NCBI RefSeq assembly: GCF_022846255.1
Contig: NZ_AP025682.1
Reading direction: 5' to 3' (one strand)
Source of the DNA: Escherichia coli
Lineage (GTDB): Bacteria > Pseudomonadota > Gammaproteobacteria > Enterobacterales > Enterobacteriaceae
Length of the DNA: 64,000 nucleotides
A model generated the notes under the pieces. The model did not search any database and was not told the DNA's origin. It saw nothing but the letters and a program-made list of their open reading frames with translations. The position numbers were made by a program, and so were the translations under genes. How positions within the stretch are numbered: the stretch's first letter is position 1; every line of letters starts with the position of its first letter. Below, piece by piece: positions 1-64,000 of this stretch.

Positions 1-12
1 AGGTGGGATTAA

Positions 13-222
13 TTACCAGCGGTAATCATGGCGTTTTTCCCAACTATCAACCTCTTTTTCTGCCTGATCTTTCTGATAACCGTAGCGTTCCTGGATTTTA
101 CCCACTAACTGATCACGTTTTCCTTCAATGATCGTCATATCATCATCGGTCAGTTTGCCCCATTGCTCTTTCACTTTACCTTTAAACTGTTTCCAGTTAC
201 CGCCGGCTTCATCTTTATTCAT
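13..222 (-). CDS. yjbJ: Stress-induced protein YjbJ (CsbD/UPF0337 family), about 69 aa
   Basis: ORF track 13..228; translation MNKDEAGGNWKQFKGKVKEQWGKLTDDDMTIIEGKRDQLVGKIQERYGY matches remembered YjbJ; start set at second Met. Confidence 0.85.
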   Translation of the reverse strand: MNKDEAGGNWKQFKGKVKEQWGKLTDDDMTIIEGKRDQLVGKIQERYGYQKDQAEKEVDSWEKRHDYRW

Positions 223-337
223 AATCAAGACCTCATCGTTAGGTTGTGAATGAGAGTACGTTCACTTTTCTTCTGAACGTGAGATTAAGTGTAGTCAGCA
301 ATTTGGCTTAGGATTATTTATTCAGAATTTTTAACCG

Positions 338-1663
338 TCACGTTGCGACAAACCAGGTATCGTTACGCCAGTGACGCCGCCAGATAGCCGCCAGAGAAAG
401 CCCGCGTAACGCCAGAAAGACGGTTAACGCCAGCCACAAACCATGATTCCCCAGCCACGGCAGCGTAAGGAGCGTCAGCGCAAAACCTGCGGCGGCCACC
501 GCCATACTGTTACGCATTTCGGCGGCACGCGTTGCGCCTATAAACATGCCGTCCAGCAGATAACACCAGACGCCGACCAACGGCAAAATCACCTGCCAGA
601 TAAGATAGCGGTCAGCCAGCTGCTGAATCTGGGTTAACGACGTCAGCAACGCAATGATGTGTTCCCCTGCCAGCAAATAAACCACCGAAAACAGTAACGC
701 TACGATCCCCGACTGGCGGCACGCTGCCCGCCAGACATCCAGCAATTGACTACCGTCGCGCGCACCGTATGCCTGACCGGAATGTGCTTCAACCGCGTAG
801 GCAAAACCATCCAGCGCATAGGCGGTAAAGGTGAGTAGCGTCATCAGAACCGCGTTAACAGCGATAATGTCACTCCCCAGTCGCGCGCCAAGTACGGTGA
901 TCGCGCCGAAACAGAGTTGCAACAACAGCGAGCGCAGCATGATATCGCGGTTAAGCGCCAGCAAGCGACGGAAATTTCCTCGCCAGGCAGTTTTCAGCAT
1001 TTCGCCGGAGATTCCGCGTAGTTTGAGGATTTTACGCACCATTAGCAGACCAATCAGCAATGTTGCATATTCCGCAATAACCGTCGCCAGCGCCGCGCCC
1101 TGCACGTTCATATGCAGCCCCATCACCAGCCAGACATCCAGCACAATGTTGAGGATATTGCCGACCACTAACAAAATTACTGGCGCACGGGCATATTGCA
1201 CGCCGAGTAACCAACCAAGTAATACCAGATTCGCCAGCGACGCCGGTGCGCTTAACCAGCGGATTTCAAGAAAGCGCCGCGCCTGTTCTAGCACCGCTTC
1301 GCTGCCGCCAACAATATGCAGCGCCAGATCGATAATCGGCGTACGCAGCAGCGCAATTAACGCCCCAGCCCCCAACGCCAACAGCAACGGTTGCACCAGC
1401 GCACGGGCTAGTGCCTGAGGATTTTTGGCACCATAAGCCTGCGCAGTCAGCCCGGTGGTGCTCATGCGTAAAAACAGCAACAACATAAAGAGAAAGCTGG
1501 TCGCCGTTGCACCAACCGCCACGCCGCCCAAATAAACCGGACTATCAAGATGACCAATTACCGCCGTATCGACCAGTCCCAGCAACGGAACGGTGATATT
1601 GGAGAAAATCATGGGTAAGGCGAGATGCCAGAGTGCTTTATCAGATGAAGTGAGGAATGCCAT
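338..1663 (-). CDS. dinF: MATE-family efflux protein DinF (SOS-inducible); start codon uncertain
   Basis: ORF track 338..1816; 12-TM MATE-like translation immediately downstream of lexA as in the lexA-dinF operon; start placed at Met of MAFLTSSDKALW, the upstream 51 codons overlap lexA and are probably not coding. Confidence 0.85.
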   Translation of the reverse strand: MAFLTSSDKALWHLALPMIFSNITVPLLGLVDTAVIGHLDSPVYLGGVAVGATATSFLFMLLLFLRMSTTGLTAQAYGAKNPQALARALVQPLLLALGAGALIALLRTPIIDLALHIVGGSEAVLEQARRFLEIRWLSAPASLANLVLLGWLLGVQYARAPVILLVVGNILNIVLDVWLVMGLHMNVQGAALATVIAEYATLLIGLLMVRKILKLRGISGEMLKTAWRGNFRRLLALNRDIMLRSLLLQLCFGAITVLGARLGSDIIAVNAVLMTLLTFTAYALDGFAYAVEAHSGQAYGARDGSQLLDVWRAACRQSGIVALLFSVVYLLAGEHIIALLTSLTQIQQLADRYLIWQVILPLVGVWCYLLDGMFIGATRAAEMRNSMAVAAAGFALTLLTLPWLGNHGLWLALTVFLALRGLSLAAIWRRHWRNDTWFVAT

Positions 1664-1736
1664 GCAGACAAGCCTGATGAAGAGAGATGAAAAAACAAAC
1701 CGCGACGCCAGGCGGCATCGCGGTCTCAGAGATATG

Positions 1737-2345
1737 TTACAGCCAGTCGCCGTTGCGAATAACCCCAACCGCCAGCCCCTCAATGGTGAAGCTCTGCTGA
1801 CGAAGGTCAACGACAATTGGTTTAAACTCGCTGTTTTCTGGCAACAGTTCGACTTTATTGCCCTGTTTTTTCAGGCGTTTAACGGTAACTTCGTCATCAA
1901 TACGTGCGACAACGACCTGACCGTTACGTACATCCTGAGTTTTATGCACTGCCAGCAAATCGCCATCCATAATGCCGATATCTTTCATCGACATCCCGCT
2001 GACGCGCAGCAGGAAATCAGCATTCGGCTTGAACAAGGAAGGATCGACCTGATAATGACCTTCGATATGCTGTTGCGCCAGAAGCGGTTCACCGGCAGCC
2101 ACACGACCTACCAGCGGCAACCCTTCTTCCTCTTCCTGCAATAAACGAATCCCGCGTGATGCGCCGGAAACAATTTCAATAACGCCTTTGCGTGCCAGCG
2201 CCTTCAGATGTTCTTCAGCCGCGTTTGGGGAACGGAACCCCAAACGCTGCGCGATTTCCGCACGCGTCGGCGGCATACCTGTCTGGCTGATGTGATCACG
2301 GATGAGATCAAACACCTCTTGTTGCCTGGCCGTTAACGCTTTCAT
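1737..2345 (-). CDS. lexA: LexA repressor, 202 aa
   Basis: Translation [69 protein letters not shown] with Ser-Lys dyad self-cleavage domain; full-length match to remembered LexA. Confidence 0.97.
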
Positions 2346-2353
2346 TCCGCCCC

Positions 2354-2390
2354 CTGGGTGTATATACAGTTATGCTGTGAGTATATACAG
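2354..2390 (-). promoter_or_regulatory. Two tandem LexA boxes (SOS boxes) in the lexA promoter
   Basis: ctgggtgtatatacag (2354..2369) and ctgtgagtatatacag (2375..2390) fit CTG-N10-CAG with TATATA core, directly upstream of lexA start. Confidence 0.85.
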
Positions 2391-2454
2391 CAAAAGGCGA
2401 TTTTGGAACCATAAACTGCACAATAAACCAGAGATTTATCGAAATCTGGAAGGG

Positions 2455-2823
2455 TTATCCAAAATGCGACCATAACAGGATGCACCAGGTAATCACGGCG
2501 ACGATAATGGCAATCAGCACTGCGGCGGATCCCATATCTTTAGCGCGTCCGGAAAGCTCATGGTATTCAGAGCCAATTCGGTCAACCACAGCTTCGATGG
2601 CGCTATTGAGAATTTCCACAATCATCACCAGCATCACGGAGCTGATAAGCAGCACGCGGGTAATCGCGTCCACATCCAGCCAGCAGGCGATAACCACCGC
2701 TAACAATACCGCTACGCCTTCCTGACGGAATGCCGCTTCGTTGATCCATGCAGCGCGTAAACCTTTCCAGGAATAGCCAGCAGCTTTGATAATTCGGATG
2801 AATCCAGTGGTATTATTGGCCAT
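2455..2823 (-). CDS. dgkA: Diacylglycerol kinase, 122 aa
   Basis: ORF track translation MANNTTGFTRIIKAAGYSWKGLRAAWINEAAFRQE, small 3-TM protein, conserved position between lexA and plsB. Confidence 0.95.
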   Translation of the reverse strand: MANNTTGFIRIIKAAGYSWKGLRAAWINEAAFRQEGVAVLLAVVIACWLDVDAITRVLLISSVMLVMIVEILNSAIEAVVDRIGSEYHELSGRAKDMGSAAVLIAIIVAVITWCILLWSHFG

Positions 2824-2993
2824 TGAAAGAACCTTTTTACATTATGAGCGTCAATATCAGTGTACCGTTAAATCCGATGATTCGGGTTTGCGTAACGCCG
2901 CGCGAAACATGAGCGGATACCACAGAATTTCCCATGACTTTCTGCTATCCTTGCCGCGCATTTGCATTATTAACCAGAGGCTTTACATCGTTT

Positions 2994-5417
2994 ATGTCCG
3001 GCTGGCCACGAATTTACTACAAATTACTGAATTTACCATTAAGCATCCTGGTAAAAAGCAAGTCTATTCCGGCGGATCCTGCCCCGGAACTGGGGCTGGA
3101 TACCTCTCGTCCAATTATGTACGTTTTGCCGTACAACTCGAAAGCTGACTTGCTGACGTTGCGCGCCCAGTGTCTGGCACATGACCTGCCTGACCCGTTA
3201 GAGCCGCTGGAAATCGACGGCACGCTACTGCCGCGCTATGTGTTCATTCACGGCGGGCCGCGTGTGTTCACCTATTACACGCCGAAAGAAGAGTCTATTA
3301 AGCTGTTCCACGACTATCTCGATTTGCACCGCAGCAACCCAAATCTGGATGTGCAGATGGTGCCAGTATCGGTGATGTTTGGTCGCGCGCCGGGGCGTGA
3401 AAAAGGCGAAGTGAACCCGCCGCTGCGTATGCTTAACGGCGTACAGAAATTTTTCGCTGTACTGTGGCTCGGTCGCGACAGTTTTGTGCGTTTCTCGCCG
3501 TCAGTTTCGCTGCGCCGTATGGCGGATGAACACGGCACGGATAAAACTATCGCTCAGAAACTGGCGCGCGTGGCGCGTATGCACTTTGCCCGTCAACGCC
3601 TGGCTGCCGTGGGTCCACGTCTGCCTGCTCGTCAGGATCTGTTTAATAAGCTGCTCGCCTCCCGCGCCATTGCGAAAGCGGTAGAAGATGAAGCGCGCAG
3701 CAAAAAAATCTCCCATGAAAAAGCGCAGCAGAACGCGATTGCGCTGATGGAAGAGATTGCGGCGAATTTCTCTTACGAGATGATCCGCCTGACTGACCGC
3801 ATTCTGGGCTTCACCTGGAACCGACTTTACCAGGGTATCAACGTCCATAACGCCGAGCGCGTTCGCCAGCTGGCCCACGACGGCCATGAGCTAGTGTATG
3901 TGCCTTGCCACCGCAGTCACATGGACTACCTGCTGCTTTCTTACGTGCTGTATCACCAGGGGCTGGTGCCGCCGCATATCGCCGCCGGGATCAACCTGAA
4001 CTTCTGGCCGGCCGGGCCGATTTTCCGCCGTCTGGGGGCGTTCTTTATTCGCCGTACGTTTAAAGGCAATAAACTTTATTCCACCGTTTTCCGTGAGTAT
4101 CTCGGCGAACTGTTCAGCCGTGGTTATTCCGTCGAGTATTTCGTGGAAGGCGGTCGTTCCCGTACGGGGCGTTTGCTGGATCCGAAAACCGGTACGCTAT
4201 CGATGACCATTCAGGCGATGCTGCGTGGCGGCACTCGTCCGATTACGCTGATTCCGATCTATATCGGTTATGAGCACGTCATGGAAGTGGGTACTTACGC
4301 CAAAGAACTGCGCGGTGCGACGAAAGAGAAAGAGAGCCTGCCGCAGATGCTGCGTGGTTTAAGCAAGCTGCGTAATCTCGGTCAGGGGTACGTCAACTTC
4401 GGTGAACCAATGCCGTTGATGACCTACCTTAACCAGCACGTACCAGACTGGCGTGAATCTATCGATCCCATCGAAGCGGTGCGTCCGGCCTGGTTAACGC
4501 CGACGGTCAATAATATTGCTGCCGATCTGATGGTACGCATTAACAACGCAGGCGCGGCAAACGCCATGAACCTGTGCTGTACTGCGCTTCTGGCGTCACG
4601 TCAGCGCTCACTCACCCGCGAGCAGTTAACCGAGCAACTCAACTGCTACCTGGATCTGATGCGCAACGTGCCTTACTCCACGGACTCTACCGTTCCTTCA
4701 GCCAGCGCCAGCGAGCTTATCGATCACGCGCTGCAAATGAACAAGTTTGAAGTCGAGAAAGACACTATCGGCGACATCATCATTCTGCCGCGCGAGCAAG
4801 CGGTGCTGATGACCTACTATCGCAACAACATTGCGCATATGTTGGTGCTGCCTTCTCTGATGGCGGCAATTGTCACCCAGCATCGCCACATCTCCCGCGA
4901 CGTATTGATGGAGCACGTCAATGTGCTTTACCCAATGCTGAAAGCGGAACTGTTCTTGCGCTGGGATCGCGACGAGTTACCGGACGTTATTGATGCGCTG
5001 GCAAATGAGATGCAACGTCAGGGGCTGATTACCCTGCAAGATGATGAGTTGCATATCAACCCGGCGCATTCTCGCACGCTACAGCTGCTGGCCGCAGGCG
5101 CGCGCGAAACGCTGCAACGTTATGCCATCACCTTCTGGCTGTTGAGTGCCAACCCGTCGATCAACCGCGGTACGCTGGAGAAAGAGAGCCGCACCGTCGC
5201 GCAACGTCTCTCCGTGCTGCACGGTATCAACGCGCCGGAGTTCTTCGACAAGGCGGTGTTCAGTTCTCTGGTGCTGACACTGCGTGATGAAGGGTATATC
5301 AGCGATAGCGGCGACGCCGAACCGGCAGAAACGATGAAGGTGTATCAGTTGCTGGCGGAGTTGATTACATCAGACGTGCGTTTGACGATTGAGAGTGCGA
5401 CGCAGGGCGAAGGGTAA
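2994..5417 (+). CDS. plsB: Glycerol-3-phosphate acyltransferase PlsB, 807 aa
   Basis: ORF track 2934..5417; start moved to ATG at 2994 ([29 protein letters not shown]); HXXXXD acyltransferase motif region ([17 protein letters not shown]) present. Confidence 0.95.
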
Positions 5418-5429
5418 TCAGTGAGAATT

Positions 5430-5527
5430 GCCGGATGCGACGCAAACGCCTTATTCGGCCTACCATGATCTGCAAATTCAATAAATTGCGATATGTTGTA
5501 GGCCTGAGAAGCGCAGCGCATCAGGCA
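5430..5527. repeat. REP/BIME palindromic units in plsB-ubiA spacer
   Basis: gccggatgcgacgcaaacgccttattcggcctac and gtaggcctgagaagcgcagcgcatcaggca match REP consensus (GCCGGATGCGGCG...CTTATCCGGCCTAC). Confidence 0.7.
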
Positions 5528-5537
5528 ACCCAGAAGA

Positions 5538-5566
5538 AAGCCGGATGATCATCCGGCTTTTTTACA
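5538..5566 (+). terminator. Rho-independent terminator (hairpin aaagccggatgatcatccggc followed by T-run)
   Basis: Perfect GC-rich palindrome followed by tttttt downstream of plsB; could also act on the convergent ubiCA transcript. Confidence 0.6.
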
Positions 5567-5569
5567 TCA

Positions 5570-6442
5570 TCAGAAATGCCAGTAACTCATTGCCAGCCCT
5601 AAAAACAGTACCAGACCAACATAGTTATTATTCATAAATGCTTTAAAGCAGGCTTCACGCTCGCGGTTGGCAATCAGTTTTTGTTGATAAACAAACAGCG
5701 CGCCAGCTACCAGAATTGACCAGTAATATCCCCAGCCTAAGCCATTTAACTCACCGATGATCGCCATCAGCGCTAGTACGCCAATCTGCAAAATACCAAT
5801 AATCAATTTATCGTATTGGCCGAACAGGATTGCGGTGGATTTAATGCCAATCTTCACATCATCATCGCGGTCAACCATCGCATACTGCGTGTCGTAAGCC
5901 ACCGCCCAGAGAATATTGGCGAGGAACATTAACCAGCAACTCAATGGCACCGACTCACTCACAGCGGCAAAAGCCATTGGAATCGACCAGCCAAACGCCG
6001 CGCCCAGCACCACTTGCGGTAGATGGGTATACCGCTTCATAAACGGGTACACCCACGCCAGCGCCAGCGCGGCAATCGACAACAGAATAGTCATCGTATT
6101 CAGCGTCAGCACCAGTAAAAATGAAATCAGTACCAGCACTACAAACAGCGCGCGCGCCTCTTTCTCCGTTACCGCGCCGCTGGGAAGTGGTCGGTTCGCC
6201 GTGCGCTTAACATGACCATCAAACTTGCGGTCAGCATAATCATTCACCACGCAACCAGCAGCGCGCATCAGCCAGACGCCCGCGACAAACACCGCCAGGA
6301 TCCAGAGCTGGGGAACGCCCGGTGTCGCCACCCACAACGCCCATAATGTTGGCCAGAGCAGCAGTAACGCGCCAATTGGCTTATCCGTACGCATTAAGCG
6401 ATGAAACGCCAGCAGCTTATTCTGCGTCAGACTCCACTCCAT
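5570..6442 (-). CDS. ubiA: 4-hydroxybenzoate octaprenyltransferase UbiA, 290 aa
   Basis: Translation [37 protein letters not shown] with NDxxDxxxD prenyltransferase motif ([11 protein letters not shown]); multi-TM. Confidence 0.95.
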
Positions 6443-6454
6443 ATTTTTTTCCTC

Positions 6455-6952
6455 TTAGTACAACGGTGACGCCGGTAAAAACAGTTCTGTTAGCAACAGC
6501 GGTTTACCGCTTAATCGCAGGCGGGAACGTCGCCCCCACAGTCCGGCATCACGGCCTATCTCAATAAAGTCCCGGGTTAATGTCGATGATGTGAACAGAT
6601 AGCGTCCTAACGGCGTTTTACCTAATTTTTGTAACGCCAGCTCCGGCCCGCTTAACGTTGACACAGGAACGACGGTACGACCGGCAAGCCACGGTTCACC
6701 ATCGGCACATAACAAAATTTCACGTAACCAGTAACGAGACTCTTTCGGCAGCAGTGGCAGTTCTTCGGGGATTTCATTCTGCTCGACAAACCCTTCGCGG
6801 ATCATCGTCACGCTCACCGTTTTTCCCTGCTGTTCAAAACGTTTTGTCATGGAATCTTCCAGCAACAGCCAGTCGAGCAGTTGCGGCTCCAGGGCAGGGA
6901 TCTCTGTAAAATAGCGCAGCGCACGCAGTTGCGTTAACGCGGGGTGTGACAT
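6455..6952 (-). CDS. ubiC: Chorismate pyruvate-lyase UbiC, 165 aa
   Basis: ORF track 6455..7057; start moved to [44 protein letters not shown]; ubiC-ubiA operon arrangement. Confidence 0.9.
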
Positions 6953-7130
6953 GCCGAACTCTCCGTTACATAACGTAAAGGCATTGTATCGCAGAAAAAT
7001 ATTTACGGGAGATGTAAAGCAAATTAAGTGAACTAATGCGCAACAAAAACGCAACAATAGTACAGGAGGAGAAAAAAAGGTGCGCCAGGAGACGCACCAG
7101 TTGTTGCAAAATCAGCACTGTGGGGCGTAA

Positions 7131-8051
7131 TTACCCCTTGCCTTTTACACTGCTGATAAAGGTGGAACGGGCAGATGTCGACCCCAGGCGTTCAGCTTCA
7201 TCAAGCAGTTTTAACGCCTTATCAACATCACCTTTCGCGACAGCGTTTTTGATCGCGGTATTAAAATAACTTTCCGTGTCGTTGAGCATCGGCTCGCTTT
7301 TCTTCACCGGTGCCGGAGCGGGTGCAGCCACAGCTGGTGCCGCCGTGTTGCCTACCGTAACCGGAGCTGGAGCGGAAGAACCAAATAGTGGTCCTACCAA
7401 CACGCTGGAGCTGGAGTTCGTTTTCACTTTCAGTTTCAGTAAGCCATCGGTGGTATGACGAGCAACCGGATCGGGAATATCCGGGATCGAGTTACCGACG
7501 CCTTTGGCATAGGCTTTAGCCGGGTCGAGCAGTTGAGTCGTCTGCTGGAGATCTTTTTCCGTGGTAAAGACCAGAACATAAAGTTTTTGCTGCCCCAACG
7601 CCGGTGTCAGGCGCATAACGCCTTCCAGCCGATCTGCACTCATCACGCCGGGTTCCTGGTAGGTGAAATAACTGCTGGGGAAGAAGGCTGATGGGGTCAT
7701 GTTCTGATCAAGAATCAGCACATTCGGCGCAAATACGCTGGTTTGTTTGTTCACTTCGCTGGTCAGCGTCAGTGTCAGTTCACCAATGTTTGCCGGGACG
7801 CTGTACGCAGCAACCGGACCACTGATGCCAGGGACATTCAGTTGTTGGCCGCCGGTCGACAGTTGAGTAGTCTGGGTTTTAGATTGATCGACCGGTGTCC
7901 AGGTGAGTTGTTGCAGCGCGGCAGATGGAATGGCTGGCGCGTCGCTGGTGTTTTGCGGTACGTAGTTAACATCGGCAAGGCTGATTCCAGGTGCGCTTGC
8001 CAGCAACCCTGCTGATAAACAGAGAGCGATGAGACTTTTATTCATTTTCAT
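7131..8051 (-). CDS. malM: Maltose operon periplasmic protein MalM, about 306 aa
   Basis: ORF track 7131..8060; signal peptide MKMNKSLIALCLSAGLLASAPGISLA; last gene of malK-lamB-malM operon. Confidence 0.9.
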   Translation of the reverse strand: MKMNKSLIALCLSAGLLASAPGISLADVNYVPQNTSDAPAIPSAALQQLTWTPVDQSKTQTTQLSTGGQQLNVPGISGPVAAYSVPANIGELTLTLTSEVNKQTSVFAPNVLILDQNMTPSAFFPSSYFTYQEPGVMSADRLEGVMRLTPALGQQKLYVLVFTTEKDLQQTTQLLDPAKAYAKGVGNSIPDIPDPVARHTTDGLLKLKVKTNSSSSVLVGPLFGSSAPAPVTVGNTAAPAVAAPAPAPVKKSEPMLNDTESYFNTAIKNAVAKGDVDKALKLLDEAERLGSTSARSTFISSVKGKG

Positions 8052-8146
8052 TGTTTTCACCTCAAAATCTGGAGCTCAGCGGTAGCCAGGCAATAGCGCG
8101 CTAAACCCGATAATCAGAGGGGCTTTCGCCCCTTAAAGCTGTTTTT

Positions 8147-8272
<126 letters not shown>

Positions 8273-8282
8273 GGTTTTGCTA

Positions 8283-9653
<1,371 letters not shown>

Positions 9654-9694
9654 TCACATCACCTGTGACAGGCTTTGTGTGTTTTGTGGGGTGC

Positions 9695-10810
9695 TTAAAC
9701 GCCCGGCTCCTTATGCAGTCGACGACATGCAGTGCCATCCTCACGGAACAGATGGCAACGCTCTGGCGGCAGGCCGATAGCGAATGTGGCACCTTCTTCT
9801 ACCAACACCACGTCGTTCTGGCGGTACACCAGGTTTTGACGAATGGAAGGGATCTGGATATGGATTTGGGTTTCGTTGCCGAGTTGCTCGACGACCTGAA
9901 CTTCACCCTCAAGGATGACGTCAGCGATATCACTCGGCAGTAGATGTTCCGGGCGAATACCCAGCGACATATTGGCTCCAACCTGGACATCACGGCTTTC
10001 AACCGGCAGCCAGACTTGCTGACGATTCGGCATCGGCAGCTCCACCTGCACTTGATCGATTGCGGTGGCGGTCACTTTTACTGGCAGGAAGTTCATCTTT
10101 GGAGAACCGATAAATCCGGCGACAAAACGGTCTGCCGGATAGTGATACAGCTCCAGCGGTTTCCCAACCTGCGCCACGCGACCAGCGTCCAGCACCACGA
10201 TTTTGTCGGCCAGCGTCATCGCTTCGACCTGATCGTGGGTGACGTAAATCATTGTGCGGCCCAGGCGTTTATGCAGACGGGAGATTTCGATACGCATTTG
10301 CACACGCAGTGCAGCATCGAGGTTGGAGAGCGGTTCATCGAGCAAAAATACGCTTGGCTCGGCCACCAGCGTACGGCCAATCGCCACACGCTGACGCTGA
10401 CCACCGGAGAGCGCTTTCGGTTTGCGATCCAGCAAATGCGCCAGTTGCAGCACTTCCGCAACCTGGTTAACTCGCTGGTTAATCACTTCTTTTTTCGCAC
10501 CAGCCAGTTTCAGGCCAAATGACATGTTTTCTGCTACTGACAGGTGGGGATAGAGCGCGTAAGACTGAAACACCATACCAACGCCGCGTTCTGCAGGCGG
10601 AGTGTCATTCATCCGCTTCTCACCGATGAACAGGTCGCCGCTGGTGATCGTCTCAAGCCCGGCAATCATGCGCAGTAAAGTCGATTTACCGCAGCCAGAC
10701 GGTCCGACAAACACCACGAATTCACCTTCATGGATATCGAGATTGATATCTTTCGATACCACGACCTCGCCCCAGGCTTTCGTTACATTTTGCAGCTGTA
10801 CGCTCGCCAT
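9695..10810 (-). CDS. malK: Maltose/maltodextrin ABC transporter ATPase MalK, 371 aa
   Basis: ORF track 9695..10900; start moved to ATG at 10810 ([21 protein letters not shown]); Walker [10 protein letters not shown], signature LSGGQRQR. Confidence 0.95.
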
Positions 10811-12365
<1,555 letters not shown>

Positions 12366-12374
12366 TGCTGTGAA

Positions 12375-12500
12375 ATGCCGGATGCGGCGTGAACGCCTTA
12401 TCCGGCCTACGAAATTGAAACGTATGTAGGCCTGATAAGACGCGTCAGCGTCGCATCAGGCAGTTGTTGTCGGATAAGGTATGAAAGCCTTATCCGTCCT
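12375..12500. repeat. REP/BIME cluster in malE-malF spacer
   Basis: tgccggatgcggcgtgaacgccttatccggcctac / gtaggcctgataagacgcgtcagcgtcgcatcaggca / tgtcggataaggtatgaaagccttatccgtcc. Confidence 0.8.
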
Positions 12501-12518
12501 GGAATGAGGAAGAACCCC

Positions 12519-14063
12519 ATGGATGTCATTAAAAAGAAACATTGGTGGCAAAGCGACGCGCTGAAATGGTCAGTGTTAGGTCTGCTCGGCCTGCTGGTGG
12601 GTTACCTTGTTGTTTTAATGTACGCACAAGGGGAATACCTGTTCGCCATTACCACGCTGATATTGAGTTCAGCGGGGCTGTATATTTTCGCCAATCGTAA
12701 AGCCTACGCCTGGCGCTATGTTTACCCGGGAATGGCTGGAATGGGATTATTCGTCCTCTTCCCTTTGGTCTGCACCATCGCCATTGCCTTTACCAACTAC
12801 AGCAGCACTAACCAGCTGACTTTTGAACGTGCGCAGGAAGTGTTGTTAGATCGCTCCTGGCAAGCAGGCAAAACCTATAATTTTGGTCTTTACCCGGCGG
12901 GCGATGAGTGGCAACTGGCGCTCAGCGACGGCGAAACCGGCAAAAATTACCTCTCCGACGCGTTTAAATTTGGCGGCGAGCAAAAACTGCAACTGAAAGA
13001 AACGACCGCCCAGCCCGAAGGCGAACGCGCGAATCTGCGCGTGATTACCCAGAATCGTCAGGCACTGAGTGACATTACCGCCATTCTGCCAGATGGCAAC
13101 AAAGTGATGATGAGCTCCCTGCGCCAGTTTTCTGGCACGCAGCCGCTCTACACACTCGACGGTGACGGCACGCTGACCAATAATCAGAGTGGCGTAAAAT
13201 ATCGTCCAAACGACCAGATTGGTTTTTACCAGTCCATCACTGCTGACGGCAACTGGGGTGATGAAAAGCTAAGCCCCGGTTACACCGTGACCACCGGCTG
13301 GAAAAACTTTACCCGCGTCTTTACCGACGAAGGCATTCAGAAACCGTTCCTCGCCATTTTCGTCTGGACCGTGGTGTTCTCGCTGATCACTGTCTTTTTA
13401 ACGGTGGCGGTCGGCATGGTTCTGGCGTGTCTGGTGCAGTGGGAAGCGTTGCGCGGCAAAGCGGTCTATCGCGTCCTGCTTATTCTGCCCTACGCGGTGC
13501 CATCGTTCATTTCAATCTTGATTTTCAAAGGGTTGTTTAACCAGAGCTTCGGTGAGATCAACATGATGTTGAGCGCGCTGTTTGGCGTGAAGCCCGCCTG
13601 GTTCAGCGATCCGACCACCGCCCGCACGATGCTGATTATCGTCAACACCTGGCTGGGTTATCCGTACATGATGATCCTCTGCATGGGCTTGCTGAAAGCG
13701 ATTCCGGACGATTTGTATGAAGCCTCAGCAATGGATGGTGCAGGTCCATTCCAGAACTTCTTTAAGATTACGCTGCCGCTGCTGATTAAACCGCTGACGC
13801 CGCTGATGATCGCCAGCTTTGCCTTTAACTTTAACAACTTCGTGCTGATTCAACTGTTAACCAACGGCGGCCCGGATCGTCTTGGCACGACCACGCCAGC
13901 CGGTTATACCGACCTGCTTGTTAACTACACCTACCGTATCGCTTTTGAAGGCGGCGGGGGTCAGGACTTCGGTCTGGCAGCAGCAATTGCCACGCTGATC
14001 TTCCTGCTGGTGGGCGCGCTGGCGATAGTGAACCTGAAAGCCACGCGAATGAAGTTTGATTAA
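12519..14063 (+). CDS. malF: Maltose ABC transporter permease MalF, 514 aa
   Basis: ORF track 12504..14063; start at [26 protein letters not shown]; large periplasmic loop and EAA-type permease motif. Confidence 0.95.
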
Positions 14064-14077
14064 GGGAGATAACAAAA

Positions 14078-14968
14078 ATGGCAATGGTCCAACCGAAATC
14101 GCAAAAAACACGTTTGTTTATTACTCACCTGCTACTGCTACTTTTTATCGCGGCGATTATGTTCCCGCTACTGATGGTCGTCGCTATCTCACTGCGCCAG
14201 GGGAACTTTGCGACCGGCAGCCTGATCCCGGAGCAAATCTCCTGGGATCACTGGAAACTGGCATTAGGTTTTAGCGTGGAACAGGCTGATGGTCGCGTTA
14301 CACCGCCGCCGTTTCCGGTACTGCTATGGCTGTGGAACTCGGTAAAGGTCGCCGGGATTTCCGCGATTGGCATTGTGGCGCTCTCCACCACCTGCGCCTA
14401 CGCTTTCGCCCGTATGCGCTTTCCAGGCAAAGCGACGCTGCTGAAAGGAATGCTGATTTTCCAGATGTTCCCGGCAGTACTTTCACTGGTCGCGTTGTAT
14501 GCGTTGTTTGATCGTCTGGGTGAGTACATTCCATTCATTGGCCTGAATACTCACGGCGGCGTAATTTTCGCGTATCTGGGTGGGATTGCGCTGCATGTCT
14601 GGACCATCAAAGGCTATTTCGAAACCATCGATAGTTCGCTGGAAGAAGCGGCTGCGCTGGATGGTGCGACACCGTGGCAGGCCTTCCGCCTTGTCCTGTT
14701 GCCGCTGTCAGTACCGATTCTGGCGGTGGTGTTCATCCTGTCGTTTATCGCTGCTATTACTGAAGTTCCGGTCGCATCGCTGTTACTGCGTGACGTAAAC
14801 AGCTACACCCTGGCCGTGGGGATGCAGCAATACCTCAACCCGCAAAACTACCTGTGGGGTGACTTTGCCGCTGCTGCCGTGATGTCTGCATTACCGATCA
14901 CCATCGTCTTCTTGCTGGCTCAACGCTGGCTGGTCAACGGCCTGACGGCAGGTGGTGTGAAAGGTTAA
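14078..14968 (+). CDS. malG: Maltose ABC transporter permease MalG, 296 aa
   Basis: Translation [60 protein letters not shown]; EAA motif region [21 protein letters not shown]. Confidence 0.95.
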
Positions 14969-15039
14969 AGATGTTGTTCTGCCAATGTTATGCCGCTGCA
15001 CCCTCAACTTACGTTATCCCAACTTGTGACTGTTATTCG

Positions 15040-15061
15040 GCGCTCCACGGAGCGCCTTTTT
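15040..15061 (+). terminator. Rho-independent terminator after malG (ggcgctccacggagcgcc + T7)
   Basis: Perfect 7-bp stem GC hairpin followed by ttttttt at 15055..15061, lying in the 94-bp convergent spacer between malG and psiE. Confidence 0.65.
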
Positions 15062-15472
15062 TTACTCCCGCTTCAGCCGTTTCGAATTACATAACCACAG
15101 GGTGATCACCAGTAACAGGATCGCAGCCGAGTAGATCAACACATCCAGTGGCGATTTATGATCGACGATGATCAAGCGCACAATGGCGGTGATCCCAATA
15201 TAGACAAAGTAACGTAGCGGGAAGTGAAAACCGGACTGAAAGTACTTCACAATCAGCGCGATAAATTCGAAATAGAGAAAGTAAACCACCAGCCCTTCTA
15301 CCAGCTCATATTTGCTGGTTTGTTCTGGCGCGAACAGCACATCAGCCAGATGCACCGTTTCTTTGCCGAGGAAGACAACCAAAATCAGGCCGAGGCACAG
15401 CAGGCCAAGATTGAGTACGGTCTGCAAAATGGTGGAGATAAACTCCACGCGCGGACGAGAGAGTGACGTCAT
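15062..15472 (-). CDS. psiE: Phosphate-starvation-inducible inner membrane protein PsiE, 136 aa
   Basis: ORF track 15062..15601; start moved to [38 protein letters not shown] matching remembered PsiE; 4-TM protein. Confidence 0.9.
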
Positions 15473-15716
15473 AGCAGTACCTCCTTCACAGTGGCGAGCT
15501 TCCTGTATAACGCAAAAATGTGACGGGGATCTATATTTTTTGTGTATGTTTTGTTCAACCTGGATTAAGTGGGCATCTCCCATCAACATCGTATCTGGCA
15601 AAACACACTGTCCAAAAAATCACCCATTCAGGTGATTCCCAGCCACCAGCAATGCGCGAAAAATCGACAATGTTCCTCTGGAACAAATGAAACGTAACCT
15701 GATAAAGGTGGTAAAA

Positions 15717-15965
15717 ATGAAGCCTTATTTTGCTGCTTTGATGTTATCAGTCTCTGTTCTTCCTGCTTATGCTGGTCCGCTCGGTACTGCTGATAAAGCC
15801 GACCTACCGCAAAGCAATGTCTCCAGCCCAATGATGGCCCAGTCGCTCAGGCAACCAGACCTGCAACCGATATCGACGGACAGGAAGACAGAATGTTTTC
15901 GCCTTTACACACCAGATCGCAAACCGGGGGTGAACTGCGTTCCTGATGGCTCGACAGGCCATTAA
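15717..15965 (+). CDS. Small predicted secreted protein (signal peptide MKPYFAALMLSVSVLPAYA); possibly the yjbT-type small periplasmic protein
   Basis: ORF track 15687..15965; ATG at 15717 preceded by aaaggtgg SD-like sequence; cleavable-signal-like N-terminus; identity to yjbT is from memory only. Confidence 0.45.
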   Translation: MKPYFAALMLSVSVLPAYAGPLGTADKADLPQSNVSSPMMAQSLRQPDLQPISTDRKTECFRLYTPDRKPGVNCVPDGSTGH

Positions 15966-16011
15966 GAATGAGGGTGCCAGTGAGTGCGAAAACTGGCACC
16001 TTTTTCATGAC

Positions 16012-18108
16012 TTAGCGGAAATTGACGCTACGGTCGCTGGTCATGTCATACAACTGGAACTTACGCCCAAGTTGCTGACCACCGTCACGCGTCAGCGGCG
16101 TCCAGCCAATTGCCGCACGGCTGCGTGTCGGGCCAGACGAGAAGAGATCCAGCGGTACAGAGACATACACGCCTTTGGTGAAGTCCCCTTCGCCGTACTC
16201 CTCTTTTGAAACATTAGTGATCGTGGCATAGCCACCCACCACCACGCCGCTATCAAAGCGTTTGGCGATCTCCAGCGTGCCGCCTTTATCCCCAGCCAGA
16301 TACTGCCCGACGCTCGCTTTCACTAACACATCCTGAGCGAAAGATGGCGTCCAGTAGGCGGTCAGATGTCCGGTTTTCACGCTGTAGTCGGTGAATTTCA
16401 TCATATCTTTTGCACTACGCCAGTCGCGCTGTTTAACGTAGTTGGCATCCACACCAAACGCCCAGTTGCTGTCCAGCGGGCGATACAACACTTCTGCCCC
16501 CGCACCGCCAAACATGGTTTCGAGATAACCTCCGTAGACCTGACCGTAGAAGCCGTTGCCCAGATGCTGGAAGTAGTTGGCTTGCAGGTTATTCACATAG
16601 ACATCGTTCTGCACATACTCGCGCACATGGGTACGCACGCGCGGTAAGTGCGAGTCCTGCGGCGGATTGGTGTAGTTAAACTTGTCGTAGTTGTTGGCAA
16701 GGTTAGCAAACAGACTGCCGGTGGTCAGCAGATGGTCCGTCAGCCACAAATCCGCCGTTCCCATCACGCCCAGCTGATACATGTAAAAGTTTTCCGGGCC
16801 ACCGACCGACTGGTTCAGCACCGGATCGATATGAAAATCAAAGCGCGATTTGTCGATATACCAGCCCTGCTCGGTGGACTTCGGAACCACTGGCTCGACG
16901 CGTTTTTGCGCCAGCTTCGTTTCGTGGCCCAACGGCTCTCCGGCGAGATGATTTTTCAGGCTGGCGACATCGGTTTCCGTCGTCACCTGCGGCATGTTAA
17001 GGCGATTTTCCGTAATGCGGATCGTTTTGATCCCATCCGGTAGATCGTTCATCACGATCCGATTAGCACGGATGATCCCTTCGCGCGGATCACGATATTT
17101 CACCTGCTCGCCGGTAACATACAGCGTATCGCCTTTCGCCTGGATCTGCGGATCGGCAAGTCCTGCATTGTATTTCAACAGCGTTAACTGATTCGCCACC
17201 ACCGAATGCTGCAAAATGGCATCCTGCGGCTGCGGTTGATATTGCGGGCGGGCGTTATCGTTGTAAGACGGGCGCAGATCGTTAAAGTTGGTGCGCAGCG
17301 TGACGCCAAACATAAAAGTGTTGCCACGTTCATAGCTAAGGTTAACGTCGGCCCAATCGGTAACGCGATAAATCGCCCCGACGTTAAACTTACTTTTTTG
17401 CTCCAGCTTTCCGGCAAAATCCTGCTGATAATTATTGCCTTCATACTCCAGTTTCAGACGCAGCGGTTGCCAGGGCGTCTGGTATTCCACGCCGCCAAAC
17501 AGTGAGGCCGGGCCGTGGAACATCTGGCTGCCGTCGATAGATCCCGCCTGTTTGTAGCTGTTATCGCGATAGCAATATTTATCACTGGCTGAACAGAGCG
17601 GATTTTTCACGTTACCGCTAGTGCCCAGATATCCCCAGCCCAGGCCGAGTGTAAAATCGAACGGCCCCCAGGCTTTGCTGGCAACAAGATATTCCGCATC
17701 AAACAGCCCCGTACCGCCGATATCCCGCGCACCAACCGCCACTTGCGGCAGCCAATAACTCTCTTCCCACAAACGCAGTTTGAGATCGAAGGCTTTATCT
17801 TTATACGTTTGATCGCCAGAGAACGCTTCGACGCTGCTGTACTGCCGGGTGCGCACGTCGGTGTAGCGCAGCGTTGTTTCCAGCCACGGGAAGAGTTGCA
17901 CTGAAGCTGAGTAATAACGGTACTGATCGTTATCGCGATAGTTCAGGCTCAGCTCCCCTTCCCGCGCCATGCGCGCGGTGGGCGTTTGTAATAATCCTAC
18001 GCCACCGAAATCCGATTGCGACGGACCAATGGGCGCAGGATATGTTTCGCCGTAGCAAGCTGTGCTAATGCCCAGCGCCAGTAAGCTAAGCAGATGTCTT
18101 TTTTTCAT
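16012..18108 (-). CDS. yjbH: YjbH, predicted outer-membrane beta-barrel/lipoprotein of the yjbEFGH exopolysaccharide-associated operon, 698 aa
   Basis: ORF track 698 aa with signal peptide [20 protein letters not shown], ends ...SVNFR (aromatic C-terminus typical of OM proteins); gene order yjbE-F-G-H conserved. Confidence 0.85.
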
Positions 18109-18845
18109 TATTGGGGTATCCGCTGCGTCAGAGTCTGAAGAATGTCGGCGTTAAGGGCATCAGGTGTCTCACTCCAGACGGAGTCCGCGAGGCCAACATA
18201 AATAATGCTGCCGGGCATCGGCTCTACGTGACGCTTGTTCCAGTAAGCCACCGGCGCTTTTTGCGTGCGTCCGTCCGGGTAAACCACCCACGCGTAGCTG
18301 CGATCCGCACCGCTGAGCAGGCTCTGGTCAGAGAGATAGCTCGCCACGTCGCGACCTGGAATGAATGGCTGCTTGCCAGGACGACTGATAAGCCCGAACA
18401 ACGTGACCGTGGACGGCGGCGTTCCGACCCACAGCGTGTAGTTGCCCTGCAACGGCGGGTTACCGCGTTCGGCAACGCGGACGATATCAGGATCAAGATT
18501 GATTTTTTGCCTGCCCGTCACTTTCAACGCCTGAATTTGCTGGCGTAAGGCGTTAATCGCGGCGGCATCGTCGGCGCTGGAGTCTGCAGCCAGTTCTGCC
18601 AGCCGTGTCAGCAACGCCTGCTGCTGACGCAATGCAGCCGCCGTGGCCAGCTCTTCGCTAATCACCGCTCCGGGCCACCAGCTGTTTGCCAGCCGCGGTT
18701 GGCCTACCAGATCGATTAAATGCTCTGCGCCCGTCAGCGTTTTGGCCTCACTGCTGCCATTGCTGAACACCTTGACGGTTCCCGCCGCGAAGACTGATGA
18801 CGCCCCCGCACTCAAAAGCAACGCGACAATAGTTTGTTTAATCAT
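18108..18845 (-). CDS. yjbG: YjbG, secreted protein of yjbEFGH operon, about 245 aa
   Basis: ORF track 18108..18941; start set at [20 protein letters not shown] (signal peptide); overlaps yjbF stop by 4 nt (translational coupling). Confidence 0.8.
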
Positions 18846-19480
18846 TGTTTTGCCGCCTTGATGAGGGTGGTTTTCACCGGGAAGTAATCCGCGCCAAGAT
18901 ACTGTTCCGACTGGCGAATTTGCCCTTCGCTGTCGATCCAATAGCGGTTATGCCAGCGCGCCTGGTCAGTGAAGACTTCTTCGTCCAGCACGCGAACCGG
19001 GGTTTCATCGCTGCCGACTTTGACGGTATCGGTGCCATTCCATTTGAAGACTGAGCGCGCGGTGGCGTAGCGTACCTGCTGGTACTCGGTCCAGCCCATC
19101 GTGCGCGTCCAGGTTGCACCATCAATGATTTGTGCGGGTTTAATCAGCGGGTCGGCGGCAAGGTTATTCACTTCAATCAGGTTGTCGCCGCCAAGCAAAG
19201 TCTTCACCAGACGACCATGTTGTGTGACAAGGGTGGCCTGATCCTGAGTGACCCATTTTTGTTGTCCGTCTTCAGCGAAGGCCAGCACCACAAATAACTG
19301 CGGCCCGCCATTAAGCTGCATGTACTGGCTGGCGTAGGGCATATTTTGAATATCATCGTCCGTCAGCTGTACGCCTGGCGTACCGAACAGACTGTCCCAC
19401 AGTGAATTGCCCAGCTCTTTAGTCGTGGCTGAACAGGCCTGTAATAGCAGGCAGATAAGAATGAGTGCTGGTCGCTTCAC
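18842..19480 (-). CDS. yjbF: YjbF, predicted lipoprotein of yjbEFGH operon; start approximate (GTG)
   Basis: ORF track 18842..19510; lipobox LLQAC near N-terminus (ALILICLLLQACSATTKELG); both ORF-track start and my chosen start are GTG codons. Confidence 0.8.
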   Translation of the reverse strand: MKRPALILICLLLQACSATTKELGNSLWDSLFGTPGVQLTDDDIQNMPYASQYMQLNGGPQLFVVLAFAEDGQQKWVTQDQATLVTQHGRLVKTLLGGDNLIEVNNLAADPLIKPAQIIDGATWTRTMGWTEYQQVRYATARSVFKWNGTDTVKVGSDETPVRVLDEEVFTDQARWHNRYWIDSEGQIRQSEQYLGADYFPVKTTLIKAAKQ

Positions 19481-19593
19481 GACTCTTCTCCAGAGGGGCA
19501 GAATAACCACACCGGAGTGTGGTTATGGTAAATCCCTTCATACTTCAAGTCACAGATGCGATGACTCGAATTATTTTGGGGATGCATACTTTA

Positions 19594-19836
19594 TTACTGG
19601 GTACTGGTGGTCGTGGTTGTGGTGGTCCCGGTATTAGAACCATCACCGCCACCGGTTGCCGCGAGCGCGACACCCACCGCCGAGCTTACGGTGCTGACGC
19701 TGGTCGCGGAGGAACTACCCGCCGAAACCGACGTTGCTGCCGCCCCTGCCGCTTCGCCCACCTGTACAGGTGCAGCCCACGCAGAAGTCGCCGCAAGCGC
19801 AGATATGGCAAAAATGCCATACAGAACTTTTTTCAT
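19594..19836 (-). CDS. yjbE: YjbE, small secreted low-complexity Ser/Thr/Ala/Gly-rich protein, 80 aa
   Basis: Translation [80 protein letters not shown]; signal peptide plus poly-Thr tail. Confidence 0.8.
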
Positions 19837-20138
19837 AACAATTTCCCTTCATTGAATGAATGGAGATTTACCCAAAACATTTCGGGCGGGATCGAGTATA
19901 CACAACTAAAGCATGCGAATTACGGCGCGGGGAATTAGTGATGGAGTTTTAGGACAATTGGAATGAATATCAAATATAAGCTTTGACTTATATATAAATA
20001 ATATTAAAAATCATGAAGTTAAAATAAAATAAAAAGTAATTAATCTGCGTATTTTCCGAAATCAACCACGATTAAAAATTTATTTTAGGATTAACCTCAC
20101 TGTATGATTTTCGTTAAATGACAGACAAGAGGATTTAT

Positions 20139-20177
20139 CTGATAAAACAATGCCGACTTATAGTCGGCATTGTTTTT
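20139..20177 (-). terminator. Hairpin caatgccgac-ttata-gtcggcattg flanked by A and T runs; candidate bidirectional terminator downstream of pgi
   Basis: 10-bp perfect stem; T-rich tract follows on the minus strand (pgi direction), T5 follows on plus strand. Confidence 0.5.
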
Positions 20178-20243
20178 AAGGCTATTTAATCAATCGTACT
20201 ATGTATTAATTGCCGAATACGATGTACATATCGGCATCGACCT

Positions 20244-20320
20244 GTAGGCCTGATAAGACGCGACCGCGTCGCATCAGGCATCGGTTGCCGGATGCGGCGT
20301 GAACGCCTTATCCGGCCTAC
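20244..20320. repeat. Two REP units (BIME) immediately downstream of pgi
   Basis: gtaggcctgataagacgcgaccgcgtcgcatcaggca and ttgccggatgcggcgtgaacgccttatccggcctac. Confidence 0.8.
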
Positions 20321-20333
20321 ATATCGACAATGA

Positions 20334-21983
20334 TTAACCGCGCCACGCTTTATAGCGGTTAATCAGACCATTGGTCGAGCTATCGTGGCTGCTGATTTCT
20401 TTATCATCTTTCAGCTCTGGCAGAATACGGTTCGCCAGTTGTTTACCCAGCTCCACGCCCCACTGGTCGAAGGTGAAGATGTTCAGGATCACGCCCTGAG
20501 TAAAGATTTTGTGCTCATACAGCGCAATCAACGCCCCCAGGCTGAACGGAGTGATTTCACGCAGCAGGATGGAATTGGTCGGGCGGTTACCTTCGAACAC
20601 TTTGAACGGCACCACGTAGTCAAGCGTTGCCGGATCTTTACCCTGATCACGATATTCCTGCTCAACCACTTCGCGGGATTTACCAAACGCCAGCGCTTCG
20701 GTCTGAGCAAAGAAGTTAGACAGCAGTTTCTGGTGATGATCAGAGAGCGGGTTATGGGTGATAGCCGGAGCGATGAAATCGCACGGTACCATTTTGGTTC
20801 CCTGGTGGATCAGCTGATAGAACGCGTGCTGACCGTTCGTGCCAGGTTCACCCCAGATAATCGGGCCAGTCTGGTAATCCACAACCTTACCGTTACGGTC
20901 AACATACTTACCGTTGGATTCCATATTGCCCTGCTGGAAGTACGCCGCGAAACGGTGCATATACTGGTCATACGGCAGAATCGCTTCAGTTTCCGCGCCA
21001 AAGAAATTGTTGTACCAGATGCCAATCAGCGCCAGCAGTACAGGCAGGTTTTTCTCGGCAGGCGTGGTGGAGAAATGCTTGTCCATCGCGTGTGCGCCAG
21101 AAAGCAGTTCAACGAAGTTATCAAAGCCGATGGAGAGAACAATCGACAGGCCAATCGCTGACCACAAAGAGTAACGACCGCCGACCCAGTCCCAGAACTC
21201 GAACATGTTGGCAGTATCAATACCAAACTCGCCAACGGCTTTGGCGTTGGTTGAGAGCGCCGCAAAGTGTTTCGCAACGTGCTTCTCATCACCTGCCGCT
21301 TTCAGGAACCAGTCACGCGCGCTGTGGGCGTTGGTCATGGTTTCCTGAGTGGTGAAGGTTTTAGATGCTACCAGGAACAGCGTGGTTTCCGGGTTTACTT
21401 TTTTCAGCACTTCCGCGATGTGAGTCCCATCGACGTTAGAAACAAAGTGCATGTTCAGGTGGTTTTTGTATGGACGCAGTGCTTCAGTCACCATGTACGG
21501 GCCGAGGTCAGAACCGCCGATCCCGATGTTCACTACGTCAGTGATTGCTTTGCCGGTATAGCCTTTCCACTCACCGGAAATAATCGCTTCCGAGAAGGTT
21601 TTCATCTTCTCCAGCACCGCGTTGACTTCCGGCATAACATCTTTGCCATCAACCAGAATCGGGGTATTGCTACGGTTACGCAGCGCTACGTGCAGTACGG
21701 CGCGGTTTTCAGTGCGGTTGATCTTCTCGCCAGAGAACATCGACTTAATCGCGCCCGCCAGATCGCACTCTTTCGCCAGATCTTGTAATTTCGCCAGCGT
21801 CTCTTCAGTGATGCGGTTTTTGGAGTAATCCACCAGCATCTGATCGTCGAAGGTTGCGGAGAACTTAGAAAAACGATCGCCGTCTTTAGCAAAAAGATCG
21901 GCGATCGTAACGTCTTTCATTTCATCGAAGTGTTTCTGTAGTGCCTGCCAGGCAGCGGTCTGCGTTGGATTGATGTTTTTCAT
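20334..21983 (-). CDS. pgi: Glucose-6-phosphate isomerase Pgi, 549 aa
   Basis: ORF track 20334..21989; start at [72 protein letters not shown]; full-length match to remembered Pgi. Confidence 0.97.
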
Positions 21984-22204
21984 TAGCAATACTCTTCTGA
22001 TTTTGAGAATTGTGACTTTGGAAGATTGTAGCGCCAGTCACAGAAAAATGTGATGGTTTTAGTGCCGTTAGCGTAATGTTGAGTGTAAACCCTTAGCGCA
22101 GCGAAGCATTTATTAGCTGAACTACTGACCGCCAGGAGTGGATGAAAAATCCGCATGACCCCATCGTTGACAACCGCCCCGCTCACCCTTTATTTATAAA
22201 TGTA

Positions 22205-22430
22205 CTACCTGCGCTAGCGCAGGCCAGAAGAGGCGCGTTGCCCAAGTAACGGTGTTGGAGGAGCCAGTCCTGTGATAACACCTGAGGGGGTGCATCGCCG
22301 AGGTGATTGAACGGCTGGCTACGTTCATCATCGGCTACAGGGGCTGAATCCCCTGGGTTGTCACCAGAAGCGTTCGCAGTCGGGCGTTTCGCAAGTGGTG
22401 GAGCACTTCTGGGTGAAAATAGTAGCGAAG
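22205..22430 (+). promoter_or_regulatory. Lysine riboswitch (L-box) in lysC 5' leader
   Basis: Leader contains conserved L-box segments (agaggcgc...gtaacggtgttggaggagcc...ctgagggggtgcatcgccgagg...) upstream of lysC ATG at 22508; position and motifs as known for E. coli lysC. Confidence 0.75.
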
Positions 22431-22507
22431 TATCGCTCTGCGCCCACCCGTCTTCCGCTCTTCCCTTGTGCCAAGGCTGAAAATGGATCCCCTGACACGA
22501 GGTAGTT

Positions 22508-23857
22508 ATGTCTGAAATTGTTGTCTCCAAATTTGGCGGTACCAGCGTAGCTGATTTTGACGCCATGAACCGCAGCGCTGATATTGTGCTTTCTGATGCC
22601 AACGTGCGTTTAGTTGTCCTCTCGGCTTCTGCTGGTATCACTAATCTGCTGGTCGCTTTAGCTGAAGGACTGGAACCTGGCGAGCGATTCGAAAAACTCG
22701 ACGCAATCCGCAATATCCAGTTTGCCATTCTGGAACGTCTGCGTTACCCGAACGTTATCCGTGAAGAGATTGAACGTCTGCTGGAGAACATTACTGTTCT
22801 GGCAGAAGCGGCGGCGCTGGCAACGTCTCCGGCGCTGACAGATGAACTGGTCAGCCACGGCGAGCTGATGTCGACCCTGCTGTTTGTCGAAATCCTGCGC
22901 GAACGCGATGTTCAGGCACAGTGGTTTGATGTACGTAAAGTGATGCGTACCAACGACCGATTTGGTCGTGCAGAGCCAGATGTAGCCGCGCTGGCGGAAC
23001 TGGCCGCGCTGCAGCTGCTCCCACGCCTCAATGAAGGCTTAGTGATCACCCAGGGATTTATCGGCAGCGAAAATAAAGGTCGTACAACGACGCTTGGCCG
23101 TGGAGGCAGCGATTATACGGCAGCCTTGCTGGCGGAGGCTTTACACGCATCTCGTGTTGATATCTGGACCGACGTCCCGGGCATCTACACCACCGATCCA
23201 CGCGTGGTTTCCGCAGCAAAACGCATTGATGAAATCGCGTTTGCCGAAGCGGCAGAGATGGCAACTTTTGGTGCAAAAGTACTGCATCCGGCAACGTTGC
23301 TACCCGCAGTACGCAGCGATATCCCGGTCTTTGTCGGCTCCAGCAAAGACCCACGCGCAGGTGGTACGCTGGTGTGCAATAAAACTGAAAATCCGCCGCT
23401 GTTCCGCGCGCTGGCGCTTCGTCGCAATCAGACTCTGCTCACTTTGCACAGCCTGAATATGCTGCATTCTCGCGGTTTCCTCGCGGAAGTTTTCGGCATC
23501 CTCGCGCGGCATAATATTTCGGTAGACTTAATCACCACGTCAGAAGTGAGCGTGGCATTAACCCTTGATACCACTGGTTCAACCTCCACTGGCGATACGT
23601 TGCTGACGCAATCTCTGCTGATGGAGCTGTCTGCACTGTGCCGGGTGGAAGTGGAAGAGGGTCTGGCGCTGGTCGCGTTGATTGGCAATGACCTGTCAAA
23701 AGCCTGCGGCGTTGGCAAAGAGGTATTCGGCGTACTGGAACCGTTCAACATTCGCATGATTTGTTACGGCGCATCCAGCCATAACCTGTGCTTCCTGGTG
23801 CCCGGCGAAGATGCCGAGCAGGTAGTGCAGAAGCTGCATTTTAATTTGTTTGAGTAA
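22508..23857 (+). CDS. lysC: Lysine-sensitive aspartokinase III LysC, 449 aa
   Basis: Translation MSEIVVSKFGGTSVADFDAMNRSADIVLSDANVRLVVLSASAGITNLLVALAEG; aspartokinase domain plus C-terminal ACT domains. Confidence 0.97.
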   Translation: MSEIVVSKFGGTSVADFDAMNRSADIVLSDANVRLVVLSASAGITNLLVALAEGLEPGERFEKLDAIRNIQFAILERLRYPNVIREEIERLLENITVLAEAAALATSPALTDELVSHGELMSTLLFVEILRERDVQAQWFDVRKVMRTNDRFGRAEPDVAALAELAALQLLPRLNEGLVITQGFIGSENKGRTTTLGRGGSDYTAALLAEALHASRVDIWTDVPGIYTTDPRVVSAAKRIDEIAFAEAAEMATFGAKVLHPATLLPAVRSDIPVFVGSSKDPRAGGTLVCNKTENPPLFRALALRRNQTLLTLHSLNMLHSRGFLAEVFGILARHNISVDLITTSEVSVALTLDTTGSTSTGDTLLTQSLLMELSALCRVEVEEGLALVALIGNDLSKACGVGKEVFGVLEPFNIRMICYGASSHNLCFLVPGEDAEQVVQKLHFNLFE

Positions 23858-23859
23858 AC

Positions 23860-23897
23860 ACAGTATGGCCCGGAAGACATTATTTCGGGCCGTATTG
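23860..23897 (+). terminator. Rho-independent terminator after lysC
   Basis: Hairpin ggcccggaagacattatttcgggcc followed by gtattgttttt. Confidence 0.6.
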
Positions 23898-24109
23898 TTT
23901 TTCTTGTCATTATGCCCATAAATAAACGAGTCTATTCCCTGTTAACCAGCGTCTTTATCGGAGAATAATTGCCTTTAATTTTTTATCCGCATCTCTAACT
24001 AATTATCGAAAGAGATAAATAGTTAAGAGAAGGCAAAATGAATATTATCAGTTCTGCTCGCAAACGAATTCCCGTACACTGAACTCTCTGGCTCACTGAG
24101 GGCACCATC

Positions 24110-24382
24110 ATGGCACTCCCCCGTATTACCCAAAAAGAGATGACTGAACGCGAGCAGCGTGAACTTAAAACACTGCTGGATCGGGCGCGGATTGCGCATG
24201 GTCGCGTACTGACCAACTCCGAAACTAACAGCATTAAGAAAGAGTACATCGATAAATTAATGGTCGAGCGTGAGGCTGAAGCGAAAAAAGCCCGCCAATT
24301 GAAGAAAAAGCAGGCTTATAAACCGGATCCTGAGGCGTCATTTAGCTGGTCAGCAAATACGTCGACGCGCGGCAGGCGCTGA
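24110..24382 (+). CDS. yjbD: YjbD, DUF3811 family protein, 90 aa
   Basis: Translation MALPRITQKEMTEREQRELKTLLDRARIAHGRVLTNSETNSIKKEYIDKLMVEREAEAKKARQLKKKQAYKPDPEASFSWSANTSTRGRR. Confidence 0.85.
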   Translation: MALPRITQKEMTEREQRELKTLLDRARIAHGRVLTNSETNSIKKEYIDKLMVEREAEAKKARQLKKKQAYKPDPEASFSWSANTSTRGRR

Positions 24383-25255
24383 TTAACGCCCCTTCTTTTT
24401 GCGCCCCGGCGAGGTAAAACGCTTACCGTTGGACGCCGGGCGACCGCCTTTTTCCGCCGTTTTTTCCATCTTAACGACTGGACGTTTGATGCCTACCGTT
24501 TTCGGTTTGGCCTTCGCTTTAGGTTTTGCCTCGGAAGAGGAATTTTCAATGAGCTTAAAGAGATCGATTAACTCATCGTCGGTTAAATCGCGCCACTCAC
24601 CCAGCGGAATGCCGCTTAAGCTGACGTTCATAATGCGCGTACGTTCCAGCTTTTTCACTTCGTAACCAAAGTGCTCGCACATGCGACGAATCTGACGGTT
24701 CAGCCCCTGCACCAGGGTAATGCGGAAGACAAACGGTGCTTCTTTTTTGACTTTGCACTTTTTAGTTACTGTCCCGAGGATCGGCACTCCCGCCCCCATA
24801 CCACGAATAAATTCATCGGTAATCGGTTTATCAACCGTCACCAGATACTCTTTCTCATGATCGTTACCCGCACGGAGGATCTTATTCACCAGATCGCCGT
24901 GATTGGTGAGGAAAATCAGCCCCTGGGAATCTTTATCCAGGCGGCCAATCGGGAACACGCGTTTGCTGTGGTTAACGAAATCGACAATGTTATCGCGCTC
25001 GCCATCTTCGGTGGTGCTGACAATACCGACGGGCTTGTTCAGGGCGATAAGTACCAAATCTTCGGATTCCCGAGGCTCAATCAACTGACCGTTTACTTTC
25101 ACAACGTCGCCGGGTTTCACCTGATCGCCAATGGTGGCTCGCTTGCCATTAAGGAACACATTGCCTTGCTCGATATAGCGATCCGCTTCGCGGCGTGAGC
25201 AAATTCCGCTTTCGCTGATGTATTTATTTAAACGGACTGATGAGTCGGGCAGCAT
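24383..25255 (-). CDS. rluF: 23S rRNA pseudouridine(2604) synthase RluF, 290 aa
   Basis: S4 RNA-binding N-terminus ([34 protein letters not shown]) and RsuA-type catalytic motif ([17 protein letters not shown]); Lys-rich C-terminal tail. Confidence 0.9.
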
Positions 25256-25602
25256 AAATTCTCCTGTAAAACGCGGAATATACCGTACCTCTTAGCGGGG
25301 AAAAACAGGGTTATGCGGCAACGTCGAAATTAAATGTGATCTGCCACGCCTTTTATCACAAAAGTGTCTCCGGAAGTACGATGCAAATTTGCCTGGCAAA
25401 ATAAGAATAATCAACAAATTACGAATCGCTGCACACCTGTGCTGATGACTACTACGCAGAGAAACAAATGTGCAAGAGAAAGCGCTATTTCCCCCCATGC
25501 AAAGAGTGAAAAATCGCTTTGAAAGGCCATCATGATGGGGTTATATCAGATCAAGCGGTGAGAACGCGTATTTGCACAAATGTGCAGAACCAGGAGGCGG
25601 CA

Positions 25603-26550
25603 ATGGAAAACAGTGACGATATCCGTTTGATTGTGAAGATTGCCCAACTCTATTACGAACAGGATATGACGCAGGCGCAAATTGCGCGCGAACTGGGTAT
25701 TTACCGCACCACCATCAGCCGCTTGCTTAAACGAGGCCGCGATCAGGGAATTGTCACCATCGCCATCAACTATGACTACAACGAAAATCTCTGGCTGGAG
25801 CAGCAAGTGAAGCAAAAGTTTGGCCTGAAAGACGTTGTGGTGGTGTCAGGAAATGATGAGGATGAAGATACTCAACTGGCGATGATGGGGTTACACGGCG
25901 CGCAACTGCTGGATCGCTTGCTGGAACCTGGCGATATTGTCGGTTTTTCCTGGGGCCGCGCGGTGAGCGCACTGGTTGAAAACTTGCCGCAGGCGGGGCA
26001 ATCGCGGCAGTTAATTTGCGTGCCGATTATTGGCGGCCCGTCCGGTAAACTCGAAAGCCGCTATCACGTAAACACATTAACCTACAGCGCGGCAGCGAAG
26101 CTGAAAGGGGAATCGCATCTCGCGGATTTTCCGGCTCTGCTGGATAACCCATTAATTCGTAATGGGATCATGCAGTCTCAGCACTTTAAAACCATCTCTG
26201 CCTACTGGGATAATCTGGATGTCGCCCTGGTGGGAATTGGCTCACCGGCCATTCGCGACGGCGCTAACTGGCATGCGTTTTATGGTGGTGAAGAGAGTGA
26301 CGACCTGAATGCCCGCCAGGTTGCTGGCGATATTTGCTCGCGCTTTTTTGATATTCACGGCGCAATGGTTGAAACGAATATGAGCGAAAAAACACTCTCT
26401 ATCGAAATGAATAAATTAAAGCAGGCACGGTATTCCATTGGCATTGCCATGAGCGAAGAAAAATACAGCGGAATTGTTGGTGCACTGCGTGGAAAATATA
26501 TTAATTGTCTGGTAACGAATAGCAGCACAGCTGAACTATTACTGAAATAA
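25603..26550 (+). CDS. sorC: SorC-family transcriptional regulator of the L-sorbose operon, 315 aa
   Basis: ORF track 25519..26550; ATG at 25603 preceded by caggagg; N-terminal HTH (MTQAQIARELGIYRTTISRLLKRGR) plus sugar-phosphate-binding domain; heads a sorCDFBAME-like gene set. Confidence 0.85.
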   Translation: MENSDDIRLIVKIAQLYYEQDMTQAQIARELGIYRTTISRLLKRGRDQGIVTIAINYDYNENLWLEQQVKQKFGLKDVVVVSGNDEDEDTQLAMMGLHGAQLLDRLLEPGDIVGFSWGRAVSALVENLPQAGQSRQLICVPIIGGPSGKLESRYHVNTLTYSAAAKLKGESHLADFPALLDNPLIRNGIMQSQHFKTISAYWDNLDVALVGIGSPAIRDGANWHAFYGGEESDDLNARQVAGDICSRFFDIHGAMVETNMSEKTLSIEMNKLKQARYSIGIAMSEEKYSGIVGALRGKYINCLVTNSSTAELLLK

Positions 26551-26619
26551 AAATCTTCCCGATGTTTACCGTAATAAAAATTACGGCGGGTCCCTATTAT
26601 CTAAAATCAGGAGTCTGTT

Positions 26620-27426
26620 ATGCAAACGTGGTTAAATTTGCAGGATAAAATCATTATTGTCACCGGTGGCGCATCCGGTATTGGTCTGGCGATTGTAGAG
26701 GAATTATTAGCACAAGGCGCAAACGTACAGATGGTCGATATTCACGGTGGCGATGGTCAATATGAAGGTCATAAAGGCTATCAGTTTTGGCCGACCGATA
26801 TTTCCAGCGCCAAAGAGGTAAATCATACGGTAGCGGAAATTATCCAGCGTTTTGGTCGCATCGACGGTCTGGTCAATAACGCCGGGGTCAATTTCCCGCG
26901 TCTGCTGATCGACGAGAAAGCGCCTGCCGGGCAGTATGAACTCAACGAAGCTGCATTCGAAAAAATGGTCAATATCAACCAGAAAGGCGTTTTTCTGATG
27001 TCGCAGGCGGTGGCGCGACAGATGGTCAAACAACATGATGGCGTGATTGTGAATGTTTCCTCAGAAAGTGGGCTGGAAGGCTCAGAAGGCCAAAGCTGTT
27101 ACGCCGCGACCAAAGCCGCGCTCAATAGCTTCACGCGCTCCTGGTCGAAAGAGCTGGGTAAGCACGGTATCCGTGTGGTCGGTATCGCGCCAGGGATTCT
27201 GGAAAAAACAGGACTGCGCACGCCGGAATATGAAGAAGCGCTGGCGTGGACGCGCAATATCACCGTCGAGCAGCTGCGTGAAGGCTATACCAAAAATTCC
27301 ATTCCTATTGGGCGCGCCGGAAGATTAGCAGAAGTGGCTGATTTTGTTTGTTATCTGCTGTCTGAACGCGCCAGCTATATCACCGGAGTAACCACTAACA
27401 TTGCGGGCGGCAAAACGCGCGGCTAA
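26620..27426 (+). CDS. sorD: Sorbitol-6-phosphate 2-dehydrogenase-like short-chain dehydrogenase (SorD), 268 aa
   Basis: SDR Rossmann motif TGGASGIGLA and catalytic YxxxK (SCYAATKAALNSF); position after sorC. Confidence 0.8.
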   Translation: MQTWLNLQDKIIIVTGGASGIGLAIVEELLAQGANVQMVDIHGGDGQYEGHKGYQFWPTDISSAKEVNHTVAEIIQRFGRIDGLVNNAGVNFPRLLIDEKAPAGQYELNEAAFEKMVNINQKGVFLMSQAVARQMVKQHDGVIVNVSSESGLEGSEGQSCYAATKAALNSFTRSWSKELGKHGIRVVGIAPGILEKTGLRTPEYEEALAWTRNITVEQLREGYTKNSIPIGRAGRLAEVADFVCYLLSERASYITGVTTNIAGGKTRG

Positions 27427-27435
27427 GGAGGCTTT

Positions 27436-27843
27436 ATGGTCAACGCCATTTTTTGTGCGCATGGCAAATTAGCTTGCGCCATGCTGGAATCGGTTCAGAT
27501 GGTGTACGGCGATGCCAGGGTCGAGGCCGTTGAATTTGTGCCCGGCGAGAACGCCGGAGACATTGTGGCAAAGCTGGAGAAGTTAGTAAGCATTCACAAT
27601 CAAGATAAGTGGCTAATCGCCGTGGATTTACAGTGCGGCAGCCCGTGGAATGCGGCAGCGATGCTTGCGATGCGCAATCCTCGTCTGCGGGTAATCAGCG
27701 GCCTTTCTCTGCCGCTGGCGCTCGAACTGGTTGATAACCAGGACAGCATGAATGTTGATGAACTGTGTGAACACCTGACGCAAATCGCAAAGCAAACCTG
27801 CGTCGTCTGGAGACAGGTGGCAACAGCAGAGGAGGATTTCTGA
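27436..27843 (+). CDS. sorF: PTS mannose-family EIIA component for L-sorbose (SorF), 135 aa
   Basis: N-terminal AHGKLA region typical of EIIA-Man phosphohistidine domain; size and operon position. Confidence 0.85.
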   Translation: MVNAIFCAHGKLACAMLESVQMVYGDARVEAVEFVPGENAGDIVAKLEKLVSIHNQDKWLIAVDLQCGSPWNAAAMLAMRNPRLRVISGLSLPLALELVDNQDSMNVDELCEHLTQIAKQTCVVWRQVATAEEDF

Positions 27844-28337
27844 TGAACATTACGCTCGCCCGCATTGATGACCGCCTGATCCACGGCCAGGTCACTACCG
27901 TCTGGTCTAAAGTGGCTAACGCCCAACGCATTATTATCTGCAATGACGAAGTTTATAACGATGAAGTTCGCCGGACATTATTGCGTCAGGCTGCGCCACC
28001 GGGAATGAAGGTTAACGTGGTCAATATTGAAAAAGCCGTCGCGGTTTATCACAACCCGCAATATCAGGACGAAACCGTTTTTTATCTTTTCACTCGCCCA
28101 CAAGATGCCTTAGCAATGGTTCGCCAGGGGGTAAAAATAGGTACCCTGAATATTGGCGGTATGGCCTGGCGTCCTGGTAAGAAACAGTTAACCAAAGCAG
28201 TTTCATTAGATGACGATGATATTAACGCATTTCATGAGTTAAATAATCTTGGCGTCATACTGGATTTACGCGTCGTAGCGTCAGATCCCTCAATCAATAT
28301 TATCGACAAAATAAACGAACAGTTAATCGCAAATTAA
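27843..28337 (+). CDS. sorB: PTS mannose-family EIIB component for L-sorbose (SorB), 164 aa
   Basis: Conserved N-terminus RIDDRLIHGQV of EIIB-Man family; start overlaps sorF stop (ATGA). Confidence 0.85.
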   Translation: MNITLARIDDRLIHGQVTTVWSKVANAQRIIICNDEVYNDEVRRTLLRQAAPPGMKVNVVNIEKAVAVYHNPQYQDETVFYLFTRPQDALAMVRQGVKIGTLNIGGMAWRPGKKQLTKAVSLDDDDINAFHELNNLGVILDLRVVASDPSINIIDKINEQLIAN

Positions 28338-28402
28338 ATAATAGCGCCTGTGTACATATGCTTTAACAGGCAGGGATGACGACACTTAAAAGGTGACAAA
28401 TT

Positions 28403-29200
28403 ATGGAAATAAGTACCCTACAAATCATTGCTATATTTCTTTTTTCCTGTATTGCCGGAATGGGCAGCGTGCTGGATGAATTTCAGACTCATCGTCCGTT
28501 AATTGCCTGTACGGTGATTGGCTTAATTCTCGGTGATTTAAAAACCGGAATTATGCTCGGTGGTACGCTGGAATTGATAGCTCTCGGCTGGATGAACGTC
28601 GGCGCGGCGCAATCTCCGGATTCTGCACTCGCCAGCATAATCTCCGCCATTCTGGTTATCGTTGGTCAGCAAAGCATCGCCACCGGAATCGCCATCGCGT
28701 TGCCTGTGGCTGCGGCAGGCCAGGTGCTGACGGTGTTTGCCCGTACCATCACCGTAGTGTTCCAGCACGCGGCGGATAAAGCAGCGGAAGAAGCACGGTT
28801 TCGCACTCTCGATATTCTGCATGTCTCCGCGCTTGGCGTGCAGGCACTGCGCGTTGCTATTCCGGCACTGATTGTCTCGCTGTTCGTCAGCGCTGATATG
28901 GTGAGCAATATGCTGAGCGCCATTCCCGAATTTGTGACCCGTGGGCTGCAGATTGCTGGCGGTTTTATCGTGGTGGTCGGTTACGCCATGGTGCTTCGCA
29001 TGATGGGCGTGAAATATTTGATGCCTTTCTTTTTCCTCGGTTTCCTCGCAGGTGGCTACCTCGATCTCAGTCTGCTGGCGTTCGGTGGCGTCGGCGTGAT
29101 CATGGCCCTGCTCTACATCCAGTTAAATCCACAGTGGCGTAAAGCTGAACCACATCCCCAGACCACCACTATCACCGCCCTTGACCAACTTGATGATTAA
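28403..29200 (+). CDS. sorA: PTS mannose-family EIIC component for L-sorbose (SorA), 265 aa
   Basis: Multi-TM permease with EIIC-Man-like length, between EIIB and EIID genes. Confidence 0.85.
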   Translation: MEISTLQIIAIFLFSCIAGMGSVLDEFQTHRPLIACTVIGLILGDLKTGIMLGGTLELIALGWMNVGAAQSPDSALASIISAILVIVGQQSIATGIAIALPVAAAGQVLTVFARTITVVFQHAADKAAEEARFRTLDILHVSALGVQALRVAIPALIVSLFVSADMVSNMLSAIPEFVTRGLQIAGGFIVVVGYAMVLRMMGVKYLMPFFFLGFLAGGYLDLSLLAFGGVGVIMALLYIQLNPQWRKAEPHPQTTTITALDQLDD

Positions 29201-29210
29201 CGGAGCCATC

Positions 29211-30035
29211 ATGGAACAGAGAAAAATTACACGCAGCGATCTGGTGAGCATGTTTCTGCGCTCCAACCTGCAACAGGCGTCCTTTAACTTTGAACGTATT
29301 CACGGGCTGGGTTTTTGCTACGACATGATCCCCGCCATCAAGCGACTTTACCCATTAAAAGAGGATCAGGTTGCGGCGCTCAGGCGACACCTGGTGTTCT
29401 TCAATACCACGCCAGCCGTATGTGGCCCGGTCATCGGCGTCACTGCCGCCATGGAAGAGGCGCGGGCCAACGGCGCGGAAATTGATGACGGTACCATTAA
29501 CGGCATCAAAGTCGGTCTGATGGGACCATTGGCAGGAGTTGGCGATCCACTGGTCTGGGGAACGCTGCGCCCGATTACCGCCGCGCTCGGCGCATCTCTG
29601 GCACTTTCGGGCAACATTCTCGGCCCGCTGCTGTTTTTCTTTATTTTCAACGCGGTGCGTCTGGCGATGAAGTGGTATGGCCTACAACTCGGCTTTCGCA
29701 AAGGGGTGAATATCGTCAGCGATATGGGCGGTAATTTGCTGCAAAAACTCACCGAAGGCGCGTCGATTCTCGGACTGTTTGTGATGGGCGTGCTGGTGAC
29801 CAAATGGACGTCAATCAACGTACCGTTGGTGGTTTCACAAACGCATGCCGCCGATGGCTCCACCGTCACCATGACCGTGCAGAACATTCTCGACCAACTT
29901 TGCCCTGGTTTGCTGGCGCTCGGTCTGACGCTACTGATGGTTCGTCTGCTCAACAAAAAAATTAACCCGGTATGGCTGATTTTCGCCCTGTTTGGCTTAG
30001 GGATTATCGGCAATGCGCTGGGCTTCCTGTCCTGA
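29211..30035 (+). CDS. sorM: PTS mannose-family EIID component for L-sorbose (SorM), 274 aa
   Basis: ORF track 29181..30035; ATG at 29211 after cggag SD; EIID-Man-like hydrophilic N-terminus then TM segments. Confidence 0.85.
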   Translation: MEQRKITRSDLVSMFLRSNLQQASFNFERIHGLGFCYDMIPAIKRLYPLKEDQVAALRRHLVFFNTTPAVCGPVIGVTAAMEEARANGAEIDDGTINGIKVGLMGPLAGVGDPLVWGTLRPITAALGASLALSGNILGPLLFFFIFNAVRLAMKWYGLQLGFRKGVNIVSDMGGNLLQKLTEGASILGLFVMGVLVTKWTSINVPLVVSQTHAADGSTVTMTVQNILDQLCPGLLALGLTLLMVRLLNKKINPVWLIFALFGLGIIGNALGFLS

Positions 30036-30086
30036 TTCTTCGCCCCGGCACGACTGCCGGGGCCATCGCTCAACATGAGGTGGTTT

Positions 30087-31316
30087 ATGAAAACAACAGC
30101 TCTGCGTCTTTATGGCAAACGTGACCTGCGTCTGGAAACCTTTGACCTTCCTGAAATGCAGGAGGATGAAATCCTCGCAACGGTGGTCACTGACAGCCTG
30201 TGCCTCTCTTCCTGGAAAGAGGCCAATCTGGGTGAAAACCATAAAAAAGTACCCGACGATGTGGCGACCAATCCCATCATCATCGGCCACGAATTTTGCG
30301 GCGATATTCTGGCCGTGGGTAAAAAGTGGCAGCACAAATTCCAGCCGGGTCAGCGTTATGTGATTCAGGCCAACCTGCAACTCCCCGACCGCCCGGATTG
30401 CCCCGGCTACTCCTTCCCGTGGGTAGGCGGCGAAGCGACGCATGTGGTTATTCCCAACGAGGTCATGGAACATGATTGCCTGCTGGCATACGACGGCGAA
30501 ACCTATTTTGAAGGCTCGCTGGTTGAACCGCTTTCCTGCGTGATTGGCGCGTTCAACGCCAACTATCATCTTCAGGAAGGTAGTTATAACCACACGATGG
30601 GGATTCGCCCGCAAGGGCGCACGCTGATACTCGGCGGCACCGGCCCGATGGGGCTGCTGGCGATTGATTATGCGCTACATGGACCCGTTAACCCGTCGCT
30701 GCTCGTCATTACCGATACCGACAACGACAAATTGAGTTATGCACGCAAGCACTATCCATCAGAACCACAAACACTGATTCATTATCTCAATGCCGCCGAT
30801 GCAGCATTTGATACGTTAATGGCACTGAGTGGCGGTCACGGCTTCGATGATATTTTCGTCTTTGTGCCTAATGAAGGACTGGTGACTCTCGCCTCTTCCT
30901 TGCTGGCGACAGATGGTTGTCTGAATTTCTTCGCCGGACCGCAGGATAAGCACTTCAGCGCGCCAATTAATTTCTACGATGTGCATTATGCATTTACCCA
31001 CTACGTGGGCACGTCAGGCGGCAATACCGACGACATGCGCGCAGCGGTCAAATTGATTGAAGAGAAAAAAGTGCAGGCCGCAAAAGTGGTAACACATATT
31101 CTTGGGCTGAATGCCGCGGGCGAAACCACGCTTGAATTGCCTGCCGTCGGCGGCGGCAAAAAGCTGGTGTATACCGGGAAATACCTGCCGCTGACGTCAC
31201 TCACGCAGATTCAGGATCAAGCACTGGCGGTGATTCTGGCGCATCATCAGGGGATCTGGTCCGGTGAGGCGGAGCAATACCTGCTCGCCCATGCAGAGGC
31301 AATTTCCCATGATTAA
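30087..31316 (+). CDS. sorE: Sorbose-1-phosphate reductase-like zinc-dependent alcohol dehydrogenase family protein (SorE), 409 aa
   Basis: ORF track 30075..31316; ATG at 30087 after gaggtgg; MDR/zinc-ADH-like sequence (GHEFCGDIL, Rossmann GGTGPMG). Confidence 0.8.
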   Translation: MKTTALRLYGKRDLRLETFDLPEMQEDEILATVVTDSLCLSSWKEANLGENHKKVPDDVATNPIIIGHEFCGDILAVGKKWQHKFQPGQRYVIQANLQLPDRPDCPGYSFPWVGGEATHVVIPNEVMEHDCLLAYDGETYFEGSLVEPLSCVIGAFNANYHLQEGSYNHTMGIRPQGRTLILGGTGPMGLLAIDYALHGPVNPSLLVITDTDNDKLSYARKHYPSEPQTLIHYLNAADAAFDTLMALSGGHGFDDIFVFVPNEGLVTLASSLLATDGCLNFFAGPQDKHFSAPINFYDVHYAFTHYVGTSGGNTDDMRAAVKLIEEKKVQAAKVVTHILGLNAAGETTLELPAVGGGKKLVYTGKYLPLTSLTQIQDQALAVILAHHQGIWSGEAEQYLLAHAEAISHD

Positions 31317-31475
31317 TCGCGCTACTTAACTCTGCATGTCGCTGGCTGGTCGCCGCGGCAACTTCGCGACCTGATGTGCGGCTGATTGCTGAAGCGGCAC
31401 AATGTGCACGAGAAGGATAAAAAAACATCAGCGCCTTAAGGGGCGCTCAAATTGGTGGCAAAGTGCACATTGTTT

Positions 31476-31574
31476 ATGCCGGATACGGAATGAAGCCTTA
31501 TCCGGCCTACATAATCTTGAAAATTCAATATATTGCAGTTATCTGGTAGGCCAGGTAAGCGTAGCGCATCAGGC
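31476..31574. repeat. REP/BIME units between sorE and pepE
   Basis: atgccggatacggaatgaagccttatccggcctac and ggtaggccaggtaagcgtagcgcatcaggca. Confidence 0.7.
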
Positions 31575-31697
31575 AATCCTGTGTTTGTCATCAGTCTCAG
31601 CGCCTGTGCAATATGTGACATCGTGAGCCATGTCAGTAAGTGGTTAAATTCGCAGTGGTAGCATTCCTTCCGTGTTTTCTTACTAACCGGAGAAGTA

Positions 31698-32387
31698 ATG
31701 GAACTGCTTTTATTGAGTAACTCGACGCTGCCGGGTAAAGCCTGGCTGGAACACGCGCTGCCGCTGATTGCTGAACAGTTGCAGGGTCGCCGTTCTGCGG
31801 TATTTATTCCTTTCGCTGGCGTAACGCAGACCTGGGATGATTACACAGCGAAAACGGCTGCGGTTCTCGCTCCGCTGGGTGTTTCTGTCACCGGTATTCA
31901 TAGCGTTGTCGATCCCGTTGCCGCGATTGAAAATGCGGAAATTGTGATTGTCGGCGGCGGTAATACTTTCCAGTTGCTGAAACAGTGCCGCGAGCGCGGG
32001 CTGCTGGCACCCATTACTGACGTGGTGAAACGTGGCGCGCTGTATATTGGCTGGAGCGCAGGCGCTAACCTTGCTTGCCCAACCATTCGTACCACCAACG
32101 ATATGCCGATTGTCGATCCGCAAGGTTTCGATGCGCTAAATCTGTTCCCGCTGCAAATCAACCCGCACTTCACCAACGCGCTGCCGGAAGGCCATAAAGG
32201 TGAAACCCGTGAGCAGCGTATTCGCGAACTGCTGGTCGTCGCGCCAGAACTGACGATTATTGGTCTGCCGGAAGGTAACTGGATCACAGTAAGTAAAGGT
32301 CACGCTACGCTGGGTGGCCCGAACACCACTTATGTGTTTAAGGCTGGTGAAGAAGCGGTGCCGCTGGAAGCGGGTCACCGTTTTTAA
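31698..32387 (+). CDS. pepE: Alpha-aspartyl dipeptidase PepE (peptidase E), 229 aa
   Basis: Translation [50 protein letters not shown]; S51 peptidase with Ser nucleophile context GWSAGAN. Confidence 0.92.
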
Positions 32388-32425
32388 GTGAATTGCCGGA
32401 TACATGATCCGGCATCTTGTTCATA

Positions 32426-32461
32426 GTGCCTGATGCGACGCTTTACGCGTCTTATCAGGCC
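32426..32461. repeat. Single REP unit between pepE and yjbB
   Basis: gtgcctgatgcgacgctttacgcgtcttatcaggcc. Confidence 0.65.
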
Positions 32462-32476
32462 TTCAGGGTCACGGTA

Positions 32477-34108
32477 TTAATACTCGTCCCGTCCTTCATC
32501 TTCATCCGGCTGTTCCAGCACACTGTAAGCCACCGAACAAAACAGCGAGTTCAGACGCTGCATATCTCCCAGTAAGCCTAAATGTAGCGAACTGGTTTCA
32601 ATACTCTGCACGTTTTGCTGGTGCAGGCGATCGACGTGGGCGTGGGAATAGCGGCGATTAAGAATGCGAAAACGATGTTTGCTGCGGCGCAAACGACGGG
32701 CGCTGGTAACATCGCCAGAGAAGAAAACCGACATTGCCAGTTTTAAATTACTGAGCAATTGCTCATAGAGCGCATCCAGTTCCTTCAAGCCATCAAGCGA
32801 AAATGCTCGCCTTGCTGCCAGCGATTTGTCGGCAATTTCACTCCCCATGCGCTCGACGATATCGGAGGCCTGTTCAAGGTTGAGCGACATTTCGATGATC
32901 TCCGCCCAGCGGCGCGACTCTTCTTCTGCCAGTTCCTCTTTTGGCATCCGCGCCAGATACAGCTTAATGGCGGTATAGAGAACGTTGATGTCATCAGCCA
33001 GCTTACGCAGCTCTTTCTCCTGCCGTGGCTCGCCGTGCATCACTTTATTCAGCCCTTCCATCATCTGTTCCATGGCGTCGCCAATGCGCAGGGTTTCGCG
33101 GGCAGCGTTCGCCAGAGCAAGCGTGGGCGTATCCAGCGCGCTGACATCCAGATGTTTAGGCCGTAGCTGGGTATCCAGTTCCGGTTCATCGCGAATAATC
33201 GTTTTGCAAAACCGTGCCATCGGGTCAACGAATGGCAACATGACCAGGCAGCGTACAAGGTTGTAGAAGACGTGGAAATAGATCACCAATTCCGCTTTTG
33301 GCAATGGCAACTTCCCCATTGTCTCTGCCAGCAAATGAACAAACGGCAGGATAATCAGGCTACCCACCAGCTTAAACAGCAGGCTACCCAGCGCGACACG
33401 GCGGGCTGCGGCATTGGCGGCACTGTTGTTGAGCATCGCCAGCAGGCCGGAACCGAGGTTTGCACCAATCACCAGACAAAGCGCCACTGGGAAAGAGATA
33501 ATGCCTGCGGCGGTCAGAGTCGCGGTCAGCAGTACCGCGGCAAGGCTGGAGTAGCTGATAATGGCGAACATCGCACCAATCAGCGCATCCAGCAAAATGT
33601 CGCCAGTCAGCGAGGCAAAGATCACCTGAACGCCGTTTGCCTGAGTGATCGGCGTTACGGCCTGCACAATCAACTCCAGCGCCAGTAAAATCAGCCCAAG
33701 ACCAATACCGACGCGGCCCAGTTGCCCGGCGCGTGACTGTTTGCGTCCGAGGAAAAAAATCACGCCGATAAAAATAAGTAACGGTGACAGCCAGGATAAA
33801 TCGAAGGTGAGAATACGCGCCATCAGCGCCGTCCCGACATCTGCACCCAGCACAATCACCAGCGCAGGCGCGAGAGCAACCAGATCCTGAGCGACGAACG
33901 AGGTCACCAGCATGGTGGTGGCATTACTGCTCTGCACCAGTGCGGTAACGCCTATCCCCGCGCAAAAGGCGAGCGGCTTCTTTTCGACGCTCCGGCTAAG
34001 GACAGTACGCAGACGCGCGCCGAAGACGCGCATTACGCCTGTTCGAACAATATGAGTCCCCCAGACCAGCAGGGCGACGGCAGAAAGCAGGTGAAGCAGC
34101 GTTAACAC
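32477..34108 (-). CDS. yjbB: Na+/phosphate symporter family protein YjbB, 543 aa
   Basis: Multi-TM N-terminal half plus PhoU-like C-terminal domain; length and position match remembered yjbB. Confidence 0.88.
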   Translation of the reverse strand: MLTLLHLLSAVALLVWGTHIVRTGVMRVFGARLRTVLSRSVEKKPLAFCAGIGVTALVQSSNATTMLVTSFVAQDLVALAPALVIVLGADVGTALMARILTFDLSWLSPLLIFIGVIFFLGRKQSRAGQLGRVGIGLGLILLALELIVQAVTPITQANGVQVIFASLTGDILLDALIGAMFAIISYSSLAAVLLTATLTAAGIISFPVALCLVIGANLGSGLLAMLNNSAANAAARRVALGSLLFKLVGSLIILPFVHLLAETMGKLPLPKAELVIYFHVFYNLVRCLVMLPFVDPMARFCKTIIRDEPELDTQLRPKHLDVSALDTPTLALANAARETLRIGDAMEQMMEGLNKVMHGEPRQEKELRKLADDINVLYTAIKLYLARMPKEELAEEESRRWAEIIEMSLNLEQASDIVERMGSEIADKSLAARRAFSLDGLKELDALYEQLLSNLKLAMSVFFSGDVTSARRLRRSKHRFRILNRRYSHAHVDRLHQQNVQSIETSSLHLGLLGDMQRLNSLFCSVAYSVLEQPDEDEGRDEY

Positions 34109-34327
34109 GAGTTCAGGTTCTCCTTATCGTTATATGTTCCTGAAGCAATTGAATGACCAAAGGACCGGAAACACGCTGACTGGCATCTTTACTGTGCCTT
34201 TTGACCTTCGTTTTTCCGGCTAAGATTATTCCAGCCTGTTTCCAGTATAAGTGTTTCATATTAATAAAGAGACAGGGCACTCATTGAGCGCCCTGTTTGT
34301 TGTAAGGAAAAGTGACAGATTTGTGAA

Positions 34328-38011
<3,684 letters not shown>

Positions 38012-38172
38012 ACTTGCTCCCGACACGCTTAACCCAGATTTAATAAAAATTCAACAAACCATACTGGCATAAACGCATCTGTGGTAAAAGCGACCACCAC
38101 GCAACATGAGATTTGTTCAACATTAACTCATCGGATCTGTTCAGCAACTATTGCATTCGCTGATAATAAAAA

Positions 38173-38187
38173 TGAAAATGATTTCCA
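38173..38187 (+). promoter_or_regulatory. IclR-box-like palindrome in iclR promoter (autoregulation site)
   Basis: tgaaaatgatttcca matches remembered IclR box TGGAAATNATTTCCA at 14 of 15 positions, about 25 bp upstream of iclR ATG. Confidence 0.6.
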
Positions 38188-38210
38188 CGATACAGAAAAA
38201 GGAGACTGTC

Positions 38211-39035
38211 ATGGTCGCACCCATTCCCGCGAAACGCGGCAGAAAACCCGCCGTTGCCACCGCACCAGCGACTGGACAGGTTCAGTCTTTAACGCGTGGC
38301 CTGAAATTACTGGAGTGGATTGCCGAATCCAATGGCAGTGTGGCACTCACGGAGCTGGCGCAACAAGCCGGGTTACCCAATTCCACGACCCACCGCCTGC
38401 TAACCACGATGCAACAGCAGGGTTTCGTGCGTCAGGTTGGCGAACTGGGACACTGGGCAATCGGCGCACATGCCTTTATGGTCGGCAGCAGCTTTCTCCA
38501 GAGCCGTAATTTGTTAGCAATTGTTCACCCTATCCTGCGCAATCTAATGGAAGAGTCTGGCGAAACGGTCAATATGGCGGTGCTTGATCAAAGCGATCAT
38601 GAAGCGATTATTATCGACCAGGTACAGTGTACCCACCTGATGCGAATGTCCGCGCCTATCGGCGGTAAATTACCTATGCACGCTTCCGGTGCGGGTAAAG
38701 CCTTTTTAGCCCAACTGAGCGAAGAACAGGTGACGAAGCTGCTGCACCGCAAAGGGTTACATGCCTATACCCACGCAACGCTGGTGTCTCCTGTGCATTT
38801 AAAAGAAGATCTCGCCCAAACGCGCAAACGGGGTTATTCATTTGACGATGAGGAACATGCGCTGGGGCTACGTTGCCTTGCAGCCTGTATTTTCGATGAG
38901 CACCGCGAACCGTTTGCCGCAATTTCAATTTCCGGACCGATTTCACGTATTACCGATGACCGCGTGACCGAGTTTGGCGCGATGGTGATTAAAGCGGCGA
39001 AGGAAGTGACGCTGGCGTACGGTGGAATACGCTGA
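38211..39035 (+). CDS. iclR: Glyoxylate-bypass repressor IclR, 274 aa
   Basis: ORF track 38151..39035; start at MVAPIPAKRGRKPAVATAPATGQVQSLTRGLKLLEWIAESNGSVALTELAQQAGLPNSTTHRLL. Confidence 0.93.
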   Translation: MVAPIPAKRGRKPAVATAPATGQVQSLTRGLKLLEWIAESNGSVALTELAQQAGLPNSTTHRLLTTMQQQGFVRQVGELGHWAIGAHAFMVGSSFLQSRNLLAIVHPILRNLMEESGETVNMAVLDQSDHEAIIIDQVQCTHLMRMSAPIGGKLPMHASGAGKAFLAQLSEEQVTKLLHRKGLHAYTHATLVSPVHLKEDLAQTRKRGYSFDDEEHALGLRCLAACIFDEHREPFAAISISGPISRITDDRVTEFGAMVIKAAKEVTLAYGGIR

Positions 39036-39051
39036 CTTTTTCGCCTCTGAT

Positions 39052-40877
<1,826 letters not shown>

Positions 40878-40900
40878 AGTCAGCAACGTTTATCGGTTGC

Positions 40901-42205
40901 TTAGAACTGCGATTCTTCGGTGGAGCCGGTCAGCGCGGTAACTGAAGACGTGCCACCTTGAATAATGGTCGTCACTTTATCGAAGTAACCTGTACCCACT
41001 TCCTGCTGGTGAGATACGAAGGTATAGCCATCTTTCGCAGCGGCAAATTCCGGCTGCTGCACTTTCTCAACATAGTGCTTCATACCCTCACCCTGGGCAT
41101 AGGCGTTTGCCAGGTCAAACATGTTGAACCACATGCTGTGGATACCTGCCAGGGTGATGAACTGGAACTTGTAGCCCATATCCGACAGCTGCTGCTGGAA
41201 GCTGGCAATAGTTTTGTCGTCGAGGTTTTTCTGCCAGTTGAACGAAGGCGAGCAGTTATAAGCCAGCAGTTTGCCCGGATATTTCGCGTGGATGGCTTGT
41301 GCAAAGCGACGCGCCAGTTCCAGGTCCGGCGTGGAGGTTTCACACCATACCAGGTCAGCATATGGCGCATACGCCAGGCCACGGCTGATCGCTTGCTCAA
41401 TACCCGCATGAGTACGGAAGAAGCCTTCACTGGTACGCTCGCCAGTAATAAATTCTCTGTCATATGGGTCGCAATCGGAGGTAATCAGATCCGCCGCATC
41501 GGCATCGGTACGAGCAACCAGCAGGGTTGGAACGCCCGTCACATCAGCTGCCAGACGCGCCGCGACCAGTTTCTGAATAGCTTCCTGAGTTGGCACCAAA
41601 ACTTTGCCGCCCATGTGACCACATTTCTTCACTGATGCCAGCTGATCTTCGAAGTGAACTGCCGCTGCACCGGCTTCAATCATCGCTTTCATCAGTTCAA
41701 AGGCATTCAGTACACCGCCAAAACCGGCCTCCGCATCGGCGACGATCGGCAGGAAGTAATCGACATAGTGCGGATCGCCCGGCTCAATGCCCGCGGACCA
41801 TTGGATCTGATCCGCACGGCGGAAAGTATTGTTGATCCGCTCCACCACAGCTGGCACCGAGTTTGCCGGATAGAGCGACTGATCCGGATACATGCTGGCC
41901 GCCAGGTTAGCGTCCGCCGCTACCTGCCATCCCGACAGATAGACTGCTTCAATACCCGCTTTCGCCTGTTGCAGCGCCTGACCGCCAGTCAGTGCACCGA
42001 GGCTGTTGATGTAGCCTTTTTTCGACTCGCCGTGCAGCAGACGCCACATTTTCGCCGCGCCCAGTTGCGCCAGGGTGCATTCCGGATTGACCGAACCGCG
42101 TAATTTCACCACATCTTCCGCGCTGTACGGGCGAGTAATGCCTTCCCAACGCGGTTGAGTCCACTCTTTCTGTAATTCTTCAATTTGTTGTGTACGGGTT
42201 TTCAT
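40901..42205 (-). CDS. aceA: Isocitrate lyase AceA, 434 aa
   Basis: ORF track 40901..42220; start at [38 protein letters not shown]; catalytic KKCGH motif present. Confidence 0.96.
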
Positions 42206-42234
42206 GTGCAGATGCTCCATAGTTATGTAGTGGT

Positions 42235-43836
42235 TTACGCTAACAGGCGGTAGCCTGGCAGGGTCAGGAAATCAATTAGCTCATCGGAAGTGGTGATCTG
42301 TTCCATCAAGCGTGCGGCATCGTCAAAACGCCCATGGGAGAAACGTTCTTCGCCCAGTTCGCTGGCAATGACTTTCATCTCTTCGCCCAGCATCTGGCGG
42401 AACAAGGCTTTAGTCACCGGTTTGCCATTGCTCAACGTTTTTTGATGATGGATCCACTGCCAGATTGAGGTACGGGAAATTTCAGCCGTCGCCGCATCTT
42501 CCATCAGGCCATAAATCGGCACACAGCCATTGCCAGAGATCCACGCTTCGATGTACTGCACAGCCACGCGAATGTTGGCGCGCATACCTTCTTCGGTGCG
42601 TTCACCATCACAAGGTGCCAGCAGCTGATCGGCAGTAATCGGCGCGTCTTGTTCGCGCATCACCTCAAGCTGGTTTTTGCGGGAGCCGAGAATATCGTTG
42701 AATACCGCCATTGCCGTATCAGCAAGGCCCGGGTGAGCGATCCATGTGCCATCGTGACCGTTATTGGCTTCCAGCGATTTATCCGCTTTTACTTTGTCGA
42801 GCACCTGGTTATTGCGCTCTTCATCTTTGCTCGGAATAAACGCCGCCATGCCGCCCATCGCAAAAGCACCGCGTTTATGGCAGGTTTTAATCAACAGGCG
42901 TGAGTAAGCATTCAGGAAGGGTTTATCCATCGTCACTGCCTGTCTGTCTGGCAGGACGCGATCGGGATAGTTTTTCAATGTTTTGATATAACTGAAGATG
43001 TAATCCCAGCGACCGCAGTTCAGACCAACAATATGGTCACGCAGCGCGTGAAGGATTTCATCCATCTGGAACACGGCGGGCAGCGTTTCAATCAGCAACG
43101 TCGCCTTGATGGTGCCGCGCGGCAGATTAAAGCGATCTTCTGCATAGCTGAAGACTTCGCTCCACCAGGCCGCTTCCTGCCAGGACTGGGTTTTCGGCAG
43201 ATAGAAATAGGGACCGCTGCCCTTTGCCAACAGTGCCTGATAGTTGTGGAAGAAATAGAGCGCAAAATCAAACAGGCTACCGGGGATTGTCTCACCACGC
43301 CAGGTGACATGTTTTTCCGGCAAGTGCAGACCGCGTACCCGACAAATCAAAACCGCTGGATTGGGCTTGAGCTGATAAATTTTGCCTGCTTCATTGCTAT
43401 AGCTGATGGTGCCGTTAACCGCATCGCGCAGGTTAATTTGCCCATCGATCACTTTGTTCCAGTCTGGTGCCAGTGAATCTTCGAAATCGGCCATAAAGAC
43501 TTTCACATTGGCGTTGAGCGCGTTGATCACCATCTTGCGCTCTACAGGTCCGGTAATCTCTACGCGACGATCTTCTAAGTCCGCAGGAATCCCGCTAATT
43601 TTCCAGTCAGCATCACGAATGGAAGCTGTTTCCGAAATGAAATCAGGCAACGTTCCGTTATCGATATCCTGCTGCTGCTGAATGCGCGCTGCCAGAAGTT
43701 TATTGCGTTGTGGCGTAAAATGCGTCACCAGCTCAGTCAGAAATTCTACCGCTTCGGCAGTAAGAATTTGCTTCTCCTGCTCGCCATACGGCCTTGTAAA
43801 AGCCAGTTCATCGATTGTTGTTGCCTGTTCAGTCAT
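42235..43836 (-). CDS. aceB: Malate synthase A AceB, 533 aa
   Basis: ORF track 42235..43854; start at [40 protein letters not shown]. Confidence 0.95.
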
Positions 43837-44029
43837 CGTGCAGCTCCTCGTCATGGATCCGAAAACTTCCCCACTGTGAACGAAGGATCGTTGTGCGCTT
43901 TTCGTTCAGCACAACTAAGACTACTCATTTAAAATGCAAAATCAAAAACAATTTCCATTTTAATTAAAAATACATGTTAACTTACTGATAACAATATAAA
44001 TAAAATTTATTCACTTGCTGAGGTGTGTT

Positions 44030-44060
44030 TCGGAAATAAAAAAGGCACCCGAAGGTGCCT
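44030..44060 (-). terminator. Rho-independent terminator downstream of metA
   Basis: On minus strand hairpin aggcaccttcgggtgcct followed by ttttttatttcc; lies just past metA stop (44105). Confidence 0.6.
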
Positions 44061-44104
44061 GAGGTAAAGTGCTGAATCGCTTAACGATCGACTATCACAG
44101 AAGA

Positions 44105-45034
44105 TTAATCCAGCGTTGGATTCATGTGCCGTAGATCGTATGGCGTGATCTGGTAGACGTAATAGTTGAGCCAGTTGGTAAACAGCAAATTACCGTGACT
44201 ACGCCAGCTCGCTCGCGGTTTGTTTTGCGGATCATTGTGCGGGAAATAGTTATACGGTACATCCGGATCCAGTCCGGCTTCCACATCGCGGAAAAATTCC
44301 TGCGCCAGCGTTTGCGCATCATATTCGGGATGGCCCGTCACAAAGGCAATTCGCTTATCTTTGCTGGCAAACAGATATGCATCCCCTTCTTCCGTCTCTG
44401 CCAGAATTTCCAGATCGGTGTAATCACGAATCAACGCTGCCGGAAAGTCAGCATAGCGCGAATGCGGTGCCAGGAATGAATCATCAAAGCCACGCGTCAG
44501 AAGCGCATGAGGATGGAGAATATGATGCTCGTAAACGCCAGAGAGTTTGTCGGTGCGGGTTTGCTTAGGAATGCCGTAGAGGATATTGAGCGCGGCCTGT
44601 ACAGCCCAGCAGACAAACAGCGTCGAGGTAACGTGATCTTTCGACCACTCCAGCACCTGTTTGATCTGCGGCCAGTAAGCGACATCATTAAACTCCACCA
44701 GGCCCAGCGGCGCGCCGGTAACTATCAGACCGTCAAAGTTTTGTTCCTGAATATCTTCAAAGTTACAGTAGAAGTTATTCAGATGCTCTGCGGGCGTGTT
44801 GCGCGATTCACGGGAATCGATGCGCAACAGCTGAATATCGACCTGCAAAGGTGAGTTTGAAAGCAGGCGCAGAAACTGATTTTCAGTTTCGATCTTCTTC
44901 GGCATCAGGTTAAGGATAAGCACCTTTAGCGGACGAATTTCCTGACCAGACGCGCGAGAAGTTGTCATCACAAAGACGTTTTCTTCACGCAAGAAATTGA
45001 CGGCGGGTAGCTCGTCCGGCACACGAATCGGCAT
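44105..45034 (-). CDS. metA: Homoserine O-succinyltransferase MetA, 309 aa
   Basis: Translation [89 protein letters not shown]. Confidence 0.96.
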
Positions 45035-45190
45035 AACCTGATTACCTCACTACATACGCTTATACGTTTAGACATCCAGATAGCTGAAGATAACCAGAAA
45101 ATTTACCAATGTCGAGCCTGCATGTTGAAGGTGAGAAAGTTTCAAGGAAAAGGCTACGTTAGAATATAAGAATGACGAAAAGGAGAGAAA

Positions 45191-45634
45191 ATGGTTATTA
45201 GTATTCGCCGCTCACGGCATGAGGAGGGGGAGGAACTCGTTGCGATTTGGTGTCGTTCTGTCGATGCCACTCACGATTTTTTATCAGCAGAGTATCGGGC
45301 CGAGCTGGAAGAGCTGGTGCATTCCTTTCTGCCGGAAGCACCGTTGTGGGTCGCGGTTAATGAGCGGGATCAGCCGGTTGGGTTTATGTTGTTAAGTGGG
45401 CAGCATATGGATGCGCTGTTTATCGATCCTGATGTGCGCGGCTGCGGCGTGGGCCGGATGCTGGTGAAGCATGCGCTCTCAATGGCCCCGGAACTGACAA
45501 CCAATGTTAATGAGCAAAATGAGCAGGCGGTTGGGTTCTATAAGAAGGTGGGCTTTAAGGTTACGGAACGCTCTGAGGTGGACGATTTGGGGAAACCGTA
45601 TCCGTTGCTGAATCTGGCATATGTGGGGGAATAA
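45191..45634 (+). CDS. yjaB: GNAT-family N-acetyltransferase YjaB, 147 aa
   Basis: GNAT acetyl-CoA binding motif (RGCGVGRMLVKHAL), size 147 aa, position next to metA. Confidence 0.85.
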   Translation: MVISIRRSRHEEGEELVAIWCRSVDATHDFLSAEYRAELEELVHSFLPEAPLWVAVNERDQPVGFMLLSGQHMDALFIDPDVRGCGVGRMLVKHALSMAPELTTNVNEQNEQAVGFYKKVGFKVTERSEVDDLGKPYPLLNLAYVGE

Positions 45635-45679
45635 GCTGCCCCCTATCGTGCTATCGTGCCTGCGTAAGCTGGAGCAGAC

Positions 45680-45744
45680 GCGCCAGCGTCGCAGCCGGCC
45701 TTTTTCTGCACCAGCGCAAAAAGGCCATCCTGACGGATGGCCTT
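45680..45744. terminator. Convergent terminator region between yjaB and rrfE (rrn operon terminator on minus strand; T-run after GC-rich segment on plus strand)
   Basis: Minus-strand hairpin aaggccatccgtcaggatggcctt followed by tttttgcgc, immediately 3' of 5S rRNA; plus strand ccggcc + ttttt after yjaB. Confidence 0.55.
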
Positions 45745-45756
45745 CTGCTTAATTTG

Positions 45757-45876
45757 ATGCCTGGCAGTTCCCTACTCTCGCATGGGGAGACCCCACACTA
45801 CCATCGGCGCTACGGCGTTTCACTTCTGAGTTCGGCATGGGGTCAGGTGGGACCACCGCGCTACGGCCGCCAGGCA
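45757..45876 (-). rRNA. rrfE: 5S ribosomal RNA (rrfE-type)
   Basis: Reverse complement reads TGCCTGGCGGCCGTAGCGCGGTGGTCCCACCTGACCCCATGCCGAACTCAGAAGTGAAACGCCGTAGCGCCGATGGTAGTGTGGGGTCTCCCCATGCGAGAGTAGGGAACTGCCAGGCAT, the E. coli 5S sequence. Confidence 0.96.
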
Positions 45877-45974
45877 AATTCTGTTTTATCAACACGTCTC
45901 GTTATGACCTGTCGATTTAATCTGTATCAGGCTGAAAATCTTCTCTCTATCCGCCAAAACATCTTCGGCGTTGT

Positions 45975-48879
<2,905 letters not shown>

Positions 48880-49072
48880 TCACAACCCGAAGATGTTTCT
48901 TGCGATTCATCATCGTGTTGCGAAAATTTGAGAGACTCACGAACAACTCTCGTTGTTCAGTGTTTCAATTTTCAGCTTGATCCAGATTTTTAAAGAGCAA
49001 ATATCTCAAACATCACCCGAAGATGAGTTTTGAGATATTAAGGCAGGTGACTTTCACTCACAAACCAGCAAG

Positions 49073-49148
49073 TGGCGTCCCCTAGGGGATTCGAACCCCT
49101 GTTACCGCCGTGAAAGGGCGGTGTCCTGGGCCTCTAGACGAAGGGGAC
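49073..49148 (-). tRNA. gltV: tRNA-Glu (UUC) in 16S-23S spacer
   Basis: Reverse complement reads GTCCCCTTCGTCTAGAGGCCCAGGACACCGCCCTTTCACGGCGGTAACAGGGGTTCGAATCCCCTAGGGGACGCCA. Confidence 0.96.
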
Positions 49149-49233
49149 GTATCAGTCTGCTTCGCAAGACGCCTTGCTTTTCACTTTCTATCAGACAATC
49201 TGTGTGAGCACTTCAAAGTACGCTTCTTTAAGG

Positions 49234-50775
<1,542 letters not shown>

Positions 50776-50954
50776 AAAAGTTTGATGCTCATGAATTAAA
50801 CTTCGTAATGAATTACGTGTTCACTCAGAGACTTGGTATTCATTTTTCGTCTTGCGACGTCAAGAATCCGTATCTTCGAGTGCCCACACAGATTGTCTGA
50901 TAAATTGTTAAAGAGCAGTTGCGACGCGGCTTTCAGCTCACTGTCGCGAGGTGG

Positions 50955-50986
50955 CGTATATTACGCTTTCCTCTTTCAGAGTCAAC
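50955..50986 (-). promoter_or_regulatory. rrn P2 promoter
   Basis: Minus strand reads TTGACTctgaaagaggaaagcgTAATATacgcc (-35 TTGACT, -10 TAATAT). Confidence 0.7.
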
Positions 50987-51063
50987 CCTGAATTTCAGGA
51001 TTTTTCTCTTCAACCGAACCGGCTGTTTGTGTGAAGTGATTCACATCCGCCGTGTCGATGGAG

Positions 51064-51096
51064 GCGCATTATAGGGAGTTCTCCGCAGGCCGCAAT
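51064..51096 (-). promoter_or_regulatory. rrn P1 promoter with GC-rich discriminator; AT-rich UP-element-like tract upstream (to about 51125)
   Basis: Minus strand reads TTGCGGcctgcggagaactcccTATAATgcgcctcc preceded by tcatttttctgcaatttttctat. Confidence 0.7.
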
Positions 51097-51266
51097 AGAA
51101 AAATTGCAGAAAAATGACTGACTGCTGCATTCCCCAGCAAAACCCCGCTTTATACCTTTTTACGCACAGAGTTATCCACAATCATCAATGTAATTTCTGT
51201 ATTTTTCCCACGGTAAACACTGTCAAAATTGTGATCACCATTGAAAGAGAAAAATTCGCGAGCGTT

Positions 51267-51282
51267 GCGCAAACGTTTTCGT
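51267..51282 (+). promoter_or_regulatory. PurR operator (PUR box) upstream of purHD
   Basis: gcgcaaacgttttcgt matches PUR box consensus ACGCAAACGTTTTCGT at 15 of 16 positions. Confidence 0.75.
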
Positions 51283-51389
51283 TACAATGCGGGCGAAAAA
51301 TAAGGATGCCCCGTTAGGGGCGTTAGCTGAGTTTTTCGCGAAAAATTCAGCTAACGCTCTCTGTAATAGTCAAATCCAGGGGATTTACC

Positions 51390-52979
51390 ATGCAACAACG
51401 TCGTCCAGTCCGCCGCGCTCTGCTCAGTGTTTCTGACAAAGCCGGTATCGTCGAATTCGCCCAGGCACTTTCCGCACGCGGTGTGGAGCTGCTGTCTACA
51501 GGGGGCACTGCCCGTCTGTTAGCAGAAAAAGGTCTGCCGGTAACCGAAGTTTCCGATTACACCGGTTTCCCGGAGATGATGGATGGACGCGTGAAGACCC
51601 TGCATCCGAAAGTACATGGTGGCATTCTGGGCCGTCGCGGCCAGGACGATACCATTATGGAAGAACATCAGATCCAGCCTATCGATATGGTGGTTGTTAA
51701 CCTGTATCCGTTCGCCCAGACCGTTGCTCGTGAAGGCTGCTCGCTGGAAGATGCGGTTGAGAACATCGATATCGGCGGCCCGACGATGGTGCGCTCTGCC
51801 GCCAAGAACCATAAAGATGTCGCCATCGTGGTGAAGAGCAGCGACTACGACGCCATTATTAAAGAGATGGATGCCAACGAAGGATCGCTGACGCTTGCAA
51901 CCCGTTTCGACCTCGCTATCAAAGCCTTTGAACATACCGCCGCCTACGACAGCATGATTGCCAACTACTTCGGCAGCATGGTCCCAGCCTATCACGGTGA
52001 AAGCAAAGAAGCCGCCGGTCGCTTCCCACGCACGCTGAACCTGAACTTCATTAAGAAGCAGGATATGCGTTACGGCGAGAACAGCCACCAGCAGGCTGCC
52101 TTCTATATAGAAGAGAATGTAAAAGAAGCCTCCGTTGCTACCGCAACCCAGGTTCAGGGTAAAGCCCTCTCTTATAACAACATCGCCGATACCGATGCGG
52201 CGCTGGAGTGCGTGAAAGAGTTCGCCGAGCCGGCATGTGTGATTGTGAAGCACGCCAACCCTTGCGGCGTGGCTATCGGCAATTCCATTCTTGATGCTTA
52301 CGATCGCGCGTACAAAACCGACCCGACCTCCGCGTTCGGCGGCATTATCGCCTTTAACCGCGAGCTGGATGCGGAAACCGCGCAGGCCATCATTTCTCGT
52401 CAGTTCGTCGAAGTGATTATTGCGCCGTCCGCCAGCGAAGAAGCACTGAAAATCACCGCCGCCAAGCAGAACGTACGCGTTCTGACCTGCGGTCAGTGGG
52501 GCGAGCGTGTTCCGGGTCTTGATTTCAAACGAGTTAACGGCGGTCTGCTGGTTCAGGATCGCGATCTGGGCATGGTCGGCGCGGAAGAACTGCGCGTCGT
52601 CACCAAACGTCAGCCGACTGAACAAGAGCTGCGTGATGCGCTGTTCTGCTGGAAAGTGGCGAAGTTCGTGAAATCCAACGCCATCGTCTATGCCAAAAAC
52701 AATATGACCATCGGCATTGGCGCGGGCCAGATGAGCCGCGTGTACTCCGCAAAAATCGCCGGTATTAAAGCCGCCGATGAAGGTCTGGAAGTGAAAGGTT
52801 CCTCAATGGCTTCTGACGCGTTCTTCCCGTTCCGCGACGGTATTGATGCCGCCGCCGCTGCGGGCGTGACCTGCGTAATCCAGCCTGGCGGTTCTATCCG
52901 TGATGACGAAGTGATTGCCGCCGCCGACGAGCACGGTATTGCGATGCTCTTCACCGACATGCGCCACTTCCGCCATTAA
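51390..52979 (+). CDS. purH: Bifunctional AICAR transformylase / IMP cyclohydrolase PurH, 529 aa
   Basis: Translation [87 protein letters not shown]. Confidence 0.96.
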
Positions 52980-52990
52980 TGGAGCGACAG

Positions 52991-54280
52991 ATGAAAGTAT
53001 TAGTGATTGGTAACGGCGGGCGCGAGCACGCGCTGGCCTGGAAAGCGGCACAGTCGCCGCTGGTTGAGACTGTTTTTGTTGCTCCGGGTAACGCAGGCAC
53101 TGCGCTGGAGCCTGCACTGCAAAACGTCGCTATCGGCGTAACCGATATCCCGGCGCTGCTGGATTTCGCACAAAACGAAAAGATCGATCTAACCATCGTC
53201 GGCCCGGAAGCGCCGCTGGTGAAAGGCGTGGTCGATACCTTCCGCGCCGCCGGGCTAAAAATCTTCGGCCCAACCGCAGGCGCCGCGCAACTGGAAGGCT
53301 CGAAAGCGTTTACCAAGGATTTCCTGGCCCGCCATAAGATCCCTACGGCGGAATACCAGAACTTCACCGAGGTCGAACCTGCGCTGGCGTATCTGCGTGA
53401 AAAAGGCGCGCCAATCGTCATTAAAGCGGACGGTCTGGCTGCTGGGAAAGGCGTGATCGTGGCGATGACGCTCGCAGAAGCCGAAGCCGCCGTTCACGAC
53501 ATGCTGGCGGGCAATGCGTTTGGCGATGCGGGCCATCGCATCGTCATCGAAGAATTCCTCGACGGCGAAGAAGCCAGTTTCATCGTGATGGTGGACGGCG
53601 AGCATGTGCTGCCGATGGCCACCAGCCAGGATCACAAACGCGTAGGCGATAAAGATACCGGACCAAACACGGGCGGGATGGGCGCTTACTCCCCTGCGCC
53701 AGTAGTGACCGATGAGGTTCATCAGCGCACGATGGAGCGTATCATCTGGCCAACCGTGAAAGGCATGGCGGCGGAAGGCAACACCTACACTGGTTTTCTC
53801 TACGCGGGCCTGATGATCGACAAACAGGGCAATCCGAAGGTTATTGAATTTAACTGCCGCTTTGGCGATCCGGAAACCCAGCCGATTATGCTGCGCATGA
53901 AGTCCGATCTGGTTGAGCTCTGCCTGGCGGCCTGTGAAGGCAAGCTGGACGAGAAAACGTCCGAGTGGGATGAACGCGCTTCTCTCGGCGTGGTGATGGC
54001 TGCGGGTGGATATCCGGGCGATTACCGCACCGGCGATGTGATCCACGGCCTGCCGCTGGAAGAAGTGGCAGACGGCAAAGTGTTCCACGCGGGCACGAAA
54101 CTAGCGGATGACGAGCAGGTAGTGACCAGCGGCGGGCGCGTACTGTGCGTTACCGCGCTGGGTCATACCGTGGCAGAAGCGCAGAAACGCGCTTATGCCT
54201 TAATGACCGATATCCATTGGGACGACTGCTTCTGCCGGAAAGATATCGGCTGGCGCGCTATCGAACGCGAGCAGAACTAA
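52991..54280 (+). CDS. purD: Phosphoribosylamine-glycine ligase PurD, 429 aa
   Basis: ORF track 52979..54280; start at MKVLVIGNGGREHALAWKAAQSPLVETVFVAPGNAGTA; ATP-grasp fold. Confidence 0.95.
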   Translation: MKVLVIGNGGREHALAWKAAQSPLVETVFVAPGNAGTALEPALQNVAIGVTDIPALLDFAQNEKIDLTIVGPEAPLVKGVVDTFRAAGLKIFGPTAGAAQLEGSKAFTKDFLARHKIPTAEYQNFTEVEPALAYLREKGAPIVIKADGLAAGKGVIVAMTLAEAEAAVHDMLAGNAFGDAGHRIVIEEFLDGEEASFIVMVDGEHVLPMATSQDHKRVGDKDTGPNTGGMGAYSPAPVVTDEVHQRTMERIIWPTVKGMAAEGNTYTGFLYAGLMIDKQGNPKVIEFNCRFGDPETQPIMLRMKSDLVELCLAACEGKLDEKTSEWDERASLGVVMAAGGYPGDYRTGDVIHGLPLEEVADGKVFHAGTKLADDEQVVTSGGRVLCVTALGHTVAEAQKRAYALMTDIHWDDCFCRKDIGWRAIEREQN

Positions 54281-55602
54281 CGCGACAGTTTTGCCAATAG
54301 CGTTTTGCGCGTGATCCCTAACTGGCGGGCGGCTTCGGTTTTGTTGCCGCCCGTTTTCTCCAGCGCCGCCAGAATCACCTCTTTTTCGACTTCCACCAGC
54401 GGCTGAATATCCTGACTTTGTACCAGCGGGATCGGCGTACTGGCAATCGCCAGCGGCAGCTCGCGTTCGGAAATATATTCCCCGGTCAGCAGCACCACCG
54501 CCCGTTCCACCGCGTTTTCCAGTTCACGAATATTTCCCGGCCAGTCGTAATGAATCAGCAGATCCATCGCCTGGGGCGTAAAGCCTTTTACCGCCTTGCG
54601 ATTACGTTCGGCAAAGCGCTGAAGAAAATGGCCAGCCAGCAGAGGAATATCTTCCCGCCGTTGCCGCAGCGATGGTACTTCAATCGCCACCACGTTCAGC
54701 CGATAGTAGAGATCCTGGCGAAAACGCCCGGCATTCACCTCTGCGGCAAGATCGCGATGGGTTGCCGCAATCAGCCGGACATCAACCGAAATAGTCTGGT
54801 TGCTACCGACACGCTGAACTTCGCGCTCCTGAATCGCACGTAGCAGACGCACCTGCATCATCGGCGAGATATCGCCAATTTCATCGAGAAACAACGTGCC
54901 GCCGTCCGCCTCAACAAAGCGCCCTTCCCGGCGTTTGTCGGCCCCGGTAAACGCCCCTTTTTCGTGACCGAACAATTCAGACTCCAGCAAGGATTCGTTG
55001 AGCGCCGCGCAGTTGAGCGTTACCAGCGGTTTTTCGCTACGTGCGCTACTGGCGTGAATCGCCCTGGCGACCAGCTCTTTACCGGTGCCGGAATCGCCGT
55101 GGATCAGCACCGTGGCTTCCGATGGCGCGACGAGGGCGATTTCACTGAGCAGGTGTTGCATCGCCGGGCTTTTACCGACCATACCGAACTGGCTGGCAGA
55201 CACCGCAGGCGTTTCAGCGTCAACACTGTGTGTATGCGCGAGCGCCTTTTCCAGCGTCGCCTGTAGGTTATCGAAATCCAGCGGCTTGATGAGATAATCC
55301 AGCGCCCCGGTTTTCAACGCCTCTACCGCCGTCTCGACGCTGGAGTACGCGGTCATAATCAGCACCGGAATCGCGGGGTTTAATGTTTTGATCTCTTTTA
55401 GCGTGGCGATGCCGTCCATCTCTGCCATTCGCACATCGCAAAGCACAAGATCAAAAACCTGTTCCCGCACCTGCTCCAGCGCCTGTCGCCCGCTGTTCGC
55501 CAGCGCGACGTTATAGCCCCAGCCGCGCAGCAAAGCCTGCAAAATAGTGCAGTGGCTAATGTCATCATCCACCACCAGAATATCGATATTATCGTGCGTC
55601 AT
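54277..55602 (-). CDS. zraR: Sigma-54-dependent response regulator ZraR (HydG), 441 aa
   Basis: Receiver domain (DILVVDDD...D54-like), AAA+ sigma54-activation domain with GAFTGA motif (EKGAFTGA) and C-terminal HTH; overlaps zraS stop by 4 nt. Confidence 0.93.
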
Positions 55603-56975
55603 CCTTGTGGGTCCTTACGCGTAATAGTGACCGGAAGCCAGAGGGTGAACGTTGCGCCTTTTCCCTCCTGGCTTGCGACCTGAATTGTACCACCGTGTTG
55701 TTCAACAATATTATGCACGACCGCCAGCCCCAGTCCGGTGCCTTCGGCTTTGGTGGTGAAGTACGGAGTGAAGATGGCTTCAAGCTGATCTGCCGCAATT
55801 CCCTTACCGCTGTCGGTAACGCTGATTTTCACACCCGTGCCGCTTTCGCTGGCCGTCACGCTAATCACGCCATGCTGACCAATCGCCTGAATAGCATTGA
55901 GATAGAGATTCAACAGGACCTGAGTCAGCCTGTCCGGATCGGCCTGAATTTCCGGTAATGTGTCGTTGGCGGTAAAGCGTAACTGGATCTCCCGGCTGTT
56001 TGCATCCTGGCTTACCAGCTGTAATGAGTGGTTAATCAGCGTGTTGAGATCCACCGCCTGCAAAGCCAGATGCGTTGGCTTAACCAGTTCCAGCAACTCG
56101 CTTACCACGCGGTTTAAACGGTCGGCTTCTTTCGCCATCACCTGCGCCAGTTGATGCGCTTCTCCCCCTGCTGGCGCGCGTTCGGCAAAGTATTTCGCCA
56201 GCCCTTTAATCGAGGAAAGTGGGTTACGGATTTCGTGGGCAACACCTGCCGCAAGATGCCCCAGCGCCACCAGCTTCTCTTTGCGCTTCATTTCATCTTG
56301 CAACAACTGGCGCGAGCGCAGATAGCGACGATACCAGAAGAATGACAACACGCTTGCCAGCAAGACCGTCGCCAGGGCGAAGAGGATAATCAGGGTGTTT
56401 CTCTGCTCACGATCTTCGGCACTCACAATATTACTGGCGTCGAAAGCGATGAAAATTGCTTGTGGTGTCGCGGCATACTGCTGCATATGGCGCATCCGGT
56501 GCATTCCAGCAGCAAACATCGGTTGAAACTGGCGATAAATTTCCAGAACAGGCTCACCGTCTGCGCTATCGATCCGCCGCCACCCTTCTTCATCTCCCGG
56601 ATGTAACTGCTGCATTTCCTGCGGGGAATAAAGCTGTTTTCCCACCATGCCGGAGTTGCTATGCATCACGATTGTTCCTTGTTCATCCGTGACCGCAAAC
56701 CAACGTACTCCAGGCTGCCCGGCCATTTCTTCCAGTAATGCCTGCTGCTGCGCATGATGCATGCGCATCCCCATGCCGACGCGCGAGCCGGATTCGAGAG
56801 CACGGATAAGTACACTGCCTTTTTCCAGCAGCGTTTGTCTGGCGGCTGCAGTCTCGCGCCCGTAATCGCGAATCACTGTCACCGCAAACAGCCCCACCAG
56901 CCCAACAATGACCACGGGGAGGATCGCGCTTAACCATTTAGCTAAAGAGTCTTTAGAACGTTGCATAAAACGCAT
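55599..56975 (-). CDS. zraS: Sensor histidine kinase ZraS (HydH), 458 aa
   Basis: Two TM segments flanking a periplasmic domain, H-box (AAGVAHEIRNPLSSIKG) and HATPase_c G-boxes (DSGKGI, GTGLGLAVV). Confidence 0.9.
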   Translation of the reverse strand: MRFMQRSKDSLAKWLSAILPVVIVGLVGLFAVTVIRDYGRETAAARQTLLEKGSVLIRALESGSRVGMGMRMHHAQQQALLEEMAGQPGVRWFAVTDEQGTIVMHSNSGMVGKQLYSPQEMQQLHPGDEEGWRRIDSADGEPVLEIYRQFQPMFAAGMHRMRHMQQYAATPQAIFIAFDASNIVSAEDREQRNTLIILFALATVLLASVLSFFWYRRYLRSRQLLQDEMKRKEKLVALGHLAAGVAHEIRNPLSSIKGLAKYFAERAPAGGEAHQLAQVMAKEADRLNRVVSELLELVKPTHLALQAVDLNTLINHSLQLVSQDANSREIQLRFTANDTLPEIQADPDRLTQVLLNLYLNAIQAIGQHGVISVTASESGTGVKISVTDSGKGIAADQLEAIFTPYFTTKAEGTGLGLAVVHNIVEQHGGTIQVASQEGKGATFTLWLPVTITRKDPQG

Positions 56976-57006
56976 CTTCTTCTTTGCCTGCTCATCCCTT
57001 TCTGAC

Positions 57007-57022
57007 AGCAGAAATCATGCCA
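57007..57022 (-). promoter_or_regulatory. Candidate sigma-54 (-24/-12) promoter for zraSR
   Basis: Minus strand reads TGGCATgatttcTGCT (GG and GC spaced 12 nt), about 30 nt upstream of zraS start. Confidence 0.55.
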
Positions 57023-57073
57023 TCTTTTATCAGCGCTTACCCTGCGCTGTAACACAAAGGCTTAAGTTTCAAT

Positions 57074-57119
57074 GAGTAAAAATGACTCGCTACCCGCAGC
57101 AGGCGAGTCATTTTTACTC
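57074..57119. promoter_or_regulatory. Perfect 17-bp inverted repeat pair (gagtaaaaatgactcgc N12 gcgagtcatttttactc), candidate ZraR enhancer/UAS between divergent zraP and zraSR
   Basis: Arms at 57074..57090 and 57103..57119 are exact reverse complements; located between the two sigma-54 promoter candidates. Confidence 0.65.
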
Positions 57120-57161
57120 GTTTATCATGCCAGATTACCCGTCATATCAGCGTTTCATCGT

Positions 57162-57177
57162 TGGCACGGAAGATGCA
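57162..57177 (+). promoter_or_regulatory. Sigma-54 (-24/-12) promoter for zraP
   Basis: TGGCACggaagaTGCA (GG-N10-GC) about 35 nt upstream of zraP ATG. Confidence 0.7.
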
Positions 57178-57212
57178 ATATCCGAAGTAAGACAACCACT
57201 GGAGGATTAACC

Positions 57213-57638
57213 ATGAAACGGAACACGAAAATTGCCCTGGTAATGATGGCGCTTTCAGCAATGGCGATGGGATCGACATCTGCATTTGCTCACGGCGGAC
57301 ATGGTATGTGGCAGCAAAATACCGCGCCTTTGACCAGCGAACAACAGACAGCGTGGCAGAAAATCCATAATGACTTTTACGCTCAAAGCAGCGCACTGCA
57401 ACAGCAACTGGTGACGAAGCGTTATGAATACAATGCCCTGTTAGCCGCGAACCCACCGGATAGCAGCAAAATTAACGCGGTCGCCAAAGAGATGGAGAAT
57501 TTGCGTCAGTCGTTAGATGAGTTACGGGTGAAACGGGATATTGCGATGGCTGAAGCGGGTATTCCGCGCGGAGCCGGAATGGGCATGGGCTACGGCGGCT
57601 GCGGTGGTGGCGGTCATATGGGTATGGGCCACTGGTAA
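57213..57638 (+). CDS. zraP: Zinc-resistance-associated periplasmic protein ZraP, 141 aa
   Basis: ORF track 57072..57638; start at ATG 57213 after ggagg SD: MKRNTKIALVMMALSAMAMGSTSAFAHGGHGMWQQ...; Gly/His/Met-rich C-terminus GMGMGYGGCGGGGHMGMGHW. Confidence 0.92.
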   Translation: MKRNTKIALVMMALSAMAMGSTSAFAHGGHGMWQQNTAPLTSEQQTAWQKIHNDFYAQSSALQQQLVTKRYEYNALLAANPPDSSKINAVAKEMENLRQSLDELRVKRDIAMAEAGIPRGAGMGMGYGGCGGGGHMGMGHW

Positions 57639-57639
57639 A

Positions 57640-58341
57640 TCAGAACGTTTTCTCGTTGGGTTGCCAGCGACAGAAATCAGAGTTTGCCACCAACAGTAAT
57701 TGCGAACCTTCGGGCGCTTCCAGCCATGCCACGCTGACATCAACAGAAGAGCGGCTCTGGCGGCGCTCGATATGCGCTATCGCCTGCGAATCTAAATCAG
57801 GTTTAATGGTTTGCCCTTCGCAGGTGGTCACGGTCTGTTCCATCGCATGCCAGCGCCCCTGGCGCAGCACGACTCTCCCCTGACGTAAGGCATCGCTAAT
57901 CTGGCGGATCTGATCAGCACGATAACGGTATAAATCGATTTGGTCGTTAGAAAGCTGCTGCTTTTCCCCATCGGATTCACGTTGCATAAAGCTCAGATCA
58001 CCGCGATCGTCAAAACGCGCGCGAATGTTCACCGGCGGTTTGCTGTAAACATTGATATTGATGAGCGTGAGGTTATCGCCCTGCCAGCGATACTCTCGCG
58101 TTGTGGTATCGCCACTGCGCCACGGGCTAAACACGGCAAGCAGATGCACATTATCGCCGCTGTCTTTTCGCCAGATGCGTACCGCGCCCTGGTCTTCAGC
58201 AAATCCACTGGCGGTAAAGGGAGGAAGTGAAGAGTTGTGACTACAGGCAGTAAGAAACAGAGCGCCCGCCAGCATCAATGATCGACGCCAGAAAGACAAA
58301 AGGGGTGAAACCACCCCTTCGTTAAAACTGTTCACTGCCAC
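57640..58341 (-). CDS. yjaH: YjaH, DUF1481-family predicted lipoprotein; start approximate
   Basis: ORF track 233 aa; N-terminus ...RRSLMLAGALFLTACSHN contains lipobox LTAC; conserved position next to hupA. Confidence 0.8.
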   Translation of the reverse strand: MAVNSFNEGVVSPLLSFWRRSLMLAGALFLTACSHNSSLPPFTASGFAEDQGAVRIWRKDSGDNVHLLAVFSPWRSGDTTTREYRWQGDNLTLININVYSKPPVNIRARFDDRGDLSFMQRESDGEKQQLSNDQIDLYRYRADQIRQISDALRQGRVVLRQGRWHAMEQTVTTCEGQTIKPDLDSQAIAHIERRQSRSSVDVSVAWLEAPEGSQLLLVANSDFCRWQPNEKTF

Positions 58342-58347
58342 GCAATC

Positions 58348-58620
58348 TTACTTAACTGCGTCTTTCAGTGCCTTGCCAGAAACAAATGCCGGTACGTTAG
58401 CTGCGGCAATTTTGATTTCTTTACCGGTCTGCGGGTTGCGGCCAGTACGCTCAGCGCGGTGGTTCACTTTGAAGGTACCGAAACCAACCAGTTGTACAGC
58501 ATCGCCTTCTTTCAGAGACTCAGTAATTGCAGCCAGAGTGGACTCCAGAGCAGCTTTAGCCTGGGTTTTGGACAGTTCTGCTTTCTCTGCAATTACATCA
58601 ATCAGTTGAGTCTTGTTCAT
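58348..58620 (-). CDS. hupA: DNA-binding protein HU-alpha, 90 aa
   Basis: Translation [90 protein letters not shown]. Confidence 0.97.
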
Positions 58621-58806
58621 AAGTTATCCTTACAATGTGTTTATCGCTTGCTAAGCATCGAGTGCGACGGAAATGCCAGAATAGCACTCTCCTGCATACA
58701 CGCACCGATAGCCACTTTTTTTCGCCCCCCAAATGTAGACCAGACGGGGGGCGAAAGGGAAGACTCCAGGTACGACAAATCAGGCGTTAAATCACGTTTT
58801 CTGGTC

Positions 58807-59397
58807 TTATTGCTGAAAAATTATACCAATATTGCTCTCACCCGCCTCACGCAAGTCTGCCCTAAGGCCTTTTATCAGCTCGATATCGCGTTCTTCGCAC
58901 TCAGCTAAAAGTCGGAATATTTCCCACTGAATGTCCCATTCTTGCTCTACAGCTGGGTTTTCTTTGAGCTCTTCATCGCTCATTTCGCGACCAGCCTGAG
59001 TCATTTCCAGCATCGCCACGGTCGTGATGGAGGTCTTACTCACTTCCACCGCGTGTTCGAGCGTTTCGCCACTTAAACGCGAATGGACCAGTTCACTTAA
59101 CGCCACGCAAGCATCAATTGCCGGATAAACGCCGTACAGATCGAAATCGTCGGCTGAAGGAATCGCTTCTTCAAATTTCTCCAGTTGGCTGTCGAAATTT
59201 ACTTTTGCGTCTTTGACGGTCAGCGTTTCCCAAATGAGATCGAGAATGCGGCGGTAAATCTGCCCATCGCCGAAGCCGGTTTGCTGACAGAATACGGCGT
59301 AATTGGGGTACATGCGTTCGCATAAGCAGGCCATAAAAGTGACATGCTGCCAGCTTTCCAGGCGCTCCAGACGCAGATGAATTGGGTTTTGTAACAT
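58807..59397 (-). CDS. yjaG: YjaG, DUF416 family protein, 196 aa
   Basis: ORF track translation MLQNPIHLRLERLESWQHVTFMACLCERMYPNYAVFCQQTGFGDGQIYRRILDLIWETL; conserved position between hupA and nfi. Confidence 0.85.
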   Translation of the reverse strand: MLQNPIHLRLERLESWQHVTFMACLCERMYPNYAVFCQQTGFGDGQIYRRILDLIWETLTVKDAKVNFDSQLEKFEEAIPSADDFDLYGVYPAIDACVALSELVHSRLSGETLEHAVEVSKTSITTVAMLEMTQAGREMSDEELKENPAVEQEWDIQWEIFRLLAECEERDIELIKGLRADLREAGESNIGIIFQQ

Positions 59398-59439
59398 GTT
59401 GAGTTCTCAAATACGGAAATTATCCGCAGTTTACCTGAA

Positions 59440-60111
59440 TTAGGGCTGATTTGCTGTATAGCGCACGAACGCCGGACGTTCCGAGGCCACCGCGTCCGCC
59501 CAGCGCGTTGGCTCCGGCAGACGATAGCCTTTCATGCAGCGTTGTACCCACGCCAGCGCGCTGTCCACGCTGACCCGATGGCCGGTAGCGATAAACAACG
59601 GGTTACAGCGCGCTTTGCTGCGCCAGACCCAGGCCAGCTGCTCGCCTTTATCCATCAGCGGGGCCAGCGCGCCCGGTTCGCTGGAGAGCGGTTCGAATTT
59701 ACCGCAGAGCCGTTTTTTCGCTACGCCAATGGTCGGCACATCCACCAGCAAACCAAAATGGCTGGCGACGCCAAGACGGCGAGGATGCGAGATCCCATGA
59801 CCATCGACAAACACTAAATCCGGCTTTTGTGACAGCATCTCCCACGCTGCCAGCAGCGCAGGATATTCACGAAAGGAGAGAAAACCAGGAATGTAAGGCA
59901 TGGTGGTGGCGATGCGGGCCACTTTATACTCCACCAGCTCAAGCGAGGGGTATTTCAGCAGCACCATCGCCGCTCGCGTCACTTCGCCGCCCTGCTCAAA
60001 TCCGACATCGGCTCCGGCGATCAGATCCGGCGGATCTTTATCGAGTCGATCCTCGCGGATCACAGAAGAAGCCAGTTCAATTTGTTGAGCGCGTAATGAC
60101 GCGAGATCCAT
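59440..60111 (-). CDS. nfi: Endonuclease V (deoxyinosine 3' endonuclease) Nfi, 223 aa
   Basis: Translation [87 protein letters not shown]. Confidence 0.93.
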
Positions 60112-60120
60112 AATCGCTCC

Positions 60121-61185
60121 TTAGCGGTGATACTGTTCAGACAAGCGATGCACTGCCTCCACAAACACGCCTGCATGTTCTGGCGGCACATCCTGATGAA
60201 TGCCGTGACCAAGGTTAAAGACATGGCCTTCGCCGTGACCGAAACCGGCAAGTATAGACGCCACTTCTTCTTCAATGCGGGCAGGCGGCGCGTACAGCAT
60301 CGACGGGTCCATATTACCCTGCAGCGCGACTTTATTGCCCACGCGACGGCGCGCATCGGCGATATCCGTTGTCCAGTCGAGGCCCAGCGCATCGCAACCG
60401 GTTTCTGCCATCGCTTCCAGCCACTGTCCGCCACCTTTGGTAAACAGCGTGACCGGTACGCGGCGACCGTCGTTTTCACGCAGTAAACCATCAACAATTT
60501 TATGCATGTAATAGAGCGAGAACTGTTGATAATCGCGCCCGGTAAGCACGCCGCCCCAGGTGTCGAAAATCATGACTGCCTGAGCACCGGCTTTAATCTG
60601 CGCATTCAGATACAAAGTGACGCTTTTCGCCAGTTTATCGAGTAGCGCGTGCAGCGCCTGTGGATCGGCATACATCATTTTTTTGATCACGGTGAACGCT
60701 TTGCTGCTGCCGCCTTCCACCATGTAGGTCGCCAGCGTCCACGGGCTGCCGGAAAAACCAATCAGCGGCACTTCGCCTTTCAGTTCGCGACGAATGGTAC
60801 GCACCGCGTTCATCACGTAACCCAGCTCCTCTTCCGGGTCCGGAATTGGCAGTTTATCGACGTCGGCTTTGCAGGTGACTGGCGAGGTAAAACGCGGACC
60901 TTCTCCGGCTTCAAAATAGAGCCCTAACCCCATCGCGTCCGGCACGGTGAGGATATCGGAAAAGAGGATCGCCGCATCCAGCGGGTAGCGACGCAGCGGT
61001 TGCAAAGTCACTTCGCACGCCAGCTCGGCGTTTTTGCACAGCGACAGAAAATCGCCCGCCTGGGCGCGCGTGGCTTTATATTCCGGTAGATAGCGACCCG
61101 CCTGGCGCATCATCCATACTGGAGTGACATCAACGGGCTGGCGCAGCAGCGCCCGCAGATAACGATCGTTTTTAAGTTCGGTCAT
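60121..61185 (-). CDS. hemE: Uroporphyrinogen decarboxylase HemE, 354 aa
   Basis: Translation [89 protein letters not shown]. Confidence 0.96.
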
Positions 61186-61224
61186 TTTGGCTGTTCCTTA
61201 GTGCGTCAGGCGGTCAGTGTATCA

Positions 61225-61998
61225 TCACTCATACTCTGCCCGACACATCGCCACCGTATCTTCTATCAGACGGCGCGCTACGGTGCCGGGCGGCGGGAGT
61301 AACGGCAAATCGTCATAGCGATACCAGTTCGCCTCGAGCAATTCTTTCGGGTCGATCACGATCTCGCCGCTGTCATATTCCGCCATAAACGCGGTCATTA
61401 ACGACTGAGGAAACGGCCACGGTTGGGAGGTCACGTAACGCAAGTTTTTAACTTTAATTCCGCTCTCTTCCATCACTTCCCGCGCGACTGCCTGCTCGAG
61501 GGTTTCACCCACTTCGACGAATCCGGCAAGTACTGTATGGACACCGTTACGATGGCGGGTATGCTGGGCGAGGAGGATCGAATCATCGCGACGGATGGCA
61601 ACAATAATGCAGGGGGCGATTTGCGGGTAGTAACGCTCACGGCAATGGCTGCACAGCATCGCCCATTCGGTTTTGCTTGGATACATTTCATGCCCGCAGT
61701 AACCACAGTATTTATGCGATCGGTAAAACTCCGCCAGTTGCACGCCACGTCCGGCCAGTTGAAACAGCCCAACATCGAGATCAATGACCTGACGTACCGA
61801 CCCCATATCGTGACGCCGCTGCTGTTGTACTAACCAAACAGGTTCCCCTTGCCATTCGCCGATTTGTAGTGCGCGCTGACCCACAAGATCGAAATTTGCC
61901 GCTTCGCCATATGGCAATTCTCCCTTCGGCAACCATAATTTTTGTTCATGGCTGACGACCCACCAGCCGTGATCTAATTTTTCAATTATACGATCCAT
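61225..61998 (-). CDS. nudC: NADH pyrophosphatase NudC (Nudix hydrolase), 257 aa
   Basis: Zinc-binding CxxC...CxxC ([28 protein letters not shown]) and Nudix box ([25 protein letters not shown]). Confidence 0.93.
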
Positions 61999-62092
61999 AG
62001 CTCTTGCACTACCTTTGCATCACTGGCATGTTTAACATGGTTTTTACATTTCTCACTGAGCAGTTTTTGAATACAAACTTGCGGAGTCAATC

Positions 62093-62569
62093 ATGCTTAA
62101 CCAGCTCGATAACCTGACGGAACGCGTCAGAGGAAGTAACAAACTGGTTGATCGCTGGCTACATGTACGTAAGCATCTGCTCGTGGCTTACTACAATCTG
62201 GTTGGCATTAAGCCTGGCAAAGAATCGTACATGAGGCTAAACGAAAAAGCCCTTGATGATTTTTGTCAGAGCCTGGTCGATTACTTGTCTGCCGGACATT
62301 TCAGTATTTATGAGCGCATTCTTCATAAGCTGGAAGGCAACGGGCAACTCGCGCGCGCCGCGAAGATTTGGCCGCAACTCGAAGCCAATACCCAACAGAT
62401 TATGGATGACTACGATTCCAGCCTGGAAACCGCCATCGATCATGATAATTACCTTGAGTTTCAACAGGTTTTATCTGACATCGGCGAGGCGCTGGAAGCA
62501 CGCTTTGTGCTGGAAGATAAGTTGATTCTGCTGGTACTTGACGCCGCCCGCGTCAAACATCCTGCTTGA
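62093..62569 (+). CDS. rsd: Regulator of sigma D (anti-sigma-70 factor) Rsd, 158 aa
   Basis: Translation MLNQLDNLTERVRGSNKLVDRWLHVRKHLLVAYYNLVGIKPGKESYMRLNEKALDDFCQSLVDYLSAGHFSIYERIL. Confidence 0.9.
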   Translation: MLNQLDNLTERVRGSNKLVDRWLHVRKHLLVAYYNLVGIKPGKESYMRLNEKALDDFCQSLVDYLSAGHFSIYERILHKLEGNGQLARAAKIWPQLEANTQQIMDDYDSSLETAIDHDNYLEFQQVLSDIGEALEARFVLEDKLILLVLDAARVKHPA

Positions 62570-62602
62570 GTTCTGCGCTGTTAACGCGTAATTTACATTC
62601 AA

Positions 62603-62628
62603 CGCCCCGTTTGTGGGGCTAATTTCTT
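62603..62628 (+). terminator. Hairpin ccccgtttgtgggg followed by T-rich tract, candidate rsd terminator
   Basis: Short GC stem then ctaatttcttg about 35 nt after rsd stop. Confidence 0.45.
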
Positions 62629-62720
62629 GTCGGAGTGCCTTAACTGGCTGAGACCGTTTATTCGGGATCCGCGGAACCTGATCAGGCTAATACCTGCGAA
62701 GGGAACAAGAGTTAATCTGC
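62620..62720 (+). promoter_or_regulatory. TPP riboswitch (THI element) in thiC leader
   Basis: Conserved THI-box segments ctgagaccgtttattcgggatc ... ggaacctgatcaggctaatacctgcgaagggaac upstream of thiC ATG at 62802. Confidence 0.75.
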
Positions 62721-62798
62721 TATCGCATCGCCTTTGCGGCGATCGTCTCTTGCTTCATCCGTCGTCTGACAAGCCACGTCCTTAACTTTTTGGAATGA

Positions 62799-64000
<1,202 letters not shown>

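Follow-up and report, generated by a model that had tools for sequence, protein, structure and literature searches.

The malM-ubiC spacer of the window (the whole 64-kb stretch of E. coli DNA that was analysed) is an ordinary ancestral intergenic region, and its biology is already known. The arrangement malK-lamB-malM, terminator, ubiC promoter and ubiCA is very probably the ancestral one, and the yjbI segment was in all likelihood gained by other lineages and never by that of the window. The direction of inference at this locus is thereby corrected: K-12 is the derived form and should not be taken as the reference. Using K-12 as the yardstick produces "missing genes" that are really gains of the K-12 lineage.

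Organization of the malM-ubiC spacer

The window encodes ubiC (chorismate lyase, 165 aa) at 6455..6952 and malM (maltose operon periplasmic protein, 306 aa) at 7131..8051, both on the minus strand; the ATG of ubiC is at 6952 and the stop codon of malM begins at 7131. These limits were obtained from the ORF list and cross-checked on the RefSeq record of strain 95-3322, which is annotated for both genes and matches the window at 100% identity from 5500 to 9000. The uninterrupted, ancestral form of the spacer covers 6953..7130, and its length of 178 bp is exactly that given in the initial annotation. The orthologous flanks are lamB (8283-9623, minus strand), ubiA (5570-6442, minus strand) and plsB (plus strand). 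With malM and ubiC adjacent on one strand, this is the ancestral malK-lamB-malM / ubiCA junction. The UbiC and MalM proteins are 98% and 99% identical to their K-12 counterparts, respectively.

The absence of yjbI from this spacer, also noted in the initial annotation, was confirmed; being a presence/absence difference, it calls for no test against chance. The ORF list contains only two ORFs within the 178 bp (50 and 77 aa), which are of chance length, and no ORF with pentapeptide repeats or a SopA central domain at 6953-7130. A tblastn search of the whole 64-kb window with the K-12 YjbI protein found no homolog (best E = 0.48), and a blastn search of the same 64 kb with the insert DNA described below gave no match.

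Read on the minus strand from the malM stop, the spacer contains a terminator, a variable linker of ~15 bp, the TGTTGCG repeats, the TTCTGCGATACAATGCC block, GGAGA, and the ATG of ubiC. The intrinsic terminator of the malK-lamB-malM operon (7072..7098, minus strand) was identified by the terminator scan, RNA folding, and conservation. Its hairpin, GGTGCGTC-TCCT-GGCGCACC, lies at 7079-7098 and is followed by seven T residues at 7072-7078. According to the terminator scan, the hairpin begins 32 nt past the malM stop codon, with a stem of 8 pairs (6 of them G-C) and a 4-nt loop. The sequence has the features of a Rho-independent terminator, namely a G+C-rich stem-loop and a U-tract, located 3' of the malM stop on the coding strand. 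The RNA fold of an 81-nt region that includes the hairpin has an energy of -19.6 kcal/mol (z = -2.4). In the spacer alignment, the hairpin is kept in Escherichia, Salmonella, and Citrobacter; Enterobacter and Klebsiella have a variant hairpin.

The linker agtacaggaggag (13 bp, 7059..7071) is the least conserved stretch of the alignment. It is also the empty site defined by the BLAST breakpoints, where K-12-type genomes have 1866 bp. The remaining part, the ubiC upstream region (6953..7058, minus strand), is collinear with K-12 up to 7058 and is conserved from Escherichia to Klebsiella. It contains, all on the minus strand, two TGTTGCG direct repeats 11 bp apart (7039-7045 and 7050-7056), a TACAAT -10-like hexamer (6983-6988) within the invariant TTCTGCGATACAATGCC block, and a GGAGA Shine-Dalgarno sequence (6960-6964). 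A consensus sigma-70 promoter scan of the spacer returned nothing at its threshold, so it is from conservation alone that we infer these 106 bp to be the putative ubiCA promoter and leader. A literature search on this promoter turned up nothing beyond a citation of Kwon et al. 2005. An Rfam scan of the spacer found nothing credible.

The K-12 state and its breakpoints

The K-12 state was read from two records, a dam/dcm derivative and an MG1655-derived strain. The gene order is ubiC, a pseudogene of 1581 bp annotated as "SopA family protein, frameshifted", and malM. In K-12, malM is not immediately adjacent to ubiC, and the spacer is 2031 bp versus 178 bp in the window. The largest ORF of the pseudogene is yjbI (442 aa, 1329 bp), which bears out the statement in the initial annotation that K-12 carries a yjbI gene or pseudogene of roughly 1.3 kb at this position. 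A published table of K-12 "promoter islands" lists both "malM(+)/yjbI(+)" and "yjbI(+)" (PMC3661553), and the malM/yjbI order is thus confirmed from the literature.

BLAST alignment of the window with the K-12 locus L001 gave two collinear blocks. The first block pairs window 6400-7058 with L001 1401-2059 (98.2% identity), and the second pairs window 7072-7700 with L001 3926-4554 (98.7%). The two sequences differ by a single indel, with 13 bp in the window (7059-7071; breakpoints 7058/7072) against 1866 bp in K-12 (breakpoints 2059/3926). The K-12 insert has a GC content of 34.4% versus 52.2% in its flanks, and its signature is therefore that of a horizontally acquired segment. The ubiC-proximal 115 bp of the insert (L001:2060-2175), unlike the remainder, are not AT-rich. 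Shortly past the stop codon of the pseudogene, this part contains an inverted repeat with a 12-bp stem, CATCACCGTCCA...GGAACGGTGATG, possibly the terminator of that gene or a remnant of other DNA.

K-12 keeps both the terminator and the ubiC-proximal block unchanged, one on each side of the insert. Control of ubiCA is therefore probably the same in the short and long forms. The short form may be a useful clean control for examining whether ubiCA expression is influenced by the AT-rich yjbI promoter island (PMC3661553).

Polarity of the change

For the outgroup survey, one genome per species was searched with UbiC, which gave 80 loci; these were then searched by tblastn with MalM, UbiC, and YjbI. 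Both genes share a contig in 79 other-species loci, and in every one of these ubiC directly follows malM. The gap between the two genes is 120-194 bp in 76 of the 79, a range that includes the 178 bp of the window. Species with the short gap include E. albertii, E. whittamii, three cryptic or other Escherichia, Salmonella enterica subsp. arizonae and diarizonae, and many Citrobacter, Enterobacter, Klebsiella, Raoultella, and Kosakonia. Three loci fall outside this range, namely a Pluralibacter MAG (272 bp), C. koseri (407 bp, an overestimate since the MalM alignment stops at residue 239), and Enterobacter cloacae DSM 26481 (2971 bp, with a different insert). YjbI had no tblastn match in any of the 80 loci. 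Furthermore, the linker of the window, CTCCTCCTGTACTAT, aligns with that of E. albertii, CTTCTCCTGTGCCAT, and with other Escherichia linkers, and homology is continuous through the 13 bp. The outgroup gaps and this continuity across the linker indicate that the short spacer is the ancestral state and the K-12 state a gain.

Distribution of the two forms in E. coli

The 178-bp spacer is contiguous (at least 80% of the spacer query covered) in 1126 of 5425 complete E. coli genomes, about a fifth. Among the matches listed, all 47 long-form spacers break at query base 106, which corresponds to window 7058. The intact O157:H7 gene (526 aa) was used as the query for a sensitive DNA search, and yjbI was found in 4269 of 5426 complete E. 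coli genomes (~79%), one copy each and invariably in this position, including O157:H7, O103, and O104:H4. Most copies are 90-95% identical to the O157 allele, and those of K-12 derivatives are 93.4% identical. The gene is not K-12-specific in the sense of being restricted to that strain. The initial annotation, which had counted yjbI among the K-12-specific genes absent from this DNA, was mistaken in both scope and direction, the short state being ancestral.

Five long-form alleles of diverse strains (K-12, O157:H7, O103, and two others) were compared. In all five, the insert is exactly 1866 bp with the same boundaries and junction sequences. This shared length and these shared junctions point to one ancient insertion event.

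The insert-encoded SopA-family protein

In Pfam, the ORF of the K-12 insert matches the central domain of SopA (6e-56) as well as three families of pentapeptide repeats. The intact O157:H7 protein of 526 aa aligns to the SopA/NleL structures PDB 2qza, 2qyu, 3sy2, and 3nb2 in the central region only, and these alignments stop at about chain residue 431-440 of roughly 620. The insert protein thus seems not to extend into the C-terminal part of the SopA/NleL constructs, which is presumably the site of the catalytic lobe. Protein cluster sources name the gene only as "SopA family protein". The O157 ortholog of yjbI may be EspX4; a literature search on that name for the ortholog returned only virulence-gene lists or unrelated papers.

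The gene is frameshifted in K-12 and O103 RM8385, and intact in O157:H7 and two other strains. It is ~93% identical between K-12 and O157:H7 (L001:2176-3756, L085:3723-5303, and L088:601-2181), and the core genes flanking it are 97-98% identical to the window. These features suggest fast or relaxed evolution with repeated decay.

Other junctions and mosaicism of the window

The initial annotation had also joined the short malM-ubiC spacer with three other short junctions into one consistent pattern, which was not sustained. The psiE-malG junction (14969-15061, 93 bp) has no xylE, the aceK-iclR junction (39036-39051, 16 bp) has no arpA, and the junction between yjaB and a 5S rRNA gene (45635-45750) has no yjaA. 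Like the yjbI indel, these are presence/absence differences from K-12 and common polymorphisms within the same 64 kb, each with its own frequency. The empty junction is contiguous in 1786 (xylE), 1308 (arpA), and at least 2815 (yjaA) of 5425 E. coli genomes, compared with the 1126 lacking yjbI. These frequencies differ; the four absences are separate events, neither one coherent set nor a block of K-12-specific genes.

The genes arpA and yjaA are markers of the Clermont phylotyping scheme. By that scheme, an arpA-negative, yjaA-negative genotype presumably corresponds to B2/F/G-type lineages; the further markers chuA and TspE4.C2 lie outside the window. The empty malM-ubiC site and the absence of arpA and yjaA place the strain outside the A/B1/E-type lineages. 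yjaA is present in strain 95-3322, otherwise the closest finished genome, and absent from the window.

Several further differences were observed. At 25604-31317, between pepE and rluF, the window has a sorbose PTS and sorE operon with its regulator, assigned by collinearity with the 95-3322 annotation; K-12 presumably has no such operon. At 34142-34332, the window is without two hypothetical genes (~0.8 kb) that 95-3322 has between metH and yjbB. Positions 1-32000 are mosaic relative to 95-3322, with 1-2 differences per 2 kb at 6-10 kb and 32-50 at 12-18 kb, and this region looks recombined. For 28-50 kb, the best full-coverage match among 5426 complete genomes is 98.1%.

Evolutionary scenario and alternatives

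The proposed scenario is as follows. The hairpin and U-tract would end transcription of the maltose operon and prevent read-through into ubiCA, and the ~106 bp beside ubiC would provide that gene with a promoter and a ribosome-binding site of its own. In an ancestor shared by most other lineages of E. coli (K-12, O157:H7, O103, O104, and others), a single foreign segment, AT-rich and 1866 bp long, would have landed in the 13-15-bp linker between terminator and promoter. This insert would have brought the SopA-family pentapeptide-repeat gene, called yjbI in K-12, as an ancient horizontal gain. The arpA-negative, yjaA-negative lineage of the window would never have received the insertion; K-12 would have something extra, and the window would be missing nothing.

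That the segment was never gained, as opposed to being removed when recombination restored the short form, is something we infer. The arpA-less (1308) and yjbI-less (1126) genome sets differ by ~180 genomes, so presence and absence do not follow one clean split, and some recombination or loss somewhere is likely. This inequality, which implies some homoplasy or recombination, would also suit a secondary loss, in which the lineage of the window once had yjbI and lost it, whether through an exact excision or because homologous recombination brought in a short allele from another strain. Recombination is frequent in E. coli, and the window is itself mosaic against 95-3322 (identical at 5.5-9 kb, and 1.6-2.5% different at 12-18 kb). 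However, every outgroup has the short form, with homology running uninterrupted through the linker, and the window retains no remnant of the insert. A spontaneous deletion would need to restore the ancestral linker exactly, and an allele replacement by recombination, though conceivable, would still import the ancestral allele. Secondary loss is therefore quite improbable.

It is less probable still that the spacer hides a further element with a function, for instance a small RNA or a small protein, that stands in for yjbI or compensates for its absence. In favor of this is the strong conservation upstream of ubiC, including the two TGTTGCG repeats, but there is no Rfam match and the ORFs are of chance length. 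The conserved blocks are also unchanged in K-12 beside the insert; they therefore have nothing to do with whether yjbI is there, and they fit a promoter or operator. Nothing was found in support of an assembly artefact, in which the source genome would have been collapsed or wrongly joined here, and it is refuted by the 1126 E. coli genomes in which the 178-bp spacer is contiguous, the identical form occurring in hundreds of independently finished ones, and by the short spacer being normal in other genera.

How the segment entered the linker was approached through the long form. A repeat search detected neither terminal inverted repeats nor long direct repeats on either side of the insert, and no recombinase gene was found. 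Both long-form junctions carry an imperfect linker-like sequence, TTCCWGGGAT / TTCATGCGAT, with 8 of 10 positions identical in K-12 and 7 of 10 in O157. They may derive from a decayed target-site duplication, but are too degenerate for one to be called.

The malM-ubiC spacer of Enterobacter cloacae DSM 26481 (NZ_CP056117.1, L031:3033-6000) holds an unrelated insert of 2.97 kb. It contains an immunity gene of the Tli4 type (Tli4_N, E = 5e-44; Tli4_C, E = 3e-40) together with three adjacent ORFs that look like a fragmented type VI lipase effector; one of the three has a PGAP1-like lipase motif. This is an insertion independent of yjbI in the same spacer, and suggests a recurrent insertion site. 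A broader idea is that, in the Enterobacteriaceae, cargo encoding secreted toxins or effectors has repeatedly entered the 13-15-bp linker, possibly through a specific mechanism, with the window showing the site unoccupied; this is rather improbable.

Comparison with related loci and proteins

SopA of Salmonella and NleL of EHEC are type III effectors, HECT-like E3 ligases with a pentapeptide beta-helix. The insert protein of K-12 and O157 shares with them the SopA central domain and the pentapeptide repeats; the window encodes no such protein.

Among the closest counterparts of the window spacer are those of other Enterobacteriaceae, which are gene-free and mostly ~175-190 bp long (120 bp in three taxa). 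They have the terminator and T-run, the linker, the TGTTGCG repeats, and the GATACAAT box in the same order, and differ from the window by point substitutions only, mostly in the linker. The malM-yjbI-ubiC region of K-12 also has the same flanking genes and orientation, the same malM terminator, and the same 106 bp upstream of ubiC, and is collinear with the window at 98-99% identity. K-12 differs in having 1866 bp of 34%-GC DNA with a pseudogene where the window has 13 bp.

Follow-up and report, generated by a model that had tools for sequence, protein, structure and literature searches.

The xylE-less malG–psiE Junction of an Escherichia coli Genome: A Widespread and Probably Ancestral State of the Locus

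malG and psiE Converge on a 93-bp Spacer

The locus described here lies in a 64-kb stretch of E. coli DNA (hereafter, the window). malG (14078–14968, + strand) is the last gene of malEFG and encodes, in an ORF of 296 aa, the permease of the maltose ABC transporter; psiE (15062–15472, − strand) encodes a phosphate-starvation-inducible protein of 136 aa, and its stop codon reads TTA on the + strand at 15062–15064. MalG showed 99.3% aa identity to its K-12 counterpart (97.5% nt identity for malG), and PsiE was identical to K-12 PsiE (100% aa identity; 99.3% nt identity for psiE). The original prediction that these two genes are directly convergent was borne out by the ORF list, by the sequence and by the annotation of strain 104, which is 99.8% identical to the window over 2 kb and in which PGAP names malG and psiE, with equal spacing, in the gene order malF, malG, psiE, “periplasmic protein”, and yjbH; the annotation of strain 042 also names psiE. 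The stop-to-stop spacer (14969–15061) measures 93 bp, a correction of the 94 bp given initially. On the far side of psiE, the psiE–yjbT intergenic region of the window contains 48 bp (15567–15615) unrelated to K-12; the K-12 counterpart is ~103 bp long and includes a REP-like palindrome (GCCGGATAAGCCGCGCC...GGCGCATCCGGC).

The Spacer Encodes the MalH sRNA and Its Terminator

A single terminator hairpin had been proposed to occupy the spacer; the terminator in fact fills ~25 of the 93 bp, and the remainder is the body of the sRNA MalH (14961–15063, + strand), which derives from the malG 3′ UTR and reaches from the final 8 nt of malG through its stop codon to the terminator. This segment is identical (103/103 nt) to the K-12 ncRNA malH (b4807), which also overlaps malG by 8 nt, i.e., the placement in the window is equivalent. 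A search of positions 14500–15700 against Rfam at E ≤ 1 returned no match, so the identification of MalH rests on the K-12 annotation and on the published description of MalH as a 104-nt, 3′ UTR-derived, Hfq-associated sRNA in E. coli K-12 (Iosub et al., RNA Biol 2020/21, PMC8081044). MalH base-pairs with ompC and ompA and lowers the level of MicA, which tunes LamB; accumulation of MalH in a processed, Hfq-bound form, with regulation of ompC, ompA, and MicA, is known for K-12 only (PMC8081044). In the window, MalH and its terminator are intact and abut psiE. MalH would here be released from malEFG transcripts and act on porin mRNAs and MicA as it does in K-12. A seed-like block, GCC(A/G)CTGCA(A)CCCTCAACTT, is kept across genera. 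The window and K-12 thus share the position of MalH, its sequence, and an identical Rho-independent terminator, a 3′ end of the Hfq-binding type; they differ in what follows, since the K-12 terminator is succeeded by the xylE promoter region, whereas the terminator in the window runs into the psiE stop codon.

The intrinsic terminator of malEFG and MalH (15039–15063, + strand) consists of the hairpin GGCGCTC-CACG-GAGCGCC at 15039–15056 and a run of seven T (T7) at 15057–15063. Terminator scanning and folding assigned the 18-nt hairpin a 7-bp stem with six G-C pairs and an energy of −14.7 kcal/mol; the 93-nt spacer as a whole folded no better than shuffled sequences (z = −1.07). The last two T of the MalH T7 are also the first two bases of the complement of the psiE stop codon. 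Of 76 loci, 65 have, downstream of malG, a perfectly paired stem of 7 bp or longer and, after it, a run of five or more T; the stem sequence varies in a compensatory manner, as GGCGCTC/GAGCGCC (41), GGCGGCC/GGCCGCC (12), and AGCGGCC/GGCCGCT (5). As with other terminator hairpins found between convergent genes, one G+C-rich hairpin is located between two convergent stop codons, and the psiE stop codon stands between an A-run and a T-run; unlike in those cases, the U-run here follows the stem only in the malG/MalH direction. Read on the psiE strand, an A-run precedes the terminator stem and GAAUAACAG comes after it, and the terminator scan called no terminator-like site on the − strand of the junction; bidirectional termination is therefore not supported.

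The 1.8-kb xylE Segment of K-12 Is Missing from the Junction

The original placement of xylE between malG and psiE in K-12 proved correct: the annotation of MG1655 gives the order malG, malH (ncRNA, b4807), xylE (b4031), and psiE, so that malG and psiE are not adjacent in that reference. The product of xylE is a low-affinity D-xylose:H+ symporter of the MFS sugar porter family. The K-12 stop-to-stop gap between malG and psiE is 1,890 bp, as compared to 93 bp in the window, a difference of 1,797 bp. Pairwise BLAST resolved this excess into 1,792 bp of unique sequence and a 5-T repeat, both missing from the window: positions 14000–15063 match K-12 through the final base of malH, and the match resumes from window position 15059 onward with the five T's ahead of the K-12 psiE stop codon, the two breakpoints overlapping by five T (15059–15063). 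The unoccupied xylE insertion site accordingly maps to 15057–15063, the K-12 1,792 bp and T5 repeat falling inside the T-run. Besides xylE, the K-12-only segment is made up of 276 bp of upstream sequence and, on the downstream side, 43 bp with the xylE terminator hairpin; its unique part is flanked by T7 and T5 runs. No ORF for a D-xylose:H+ symporter of the MFS (~491 aa) is present between malG and psiE in the window, the K-12 pairwise alignment left no xylE-derived base at the window junction, and tblastn with K-12 XylE against all 64 kb of the window found no homologue, the best alignment covering 34 aa at E = 0.95; the predicted absence of a xylE-sized gene from the junction thus holds. 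The flanking genes, their orientation, and the flanking sequences are as in K-12, and the difference between the two loci is that the window is without the 1.8-kb xylE cassette.

Absence of xylE Is Common in E. coli

The absence of xylE had been regarded as strain-specific. This was not upheld: in our population sample of 5,426 complete E. coli genomes, malG and psiE are contiguous, as in the window, in 1,785, including O25b:H4-ST131 EC958 and strain 042, the latter with a spacer identical to that of the window. The 86-bp junction sequence itself was found in 1,771 of the 5,426 genomes, in three allele classes that match the query at 100%, 98.8%, and 97.7% identity and all show an equally clean junction. 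Collapse of the region through an assembly or sequencing artefact is hardly conceivable, and was ruled out as an explanation, given the same junction in these 1,771–1,785 independent complete genomes and in other species.

xylE was detected in 3,638 of the 5,426 genomes, nearly always as a single copy, and the full K-12-type malG-xylE-psiE block in 3,618; carriers include K-12, O157:H7, O26:H11, and O111:H8. A location of xylE elsewhere in the genome is thus possible in at most ~20 genomes, and several of these have IS1-disrupted or truncated copies. With 1,785 genomes showing the junction and 3,638 showing xylE (3,618 of them at the locus), the empty and the xylE-bearing states are essentially complementary, lineage-level alleles.

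Two further differences from K-12 bear on the lineage of the window. Between aceK and iclR (39042–39065), the window lacks the 2.2 kb that contain arpA in K-12 (b4017, named espL4 by PGAP), and it also lacks yjaA (b4011), for which the window has ~121 bp (45629–45750) between rrfE and yjaB as compared to 519 bp in K-12. In Clermont typing, arpA-negative status is a phylogroup marker (B2/F/G), and we take the combination of arpA-negative and yjaA-negative to indicate phylogroup F or G under this scheme, which suggests that the window strain belongs to an F/G-like phylogroup. The phylogroups of the other strains (042, EC958, O157, and O26) are presumed ones; we take K-12 to belong to A, O26/O111 to B1, and O157:H7 to E, and we presume that strains of D and B2 are among those without xylE. 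Equating xylE absence with the arpA-negative phylogroups was tried and rejected, since the counts differ, with no arpA match in ~1,320 of the 5,426 genomes as compared to 1,788 genomes without xylE. This gap is explained in part by strains such as 042, which is xylE-less and arpA-positive (annotated as espL4); the larger number of xylE-less than of arpA-less genomes fits an absence of xylE in the arpA-positive phylogroup D as well.

The Empty Junction Predominates among the Sampled Enterobacteriaceae

Scanning species-representative genomes for PsiE yielded 80 loci. E. coli, Shigella, E. fergusonii, and Salmonella have no representative among them, although PsiE from these should rank with the closest, and E. 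marmotae and E. ruysiae are missing as well, so that the outgroup sample is incomplete; 75 of the 80 loci contain complete malG and psiE genes. xylE was missing from 66 of the 75 Enterobacteriaceae loci, and in 49 of these 66 a T-run directly adjoins the psiE stop. In E. albertii, E. whittamii, Escherichia sp. E1V33, and Escherichia sp. MOD1-EC7003, the gap between malG and psiE is 93–94 bp and the spacer is nearly base-for-base that of the window, including the hairpin, the T-run, and the psiE 3′ end (ACTCCCGC/ATTCCCGC). This architecture was also seen in Enterobacter, Citrobacter koseri, Leclercia, Silvania, Trabulsiella, Kluyvera, and others: there, too, the spacer combines a conserved GCCACTGCAACCCTCAACTT block, ACTTGTGACTGTT, and a G+C hairpin with a T-run that merges into the psiE stop codon. 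That the U-run of MalH merges with the psiE stop codon in many genera could reflect a functional coupling of the two convergent units, a reading that we regard as improbable and that is drawn from this conservation. If it were true, read-through from psiE, whose strand has the hairpin without a U-run, would for example be antisense to MalH and to the 3′ end of malG, the control of psiE by phosphate starvation and cAMP-CRP would be tied to an sRNA of the maltose regulon, and psiE would have been uncoupled from MalH when the A/B1/E lineage received xylE.

Among the sampled loci, xylE was located between malG and psiE only in eight loci of the C. freundii complex and in K. oxytoca. The right boundary is alike in these loci, where the psiE stop codon is joined to the hairpin and T-run of xylE, and the left boundary falls directly after the MalH terminator; E. 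coli shows ~55 extra bp at this point, and K. oxytoca has additional sequence. The K. oxytoca locus has a gap of 2,228 bp with xylE, and K. michiganensis, K. grimontii, and K. pneumoniae are without xylE. In K. oxytoca, the MalH-like terminator is followed by 16 nt that duplicate the 3′ end of Klebsiella psiE (TTATTCGCGTTTCAGG), ~170 bp of unrelated sequence, and the xylE promoter region; this configuration suggests that K. oxytoca may have acquired xylE through an illegitimate event. A longer psiE duplicate in the K. oxytoca insert was considered and dismissed, as the BLAST match extends over only ~16 nt, the TTATTCGCGTTTCAGG copy. In C. braakii, xylE is degraded: the gap of 382 bp keeps its upstream region and two short fragments from its interior, together with its 3′ end and terminator. 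Here a member of the C. freundii complex has lost xylE independently and imprecisely; no such remnant is present in the window.

Several Klebsiella and Kosakonia loci, that of K. oxytoca among them, carry ~125-bp elements with GTGACTGGGGTGAGCG in the malG 3′ UTR, which separate the conserved MalH-like block from the malG stop codon and lengthen the gap to 190–340 bp; we take these elements to be ERIC-like.

Gain of xylE Would Be the Most Parsimonious Polarity

The window very probably represents an ancestral, never-interrupted convergence of malEFG and psiE, with K-12-type strains carrying a xylE insertion. The empty site in the outgroup Escherichia and in 66 of the 75 Enterobacteriaceae loci points to the xylE-bearing arrangement as the inserted state, and gain of xylE in E. 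coli, rather than loss, would be the most parsimonious polarity from these sequence comparisons; the loss in the window strain that the original prediction implied is probably wrong, considering that the site is empty in four non-coli Escherichia as well as in most Enterobacteriaceae. In the ancestral state, the spacer formed by the malG 3′ UTR would have encoded an Hfq-dependent MalH, with the terminator U-run entering the psiE stop codon. A cassette of ~1.8 kb, consisting of a promoter region, xylE, and its own terminator hairpin with T-run, would have been inserted into the T-run of MalH in the lineage of K-12 (A), O26/O111 (B1), and O157:H7 (E), and, separately, a comparable insertion is present in the Citrobacter freundii complex and Klebsiella oxytoca. 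The window strain, like strains of B2 and D, would never have received the xylE cassette.

Secondary deletion would reverse this order of events, an ancestor with xylE having lost exactly the cassette when the T7 of MalH and the T5 of the xylE terminator mispaired by slippage or underwent illegitimate recombination. A 5-nt T microhomology is available at both ends of the K-12-specific segment, and the divergence of xylE between genera, as deep as that of core genes, would be compatible with an old xylE at the locus. Such a deletion, however, must have recreated, repeatedly and with base precision, an arrangement that four other Escherichia species and dozens of other genera possess; the only clear xylE loss that we observed, in C. 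braakii, was imprecise, with 382 bp retained, and none of the three E. coli junction allele classes is less clean than the others. We consider a precise deletion improbable.

At synonymous sites, the xylE of K-12 has diverged from that of Citrobacter or K. oxytoca (dS of ~1.05–1.27) about as far as malG and yjbH have (0.9–1.3), and no recent donor of the E. coli xylE could be named, the divergence being as deep as in core genes. At dS values near saturation, ancient vertical presence with many losses and transfer between genera cannot be distinguished; an old presence of xylE at the locus, with repeated loss, is possible.

The empty site in the window might also have been regained, within a xylE-bearing lineage, by homologous recombination with DNA from xylE-less E. 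coli; the junction would then be of ancestral descent without an unbroken vertical inheritance. malG and psiE provide long, nearly identical flanks for such an allelic replacement, recombination is frequent in E. coli, and more ancient recombination has been reported for the FGB2 lineage (PMC6896753). Against this, nothing in the data demands a replacement; the absence of xylE is common to D, B2, and F/G-like genomes, and the window is 95–98% identical to K-12 across its 64 kb, an ordinary divergence between phylogroups, with no local discontinuity at the junction. We judge this explanation very unlikely. Import of the allele from another species is also contradicted by the flanks, which are ordinary E. 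coli alleles (97.5% for malG and 99.3% for psiE, as compared to 92–97% nt identity to K-12 for other Escherichia).

The insertion of xylE that we favour for K-12-type strains agrees with a pangenome study that divided E. coli into the lineages D, EB1A, and FGB2 and found xylE among the carbohydrate transporters enriched in the B1A sublineage of EB1A, with lineage-specific gains of sugar-transport genes in EB1A/B1A that comprise xylE, bgl, and mng (PMC6896753). Our examples agree in that strains of A, B1, and E have xylE and those of D and B2, together with the F/G-like window, are without it; they differ in that O157:H7 (E) has xylE here, so that the gain seems to be EB1A-wide rather than confined to B1A, and in that the insertion site is not described in that study. 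The presence or absence of xylE is thus an already known lineage-wide polymorphism, and the sRNA in the spacer is also known; our literature search found no paper describing the malG–psiE junction.

Implications for Xylose Uptake

XylE is a low-affinity H+ symporter and XylFGH a high-affinity ABC system for xylose (PMC8534289). The genes xylFGH, for the main high-affinity system, are located outside the 64-kb window, and the window strain would take up xylose through XylFGH and promiscuous transporters; an effect of xylE absence on pentose transport, as originally proposed, is plausible. A third of E. coli, including the ExPEC-rich groups B2, D, F, and G, is without the low-affinity xylose/H+ symporter. 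K-12 should not serve as the default map at this locus, as it very probably holds a derived insertion between malG and psiE, a point that is useful for the engineering of strains for pentose use and for the reading of gain and loss calls in pangenomes. The finding itself matters little; it is real but ordinary, and opens no new question.

Other Differences between the Window and K-12

A 6.3-kb segment between rluF and pepE (25290–31608) is absent from K-12 and contains seven ORFs on the + strand, which match a DeoR/SorC-type regulator, a sorbitol-6-phosphate dehydrogenase, the IIA, IIB, IIC, and IID components of a mannose/fructose/sorbose PTS, and a Zn-dehydrogenase. The equivalent block in E. 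coli 042 is annotated with sorE (L-sorbose 1-phosphate reductase), and the segment is the sor operon for L-sorbose, already known as an accessory island. Between malM and ubiC (7058–7072), K-12 has 1,867 bp more than the window, corresponding to the yjbI pseudogene, which is missing in the window; its counterpart in 042 is an intact gene annotated as encoding a “SopA family protein”. Finally, ~285 bp inside zraS (56399–56684) were not aligned to K-12 by megablast, where 306 bp are found at K-12 positions 4202217–4202523; this zraS segment is locally divergent, with a length difference of 21 bp relative to K-12.

What the first reader, a model, noticed from the sequence alone, without database searches (positions are those of the whole stretch)
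15473..16011. Small secreted ORF between psiE and yjbH
An 82-aa ORF (15717..15965) with a strong SD-like sequence and a classical signal peptide (MKPYFAALMLSVSVLPAYA-GPLG) sits in the 540-bp gap between psiE and yjbH, on the opposite strand to both. The mature part (about 63 aa) is Pro/Asp/Ser-rich with two Cys. It may correspond to the K-12 small gene yjbT, which I cannot verify, and its function is unknown.
Basis: partly seen in the sequence, partly recalled or inferred. Interest (0 to 1): 0.3.

Follow-up and report, generated by a model that had tools for sequence, protein, structure and literature searches.

The report
yjbT: small exported protein gene
The ORF is the already-annotated E. 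coli gene yjbT, a real and nearly universal E. coli gene for a small exported polypeptide whose only strongly conserved part is a C-terminal two-cysteine loop; its function is still unknown, so the finding is correct but ordinary.

Summary
The window protein is identical to K-12 YjbT, and the CDS is present at 95% identity or more in 5414 of 5426 complete E. coli genomes.

It is a real protein-coding gene. Relatives occur in Escherichia, Kluyvera, Pseudocitrobacter, Buttiauxella and Shimwellia, and only this frame stays open in all of them. In the last 25 codons, E. coli and a Kluyvera-like homologue differ by 18 synonymous and 0 non-synonymous changes.

It has a strong, conserved Shine-Dalgarno sequence. 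The database start at 15687 (92 aa) is not conserved outside Escherichia.

Anatomy:
- a 19-aa Sec-type signal peptide;
- a fast-evolving linker of about 38 aa, probably disordered;
- an invariant T-x-C-x13-C-x-P-D core.

My best reading is a periplasmic polypeptide that presents a disulfide-closed loop as a binding element. Export, the disulfide and the partner are all inferred, not shown.

The gene travels with its own conserved upstream elements and terminator. A few E. coli strains lack the whole unit.

Novelty: already known, function unknown. Interest is low.

The parts
15616..15637 (+). Conserved upstream box 1: AAAATCACCC-N5/6-GGTGAT(T), an imperfect palindrome about 95 nt before the start codon. 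Its role is unknown; it could be an activator site or a hairpin.
   Evidence: Present upstream of yjbT homologues in 8 of 9 loci, including three where the gene sits in a different genomic context (L004, L019, L022). The 5' half is the better conserved. The hairpin is weak or absent in L019 and L022.
15658..15664 (+). -10-like element GAAAAAT (GATAAT in the Pseudocitrobacter locus L018). This is an inferred promoter element.
   Evidence: Its position is conserved in the alignment. It lies 1-16 nt upstream of the RNA-seq-assembled 5' ends, which map to window 15665-15680. The consensus sigma-70 scan found no promoter here at its threshold, so this is an inference.
15672..15686 (+). Stem-loop TGTTCC-TCT-GGAACA at or near the 5' end of the mRNA.
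   Evidence: A hairpin is kept in 8 of 9 loci, with loop length varying from 3 to 5 nt and energies of -5 to -11 kcal/mol. One base pair changes T-A to G-C in L016. The variable loop argues for a hairpin rather than a fixed-spacing protein site. Its function (mRNA stabilisation or an operator) is inferred.
15687..15716 (+). The ten extra codons (MKRNLIKVVK) of the 92-aa database annotation. Probably 5' UTR, not coding.
   Evidence: No in-frame ATG exists at this place in the Kluyvera, Pseudocitrobacter, Buttiauxella or Shimwellia homologues, which all start at the MK/MT equivalent to 15717. Anti-SD pairing here is weak, -3.3 kcal/mol. RNA-seq 5' ends lie only 7-22 nt upstream, or downstream of it.
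15699..15716 (+). Ribosome-binding region CTGATAAAGGTGGTAAAA, with SD core AGGTG at 15706-15710.
   Evidence: CTGATAAGGTGGTAAAAATG is nearly identical between Escherichia and Kluyvera and is recognisable in the other genera. Duplex with the 16S 3' end is -9.3 kcal/mol.
15717..15965 (+). yjbT coding sequence, 82 codons plus stop.
   Evidence: PF17089 at 193.5 bits for the 82-aa form. Identical to K-12 YjbT residues 11-92. It is the only frame open in all nine homologues. dN/dS against E. albertii is 0.13.
15717..15773 (+). Signal peptide, 19 codons (MKPYFAALMLSVSVLPAYA), with predicted signal peptidase I cleavage after AYA.
   Evidence: n/h/c-region features and small residues at -3/-1 recur in all homologues...ASVYA|I...PAHA|Q...SYASA|V...PAFS|Q...PCYS|Q...PCYA|Q. 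Cleavage itself was not tested.
15774..15887 (+). Variable Pro/Ser/Asp/Gln-rich linker, codons 20-57.
   Evidence: pN is about 0.5 and dN/dS about 0.7 against Kluyvera-type homologues. AlphaFold2 gives no secondary structure, with pLDDT of 46-63.
15888..15962 (+). Conserved core TECFRLYTPDRKPGVNCVPDGSTGH, codons 58-82. Cys60 is at 15894-15896 and Cys74 at 15936-15938.
   Evidence: Against L004 there are 18 synonymous and 0 non-synonymous differences. T58, C60, P70, G71, N73, C74, P76 and D77 are invariant in 12 sequences from five genera. The Cys-Cys spacing is always 13 residues.
15972..16005 (+). Intrinsic terminator: a 10-bp GC-rich stem (15972-15981 / 15992-16001) followed by a T-run. It is shared tail-to-tail with the convergent yjbH.
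   Evidence: Folding energy is -22.1 kcal/mol with z = -5.0 against shuffles. A comparable GC-rich hairpin follows the stop codon in every homologue. The simple terminator scan missed it because the loop exceeds 8 nt.

Best explanation
The ORF is yjbT (b4620), a monocistronic chromosomal gene of Escherichia and a few related Enterobacteriaceae.

Proposed steps:
1. It is transcribed from its own promoter, starting around window 15665-15680. The transcript begins with a small 5' stem-loop and ends at the hairpin at 15972-16005.
2. Translation starts at ATG 15717 and gives an 82-aa precursor.
3. A 19-aa Sec-type signal peptide takes the precursor across the inner membrane and is removed after AYA. 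This leaves a 63-aa, 6.8-kDa polypeptide.
4. That polypeptide is a flexible, rapidly evolving Pro/Ser/Asp-rich spacer carrying one selected element at its C-terminus: T-x-C-x13-C-x-P-D. Its two invariant cysteines are most likely oxidised in the periplasm (by DsbA) to close a 15-residue loop.
5. The loop, not a folded domain, is the working part. It most likely acts by binding a partner protein in the cell envelope, as a small regulator or inhibitor.

Shown here: identity with yjbT, protein-level purifying selection, the three-part architecture, the conserved start, and published transcription in K-12.
Inferred: export, cleavage site, disulfide, partner binding and any physiological role.
For: **Identity**
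- PF17089 at 217.7 bits.
- The K-12 annotation has the same position and orientation, and the sequence is identical to YJBT_ECOLI.

**Real gene**
- Present in 5414 of 5426 complete E. coli genomes at 95% identity or more.
- Homologues occur in Escherichia spp., Kluyvera georgiana, Pseudocitrobacter, Buttiauxella and Shimwellia.
- Only this frame is open in all of them.
- The core has 18 synonymous and 0 non-synonymous changes against L004. Across the whole gene, dN/dS against E. albertii is 0.13.

**Start at 15717**
- The SD and start context are conserved across genera, and the upstream ATG is absent outside Escherichia.
- The SD duplex is -9.3 versus -3.3 kcal/mol.

**Export**
- Signal-peptide features and the -3/-1 rule hold in every homologue, although the residues themselves diverge.

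**Loop as the functional element**
- Exactly two Cys in every mature sequence, always 13 residues apart.
- Eight invariant positions, all in the core.
- The linker is nearly neutral.
- AlphaFold2 finds no fold in two runs, pLDDT 56-57.

**Own transcription unit**
- The upstream elements and the terminator travel with the gene into three unrelated genomic contexts.
- The whole unit, 15560-16011, is cleanly missing in strain EC42405.

**Transcription**
- b4620 was detected in all seven RNA-seq samples of K-12. In four samples the assembled 5' ends map to window 15665-15680 (PMC3734233).
Against: - I found no direct evidence of translation, export, signal-peptide cleavage or disulfide formation. 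yjbT was absent from the supplementary tables I could search in six transcription-start, translation-start and transcriptome papers: Cappable-seq, SMRT-Cappable-seq, N-terminomics, INRI-seq and two iModulon papers, two of the six having no supplements held.
- No signal-peptide predictor was available.
- No partner is known. There is no conserved neighbour outside the psiE-yjbH synteny, so genomic context gives no functional clue.
- The low AlphaFold2 confidence could simply reflect a very shallow alignment (9-12 sequences) rather than true disorder.
- The RNA-seq 5' ends come from read assembly, not from mapped transcription start sites.
Confidence: 0.6

Rival explanations
1. Pre-pro-peptide. 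YjbT is a precursor whose variable linker is a pro-region. A periplasmic protease releases the conserved C-terminal peptide of about 20-25 residues, disulfide-cyclised. The peptide then acts in the periplasm or outside the cell as a signal, toxin or inhibitor. The layout resembles heat-stable enterotoxin precursors (signal peptide, pro-region, Cys-containing C-terminal peptide).
For: - The three-part layout: 19-aa signal, neutral 38-aa spacer, invariant 25-aa C-terminus.
- Short-tailed family members end right after C-x-P-D-[EY], so the minimal unit is about 20 residues.
- No fold is predicted.
- Basic residues often precede the core: DRK-TEC, DRR-TEC, DHR-TEC.
Against: - The site before the core is not conserved as a cleavage motif: DHV, SHV, ELN and QYN also occur.
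- There is no sequence similarity to any enterotoxin or other Pfam family at E up to 10.
- No export or processing genes are linked to it.
- The gene is a chromosomal core gene of commensal and pathogenic E. coli alike, and it is not on plasmids or in phage families.
- There is no experimental trace of such a peptide.
Confidence: 0.12
2. The database model is right. Translation starts at ATG 15687 and gives a 92-aa precursor with a long, highly basic n-region (MKRNLIKVVKMK...).
For: - The frame is open from 15687.
- K-12, RefSeq and the Pfam model all use 92 aa.
- The ten codons are kept within Escherichia.
Against: - That whole upstream stretch is nearly invariant within Escherichia whether coding or not, so its conservation there is uninformative.
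- One Escherichia species has K2T in the extension.
- The ATG is missing in all other genera, which start at the equivalent of 15717.
- Pairing with the 16S 3' end at 15687 is at the median of all ATGs.
- Assembled 5' ends lie 7-22 nt upstream of it or downstream of it.
Confidence: 0.12
3. YjbT is an accessory factor of the neighbouring yjbEFGH polysaccharide-secretion operon, a group-4-capsule-like system. For example, it could be a periplasmic ligand of the YjbH outer-membrane protein.
For: - yjbT sits tail-to-tail with yjbH and shares its terminator.
- The psiE-yjbT-yjbH order is kept in Escherichia, Kluyvera georgiana, Pseudocitrobacter and one metagenomic lineage.
Against: - It is transcribed convergently, from its own promoter.
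- In Buttiauxella, Shimwellia and two other lineages the homologue lies in unrelated contexts, far from any YjbH gene in the DNA held.
- Kluyvera has another gene inserted between the two.
- EC42405 keeps intact yjbFGH without yjbT.
- JS316 keeps yjbT while its yjbH is a pseudogene.
Confidence: 0.08
4. The ORF is spurious, or the locus works as a non-coding RNA.
For: The protein is short, has no known function and has no predicted structure. There is no Rfam match either way.
Against: - All 18 substitutions in the core codons are synonymous, although only about a quarter of the sites are.
- The frame is intact across five genera.
- The SD and start codon are conserved.
Confidence: 0.01

Closest known systems
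YjbT family (Pfam PF17089; E. coli K-12 yjbT/b4620; RefSeq WP_001295279.1 'periplasmic protein')
   Same: Identical protein and the same position between psiE and yjbH on the opposite strand.
   Different: Only strain-level differences around the gene. This strain lacks xylE and lacks the REP-type insertion that K-12 carries upstream of yjbT. The evidence favours an 82-aa product rather than the 92 aa in the databases.
Heat-stable enterotoxin precursors of E. coli (STa/STb). Comparison from general knowledge, not tested by a tool beyond Pfam.
   Same: A small Sec-exported precursor in which a cysteine-containing C-terminal segment is the conserved, active part and is preceded by a spacer.
   Different: No sequence similarity: no Pfam hit other than PF17089 at E up to 10. 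YjbT has one putative disulfide instead of two or three. It is a chromosomal core gene rather than a plasmid or transposon cargo. Processing and secretion are unproven.
Small enterobacterial periplasmic stress proteins of the YhcN/DUF1471 type (BhsA, YahO and others). Comparison from general knowledge.
   Same: Short, signal-peptide-bearing, monocistronic genes restricted to Enterobacteriaceae, with poorly defined functions.
   Different: Those form a compact folded domain and have their own Pfam family. YjbT matches none and is predicted to be unstructured apart from the putative loop.
Disulfide-constrained inhibitor loops of the Bowman-Birk/SFTI-1 type. A resemblance recalled from memory only.
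   Same: A short loop closed by one disulfide and followed by C-[VIF]-P-D (SFTI-1 ends ...ICFPD). Basic residues lie inside the loop.
   Different: The YjbT loop has 13 intervening residues, not 7. The canonical C-T-[KR]-S-x-P-P-x-C reactive site is absent. The origin is bacterial, and no inhibition data exist. This is a lead, not a classification.

Membership tests
Pfam PF17089 (YjbT) | Score above the curated gathering threshold (27 bits) over the full model. | tested here: met
   217.7 bits for the 92-aa form over model positions 1-92. 193.5 bits for the 82-aa form over positions 11-92. All 9 aligned homologues match.
E. coli K-12 yjbT (b4620) orthologue | Same sequence and same genomic position: between psiE and yjbH, on the opposite strand. 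| tested here: met
   K-12 annotation. 100% amino-acid identity. Exact match to YJBT_ECOLI in the protein collection.
Sec-dependent, signal peptidase I-cleaved secretory protein | Positively charged n-region, hydrophobic h-region of about 10-15 residues, and small uncharged residues at -3 and -1. | tested here: met
   Rule-based inspection only: K2, a hydrophobic peak over residues 4-15 of the 82-aa form, P at -4 and A-Y-A before G20. The equivalent pattern occurs in all homologues. No predictor was run.
Sec-dependent, signal peptidase I-cleaved secretory protein | Demonstrated translocation and cleavage. | not testable with these tools
   Needs PhoA or Bla fusions, or N-terminal mass spectrometry.
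Bacterial lipoprotein | Lipobox [LVI]-[ASTVI]-[GAS]-C at the end of the signal peptide. | tested here: not met
   The E. coli signal peptide has no Cys. Cys residues in the signal regions of some homologues (L-M-T-C, A-A-P-C) do not fit the lipobox.
Periplasmic disulfide-bonded (DsbA-substrate) protein | Paired cysteines in the exported part, conserved in number and spacing. | tested here: met
   Exactly two Cys in every mature sequence, always 13 residues apart, and both invariant. Actual oxidation was not testable here.
Heat-stable enterotoxin family | Sequence match to the enterotoxin family model and its multi-disulfide toxic domain. | tested here: not met
   No Pfam family other than PF17089 at E up to 10 for any of 9 members. 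Only two Cys are present.
Phage or defence-system protein | Match to a PHROGs or PADLOC family. | tested here: not met
   0 families at E up to 1 in both libraries.

The most novel reading that the evidence does not exclude
YjbT is the precursor of a new kind of enterobacterial peptide. This would be a loop of about 20 residues, closed by a single disulfide (C-x13-C-x-P-D). It would either be released from a disposable spacer or displayed on it, and it would act as a specific ligand or inhibitor of an envelope protein, or as an extracellular signal. That would explain why the loop is frozen across genera while the rest of the protein drifts freely.
Probability: 0.12. Interest if true: 0.6.

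Novelty: already known. Interest (0 to 1): 0.22.

Why it matters
The finding adds nothing new about which genes exist. yjbT has been annotated in K-12 for years and has its own Pfam family.

Three small points do matter:
1. The database start codon is probably ten codons too far upstream. This affects signal-peptide predictions and any construct design.
2. The comparison shows where selection acts: on a 20-25-residue two-cysteine C-terminal element, not on the whole protein. That gives a concrete handle (C60/C74 mutants, a synthetic loop peptide) for a gene that nearly every E. coli carries and nobody has characterised.
3. The gene behaves as a self-contained unit with its own conserved upstream elements, and a few strains have lost it naturally. 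Those strains are ready-made material for comparison.

Tried and rejected
- **Structure.** Two AlphaFold2 runs, on the full precursor with 9 sequences and the mature part with 12, gave pLDDT 56-57 and no secondary structure. I therefore ran no fold search, because it would be meaningless.
- **Solved structures.** A profile search returned 0 hits at E up to 10.
- **Other family libraries.** NCBIfam, PHROGs and PADLOC gave no hits. Rfam found nothing in 15000-16300 at E up to 1.
- **Apparent doubly frameshifted YjbT proteins (P0012, P0013).** These keep the signal peptide and the core, and briefly looked like compensated frameshifts. Their contigs have fragmented xylE and yjbH as well, so they are indel-ridden assemblies. 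Rejected.
- **Sigma-E promoter.** GGAAC at 15680 and CTGAT at 15699 resemble sigma-E -35 and -10 elements. The spacer is 11 nt in all genera instead of about 16, and the RNA-seq 5' ends lie upstream. Rejected.
- **Sigma-28 and FlhDC.** The FlhDC SELEX peak reported near yjbT lies inside yjbH, and the sigma-28 consensus fits poorly. Rejected.
- **Box 1 as a CRP site.** Its half-sites are in the wrong order (TCACC...GGTGA). I could not assign it to any regulator.
- **Consensus scans.** The sigma-70 scan found no promoter, and the terminator scan missed the real hairpin because of its 10-nt loop.
- **Literature.** 'yjbT', 'b4620' and 'PF17089' gave only incidental mentions. Supplement searches of six transcription-start, translation-start and transcriptome papers found nothing.
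- **Plasmid hits.** The matching records are 0.65-4.9 Mb, that is chromosomes or mislabelled replicons.

Full report
**1. What is there**

The window carries malG at 14078..14968 (+), psiE at 15062..15472 (-) and yjbH at 16012..18108 (-). Pfam confirms psiE (PF06146) and yjbH (PF06082). The gap between psiE and yjbH is 15473..16011, 539 bp.

On the + strand an ORF runs from ATG 15687 (92 aa), or from ATG 15717 (82 aa), to a stop at 15963-15965.
- the coordinates;
- the opposite orientation to both neighbours;
- the Shine-Dalgarno sequence;
- the N-terminus MKPYFAALMLSVSVLPAYA|GPLG;
- a 63-aa mature part rich in Pro (8), Asp (6) and Ser (6), with two cysteines.

**2. Identity**

- The protein scores 217.7 bits against Pfam PF17089 'YjbT', whose threshold is 27.
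- K-12 MG1655 annotates yjbT (b4620, 'PF17089 family protein YjbT') in exactly this place and orientation.
- The K-12 protein is identical to the window's, and the sequence is UniProt YJBT_ECOLI.
- RefSeq names it 'periplasmic protein' (WP_001295279.1) in the strain whose gap is 100% identical to the window.

**3. Is it a real gene?**

Yes.

- **Within E. coli.** The CDS is present full-length at 95% identity or more in 5414 of 5426 complete genomes. In an evenly spaced sample of 60 genomes, every match had an annotated CDS under it.
- **In other taxa.** Intact homologues occur in E. albertii, E. whittamii, two unnamed Escherichia species and Kluyvera georgiana. Profile searches add Pseudocitrobacter, Buttiauxella, Shimwellia and some metagenomic lineages. 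The family is small: 13 representatives among 1.84 billion proteins. All named members belong to genera of the Enterobacteriaceae.
- **Reading frame.** Only the yjbT frame is open in all nine loci compared.
- **Substitution pattern.** This is decisive. Against E. albertii there are 7 synonymous and 3 non-synonymous differences (dN/dS 0.13). Against a Kluyvera-like homologue, the last 25 codons carry 18 synonymous and 0 non-synonymous differences, while the linker is close to neutral, with pN about 0.5 and dN/dS about 0.7.
- **Transcription.** A published directional RNA-seq study detected b4620 in all seven K-12 samples (PMC3734233).

I found no accessible Ribo-seq or proteomic record for yjbT. 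Translation is therefore inferred from the selection pattern, not observed.

**4. Which start codon?**

Databases use ATG 15687 (92 aa).

- All homologues outside Escherichia begin at the equivalent of 15717 and have no in-frame ATG upstream.
- The ribosome-binding region CTGATAAGGTGGTAAAAATG is almost unchanged between Escherichia and Kluyvera.
- Predicted pairing with the 16S 3' end is -9.3 kcal/mol for 15717, in the top 4% of 929 ATGs in the window. For 15687 it is -3.3, about the median.
- In four of the seven RNA-seq samples the assembled 5' ends map to window 15665-15680, only 7-22 nt before 15687. In the other three samples the assembled ends lie downstream of 15687 (coordinates converted from U00096.2 using the 269-nt yjbT-psiE gap).

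**5. Anatomy of the product**

An alignment of 12 sequences from five genera shows three parts.

- **(a) Signal peptide, about 19 aa.** Its residues vary, but its n/h/c organisation and small -3/-1 residues are kept. It has no lipobox.
- **(b) Linker, about 35-40 aa.** It is hydrophilic and rich in Pro, Ser, Thr, Asp and Gln, with almost no conserved positions.
- **(c) C-terminal core.** The motif is T-x-C-[FY]-x-[LIVF]-x3-[DE]-[RH]-x-P-G-[VIL]-N-C-[VIF]-P-D.
  - The positions invariant across all mature sequences (T, C, P, G, N, C, P, D) all lie here.
  - Every mature sequence has exactly two cysteines, always 13 residues apart.
  - Some members end immediately after P-D-[EY], so the GSTGH tail of E. 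coli is dispensable.

AlphaFold2 predicted no secondary structure beyond the signal-peptide helix, with pLDDT 56-57 in two runs. No solved structure or other family matches.

**6. The gene as a unit**

A conserved set of elements surrounds the CDS.

- **Box 1 (15616-15637).** AAAATCACCC-N5/6-GGTGAT.
- **A -10-like GAAAAAT (15658-15664).**
- **A short stem-loop, TGTTCC-TCT-GGAACA (15672-15686).** Its loop length varies between genera while the stem is kept, which suggests a hairpin at the 5' end of the mRNA.
- **The ribosome-binding region.**
- **A GC-rich terminator hairpin (15972-16005).** Its energy is -22.1 kcal/mol, z = -5.

These elements accompany the gene even where it lies in unrelated contexts. 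Examples are next to a CsbD-family gene in Buttiauxella, next to a DUF2767 gene, and next to a glycoside-hydrolase operon.

In strain EC42405 the whole stretch 15560-16011 is replaced by a 33-nt hairpin, while psiE and yjbH remain intact. K-12-type strains carry a REP-like insertion just upstream of box 1, which leaves the unit untouched.

I could not assign box 1 to a known regulator. The resemblance of GGAAC/CTGAT to sigma-E elements fails on spacing, 11 nt instead of about 16.

**7. How it most likely works**

| Status | Steps |
|---|---|
| Shown | A protein is selected for. Selection is concentrated on the two-cysteine C-terminal element. The N-terminus has the properties of a Sec signal peptide. 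|
| Inferred | Export and cleavage after AYA. Oxidation of Cys60-Cys74 in the periplasm to close a 15-residue loop. Action of that loop, held on a flexible spacer, as a binding element for an envelope partner. |

I give the identity and coding status about 0.97 confidence. I give the 82-aa start about 0.85 and the exported disulfide-loop mechanism about 0.6.

Rival explanations:
- processing into a free C-terminal peptide, by analogy with heat-stable enterotoxin precursors (0.12);
- the 92-aa start (0.12);
- a dedicated role with yjbEFGH (0.08). This is weakened by non-syntenic homologues, by EC42405 keeping yjbFGH without yjbT, and by JS316 keeping yjbT beside a yjbH pseudogene;
- a spurious ORF (0.01).

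**8. Comparison with what is known, and verdict**

This is a member of the YjbT family by every testable criterion. It is not a lipoprotein, not an enterotoxin-family member, and not phage-, plasmid- or defence-related.

The gene is already known and annotated, and only its function is open. The useful additions are the probable start-codon correction, the location of the selected element, and the cassette-like behaviour of the gene. Interest is low (0.22).

The most novel reading still allowed is a new single-disulfide peptide ligand or signal. I give it a probability of about 0.12.

**Caveat on distribution**

The scan of representative genomes used two peptide patterns taken from the E. coli-type core, and it did not even return E. 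coli's own representative genome. Absence from E. fergusonii, Salmonella or Citrobacter therefore cannot be concluded from it.

Noticed in passing
window 14969-15061: xylE is absent between malG and psiE, whereas K-12 has it there. The malG 3' end and the MalH sRNA sequence, with its terminator, are identical to K-12 up to the T-run. They then join the psiE 3' end directly, so the deletion is clean and lies between two T-runs. Strains 104 and EC42405 have the same arrangement.
   Followed up: partly
L015 (K-12) 4057-4325, L002 1501-1769, relative to window about 15585-15613: K-12-type strains carry a REP-like insertion of about 55-75 nt between the psiE promoter region and yjbT box 1. E. albertii has a longer one. 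In JS316, PGAP annotates a 47-aa 'hypothetical protein' (WP_000487767.1) inside it on the minus strand, which is probably spurious.
   Followed up: partly
L003 (E. coli EC42405) 3088-3120, equivalent to window 15560-16011: The whole yjbT unit (upstream elements, CDS and terminator) is replaced by a 33-nt inverted repeat, GCCGAATACGATTCCTGTATTCGGCGCTGCTTG. About 11 of 5426 complete genomes show no match to the CDS. Whether this allele is ancestral or a deletion is unknown.
   Followed up: partly
window 15616-15637 and 15672-15686: Two conserved palindromic elements lie upstream of yjbT and travel with the gene across genera and genomic contexts. No regulator or RNA family could be assigned. In several genera box 1 is followed by a T-run and looks terminator-like.
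   Followed up: partly
L014 (Kluyvera georgiana) 4377-4832; L009 528-983: Kluyvera has an extra 151-aa hexapeptide-repeat (acetyltransferase-like) gene inserted between yjbT and yjbH.
   Followed up: no
L002 2095-3594 (E. coli JS316): yjbH is annotated as a pseudogene with an internal stop in this strain, while yjbT next to it is intact.
   Followed up: no
L007, L008 (GCA_002230035.1, GCA_002230655.1): Two public assemblies are riddled with indels: xylE and yjbH are split into fragments. They have put 97-aa 'frameshifted' YjbT proteins (P0012, P0013) into the protein databases. These are artefacts, not variants.
   Followed up: yes
window about 15610-15670, minus strand (K-12 U00096.2 4238095-4238155): The supplement of PMC3734233 lists a 61-nt intergenic transcript on the psiE strand, antisense to the yjbT upstream and leader region. 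Its significance is unknown.
   Followed up: no
window 8200-8270, 12429-12499, 20032-20317, 22220-22416, 40804-40874, 45759-50775, 62621-62721: Rfam gathering-threshold hits elsewhere in the window: four naRNA4 (REP/BIME-type) copies, STnc430, a lysine riboswitch, a complete rrn operon with StyR-44 and a tRNA in the spacer, and a TPP riboswitch. All are ordinary for this part of the E. coli chromosome.
   Followed up: no
(genome-contig scan): The pattern-based scan of representative genomes returned four other Escherichia species and Kluyvera georgiana, but not E. coli's own representative. Negative results from that scan are therefore not reliable evidence of absence.
   Followed up: no

Follow-up and report, generated by a model that had tools for sequence, protein, structure and literature searches.

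The yjbEFGH locus of an Escherichia coli genome: AT-rich control region, invariant spacer palindrome and a conserved threonine tail in YjbE

Four co-oriented genes, in the order yjbE to yjbH, were identified from an ORF map and Pfam searches of the window, i.e. the whole 64-kb stretch of Escherichia coli DNA that was analysed, and were assigned to the YjbE, YjbF, YjbG and YjbH families, with Pfam matches far above the cut-offs for all four proteins (table 1). The yjbG start overlaps the yjbF stop, and the yjbG stop overlaps the yjbH start. The operon extends from the yjbH stop at 16012 to a putative transcription start at about 19888, and its control region reaches up to about 20180; the span marked in the original prediction (18842-20140) is narrower, holding yjbF, yjbE and no more than a part of the upstream DNA. 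According to the ORF map and the RefSeq annotation of matching genomes, pgi lies on one side and yjbT/psiE on the other, and both this position and the Pfam assignments confirmed the earlier naming of the locus as yjbEFGH. In the source strain xylE was absent nearby, unlike in K-12.

Table 1. Features of the yjbEFGH locus (positions in the window; strand of the window).
Feature	Position	Strand	Description	Evidence
yjbH	16012..18108	-	698-aa outer-membrane protein, YjbH/GfcD family	Pfam PF06082, 899 bits
yjbG	18108..18845	-	periplasmic GfcC-family protein	Pfam PF20616 and PF06251
yjbF	18842..19480	-	212-aa lipoprotein, GTG start, lipobox LLQAC	Pfam PF11102, 211.8 bits
Spacer palindrome	19504..19525	-	TAACCACAC-N4-GTGTGGTTA, 22 nt; RNA core stem CCACAC/GUGUGG, then short U-rich tract	
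Second spacer hairpin	19544..19570	-	inside a lineage-restricted segment of about 50 bp	predicted fold
yjbE	19594-19836	-	80 aa, secreted, Ala/Ser/Thr/Gly-rich	Pfam PF11106, 113.7 bits
Conserved C-terminal motif of YjbE	19597..19656	-	includes the seven-Thr run	residues 62-79 invariant or nearly so, 55 species
5' UTR hairpin	19870..19887	-	GCCCGAAAUGUUUUGGGU, at putative mRNA 5' end	
Putative -10	19895..19900	-	TATACT, in almost invariant block TTGTGTATACTCGA	21-genus alignment
Proximal RcsB half-site	19947..19954	-	TCCTAAAA, centred about 62 bp upstream of putative start	sequence match
Inverted half-site copy	20052..20061	-	TTTTAGGA in most genera, degenerate TTTCGGAAAA in E. coli	alignments
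RcsAB-box-like site	20086..20099	-	TGAGGTTAATCCTA; includes second exact TCCTAAAA (20083-20090)	
STnc430 match	20032..20181	+	opposite yjbE; ends in hairpin common to pgi	Rfam RF02053 (sRNA)
Two-way terminator hairpin after pgi	20146..20174	both	AACAATGCCGAC...GTCGGCATTGTT; U-rich tracts on both strands	

The locus is the stress-induced yjbEFGH exopolysaccharide operon known from earlier work on E. coli. For this species the operon, its control by Rcs and the exopolysaccharide link are textbook-level knowledge, and there is nothing new in the locus itself. Gene order, Pfam families, the position between pgi and psiE and the conserved upstream blocks are those of the K-12 operon, reportedly described by Ferrieres et al. 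(2007) and Ionescu & Belkin (2009). YjbE was identical to its K-12 counterpart (WP_000757333.1) at 79 of 80 residues, with Ala here against Ser at residue 32 and an identical threonine tail. An 861-bp region comprising yjbE and upstream DNA was about 95.6% identical to K-12-type strains, the differences being at strain level only, and just 16 records matched it at 99% identity or more. yjbE with its upstream stretch was found in 5,403 of 5,426 complete E. coli genomes, where the genes are annotated yjbE/yjbF. An origin of the window from E. whittamii, in which YjbE is identical, was rejected at an overall identity of only 93.8%.

PDB relatives were 2IN5 (YmcC, i.e. GfcB; E = 1e-42) for YjbF and 3P42 (GfcC; E = 6e-56) for YjbG, and sequence searches of the PDB returned no relative of YjbE or YjbH. 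YjbH has been described as a two-barrel protein with a FapF-like N-terminal half, FapF being an amyloid transporter, and a PgaA-like C-terminal half (PMC9603273). None of the four proteins has a model in NCBIfam. The biochemical roles of the Yjb products are still undefined in the literature (PMC8592465, PMC11494523), in agreement with the original prediction.

Upstream of yjbE, the segment 19940-20230 (291 bp) had a GC content of 26.8%, compared with 0.528 for the whole window; it is the most AT-rich stretch of the 64 kb, matched in GC content by only 0.016% of 291-bp windows, and is the sole region of the window below 33% GC. Small ORFs in this AT-rich spacer were rejected as compositional artefacts. 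The strong AT-richness had been noted in the original prediction and linked there to H-NS silencing; the base composition, the sole feature here that bears on such silencing, would fit it. No direct link between H-NS and yjbE was found in the literature searched. Expression of the operon is RcsA-RcsB-dependent in K-12 and Salmonella and strongly stress-induced (PMC5461412, PMC3599342, PMC5651002), with a log2 induction of about 5.7 by colicin M (PMC3599342; PMC5461412). The activation by envelope stress that had been proposed for this DNA agrees with that dependence and with an RcsAB-like box and half-sites predicted within the AT-rich DNA.

The sequence TGAGGTTAATCCTA is the sole match in the window to TRAG-N5-TCCTA, and it agrees at 10 of 14 positions, T..AG and TCCTA included, with the RcsAB box consensus TaAGaatatTCctA, as reported by Wehland & Bernhard (2000). 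It also holds exactly the canonical RcsB right half-site TCCTAAAAT (preprint 10.1101/2025.05.13.653802). With 4 mismatches to the RcsAB 14-mer, the site escaped a search that tolerated no more than 3; it was located by phylogenetic footprinting and the core pattern. The surrounding block TGAG.TTAATCCTAAAA is almost invariant across 21 genera, and the block around the proximal half-site is likewise conserved across genera in the 21-genus alignment. Only two exact copies of TCCTAAAA occur in the 64-kb window, both within 19947-20099. Unlike the RcsAB box to which it was compared, the predicted yjb site lies about 200 bp upstream of the putative start and is accompanied by two additional half-sites.

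No good -35 hexamer was present before the yjbE -10, as expected of an activator-dependent promoter. The hairpin at the putative mRNA 5' end had 97.3% of its cells paired across 21 genera, compared with at most 73% in slid controls, and five of its seven pairs change only in ways that preserve pairing. Under envelope or osmotic stress, RcsA-RcsB would activate transcription from this promoter with its conserved -10 and no good -35, using the RcsAB-like box and the two further half-sites upstream.

The same AT-rich DNA carries, on the opposite strand, a full-length match to the Rfam sRNA family STnc430 (78.7 bits; gathering score 47), and 15 of 20 other genera have a syntenic match (47-164 bits). 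The conserved AT-rich part could be mainly an independently functioning sRNA gene, read in the direction away from yjbE up to the terminator shared with pgi, and not in the first place control DNA of yjbE. Besides the synteny and the score, this explanation is favoured by the end of the match, a good hairpin followed by a U tract, and by a partly conserved -10-like TAAAAT (20020-20025) that precedes the model's 5' end by 7 nt. The stem of the pgi terminator differs in sequence between genera and keeps its self-complementarity. Against an sRNA gene, no covariation was detected in the main helix of STnc430 in a 15-species alignment, where 75.8% of cells were paired; the shuffles averaged 78.3%, and 468 out of the 500 equalled or exceeded the real alignment; RNAalifold gave no meaningful consensus fold on this alignment (-1.2 kcal/mol). 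Each of the two arms carries either TCCTA or TCTGA irrespective of the other, and both coincide with the inverted RcsB half-sites, a third copy of which lies outside the RNA. The one plus-strand promoter-like hit of a promoter and terminator scan, which returned no terminator (TTGACT-17-AAAAAT, 19983-20011), was discarded, as it is not conserved in K-12, and the two papers found to mention STnc430, one dealing with plant lncRNAs and the other surveying sRNAs of Herbaspirillum, do not concern enterobacteria. The sRNA gene is therefore regarded as possible though doubtful. At least in part, the match may instead represent regulatory DNA, with the Rfam family overlapping RcsB binding motifs and drawing no covariation support; the two readings are not exclusive, and an sRNA would be compatible with control of yjbE.

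An exact copy of the 22-nt palindrome between yjbE and yjbF, free of any stem substitution, was present in 79 of the 80 species loci as well as in two distant operonic and three E. coli loci; the remaining species locus starts within yjbF. The window has no second match to the pattern, and none of 100 shuffles produced one. Its loop was only ever UUCG, UCCG, UACG or UGCG (38 species spacers and the window), with GAUC in one distant operon, and the spacer folds with z = -4.66. The U tract that follows is short, reading UUAUUUUG in most genera and an interrupted UUAUUCUG here, and a simple terminator scan did not call the hairpin (19504..19525). It probably acts as a leaky intrinsic terminator or as a 3' stabiliser of the yjbE transcript, and so probably makes YjbE more abundant than YjbFGH, the palindrome setting the ratio between them. 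Since the hairpin never varies, there is no covariation to show action as RNA, and the invariance could equally mean a DNA operator. The segment of about 50 bp that contains the second spacer hairpin is missing in E. coli EC-1639 and in most genera, where the spacer measures about 63 nt. An Rfam match to isrH at 19534-19580 (22.7 bits; gathering score 45) was dismissed as chance.

YjbE covers positions 1-79 of the 79-position PF11106 profile with its residues 1-79, at 113.7 bits compared with a gathering score of 27.9. A Sec-type signal peptide was recognized at residues 1-21 (...SAWA|AP), leaving a mature part of 59 aa that starts APVQ. ORF, signal peptide and profile match thus bear out the earlier description of a low-complexity secreted 80-aa peptide, and most of what was described there is found at the coordinates given. 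Comparison with other genera gave dN/dS of about 0.02-0.15, and only one of the ungapped comparisons showed YjbE to be less conserved than YjbF. AlphaFold2, run on YjbE alone with a 30-sequence alignment, returned a helix at residues 41-61 and a coiled tail at low confidence (pLDDT 53).

Seven threonine codons (ACC ACC ACA ACC ACG ACC ACC) occupy 19606-19626 on the minus strand and are followed by AGT ACC CAG TAA; the run had been placed at 19606..19630, correct within one codon. The longest perfect run is two ACC units, so that the tract is not a long perfect tandem repeat. Neither exact YjbE sequence (80 or 82 aa) was found in a 15-billion-protein collection, and a word-indexed protein search gave mostly frameshifted fragments; alleles were therefore counted on DNA. 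The original prediction held that the tract could vary by slippage and proposed a comparison of its length across E. coli genomes. Among the 5,420 complete genomes of E. coli, about 98% had exactly seven threonines. Nine threonines (+6 bp) were found in 103 of the 5,420 (1.9%), on at least three flanking haplotypes, and twelve (+15 bp) in one (0.02%); there was no allele shorter than seven, no six- or eight-threonine allele and no length other than seven, nine or twelve. In a sample of 60 genomes spaced evenly along the ranking, 58 gave an ungapped alignment over an 86-bp segment around the tract. Across 55 species of other enterobacterial genera, each of Thr71-77 was a single amino acid encoded by two to four synonymous codons, and the C-terminal motif with seven threonines followed by ST was retained in homologues of 45-60% identity, the motif ending in ST[Q/R].

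General length variability was thus largely not borne out, and what survives of the slippage proposal is a small set of rare in-frame expansions. Each of these duplicates a 6-bp or a 15-bp unit of the tract, and the mixture of ACC, ACA and ACG codons leaves only these imperfect repeats to be duplicated; occasional slippage is weakly supported on this basis.

The ACC/ACN run might nevertheless be a slippage-prone, strain-variable repeat that tunes a surface property, as in contingency loci such as those of Haemophilus and Neisseria, with which it shares a short triplet repeat in the gene of an exported protein and rare unit-duplication variants. The nine-threonine allele on several haplotypes suggests recurrence or recombination, and a mucoid clone that evolved in the laboratory under Myxococcus predation carried +9 bp in yjbE, at a position within the gene that is not given (PMC8540638). 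Such a role is very improbable: the yjbE repeat is imperfect, one length dominates in E. coli, the unit is a triplet, so that changes of length stay in frame and cannot turn the gene on or off, and the tract is invariant across genera despite synonymous codon variation, which points to purifying selection and not to diversification. Judged by its constant length, invariant residues and synonymously varied codons, the threonine tail is a conserved protein motif under protein-level selection and not a contingency repeat.

Also very improbable is that yjbE owes its conservation to its nucleic acid, for example to an antisense gene lying over it or to an RNA structure, and not to selection on the peptide: dS is lower in yjbE than in yjbF (0.44-1.0 vs 0.95-2.6), yjbE is the most conserved 200 bp in comparison with E. 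whittamii (99% vs a mean of 93.8%) and long opposite-strand ORFs lie over it at 19519-19938 (139 aa) and 19607-19855 (82 aa), but nearly all yjbE codons vary synonymously with the amino acid fixed, the yjbE frame alone stays open in 23 of 23 orthologues checked while antisense and alternative frames hold stop codons in most of them, and a codon composition of GCN/ACN/AGY would be expected to leave antisense frames open, so that these ORFs were set aside as compositional artefacts.

The products of the operon are, in order, a small Sec-exported YjbE, a GfcB-like outer-membrane lipoprotein (YjbF), a periplasmic GfcC-like protein (YjbG) and a large GfcD-like outer-membrane barrel (YjbH). The 5' hairpin would head the yjbE message, and the spacer hairpin with its short U tract would stand behind yjbE. 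Much of the transcription stopping there, or RNA being protected there, would yield YjbE in excess over YjbFGH, as the 5' hairpin and the invariant spacer hairpin with its U tract together suggest. From such an excess, a pattern typical of a structural subunit or cargo and not of an enzyme, we infer that YjbE is most likely a cargo or partner of YjbF-G-H. In the periplasm or outer membrane, it would be an abundant partner or cargo of a YjbF-G-H complex, with the threonine tail serving as a fixed-length recognition, strand-forming or modification segment.

By analogy, the layout resembles that of secretion operons in which the subunit comes first (chaperone-usher pili, curli, Fap amyloid): a small first gene with a signal peptide, its product perhaps abundant, then a hairpin, then genes whose products are a lipoprotein, a protein of the periplasm and an outer-membrane barrel. 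The FapF-like N-terminal half of YjbH (PMC9603273) may extend the analogy to the Fap system. It is no more than an analogy: YjbE is unrelated in sequence to pilins, CsgA and FapC. Neither a fibre nor secreted YjbE is known to have been reported.

Closer at hand is the gfc operon (PMC8592465), in which GfcB, GfcC and GfcD are clear homologues of YjbF, YjbG and YjbH and which likewise has a small first gene, a spacer with a hairpin and then overlapping genes; unlike yjb, it continues into wza/wzb/wzc-type genes. GfcA, a threonine-rich inner membrane protein, is laid out like YjbE: a signal peptide that ends in AAP is followed by a hydrophobic stretch rich in Gly/Ala/Val, by GDG and by an end rich in Ser/Thr (...NTSTTTSTTR in GfcA). 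GfcA differs in having an extra Thr-rich N-terminal part and no seven-threonine run. No homology of the mature proteins was detected (BLASTP E = 65; hhalign aligned the signal peptide only), and GfcA gave no Pfam hit, PF11106 included. The poly-threonine tail would be a key element for functional studies of the uncharacterised YjbE and GfcA.

Of seven distant YjbE-family genes examined, five stand alone, with no yjbFGH next door, so the peptide appears to have no strict need for an adjacent export machine. These stand-alone genes have terminator-like GC-rich hairpins with T runs directly downstream. A more specific proposal, which we hold only tentatively and consider rather unlikely as a whole, is that PF11106 peptides form a distinct class of Sec-exported envelope peptides of about 60 aa, whose near-invariant threonine tail would be a fixed-length module, either an O-linked glycan acceptor anchoring the 'Yjb exopolysaccharide' or a beta-strand threading or plugging the FapF-like YjbH barrel. 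If the class is real, stand-alone copies with the same tail would imply that the module functions independently of adjacent YjbFGH.

Experiments on this envelope system, which is poorly understood, could be guided by these details. Whole-operon deletion is also reported to be mucoid in an rpoS mutant, as cited in PMC8540638, and this runs counter to a simple model that attributes the stress to a build-up of YjbE. Mucoidy or colanic-acid overproduction accompanies mutations in yjbE, yjbF, yjbG or yjbH, or IS1 inserted between yjbE and yjbF, and was read by the authors as Rcs activation (PMC8540638, PMC8117528). Mutations in the system come up repeatedly when mucoidy, resistance to predation or resistance to sedimentation is selected for.

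Within the window the ORF map gave the gene order malF, malG, psiE, yjbT, yjbH, yjbG, yjbF, yjbE, pgi and lysC. YjbE, YjbF, YjbG and YjbH each hit their own Pfam family with very high scores, and solved structures were matched by YjbF (GfcB, 2IN5) and YjbG (GfcC, 3P42). An 861-bp stretch of yjbE plus upstream DNA was found in 5,403 of 5,426 complete E. coli genomes, in which yjbE and yjbF are annotated. The locus is the already known yjbEFGH operon, correctly recognised in the original prediction; the span given there, 18842-20140, included yjbF and yjbE but covered just part of the control region. YjbE carries a typical Sec signal peptide (21 residues before cleavage at AP), leaving a low-complexity mature protein of 59 aa made up almost entirely of Ala, Ser, Thr, Gly and Val.

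Features of yjbE, its upstream region and the yjbE-yjbF spacer, ordered towards and through yjbE; conservation refers to the 21-genera alignment unless stated
Feature	Position	Strand	Details
pgi terminator hairpin			first block; stem sequence varies by genus, self-complementarity kept
Rfam RF02053 STnc430	20032-20181	+	full-length, 78.7 bits (gathering score 47)
RcsAB-box-like TGAG.TTAATCCTAAAA	20083-20099		sole match in window to core TRAG-N5-TCCTA
inverted copy TTTTAGGA			between the two direct copies; degenerate in E. coli
second direct copy ..TCCTAAAAC	19947-19954		conserved block
nearly invariant block TTGTGTATACTCGA			putative -10 TATACT at 19895-19900
5' UTR hairpin	19870-19887		97% pairing maintained via wobble-compatible changes
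invariant stretch TCCATTCATTCAATGAAGGGAAAT			upstream of ATG
yjbE	19594-19836	-	80 aa
seven successive Thr codons	19606-19626	-	ACC ACC ACA ACC ACG ACC ACC
upstream spacer hairpin	19544-19570		in segment of ~50 bp
downstream spacer hairpin	19504-19525		palindrome TAACCACAC-N4-GTGTGGTTA, between yjbE and yjbF

Length of the Thr tract within E. coli was assessed with an 86-bp query around it, which matched 5,420 of the 5,426 complete genomes. The expectation that the tract varies by slippage proved mostly wrong: of 60 records taken at even intervals along the ranking, 58 aligned gap-free, and the tract was constant apart from a rare +6 bp allele with nine Thr (103 records, 1.9%, all encoding the same 82-aa protein, WP_021575443.1) and a single genome with twelve Thr, from a 15-bp tandem duplication. 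The nine-Thr allele lies on at least three flanking haplotypes, which suggests recurrence or recombination; in one group the tract is now (ACCACA)x3. Synthetic queries for eight-Thr and six-Thr alleles gave no ungapped match among the complete E. coli genomes, and nothing returned by the twelve-Thr query scored below its one exact match and above the nine-Thr alleles; ten- and eleven-Thr alleles are thus apparently absent. A +9 bp insertion in yjbE, its place within the gene not stated, has been reported in a mucoid laboratory-evolved clone (PMC8540638).

Conservation between species was examined in 80 loci fetched from other enterobacterial species. Thr71-77 did not vary among the 55 orthologues that are exactly 80 aa long, with two to four different Thr codons per position, and the GGGDGSNTG just before the run was equally fixed. 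Genera with a YjbE of 81-83 aa differed solely after the Thr run, Kluyvera excepted (TTTTTSTTTST), and the C-terminal pattern GGG[DN]GS.TG-T7-ST was kept even in homologues at 45-60% identity. The dN/dS of yjbE against other genera was approximately 0.02-0.15, and YjbE was at least as conserved as YjbF in all ungapped comparisons but one. By these comparisons the protein motif formed by the Thr tract is conserved and has a minimum length, and rare expansions of it are tolerated; a contingency repeat was rejected on the near-constant length within E. coli and the invariance between species. Synonymous divergence of yjbE from E. whittamii was unusually low (dS 0.03, with 0.29 for yjbF; nucleotide identity of yjbE 99%, against a mean of 93.8%), which could be a sign of codon bias due to high expression or of an extra RNA constraint.

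The DNA upstream of yjbE is strongly AT-rich, as predicted: 19940-20230 has 26.8% GC versus 52.8% for the window, and nowhere else in the 64 kb does GC fall below 33%. Silencing by H-NS may also operate here, a possibility with which the AT-richness agrees. Alignment of 21 genera resolved conserved blocks set apart by unconserved, always AT-rich DNA (table). No good -35 was found in the block carrying the putative -10. Exact TCCTAAAA occurs twice in the 64 kb, both times here, and TCCTAAAAT has been called the canonical RcsB right half-site in a preprint that also names yjbE as a candidate target of an osmotic activator (10.1101/2025.05.13.653802). The proposed envelope-stress-activated promoter is supported by these RcsB half-sites and the RcsAB-like core, together with published RcsA-RcsB dependence and stress induction.

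The Rfam match to STnc430, an sRNA family, runs opposite yjbE, inside its control region, and has a syntenic counterpart in 15 of the 20 other genera. The main helix of the family is made up of inverted RcsB half-sites, the arms of which change between TCCTA and TCTGA independently of one another. No covariation was detected in the helix across 15 species (75.8% of cells paired, versus 78.3% in shuffles), and RNAalifold gave no consensus fold for the alignment. Judged on sequence, conservation of this region is better explained by putative protein-binding DNA; a divergent transcript may nevertheless arise from the STnc430 strand, as a -10-like TAAAAT lies 7 nt upstream of the 5' end of the model.

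The 113-nt yjbE-yjbF spacer folds far better than shuffles (z = -4.66). Its downstream palindrome was exact, with no stem substitutions, wherever an operonic locus took in the spacer, namely in 79 species, two distant operons and three E. coli loci. The loop was only UUCG, UCCG, UACG or UGCG in 38 species spacers and the window, whereas one distant operon had GAUC there; downstream of the stem comes a short tract rich in U. After stand-alone YjbE-like genes the hairpins are of another kind, GC-rich and terminator-like, with T runs. The palindrome is probably a leaky terminator or 3' stabiliser, which would raise YjbE above YjbFGH. Alternatively it may be read sequence-specifically, as a DNA operator or protein-bound RNA, because the stem is completely invariant, beyond the needs of a plain RNA hairpin. 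The spacer is polymorphic (19530-19580): the segment carrying the upstream hairpin is present in the window and K-12 and absent from E. coli EC-1639 and most genera, and the sequence of strain 317 differs after TTCGAGT, where it resembles an ERIC-type repeat insertion.

Taken together, yjbEFGH is an Rcs-activated operon encoding a secreted peptide and a set of lipoprotein, periplasmic protein and outer-membrane barrel homologous to GfcBCD. GfcD is bound by GfcB and GfcC according to PMC8592465, as cited in PMC9603273, and two barrels are predicted for both YjbH and GfcD, the N-terminal half resembling FapF and the C-terminal half PgaA (PMC9603273). Mucoidy or colanic-acid overproduction accompanies mutations anywhere in the operon, or IS1 between yjbE and yjbF, and was attributed by the authors to Rcs activation (PMC8540638, PMC8117528). 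YjbE is probably the abundant partner or cargo of the YjbFGH complex, and its Thr tail, of fixed length, would be used for recognition, for forming a strand or as a site of modification. This reading drew no help from AlphaFold2, whose model of YjbE by itself was uninformative (pLDDT 53).

A further caveat to this role is that five of seven distant YjbE-family members examined were stand-alone genes; those at L091, L092/L093, L094, L097 and L098 are 45-56% identical, have no adjacent yjbFGH and share the T7-ST type tail. One stand-alone gene has lambda-J-like tail genes as neighbours, and next to a second lies a divergently oriented GerE/LuxR-type regulator gene. Sequence comparison of mature YjbE with GfcA detected no homology; downstream of gfcA, as of yjbE, there is a hairpin-bearing spacer. 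Directly upstream of K-12 gfcA lies IS1 (9202-9290 of the fetched locus, L090), the insertion already known to disrupt the gfc operon promoter.

Window 19480-20340 (yjbE plus upstream) is a minority haplotype, with at least 99% identity in just 16 of about 5,400 records and approximately 95.6% in K-12-type strains. A REP element pair at 20247-20317, between pgi and the terminator (Rfam naRNA4, both strands, 79.5 and 54.8 bits), is missing from EC-1639; it is a dispersed repeat, since megablast found a median of 38 places per genome. At 14968-15062 malG abuts psiE, without the xylE that lies between them in K-12; this is a common lineage polymorphism, as the same junction occurs in 1,786 of 5,426 complete genomes. 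A lysine riboswitch (RF00168, 99.5 bits) was found upstream of lysC at 22220-22416 (+), as expected.

What the first reader, a model, noticed from the sequence alone, without database searches (positions are those of the whole stretch)
24038..24082. 14-codon mini-ORF with a strong Shine-Dalgarno just upstream of yjbD
atg at 24038 is preceded by aagagaagg at ideal spacing and encodes MNIISSARKRIPVH before a stop, 28 bp ahead of the yjbD start. It could be a leader peptide or small protein, or a chance ORF in a promoter region.
Basis: seen in the sequence. Interest (0 to 1): 0.2.

Follow-up and report, generated by a model that had tools for sequence, protein, structure and literature searches.

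The report
Chance mini-ORF in yjbD promoter DNA
The 14-codon reading frame upstream of E. coli yjbD is really in the sequence, but it is no better than chance, is absent or broken in a quarter of E. coli and in every other genus, and overlaps what looks like the yjbD promoter, so it is most likely ordinary non-coding DNA.

Summary
The ORF exists as described: ATG 24038, TGA 24080-24082, MNIISSARKRIPVH, 27 nt before yjbD. The window is E. coli (lysC - yjbD - rluF).

Its Shine-Dalgarno is only moderate (-5.1 kcal/mol; yjbD -6.1, lysC -7.2). About 10% of all ATGs in the window score as well. Eighteen comparable mini-ORFs start in the window's roughly 11.5 kb of non-coding DNA, and 6% of shuffles of this spacer produce one.

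It is not conserved. 3,808 of 5,426 complete E. coli genomes carry the exact allele. 1,314 carry an allele with AGG in place of ATG and a degraded SD. Other lineages lose homology inside the ORF. In other Escherichia species codon 10 is a stop or the start is missing, and 70+ other Enterobacteriaceae have no counterpart.

The only element conserved upstream of yjbD is TTGCCG-TACACT-G, 33-37 nt before the ATG in 83 of 85 loci. It is probably the -10 box, and it overlaps the ORF's last codons and stop.

No terminator, RNA structure or Rfam family lies between the ORF and yjbD. Curated K-12 annotation has no gene there. No ribosome-profiling or TSS record could be retrieved.

Verdict: a chance ORF in promoter or upstream DNA, of low interest.

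The parts
23860..23898 (+). lysC intrinsic terminator (GC-rich hairpin followed by a T run); it closes the upstream transcription unit
   Evidence: 16-pair stem, 7 GC pairs, TTTTCTTGTC tail; repeat I1
23942..23969 (+). Only sigma-70 consensus match in the spacer (TTAACC-16-AATAAT). It is at chance level and is absent from E. coli alleles whose homology starts at about 24001. If active, it would place the mini-ORF in a long yjbD 5' UTR.
   Evidence: 1 found vs 0.9 expected in shuffles; L003 is not homologous upstream of about 24001
23996..24025 (.). Imperfect palindrome TAACTAATTATC-N6-GATAAATAGTTA. It may be a regulator binding site.
   Evidence: repeat I4 (12-nt arms, 92% complementary); fold; the inner TTATC-N6-GATAA is kept in the L003 allele
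24025..24033 (+). SD-like purine run AAGAGAAGG, 4 nt before the ATG; moderate strength
   Evidence: -5.1 kcal/mol; degraded to AAGAAGAGAA in the AGG allele
24038..24082 (+). The 14-codon mini-ORF (MNIISSARKRIPVH, stop TGA); judged a chance ORF
24069..24081 (+). Conserved motif TTCCCG-TACACT-G (family consensus TTGCCGTACACTG). The hexamer at 24075-24080 is the probable yjbD -10 box, which predicts a TSS near 24086-24089 (inferred).
   Evidence: TA[C/G]ACT at -33 to -37 in 83 of 85 loci; information content confined to this motif; invariant across Escherichia
24098..24102 (+). yjbD Shine-Dalgarno GAGGG, 7 nt before the ATG. It can pair weakly with CUCUC at 24084-24088.
   Evidence: -6.1 kcal/mol; weak hairpin, z +1.1, not significant
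24110..24382 (+). yjbD (DUF3811 family, 90 aa), the real gene downstream

Best explanation
The mini-ORF is a fortuitous reading frame in the non-coding DNA upstream of yjbD. It is not a gene or a leader peptide.

The stretch 24038-24082 is best read as yjbD upstream and promoter DNA. Its last four codons and its stop overlap the motif TTCCCG-TACACT-G, which is conserved across the family and is probably the yjbD -10 element. With a TSS about 7 nt downstream (near 24087), most or all of the ORF would lie upstream of the yjbD transcript. The SD-like purine run is the right arm of an AT/purine-rich palindrome.

The 14-codon length arose in the E. coli lineage, when an older stop at codon 10 (TAA/TGA in other Escherichia) became CGA and the frame ran on to the TGA next to the -10 box.

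Shown: the ORF is present, it is at chance level, it is not conserved, and no attenuator structure is present. Inferred: TACACT is the -10 box, and the TSS lies downstream of the ORF. Low-level incidental translation from read-through or upstream-initiated transcripts is not excluded, but nothing indicates a selected function.
For: 1. Chance level: SD -5.1 kcal/mol, matched by 10.5% of window ATGs; 58 comparable ORFs in the window; 18 in crude non-coding DNA; 6% of spacer shuffles.
2. Within E. coli: exact allele in 3,808 of 5,426 genomes. An AGG-for-ATG allele with a degraded SD is exact in 1,314 genomes. In L004, homology begins only at 24068. One strain has IS1 inserted at about 24031.
3. 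Within Escherichia: 1 of 9 allele types has the 14-codon ORF, 2 have a 9-codon version, and 6 have none. Codon 10 is TAA or TGA outside E. coli.
4. In 70+ other Enterobacteriaceae species that keep yjbD, there is no homologous or positionally conserved uORF.
5. The only conserved upstream element is TTGCCG-TACACT-G at a fixed -33 to -37 from the ATG. It overlaps the ORF's 3' end.
6. There is no terminator between the ORF and yjbD. The RNA is less structured than shuffles, z +1.85. There is no Rfam hit above noise.
7. No CDS is annotated here in curated K-12 MG1655 or in any listed RefSeq genome.
Against: - 70% of E. coli genomes keep ATG, SD and frame intact. That is expected from the low divergence within the species, but it does not exclude a young lineage-specific gene.
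- The TSS was not observed. No dataset could be retrieved.
- The TACACT box has no conserved -35 and no purine at the usual +1 positions.
- In the Enterobacter-type clade, an 11-bp SD-sequestering hairpin begins directly after TACACT and shows one compensatory and one G-U change. At least there, some transcripts must start upstream of the predicted TSS. yjbD mRNAs that include the mini-ORF may therefore exist in E. coli too.
- Ribosome-profiling lists could not be checked. The Stringer et al. table was truncated.
Confidence: 0.85

Rival explanations
1. A young upstream ORF, restricted to part of E. coli, that is translated from yjbD transcripts starting further upstream (for example from the TTAACC-16-AATAAT site at 23942-23969, or by lysC read-through). 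A ribosome terminating at 24082, 15 nt before the yjbD SD, would open the weak CUCUC/GAGGG pairing and couple yjbD translation to uORF translation. Alternatively, the 14-aa peptide acts on its own.
For: ATG, a usable SD and an intact frame are present in 3,808 of 5,426 genomes. The stop lies 27 nt before the yjbD ATG. A weak hairpin involving the yjbD SD can form. The Enterobacter-clade hairpin suggests that some yjbD transcripts start upstream of TACACT.
Against: - The start codon is absent in 24% of E. coli, and the frame is truncated or absent in all other Escherichia lineages and genera.
- The ORF is at chance level.
- The hairpin is not significant, z +1.1.
- The upstream promoter match is at chance level and is absent from other alleles.
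- There is no annotation in curated K-12.
Confidence: 0.07
2. A classical leader peptide of a transcription attenuator that controls yjbD. Ribosome stalling in the mini-ORF would select between terminator and antiterminator hairpins.
For: Only the position: a short ORF with an SD just upstream of a gene.
Against: - There is no intrinsic terminator between 24038 and 24110.
- The region folds worse than shuffled sequence, z +1.85.
- Only 27 nt separate the stop from the next ATG, too little for alternative hairpins.
- There is no run of codons for one amino acid.
- The ORF is not conserved where yjbD is.
- There is no Rfam leader family.
Confidence: 0.01
3. TACACT is not the -10 box. The conserved 13-mer would instead be a protein- or RNA-level element inside a longer 5' UTR. 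The mini-ORF would then lie on the yjbD mRNA and be translated incidentally (pervasive, non-selected translation).
For: No conserved -35 and no purine at +1. The hairpin's outer stem starts right after TACACT in the Enterobacter clade, with RNA-type G-U and compensatory changes. RpoD-only genomic SELEX lists no yjbD promoter, though it lists promoters for the neighbouring spacers.
Against: - The hexamer keeps T1, A2 and T6 invariant and tolerates C3-to-G, the pattern expected of a -10 element.
- It sits at a fixed 33-37 nt from the ATG in 83 of 85 species, whatever gene lies upstream.
- In several genera the upstream gene ends within 15-25 nt of it, which leaves it as the only shared promoter-like element.
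Confidence: 0.25

Closest known systems
Amino-acid operon leader peptides (thrL, pheL, hisL, ivbL) and pyrL-type attenuators of E. coli
   Same: A short ATG-started ORF with an SD, placed just upstream of a structural gene on the same strand.
   Different: No terminator or antiterminator, no regulatory codon run, only 27 nt to the next start, not conserved with the downstream gene, and probably upstream of the TSS.
Small proteins of 50 aa or fewer found in E. coli K-12 by initiation-site ribosome profiling (bioRxiv 10.1101/511675; bioRxiv 10.1101/2021.07.02.450978)
   Same: The size class (14 aa), an intergenic location, and an ATG plus an SD-like sequence.
   Different: Not in the curated K-12 annotation. 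Not found in the retrievable part of those papers' tables, which is inconclusive because the files were cut or absent. No conservation of start, frame or length outside part of E. coli.
Sigma-70-family promoter -10 element identified by phylogenetic footprinting
   Same: TACACT matches TATAAT at T1, A2, A4 and T6. It is invariant at those positions, lies at a fixed distance from the start codon, and is the only conserved block upstream of yjbD.
   Different: No recognisable -35 or extended -10, no mapped TSS, and the sigma factor is unknown.

Membership tests
Attenuation leader peptide | Intrinsic terminator with a competing antiterminator between the leader ORF and the structural gene | tested here: not met
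   No terminator-like site between 24038 and 24110. The fold of 24020-24125 has z +1.85, and 196 of 200 shuffles fold at least as well.
Attenuation leader peptide | Run of codons for the regulatory amino acid, or another defined stalling motif | tested here: not met
   MNIISSARKRIPVH has no more than two consecutive codons for any one amino acid. yjbD is a DUF3811 protein, not a biosynthetic gene.
Attenuation leader peptide | Leader ORF conserved together with the regulated gene | tested here: not met
   yjbD is kept in 85 loci. The ORF is present only in K-12-type E. coli, plus a 9-codon version in two Escherichia species.
Genuine small-protein gene (sORF) | Start codon with a ribosome-binding site better than background | tested here: inconclusive
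   An ATG and an SD of -5.1 kcal/mol are present, but 10.5% of all ATGs score as well, and the SD is weaker than those of yjbD and lysC.
Genuine small-protein gene (sORF) | Reading frame (start, length, stop) conserved in related genomes | tested here: not met
   ATG is AGG in 1,314 E. coli genomes. There is a stop at codon 10, or no start, in other Escherichia. Other genera have no counterpart.
Genuine small-protein gene (sORF) | Direct evidence of translation (ribosome footprints, tagged product) | not testable with these tools
   Supplements were searched without result, but they were truncated or not held. There is no CDS in the curated K-12 annotation.
yjbD core promoter (-10 element) | Hexamer matching TATAAT at the critical positions T1, A2 and T6 | tested here: met
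   TACACT at 24075-24080. TA[C/G]ACT is present in 84 of 85 loci.
yjbD core promoter (-10 element) | Fixed position relative to the gene and conservation above the flanks | tested here: met
   At -33 to -37 in 83 of 85 loci. Information content of 1-2 bits is confined to TTGCCG-TACACT-G, and below 0.7 bits elsewhere upstream.
yjbD core promoter (-10 element) | -35 or extended -10 element at proper spacing | tested here: not met
   TTCTGC (2 of 6 matches) at a 17-nt spacing. No conserved columns at -35. Not called by the consensus scan.
yjbD core promoter (-10 element) | Mapped transcription start 6-9 nt downstream | not testable with these tools
   No TSS record for yjbD could be retrieved.

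The most novel reading that the evidence does not exclude
A de novo upstream ORF, restricted to part of E. coli, is translated from long yjbD transcripts. By terminating 15 nt before the yjbD Shine-Dalgarno it unmasks that site, so that yjbD translation differs between ATG-allele lineages (K-12, O157, B2) and AGG-allele lineages (O111/O103-type). This would be a natural on/off polymorphism of a translational coupling device.
Probability: 0.05. Interest if true: 0.3.

Novelty: not a real feature. Interest (0 to 1): 0.05.

Why it matters
This mainly matters as a negative result. It shows that an SD+ATG mini-ORF in front of a gene can be dismissed with cheap tests: background rate, allele survey, cross-genus footprinting. 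It also locates the probable yjbD promoter. If the ORF were functional after all, the natural ATG/AGG polymorphism among E. coli lineages would give a ready-made experiment on a very young uORF, but nothing here points that way.

Tried and rejected
- **Rfam scan of 21500-25500 at E up to 1.** It found only the known lysine riboswitch upstream of lysC. The hits near the ORF are noise (mir-320 at 19.8 bits against a gathering score of 55.5).
- **Attenuator model.** Rejected on structure.
- **Ribosome-profiling and sORF lists.** The Stringer et al. preprint table is held only in truncated form, sorted by coordinate with the + strand first, so the lack of hits for the peptide, gene names or coordinates says nothing. 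The Weaver et al. preprint has no supplements held. The smORFer supplement is tiny. The published J Bacteriol version is not held.
- **TSS datasets.** No yjbD entry was retrievable from Cappable-seq, the Rend-seq annotation, ROSE or Shigella M90T dRNA-seq. Thomason et al. 2015 is not held.
- **Literature on yjbD and DUF3811.** Nearly all hits are Bacillus spx (an unrelated 'yjbD'). One G-quadruplex study uses a yjbD-associated sequence and says nothing about this ORF.
- **Alternative sigma-factor readings of the conserved motif (sigma-32, sigma-E, sigma-28, sigma-54).** Compared with consensus sequences from memory and rejected, because the required upstream element is not conserved. This was a reasoning check, not a tool test.
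- **PurR half-site.** CGCAAACG at 24059-24066 resembles a PurR half-site, but it exists only in E. coli and has no second half. Dismissed.

Full report
**Observation.** The window is Escherichia coli. The lysC-yjbD spacer is 100% identical to strain 95-3322 and matches 5,310 of 5,426 complete E. coli genomes. The local gene order is:
- lysC, 22508-23857 (+)
- lysC terminator, 23860-23898
- yjbD, 24110-24382 (+; Pfam DUF3811, E 7e-43)
- rluF, 24383-25255 (-)

ATG is at 24038, followed by 14 sense codons (MNIISSARKRIPVH) and TGA at 24080-24082, with 27 nt between the stop and the yjbD ATG. The purine run AAGAGAAGG ends 4 nt before the ATG.

**Is it more than chance?** No.
- Pairing of the upstream 15 nt with the 16S rRNA 3' end gives -5.1 kcal/mol, weaker than yjbD (-6.1) and lysC (-7.2).
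- 203 of 1,934 ATGs in the window (10.5%) score as well.
- 58 ATG ORFs of 14-50 codons in the window have an equal or better SD.
- Counting only starts in about 11.5 kb not covered by long ORFs, 18 such mini-ORFs of 10-50 codons remain. This one has the weakest SD of the set.
- Dinucleotide-preserving shuffles of the 252-nt spacer produce at least one such ORF on the + strand in 6% of trials. With dozens of spacers per window, one or more is expected.

**Conservation within E. coli.**
- The exact 61-nt SD+ORF allele is in 3,808 of 5,426 genomes, including K-12 and O157:H7.
- A second major allele, exact in 1,314 genomes including O111 and O103 strains, reads AAGAAGAGAACAAAGGAAT. ATG has become AGG, the SD-like run is degraded, and no in-frame ATG, GTG or TTG remains.
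- These strains have a slipin-family gene upstream of yjbD instead of lysC, and homology to the window starts at about 24001.
- In a third type, with a HAD hydrolase and a DeoR regulator upstream, homology starts only at 24068, inside the ORF.
- One strain has IS1 inserted at about 24031.
- No listed RefSeq genome annotates anything under the ORF. The curated K-12 MG1655 record has no gene between yjbD and lysC.

**Conservation beyond E. coli.** A scan of one genome per species with YjbD returned 80 loci in more than 25 genera.
- Within Escherichia, E. sp. E1V33 and E. whittamii keep the ATG but stop after 9 codons.
- MOD1-EC7003 has AGG and a stop at codon 10.
- Two deep 'E. coli' lineages and E. 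albertii have no start, or no homology upstream of 24068.
- Codon 10 is TAA or TGA in every non-coli lineage that aligns. The 14-codon frame is therefore an E. coli-specific read-through of an older stop.
- In Citrobacter, Klebsiella, Kluyvera, Salmonella arizonae, Enterobacter and the other genera there is no homologous ORF, and no positionally conserved uORF of any kind.

**What is conserved instead.**
- Anchoring all loci on yjbD shows a hexamer TA[C/G]ACT at -33 to -37 from the ATG in 83 of 85 loci.
- Information content is concentrated in TTGCCG-TACACT-G(A) and is near zero further upstream, including all positions that correspond to the body of the mini-ORF.
- In the window this motif is at 24069-24081. 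The ORF's last four codons and its TGA therefore lie on it.
- The invariance of T1, A2 and T6, the tolerated change at position 3, and the fixed distance to the start codon whatever gene lies upstream all fit a -10 promoter element. That predicts a TSS near 24086-24089 and a 21-24 nt 5' UTR carrying the GAGGG Shine-Dalgarno.
- On this reading the mini-ORF occupies about -50 to -5 of the yjbD promoter and is not on the yjbD mRNA.

This step is inferred, not shown. There are four caveats:
- There is no conserved -35.
- The consensus scan does not call this promoter.
- RpoD-only genomic SELEX lists promoters for the neighbouring spacers but none for yjbD (PMC3946193).
- In the Enterobacter/Lelliottia-type clade a strong hairpin (CTGAAGCCTCC-N5/6-GGAGGCTTCAG; -24.8 kcal/mol, z -3.1) starts directly after TACACT and shows a compensatory change and a G-U change. 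Some transcripts there must begin further upstream.

**Leader-peptide test.**
- No terminator-like site lies between the ORF and yjbD.
- The RNA from 24020 to 24125 folds worse than shuffled controls (z +1.85).
- Only a weak, non-significant CUCUC/GAGGG pairing touches the yjbD SD.
- No Rfam family matches above noise.
- The peptide has no regulatory codon run.

The attenuator model is rejected.

**Experimental records.** I could not retrieve any ribosome-profiling or TSS entry for this site. The relevant tables are truncated or not held, so this is an untested point and not a negative result.

**Conclusion.** Incidental translation from longer transcripts cannot be excluded. A selected function as a uORF or small protein has about 5-7% probability, given the loss of start, frame or homology in a quarter of E. 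coli and in all other taxa. Interest is low.

Noticed in passing
L072:1471-1498 (also L059-L062, L067-L078, L082; 30-3 nt before the yjbD ATG): In Enterobacter, Lelliottia, Leclercia and Pseudescherichia-type species the yjbD 5' region forms a perfect 11-bp hairpin, CTGAAGCCTCC-loop-GGAGGCTTCAG, that buries the yjbD Shine-Dalgarno (-24.8 kcal/mol, z -3.1, 0 of 200 shuffles). L078 carries a compensatory A-to-G / T-to-C change and L057 a G-U change. It looks like a translational control element (thermometer-like, or one that silences read-through transcripts). The E. coli version is only a weak 5-bp pairing.
   Followed up: partly
window 23996-24025: Imperfect palindrome TAACTAATTATC-N6-GATAAATAGTTA (12-nt arms, 92% complementary), about 60-90 nt upstream of the predicted yjbD TSS. 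The inner TTATC-N6-GATAA is kept in the divergent L003 allele. It may be a regulator binding site, and its right arm supplies part of the apparent SD of the mini-ORF.
   Followed up: partly
window 23858-24068; L003:1081-1609; L004:1484-1545; L086:488-1185: The DNA upstream of yjbD is a variable junction in E. coli. Different lineages have lysC, a divergent slipin-family gene, a HAD hydrolase plus DeoR regulator, or an IS1 insertion there. Breakpoints are at about window 24001, 24068 and 24031.
   Followed up: partly
window 24382/24383; L002:2024-2155: In the window strain the yjbD and rluF stop codons abut with no spacer. K-12-type strains carry a 132-bp insert there with 14-nt terminal inverted repeats (ATCAACGCCTGAGA / TCTGAGGCGTTAAT) and an internal GC-rich palindrome (CCCCTCACCC...GGGGCGAGGGG). 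It looks like a small MITE or boxC-like repeat element, and it also changes the yjbD stop codon (TGA vs TAA).
   Followed up: partly
window 25256 onward; L001:3246-3255 vs L002:3240-3253: Beyond rluF, the window-type strain has a sugar-binding transcriptional regulator where K-12 has pepE. This indicates another strain-specific insertion next to this locus.
   Followed up: no
window 22220-22416: The known lysine riboswitch (Rfam RF00168, 99.5 bits) lies in the lysC leader. It is ordinary, and is recorded for orientation.
   Followed up: yes

Follow-up and report, generated by a model that had tools for sequence, protein, structure and literature searches.

The chromosomal L-sorbose operon sorCDFBAME between rluF and pepE of Escherichia coli is very probably an old resident rather than a recent insertion

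Recent papers ask how resistant and pathogenic Escherichia coli 'acquired' the sor operon, and the interval between rluF and pepE in the 64,000-nucleotide stretch of E. coli DNA analysed here (the window) raises two questions: what do its genes encode, and were they inserted there or lost elsewhere? The initial annotation had read the interval as a Klebsiella-type L-sorbose operon inserted between two genes that are neighbours in K-12. The sequence comparisons described below make us highly confident that the interval is the chromosomal operon sorCDFBAME of E. coli, orthologous to K. pneumoniae sor, and that it is an old resident rather than a recent insertion. The features of the locus are collected in Table 1.

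Table 1. Features of the rluF–pepE region (positions in the window)
Feature	Position	Strand	Description and basis
rluF	24383–25255	−	Left core flank; NCBIfam NF007784, 605.9 bits; RefSeq annotation of homologous locus
rluF–sorC intergenic control region	25256–25602	+	Conserved blocks in alignment of 32 enterobacterial sor loci
Segment without K-12 counterpart	25291–31607	+	6,317 bp; replaced in K-12 by 86-bp filler
Box TCACAAAAGTGT (ACAC-N4-GTGT)	25356–25367		Candidate regulator site (inferred); nearly invariant in 32 loci
Box GCACACCTGTGC (GCACA-N3-GTGC palindrome)	25431–25442		Candidate SorC site (inferred); conserved in 32-locus alignment
Box CAAATGTGCA	25465–25474		Candidate SorC half-site (inferred); conserved in 32-locus alignment
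Candidate sor promoter	25519–25547	+	−35 TTGAAA 25519–25524, 17-nt spacer, −10 TATATC 25542–25547 (inferred)
Perfect palindrome TGCACAAATGTGCA	25573–25586		Candidate SorC operator (inferred); core invariant in 32 loci
sorC	25603–26550	+	SorC-family (SorC/DeoR-type) regulator, 315 aa; first gene of operon
sorD	26620–27426	+	SDR D-glucitol-6-phosphate dehydrogenase (activity predicted), 268 aa; NCBIfam NF004817, 499.7 bits (cut-off 304)
sorF	27436–27843	+	PTS EIIA (mannose family), 135 aa; TIGR00824, 144.4 bits (cut-off 98)
sorB	27843–28337	+	PTS EIIB-Sor, 164 aa; TIGR00854, 223 bits
sorA	28403–29200	+	PTS EIIC, 265 aa; TIGR00822, 422 bits (cut-off 340)
sorM	29211–30035	+	PTS EIID, 274 aa; TIGR00828, 472 bits (cut-off 293); start as in RefSeq
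sorE	30087–31316	+	L-sorbose-1-phosphate reductase (predicted; MDR/zinc-ADH family), 409 aa; near-identical E. coli genes named sorE in RefSeq
sdhL remnant	31309–31420	+	Shikimate-dehydrogenase-like; alignment to intact sdhL of E. whittamii and eight-gene E. coli
GC-rich hairpin AGCGCC-TTAAGG-GGCGCT	31430–31447		After sdhL stop; possible operon terminator, T-run on − strand only
BIME-like REP pair	31478–31574		Y-type 31478–31510 (+), ~35-nt spacer, inverted Z1-like ~31546–31574; consensus matches and inverted repeat
pepE	31698–32387	+	Right core flank; NF003642, 357 bits

The exact rluF–pepE intergenic span (25256–31697) holds seven plus-strand ORFs, extending over 25519–31316 in the ORF listing, and the annotated starts of the same seven genes in a 99.1% identical E. 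coli locus (RefSeq) map to the gene starts given in Table 1. SorC of the window aligned with K. pneumoniae SorC (PDB 2w48) over 315 of 315 residues (E 2e-182, 86.3% identity), and SorB aligned at full length with K. pneumoniae IIB-Sor (PDB 1nrz; E 6e-91, 86.9% identity). The EIIA, IIB, IIC and IID subunits each exceeded their mannose-family cut-offs. SorE contains the Pfam domains ADH_N and ADH_zinc_N and is 85–86% identical to its Klebsiella-group orthologues. The genes are co-directional and run in the order regulator, SDR, IIA, IIB, IIC, IID and MDR reductase, which is that of Klebsiella-type sorCDFBAME. The identity proposed initially was thus borne out by both the two K. pneumoniae matches and the gene order. 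The count of seven genes also stood, except that a stub of an eighth, sdhL, trails sorE.

Alignment of the leader across 32 loci revealed several conserved blocks, among them CTTTGAA and GGTTATATCAGATCA of the candidate promoter, and the TGCACAAATGTGCA palindrome lies between this promoter and the RBS AGGAGG (25592–25597). A consensus promoter scan of the sor leader reported none; the candidate was missed because the final base of its −10 element is C. Promoter and SorC operators alike are predicted from conservation across genera. The CACAATGTGCAC motifs found 3′ of sorE were rejected as operator copies, as they fall in the sdhL coding remnant and its 3′ flank.

The scheme of the pathway is drawn from established Klebsiella work and E. 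coli genetics. SorF (IIA) and SorB (IIB) would pass on phosphate from HPr, and L-sorbose would be imported through SorA and SorM (IIC and IID) as L-sorbose-1-phosphate. Reduction by SorE is expected to give D-glucitol-6-phosphate, which SorD would oxidize to fructose-6-phosphate for glycolysis. SorC would act as a repressor without sorbose and as an activator with it, probably via the conserved CACA-N-TGTG boxes in the 347-bp leader.

In K-12, rluF and pepE are adjacent and the seven genes are missing, as the initial annotation had stated; the spacer between them is 211 bp. The alignment with K-12 that it had proposed for placing the breakpoints delimited the window-specific segment and its 86-bp replacement (Table 1), with K-12 homology on the left ending after 25290. 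The sor block was the sole gain of more than 300 bp relative to K-12 in the compared part of the window (2101–64000), in agreement with its description as the only clearly accessory block of the window; several K-12 segments are missing from the window. Strain variability at this site adjoining metH was likewise found: among 5,426 complete E. coli genomes, 2,865 were sor+ and 2,557 had the same 211-bp empty spacer at ~100% identity. The sor+ alleles differ by up to ~3%, and the empty allele is near-invariant.

When the 86-bp filler of K-12 was sought across the whole window, chance matches of 10–14 nt were all that appeared. Comparison with all sor+ loci gave counterparts for its first ~24 nt (in Citrobacter and Klebsiella) and its last ~10 nt (in Citrobacter and ECONIH1), and the ~46 nt in between had none in any sor+ locus. 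The window-type allele lacks the Citrobacter/Klebsiella-like sequence seen at both ends of the filler, indicating that more than one haplotype took part in the history of the site. As judged from these alignments, the empty allele of K-12 does not derive from the window-type haplotype by a clean deletion, and its Citrobacter-like bases, missing from all sor+ Escherichia, hint at an old two-haplotype history. Salmonella loci did not provide an informative empty site: a DUF2058 gene separates rluF from pepE there, and only ~85 nt upstream of pepE can be aligned. A search for E. fergusonii-like empty sites by way of PepE variants of 93–94% identity returned one contig with 35 nt upstream and another that was an ordinary sor+ E. 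coli.

The direction of change was addressed by the position and divergence of sor in other genera. rluF lies directly upstream of sorC in 26 of the 35 Enterobacterales sor loci, and in every locus reaching far enough except those of Mangrovibacter, Serratia sp., Entomohabitans, Erwinia and Pantoea; loci long enough to show the downstream side all have pepE and/or yjbB there. The same site is occupied by sor in other Escherichia species, Pseudocitrobacter, Citrobacter, Klebsiella, Raoultella, Enterobacter and Cedecea. Nucleotide identity per gene was approximately the same for sor and flanking genes at each phylogenetic distance, and the GC content of sor (0.512 versus 0.528 for the window) is unremarkable. 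Together, this synteny, the divergence tracking the flanks and the GC content indicate that sor is probably ancestral, being present at the rluF–pepE site in the Escherichia ancestor, and that K-12 represents a loss. Outgroup genera do share the site, with divergence matching that of the flanks, as an ancestral locus with loss predicts, although the empty allele is not a simple window-type deletion. The insertion assumed initially thus has its polarity reversed: cross-genus synteny and matched divergence point to an ancestral locus lost in K-12-like lineages. K-12-like strains, mostly of phylogroups A and B1, have a single loss allele in common, and the sor+ and empty states presumably swap when homologous recombination takes place in the core genes on either side.

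Three other explanations of the interval deserve consideration, namely that it was acquired, that it serves another sugar, or that it is no longer functional. A horizontally acquired island placed in an originally empty rluF–pepE spacer in the lineage of the window strain would explain why K-12 and 47% of complete E. coli genomes lack the operon, and the K-12 spacer does keep ancestral-looking Citrobacter-like bases absent from sor+ Escherichia. Moreover, the sor genes of Pseudocitrobacter are nearer to those of E. coli (85–93%) than its downstream flank is (81–82% for pepE and yjbB), a gap compatible with an exchange between genera long ago. However, an island is hard to reconcile with the identical site and order in 26 loci of many genera, other Escherichia species included, with divergence that follows the flanking genes, with ordinary GC content and with an empty allele far less variable than the sor+ alleles. 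It also conflicts with the distribution of sor+, which exceeds 86% in each phylogroup other than A (9.6%) and B1 (12%) (PMC12817954). As had been noted initially, mobility genes are lacking: the annotation of the locus has no transposase, integrase or IS element. No tRNA lies within 15000–42000, and no direct repeats of at least 7 nt, such as a target duplication, occur at the ends of the sor block. Site-specific integration was rejected on these grounds together with the lack of an att target and of atypical composition. The REP units placed at the right flank do exist, but they lie within the sor-specific segment and not at its junction, and nothing connects them with a gain or loss event. 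Acquisition by the window lineage is accordingly very unlikely.

Another mannose-family PTS pathway (for N-acetylgalactosamine, fructoselysine/glucoselysine or mannose) is scarcely credible. It could draw on the broad man/fru/sor family to which the IIA–IID subunits belong and on the NCBIfam result for SorE, which consists of weak MDR matches, every model below its cut-off, in a collection that has no SorE-specific model. Yet best matches to such a rival, named initially as the outcome that would speak against sorbose, did not appear; the top PDB matches were K. pneumoniae SorC and IIB-Sor at ~86% identity. Scores with the Aga and ManX equivalog models were all far under their cut-offs (210.8 bits against 400 for the ManX IIAB equivalog), IIA and IIB being separate polypeptides in the window. 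In addition, the homologous CFT073 fragment, whose cloning primers match the window at 25255–25284 and 31315–31346, enabled DH5alpha to grow on L-sorbose (PMC2831201), and sor genes showed the strongest sorbose induction of all genes in ST131 and ST648 (PMC12817954). A phenotypically silent or decaying operon also appears improbable. In its favour, the neighbouring gene on the 3′ side, sdhL, survives only as a pseudogene stub, sorM is frameshifted in one bovine strain, and Shigella is sorbose-negative though it keeps sor DNA (PMC2831201). Against this, none of the seven ORFs is truncated, their coordinates being those of annotated intact genes, and the leader boxes are undamaged. ST131, reported to be without sdhL, responds to sorbose by inducing sor, and deletion of sorE costs it its competitive advantage; besides induction, that work describes delta-sorAM and delta-sorE mutants as well as an ST10 knock-in (PMC12817954). 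Sorbose is used by EAEC 042 and not by MG1655 (PMC2808357). The growth-conferring CFT073 fragment stops at a primer site within the start of sdhL, which carries the TAA of the stub in the window; an intact sdhL is therefore not required. A resident and functional L-sorbose operon therefore remains the preferred reading.

The first 8 nt of the sdhL stub are shared with the end of sorE, and a TAA follows at codon 7. A 700-bp internal deletion (junction 31366|31367) has left 112 nt, and the 3′ end of the gene survives as its final 17 codons plus the stop. An intact sdhL that overlaps the end of sorE is present in 28 of the 35 enterobacterial sor loci, and the full-length gene is retained in ST648 and other phylogroup F strains. 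The intact product of related loci matched Haemophilus influenzae HI0607 (PDB 1npy) along 268 of 270 residues (E 2e-110) and scored 455 bits with NCBIfam NF009202. We tentatively raise the possibility, itself rather doubtful, that sdhL was an ancestral, translationally coupled eighth sor gene, lost in most E. coli, the window among them, by an apparently single deletion of 700 bp; the published account differs in treating sdhL as an insertion specific to ST648. If the substrate of SdhL lies in sorbose or ketohexose metabolism, the sor pathway would have an unrecognised step; SdhL might then be, for example, a ketose or keto-sugar reductase, by analogy with the 5-ketofructose reductase of the shikimate dehydrogenase family (PDB 7cok).

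The sor operon is already known and experimentally characterised in E. coli, so the identification is correct but ordinary: sor is a textbook-level, verified accessory catabolic trait and a marker dividing ExPEC-rich phylogroups from A and B1. The value added is modest and concerns the direction of change, since synteny indicates loss by commensal A/B1 lineages rather than acquisition, and indicates the 'ST648-specific' sdhL to be the ancestral state.

The K. pneumoniae operon sorCDFBAME was reportedly described by Sprenger and Lengeler, by Woehrl et al. in 1990 and by Wehmeier and Lengeler in 1994, and it has seven genes in the same order and orientation as in the window. Klebsiella-group loci have an intact sdhL after sorE, whereas the window has a stub. 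SdhL and HI0607 belong to an orphan class of the shikimate dehydrogenase family, that of the eighth gene in related loci, and linkage of SdhL to sor is seen in Enterobacteriaceae. The manXYZ and agaBCD/agaVWEF systems of E. coli share the IIA, IIB, IIC and IID families with the window operon, but they have a fused IIAB (ManX) or Aga-specific subunits and lack SorE and SorD partners and a SorC regulator. The CFT073 operon and that of Klebsiella show protein similarities of 82–97% (91% for SorE) and ~78% nucleotide identity (PMC2831201). The sor loci of CFT073 (c4981–c4987), ST131 and ST648, whose function has been demonstrated experimentally, have the location, flanks and seven-gene architecture of the window (PMC2831201, PMC12817954) and do not differ from it substantially, ST648 having an intact sdhL.

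The interval 25256–31697 is the exact gap between the start codons of rluF and the divergently oriented pepE, and the ORF listing showed seven + strand open reading frames inside it. Seven sor genes are likewise annotated by RefSeq at the locus of E. coli MS10860 (99.1% identical), and a pseudogene flag is carried by none of the seven. In family searches the regulator was of the DeoR/SorC type, the SDR product scored 499.7 bits against the 'sorbitol-6-phosphate dehydrogenase' model (cut-off 304), IIA, IIB, IIC and IID of the mannose/fructose/sorbose family all exceeded their respective family cut-offs, and the seventh product belonged to the MDR/zinc-ADH family, carrying ADH_N and ADH_zinc_N domains. 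The regulator is 86.3% identical with K. pneumoniae SorC (PDB 2w48) end to end (315/315 residues), and IIB is 86.9% identical with K. pneumoniae IIB-Sor (PDB 1nrz). Best hits to a different mannose-family PTS, which the initial annotation had named as contrary evidence, were absent, the cut-offs of the Aga-specific and ManX equivalog models not being reached by the sor PTS proteins. The seven co-directional genes of Klebsiella type that it had described are therefore correctly identified and precisely placed.

Features of the rluF–pepE region and of compared loci (window positions unless a locus is named)
Feature	Position	Strand	Basis or remark
rluF	24383-25255	-	left neighbour
sorC, D, F, B, A, M, E (starts)	25603, 26620, 27436, 27843, 28403, 29211, 30087	+	mapped from MS10860 RefSeq annotation
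pepE	31698-32387	+	right neighbour
Conserved CACA-N-TGTG-type box	25356-25367		32-locus alignment
Conserved CACA-N-TGTG-type box	25431-25442		32-locus alignment
Conserved CACA-N-TGTG-type box	25465-25474		32-locus alignment
Conserved TTGAAA-17-TATATC element	25519-25547		32-locus alignment
Perfect palindrome TGCACAAATGTGCA, directly 5' of RBS	25573-25586		32-locus alignment
sdhL stub	31309-31420		comparison with intact sdhL
Y-type REP	31478-31510
Inverted Z1-like REP	about 31546-31574
86-bp filler	L002 (K-12 spacer) 2424-2509		compared with window 25291-25330 and 31598-31607
Zeta toxin/nucleotidyltransferase/slipin-family block	L086 2694-5580; L003 1-580; L087 1-1273		other E. coli loci
Sites of four K-12 segments absent from the window	7058-7072, 15059-15063, 39042-39062, 45630-45749

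Alignment with K-12, proposed earlier for defining the indel breakpoints, showed homology up to 25290 and again from 31608, with 86 bp (the filler) in place of 6,317 bp. As the initial annotation stated, rluF and pepE are adjacent in K-12, where the spacer is 211 bp and the sor genes are absent. Over window positions 2101–64000 the sor block was the sole gain of more than 300 bp relative to K-12. The strain variability also described there for the operon was evident among 5,426 complete E. coli genomes, 2,865 of which were sor+ (at least 80% of window 24000–33000 present), and in the remainder rluF adjoins pepE. The full 211-bp empty spacer was found in 2,557 genomes, nearly always at ~100% identity. 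Since these two classes make up 5,422 of the 5,426 genomes, the site is essentially biallelic, and the empty allele seems to have arisen in a single event.

The initial annotation had the operon inserted between rluF and pepE, but the direction appears to be the reverse. A SorE scan with one genome per species gave 35 Enterobacterales loci with the operon, and rluF lies directly upstream of sorC in 26 of them, including E. whittamii, an unnamed Escherichia, a divergent 'E. coli', three Pseudocitrobacter, many Citrobacter, five Klebsiella species, Raoultella, Enterobacter and Cedecea. Downstream, pepE and/or yjbB follow wherever the locus extends so far; the E. albertii contig spans sorA onward only, and its downstream flank was seen. 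Nucleotide identity to the window was similar for sor and the flanking genes at every distance: 93.6–100% within E. coli, 85–95% (sor) and 84–96% (flanks) in other Escherichia, and 74–86% (sor) and 79–85% (flanks) in Citrobacter and Klebsiella. GC content was 0.512 for the sor block and 0.528 for the window. As noted from the sequence before, the block has no integrase, IS or tRNA target: no transposase or integrase was present in the annotation of the homologous locus, a tRNA search found none at the locus, and no direct repeats flank the block. Published carriage exceeds 86% of genomes in each phylogroup except A (9.6%) and B1 (12%) (PMC12817954). Because of this conserved synteny, matched divergence, GC content, lack of tRNA, mobility genes and direct repeats, and phylogroup distribution, the parsimonious reading is that sor is an ancestral locus, with a single loss in the ancestry of most A and B1 strains.

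Comparison with sor+ loci showed that the filler sequence is not random. At the orthologous offset from rluF, its nucleotides 8–31 agree with Citrobacter (19/23 positions, z 4–5) and more weakly with Klebsiella (z 1.4–2.2), with no match in sor+ Escherichia; its final 10 nt, CTTTCCAGAA, correspond to Citrobacter, and 6/10 to ECONIH1, an E. coli with an eight-gene operon. As the Citrobacter/Klebsiella-like bases at both ends are missing from all sor+ Escherichia, the empty allele was not derived from a window-type haplotype. No source was found for the middle ~46 nt among sor+ loci and Salmonella; Salmonella enterica is uninformative on filler origin because a DUF2058 gene fills the rluF–pepE interval there (L088 5240-5779, L090 5254-5793) and the sor operon is absent. 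In Pseudocitrobacter (L005, L007, L081) the yjbD–rluF–sor segment is 85–93% identical to the window and pepE and yjbB 81–82%, which may mark an old tract of recombination between genera.

An eighth gene of 270 aa, sdhL, whose start lies 8 nt ahead of the sorE stop, is intact in 28 of the 35 enterobacterial loci, in E. whittamii and in eight-gene E. coli (ECONIH1, CE10 and JNEC-KY178, for example). Its product scored 455 bits against NCBIfam NF009202 and matched H. influenzae HI0607/SdhL (PDB 1npy) with E 2e-110; it is an orthologue of HI0607/SdhL, which forms an orphan class within the shikimate dehydrogenase family. The window retains only a stub, made up of an ATG that overlaps sorE, a nonsense codon (TAA) in position 7, an internal deletion of 700 bp (junction 31366/31367), and the last 17 codons and stop codon. 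At least 80% of the length of sdhL is present in only 177 of the 5,426 E. coli genomes, and partial matches in unrelated strains all end at nucleotide 58, indicating one shared deletion. In ST648 sdhL was co-induced by sorbose and called ST-specific (PMC12817954); its distribution across genera indicates a probably ancestral gene instead.

The REP units noticed on the right flank are present as a BIME-like pair, placed within the sor-specific segment and 33 bp short of the point where homology resumes on the right; nothing ties this pair to the gain or loss with which it had been linked. ECONIH1-type alleles lack it. In E. albertii (L039 3543-4206) a REP/BIME unit occurs between sdhL and pepE in ~4 tandem copies, and the match to sorE exceeds its expected length by 29 nt, suggesting an indel. 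A perfect 11-nt inverted repeat, ACAATGTGCAC/GTGCACATTGT (31399–31409 and 31463–31473), surrounds a hairpin at 31430–31447, one arm lying within the sdhL 3' coding remnant.

Alignment of the 260 nt 5' of sorC from 32 enterobacterial loci revealed four conserved CACA-N-TGTG-type boxes, which we regard as candidate SorC operators, and a TTGAAA-17-TATATC element as a candidate promoter, although a consensus scan did not call it.

Elsewhere, the convergent genes yjbD and rluF abut at their stop codons in the window (24382/24383), and in K-12 an additional ~130 bp separates them (L002 1384-1515). E2348/69, the closest listed genome, carries ISEc21 and a degraded IS1397 between pepE and yjbB (L085 8978-11697), both absent from the window. 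Between lysC and yjbD some E. coli have a block of three genes (zeta toxin, nucleotidyltransferase, slipin-family) that is absent from the window (23858–24109) and K-12. Four K-12 segments are missing from the window (a SopA-family (yjbI) pseudogene segment, xylE, espL4 of the arpA region, and a yjaA segment), so the window strain differs from K-12 by losses besides the sor gain.

According to established Klebsiella work restated in PMC13410766, L-sorbose would be taken up and phosphorylated to L-sorbose-1-P by the PTS, with SorF and SorB in phosphotransfer and SorA and SorM as the membrane part; SorE would reduce L-sorbose-1-P to D-glucitol-6-P, SorD would oxidize this to fructose-6-P, and SorC would act as both repressor and activator of the operon. 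EAEC 042, unlike MG1655, uses sorbose (PMC2808357). In ST131 and ST648 the operon is induced by sorbose, and phenotypes of delta-sorAM and delta-sorE and a knock-in into ST10 were reported in a 2025 multi-omics study (PMC12817954). The annotation of sorM in bovine strain 7_12_30A marks a frameshift (L086 11211-12034), consistent with reported sorbose-negative strains keeping sor DNA. Cloned CFT073 c4981–c4987, with 82–97% protein similarity to Klebsiella Sor proteins, conferred L-sorbose growth on DH5alpha (PMC2831201); the cloning primers lie in the window at 25255–25284 and 31315–31346 with at most 2 edits each, so that experiment tested essentially the same segment. The window operon is a known, already published system, sharing the gene order C-D-F-B-A-M-E with the Klebsiella sor operon.

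What the first reader, a model, noticed from the sequence alone, without database searches (positions are those of the whole stretch)
25464..25586. Palindromic TGCACA-AA-TGTGCA motif overlapping the sorC ribosome-binding region, with related copies upstream and at the far end of the sor block
A 14-bp inverted repeat tgcacaaatgtgca (25573..25586) lies 17 bp upstream of the sorC ATG. The same core acaaatgtgca recurs at 25464..25474. Near-identical palindromic cores gcacaatgtgcac (31397..31409) and gtgcacattgt (31463..31473) occur downstream of sorE, flanking the sorE hairpin. These could be SorC operator sites (autoregulation plus a distal site) or coincidental short palindromes.
Basis: seen in the sequence. 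Interest (0 to 1): 0.35.

Follow-up and report, generated by a model that had tools for sequence, protein, structure and literature searches.

The report
Conserved SorC operator boxes upstream of sorC
The palindrome just upstream of sorC is one of three or four strictly conserved boxes that are almost certainly the DNA sites where the sorbose regulator SorC binds its own operon, whereas the look-alike sequences at the far end of the operon are unconserved chance matches.

Summary
All four sequences are at the stated coordinates. Counts inside the window are no better than chance; comparison with other genomes decides the matter.

In 27 orthologous sorC loci from Enterobacterales (70-99% SorC identity), the 18 bp around 25573-25586 (TTTGCAC-AAAT-GTGCAGA) are the best-conserved stretch of the intergenic region. 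Mean column identity is 0.98, against 0.65 for the rest and 0.64 at fourfold-degenerate sites.

The upstream copy (25464-25474) is conserved as a half-box. Box spacing is fixed at 143 and 112 bp, and 101 bp (11 fewer) in Kluyvera.

The box follows the SorC recognition helix (YRTTISR):
- It is kept in Kluyvera, where sorDFBAME is missing.
- It is present upstream of three Bacillota homologues with the same helix.
- It is absent from 14 homologues with other helices.
- It matches the B. subtilis DeoR half-operator at 12 of 18 positions in the same frame.

The distal pair (31399-31409, 31463-31473) has a spacer one base shorter. One copy sits in the remnant of a decayed eighth gene. Both are polymorphic within E. 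coli and neither is conserved elsewhere, so they are not operators.

No binding data or transcription start exists, and the primary SorC papers could not be read.

The parts
25571..25588 (.). It is the proximal, near-perfect 18-bp palindrome, centred about +26 from the inferred transcription start and 5 nt before the Shine-Dalgarno sequence.
   Evidence: Most conserved 18-bp stretch of the intergenic alignment (0.98). The core is identical in 25 of the 27 other loci. No change in the O157:H7 and SB0258h1 strains.
25459..25476 (.). It is a half-box: the right arm GTGCAA is conserved and the left arm is degenerate. It is centred 112 bp upstream of O1.
   Evidence: CAAATGTGCAA is conserved (0.91). 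It is a full palindrome, TTTGCACAAACGTGCAAA, in Kluyvera. The distance to O1 is 112 bp in 25 of 28 sequences, 113 in Serratia and 101 in the two Kluyvera loci.
25428..25445 (.). Box O3: GCTGCAC-ACCT-GTGCTGA, core GCACACCTGTGC at 25431-25442. It is a full palindrome 31 bp upstream of O2 and 143 bp upstream of O1.
   Evidence: Arm identity is 0.97 and centre identity 0.51 across 28 sequences. GCAC-N4-GTGC sits at this fixed position in 24 of 28 sequences; L004 and L013 each carry one arm substitution, and the two Kluyvera loci lack a full box here.
25356..25367 (.). Possible box O4: TCACAAAAGTGT. It keeps only the inner CAC-N4-GTG of the box. Status uncertain.
   Evidence: Conserved (0.92), but it matches only 3 of 6 positions per arm. 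It is adjacent to a CRP-like site.
25519..25547 (+). Inferred sor promoter: -35 TTGAAA (25519-25524), 17-bp spacer, -10 TATATC (25542-25547). An A-rich GAAAAAT lies upstream. The start is expected near 25553-25555.
   Evidence: My position-weight scan puts this candidate at the same aligned position, among the top four, in 26 of 28 loci. The -10 block is 0.99 conserved. The tool's stricter consensus scan found no promoter here. No experimental start site was available.
25592..25605 (+). Shine-Dalgarno sequence AGGAGG (25592-25597) and sorC start codon (25603).
   Evidence: Read directly from the sequence.
25603..26550 (+). sorC, the regulator presumed to bind the boxes. The DNA-binding domain is residues 1-55, with recognition helix GIYRTTISRLLKR.
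   Evidence: E = 1e-182 against K. pneumoniae SorC (PDB 2W48), with one difference (D47E) in residues 1-62. The GIYRTTISRLLKR stretch is identical in all 27 orthologues.
31399..31409 (+). Distal site 1, ACAATGTGCAC. Not an operator. It lies in the 3' remnant of a decayed eighth sor gene.
Evidence: It aligns to the ...AEAARFAREG* coding end of the intact 270-aa gene in other genera. It has N3 spacing.
31463..31473 (-). Distal site 2, the exact reverse complement of site 1. Not an operator.
   Evidence: It reads GTACACATTGT in 3 of 5 E. coli strains and GTGCACGTTGT in L004. The changes do not compensate those in site 1.

Best explanation
The palindrome at 25573-25586 is the core of an 18-bp SorC operator box with consensus TTTGCAC-N4-GTGCAAA.

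Inferred mechanism:
- Each palindrome is bound by a pair of SorC helix-turn-helix domains, and SorC acts as a tetramer (a dimer of dimers).
- O3 and O2 lie about 117 and 86 bp upstream of the inferred transcription start. O1 lies about 26 bp downstream of it, in the sorC leader.
- Without sorbose, SorC on O1 represses the whole sorCDFBAME transcript, including its own gene. It probably cooperates with SorC on O2/O3 through a DNA loop of 112-143 bp that encloses the promoter.
- With inducer, that cooperativity is lost, and SorC remaining at O2/O3 activates the weak promoter.

Shown here: the boxes, their conservation, their fixed spacing and their association with the SorC recognition helix. 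Inferred: binding by SorC, the promoter position, the loop and the division of labour between sites.

The distal look-alikes downstream of sorE are chance or decay products, not part of the system.
For: 1. Conservation. Across the window plus 27 orthologous loci, O1 is the best-conserved 18-bp stretch (0.98). The rest of the spacer scores 0.65. Sixteen fourfold-degenerate sites in the adjacent DNA-binding-domain codons score 0.64, and none is invariant.
2. Pattern of variation. In O3 the arms are 0.97 conserved but the 3 central bases only 0.51, with no compensatory arm changes. This is the pattern of a protein-contacted palindrome, not of an RNA stem.
3. Restriction. GCAC-N4-GTGC occurs at fixed positions upstream of sorC in every enterobacterial locus. 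Only 3 other copies were found in about 440 kb. The relaxed 16-mer is not enriched in the window: 20 found, 39 expected.
4. Spacing. Centre distances are O3-O1 = 143 bp in 25 of 28 sequences and O2-O1 = 112 bp in 25 of 28. Kluyvera has 101 bp, exactly 11 bp (one helical turn) less.
5. Association with the regulator rather than the catabolic genes.
   - The boxes persist in Kluyvera, where sorDFBAME is missing.
   - Three Bacillota homologues (43-47% identity) keep the helix YRTTISR, sit next to different genes, and carry TTGCACAATTGTGC upstream with a second box 19-20 bp away.
   - Fourteen more distant homologues with other helices have no box within 300 bp.
6. Family resemblance. The O1 consensus matches the crystallised B. 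subtilis DeoR half-operator ATTGAACAAAATTTCAAT at 12 of 18 positions in the same frame (P about 0.002 against shuffles; operator sequence from PMC11229326). The DeoR base-contacting arginines R34 and R39 align with conserved SorC R35 and R40.
7. Published context.
   - SorC is described as a repressor without L-sorbose and an activator with it (PMC12817954, citing Woehrl 1990).
   - The SorC crystal is a tetramer able to hold two DNA sites (PMC2943609).
   - A downstream operator has a family precedent: CggR at +32 to +77 (PMC11229326).
8. Within E. coli. All 9 and 7 substitutions in two strains fall outside the boxes.
Against: - No protein-DNA binding data exist for these sites.
- The transcription start is not known. 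The promoter is inferred from a weak but positionally conserved match, and its -10 (TATATC) lacks the usual final T. If the real start lay upstream, near 25418, all boxes would be downstream of it and the activator role would be unexplained.
- O3-O2 spacing is 31 bp (about 3 turns). The SorC crystal tetramer was judged compatible with sites about 2 turns apart, and DeoR and the Bacillota loci use 19-22 bp.
- The loop is suggested only by fixed distances, which could also reflect a low indel rate among related sequences.
- The primary papers (Woehrl 1990, Wehmeier 1992, de Sanctis 2009) could not be read.
Confidence: 0.85

Rival explanations
1. The palindrome acts as an RNA hairpin in the sorC leader, next to the Shine-Dalgarno sequence, and controls translation or mRNA stability rather than serving as a DNA site.
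For: O1 lies in the probable 5' leader and abuts the Shine-Dalgarno sequence in most genera. The leader RNA can form a 7-bp hairpin over the palindrome.
Against: - The leader fold is not unusual (z = -1.4; 17 of 200 shuffles fold as well).
- The same box recurs at O3 and O2, upstream of the inferred promoter, and in Bacillota over promoter hexamers.
- Arms never show compensatory changes, and the O1 'loop' is as invariant as the stem.
- The hairpin does not include the Shine-Dalgarno sequence in this window.
Confidence: 0.05
2. The boxes are binding sites for some other transcription factor, for example a global carbon regulator, and not for SorC.
For: Binding by SorC was not tested. The region also holds other conserved blocks, including a CRP-like site at 25332-25353.
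Against: - The box follows the sorC gene and its invariant recognition helix into contexts with different neighbouring genes (Kluyvera, three Bacillota).
- It is absent where the helix differs.
- It resembles the operator of the nearest characterised homologue, DeoR.
- It is not scattered through the 64-kb window, as a global regulator's site might be.
Confidence: 0.07
3. All the palindromes, proximal and distal, are coincidental short repeats.
For: Within-window counts are at chance level.
Against: - For the proximal boxes this is excluded by invariance across 28 sequences, against 0.64-0.65 background identity, and by fixed positions.
- For the distal pair it is the best explanation.
Confidence: 0.02
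4. The distal pair is functional as RNA: the two 11-mers pair to form a long stem that encloses the terminator hairpin at the 3' end of the sor transcript.
For: In this window 31385-31490 folds to -35.6 kcal/mol with the 11-mers paired (z = -4.2; no shuffle folds as well).
Against: - Four other E. coli strains carry substitutions in one or the other 11-mer that break pairs without compensation.
- L004 and other genera lack the complementarity.
- One arm is pseudogene debris.
Confidence: 0.08

Closest known systems
[quoted passage not shown]
   Same: - It has the same 18-bp frame, with 6-7-bp arms around a 4-bp A/T centre, and 12 of 18 positions match the O1 consensus.
- The half-site differs essentially at one base: TTGAAC in DeoR, TTGCAC in SorC.
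- It is composite: one full palindrome plus a second site in which only the outer arm is good, like O3 plus O2.
- The regulator is a homologous tetramer with the same two base-contacting arginines.
   Different: - DeoR's two half-operators are 22 bp apart and lie at -60 to -21. Here O3-O2 are 31 bp apart and far upstream, and there is an extra isolated perfect box (O1) downstream of the promoter.
- DeoR is a pure repressor encoded outside the operon. SorC is a repressor and activator, and its gene is the first gene of its own operon.
B. subtilis CggR operator of the gapA operon (SorC family, winged-helix subclass)
   Same: - The regulator is the first gene of the operon it controls.
- The operator lies between the transcription start and the start codon (+32 to +77), as inferred for O1.
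- A tetramer binds two half-operators and the inducer reduces cooperativity.
   Different: - It has a different DNA-binding domain and an unrelated operator sequence based on direct repeats.
- It has a single 45-bp operator and no upstream sites.
Looping sugar-operon repressors with sites either side of the promoter (GalR, LacI, E. coli DeoR, AraC; from general knowledge)
   Same: Operators lie upstream and downstream of the promoter at fixed, phase-conserved distances of about 100-150 bp, bound by a multimeric regulator.
   Different: These are unrelated protein families. Looping here is only inferred from the geometry.

Membership tests
Operator of a SorC/DeoR-type (helix-turn-helix subclass) regulator | Adjacent gene encodes a SorC-family regulator with an N-terminal helix-turn-helix domain and a sugar-phosphate-binding domain | tested here: met
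   E = 1e-182 against K. pneumoniae SorC (PDB 2W48). Matches B. subtilis DeoR (8R7Y) and LsrR. The NCBIfam DeoR model matches at E = 2.6e-63, below its equivalog cutoff.
Operator of a SorC/DeoR-type (helix-turn-helix subclass) regulator | Palindromic half-operator of about 16-18 bp with an A/T-rich centre, sized for one dimer of DNA-binding domains | tested here: met
   TTTGCAC-AAAT-GTGCAAA. It matches DeoR OL18 at 12 of 18 positions in the same frame.
Operator of a SorC/DeoR-type (helix-turn-helix subclass) regulator | A second half-operator about two helical turns away, so that a tetramer binds both | tested here: inconclusive
   O3-O2 are 31 bp apart (about 3 turns) in Enterobacterales. The spacing is 19-20 bp in the Bacillota homologues and 22 bp in DeoR. 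The SorC crystal suggested about 2 turns. No conserved partner lies about 21 bp from O1.
Operator of a SorC/DeoR-type (helix-turn-helix subclass) regulator | Located in or next to the promoter of the regulated operon | tested here: met
   All boxes lie in the 347-bp rluF-sorC spacer. Their positions relative to the promoter rest on an inferred, not mapped, start.
Operator of a SorC/DeoR-type (helix-turn-helix subclass) regulator | Conserved in orthologous promoters and co-varying with the recognition helix | tested here: met
Operator of a SorC/DeoR-type (helix-turn-helix subclass) regulator | Specific binding by the regulator, relieved or altered by the effector | not testable with these tools
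   Needs a gel-shift assay or footprint with purified SorC, with and without sorbose 1-phosphate.
SorC operator (distal sites 31399-31409 and 31463-31473) | Box geometry GCAC-N4-GTGC and conservation in orthologues | tested here: not met
   N3 spacing. Not present in L004 or other genera. Polymorphic within E. coli.
CRP site (side feature 25332-25353) | TGTGA-N6-TCACA with a promoter-compatible position | tested here: inconclusive
   By eye, 16 of 22 positions match the consensus, with a perfect left half; it is conserved (0.82). However, it lies about 211 bp from the inferred sor start.

The most novel reading that the evidence does not exclude
The sor control region is a three-site, loop-forming switch. 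A single SorC tetramer bridges a perfect box in the leader (O1) and a composite O3/O2 site upstream. Effector-driven loss of that bridge converts the same protein from repressor to activator.

The box TTGCAC-N4-GTGCAA would also be a portable recognition code for every SorC-family regulator carrying the YRTTISR helix, from Enterobacterales to Bacillota. It differs from the DeoR code by one base per half-site. This would allow regulon prediction for uncharacterised homologues and a direct test of how one residue change retunes specificity.
Probability: 0.35. Interest if true: 0.55.

Novelty: new member of a known kind. Interest (0 to 1): 0.42.

Why it matters
SorC gives its name to a large family of sugar and quorum-sensing regulators, and its crystal structure has been known since 2009. 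Even so, a 2010 paper states that CggR and B. subtilis DeoR were then the only family members with an identified DNA site, and I found no later description of a SorC operator in the searchable literature.

A defined box with three positions gives concrete probes for binding and structural work. It offers an explanation to test for how one protein both represses and activates. It links the SorC and DeoR recognition codes through a single-base difference. The sor operon is also a marker of high-risk E. coli lineages (PMC12817954), so its control region has some applied interest.

The result is what a specialist would expect in kind: an autoregulated repressor with palindromic sites.

Tried and rejected
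- Within-window motif counts are uninformative, at chance level.
- The tool's consensus promoter scan found nothing in 25200-25700. I replaced it with a weight-matrix scan across orthologues.
- Literature: Woehrl 1990, de Sanctis 2009 and Wehmeier 1992 are not held. Full-text searches for the SorC operator, the motif string, RegPrecise/SorC family, sorCDFBAME and sorC with a transcription start gave nothing on a SorC site.
- An exact-sequence look-up of the K. pneumoniae 2W48 protein, to fetch its promoter, found no record. Three other Klebsiella species were used instead.
- Distal sites as a remote operator: rejected.
- Distal sites as a conserved RNA stem: rejected as a conserved feature, although the fold is strong in this particular strain.
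- RNA-hairpin reading of O1: rejected as the main explanation (plus the pattern of variation).
- A second promoter candidate uses the O1 left arm TTGCAC as its -35, with AAAAAT as its -10 (21 hits, some loci counted twice). I rejected it for sorC because the -10 overlaps the start-codon region and the candidate is absent in the E. coli group.
- An upstream promoter near 25406-25411 (AATAAT/CAGAAT) was considered. It has no acceptable -35 and would leave the activator role unexplained, but it is not excluded.

Full report
**Observation**

- TGCACAAATGTGCA lies at 25573-25586, with 16 nt between it and the sorC ATG at 25603.
- ACAAATGTGCA lies at 25464-25474.
- GCACAATGTGCAC lies at 31397-31409 and GTGCACATTGT at 31463-31473. 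These two share an 11-mer in reverse complement.

Compared with E. coli K-12, the sor block (about 25291-31607) is an insertion in the rluF-pepE spacer. It is present in 2865 of 5426 complete E. coli genomes.

Inside the window alone the repeats are no more frequent than chance. The question had to be settled by comparison with other genomes.

**Comparative evidence for the proximal sites**

A scan of one genome per species returned 27 enterobacterial sorC loci with 70-99% protein identity. They come from Escherichia, Pseudocitrobacter, Citrobacter, Klebsiella, Raoultella, Mangrovibacter, Pantoea, Serratia, Cedecea, Entomohabitans, Enterobacter and Kluyvera.

In the alignment of the 330 bp upstream of sorC, the 18 bp TTTGCAC-AAAT-GTGCAGA (25571-25588) are the most conserved stretch of the whole spacer.
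- Mean column identity there is 0.98.
- The rest of the spacer scores 0.65.
- Sixteen fourfold-degenerate sites in the adjacent, protein-invariant codons score 0.64, and none is invariant.

Only its right arm is a good half-site, except in Kluyvera, where it is a full palindrome (TTTGCACAAACGTGCAAA).

Its GCAC/GTGC arms are 0.97 conserved, while the centre varies freely (ACCT, ATCT, ATAT, AAAC, AAAG, AAAA, AAAT; identity 0.51).

That pattern is fixed arms, a free centre and no compensatory changes. It is what a protein-contacted palindrome shows, not an RNA stem.

A possible fourth, weaker box (TCACAAAAGTGT, 25356-25367) is also conserved, but it keeps only the inner CAC/GTG.

GCAC-N4-GTGC is essentially confined to these positions. 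Only three other copies occur in about 440 kb of window plus enterobacterial loci. The relaxed 16-mer is not enriched in the window.

Centre-to-centre distances are fixed.
- O3-O1 is 143 bp in 25 of 28 sequences.
- O2-O1 is 112 bp in 25 of 28 sequences.
- Serratia has one extra base.
- Kluyvera has 101 bp, exactly 11 bp (one helical turn) less.

Two divergent E. coli strains carry 9 and 7 substitutions in this 551-bp region. All of them fall outside the boxes.

**Who binds the boxes**

The box follows the regulator, not the catabolic genes.
- The SorC recognition-helix stretch GIYRTTISRLLKR is identical in all 27 orthologues. Residues 1-62 differ at one position (D47E) from the crystallised K. 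pneumoniae SorC, PDB 2W48.
- In Kluyvera the locus is rluF-sorC-(eighth gene)-pepE. sorDFBAME is missing, yet the boxes remain.
- Three Bacillota homologues (Terrilactibacillus, Pseudalkalibacillus, Paenibacillus; 43-47% identity) keep the helix YRTTISR. They sit next to different genes: a GFO/IDH/MocA oxidoreductase and an RpiA-like gene. They carry TTGCACAATTGTGC upstream, with a second box 19-20 bp away, over probable promoter hexamers or just before the Shine-Dalgarno sequence.
- Fourteen more distant homologues with other helices (for example SRVKVYR) have no box, even in relaxed form, within 300 bp upstream.

The O1 consensus aligns without gaps to the crystallised left half-operator of B. 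subtilis DeoR, ATTGAACAAAATTTCAAT, at 12 of 18 positions (P about 0.002 against shuffles; operator from PMC11229326). The half-site difference is essentially TTGAAC versus TTGCAC.

The two DeoR arginines reported to contact bases (R34, R39) align with conserved SorC R35 and R40.

DeoR's right half-operator has one good outer arm and one degenerate arm, as O2 does.

**How it probably works (inferred)**

A weight-matrix scan across the orthologues places one sigma-70-like candidate at the same aligned position in 26 of 28 loci.
- The -35 is TTGAAA (25519-25524), followed by a 17-bp spacer.
- The -10 is TATATC (25542-25547).
- An A-rich tract lies upstream.

The -10 block is 0.99 conserved. However, the hexamer is imperfect, and the tool's stricter scan finds no promoter.

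With a start near 25554, O1 is centred at about +26, O2 at -86 and O3 at -117.

SorC is reported to repress without L-sorbose and activate with it (PMC12817954, citing Woehrl 1990). Its crystal is a tetramer with two pairs of DNA-binding domains (PMC2943609).

The simplest model has four steps.
1. SorC on O1 blocks the sorCDFBAME transcript, which includes its own gene.
2. It is probably stabilised by contact with SorC on O3/O2 through a loop that encloses the promoter.
3. The inducer breaks that cooperativity, as proposed for CggR and DeoR.
4. SorC at O3/O2 then helps RNA polymerase at the weak promoter.

A leader-located operator has a family precedent: CggR at +32 to +77.

Weak points of the model:
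- The start site is not mapped.
- O3-O2 are 31 bp apart, whereas the crystal suggested about two turns, and DeoR and the Bacillota loci use 19-22 bp.
- The loop is inferred only from conserved distances.

**The distal pair**

The distal sites are not operators.
- Their half-sites are one base closer together (GCAC-N3-GTGC).
- In most genera a 270-aa shikimate-dehydrogenase-like gene follows sorE, with its ATG overlapping the sorE stop.
- In this window that gene is reduced to a remnant (31309-31420). It has a stop after six codons and about 700 bp deleted.
- Distal site 1 lies in the remnant's 3' end. It corresponds to ...GCAAGGTTTGCGCGAG... (AARFAR) in intact genes.
- The closest relative with the intact gene (L004) has GCACGATTTGCGC and GTGCACGTTGT, which are neither palindromic nor complementary.
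- Among five E. coli strains both sites are polymorphic, and the changes break rather than preserve complementarity.

In this particular strain the two 11-mers can pair around the terminator hairpin (-35.6 kcal/mol, z = -4.2). That fold is not conserved.

**Rivals**

- An RNA-hairpin role for O1 is unlikely. The leader fold is ordinary (z = -1.4). The same box also lies outside the inferred transcript and over promoter elements in Bacillota.
- Another transcription factor is unlikely, given the association with the SorC helix.
- Chance is excluded for O1-O3 and is the best account of the distal pair.

**Novelty**

SorC, its autoregulation and its dual role are known. The operator appears not to be.
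- The 2024 structural paper (PMC11229326) discusses only the DeoR and CggR operators.
- No held paper contains the motif in a sor context.

The primary papers could not be read, so prior description of these repeats cannot be excluded.

I class the finding as a new member of a known kind: a DeoR-type operator with an unusual three-site layout.

Noticed in passing
window 31309-31420: Remnant of an eighth sor gene, a 270-aa shikimate-dehydrogenase-like protein (Pfam Shikimate_dh_N). Its ATG overlaps the sorE stop. It is intact in Pseudocitrobacter, Citrobacter, Klebsiella, Raoultella, Serratia and one divergent E. coli (L004). Here it has a stop after 6 codons and about 700 bp deleted. The published operon name sorCDFBAME has only seven genes.
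   Followed up: partly
L023 5909-9698 and L024 (Kluyvera): At the same chromosomal site (rluF...pepE), Kluyvera keeps only sorC and the eighth gene. sorDFBAME is absent, which is the reciprocal loss to E. coli. Both SorC boxes are retained, 101 bp apart.
   Followed up: partly
window 25291-31607: The whole sor block is an insertion relative to K-12. It replaces about 95 bp of the rluF-pepE spacer and is present in 2865 of 5426 complete E. coli genomes.
   Followed up: partly
window 25332-25353: Conserved CRP-like site AAATGTGATCTGCCACGCCTTT, with a perfect left half and 16 of 22 positions matching the consensus by eye. It lies about 211 bp upstream of the inferred sor start, too far for ordinary CRP activation unless DNA is looped or another promoter is used.
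   Followed up: no
window 25385-25415, minus strand: Candidate divergent promoter for rluF: TTGATT (25415-25410), 18 bp, then CAAATT. It sits at the same aligned position in 21 loci (mean score 7.2). rluF needs a promoter inside the left end of the sor island in sor-positive strains.
   Followed up: no
window 25536-25553: GGGGTTATATCAGATCAA is conserved (0.95) well beyond what a -10 hexamer alone would need. It contains a GATC site. It may hold a further binding site or a constrained start region.
   Followed up: no
window 31430-31447: Hairpin AGCGCC-TTAAGG-GGCGCT. A similar GAGCGCC-N6-GGCGCTC hairpin follows the eighth gene in several other genera (for example Pseudocitrobacter, Citrobacter, Raoultella and Kluyvera), so it is probably the ancestral operon terminator. 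On the plus strand it lacks a T-run. The scan flags it as terminator-like only on the minus strand, because of the A-run at 31420-31426.
   Followed up: partly
window 31479-31512 and 31540-31575: Two REP-like palindromic units (GCCGGATACGG...CCTTATCCGGCCTAC and GTAGGCCAGGTAAGCGTAGCGCATCAGGC) lie between the sor terminator and pepE. They were recognised from general knowledge, not tested.
   Followed up: no
L027 6825-6860, L028 about 6950-6990, L029 6885-6920: Bacillota SorC homologues with the same recognition helix carry TTGCACAATTGTGC boxes, with a second box 19-20 bp away, next to genes unrelated to sorbose (GFO/IDH/MocA oxidoreductase, RpiA-like). This suggests a wider regulator subfamily sharing one DNA code.
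   Followed up: partly
L010 (K. spallanzanii), about 25 bp after the eighth gene's stop: GCACAATGTGC, the same N3 palindrome as the window's distal site 1, occurs next to a CCCTCTCCC...GGGAGAGGG repeat element. It is probably coincidence and was not examined further.
   Followed up: no
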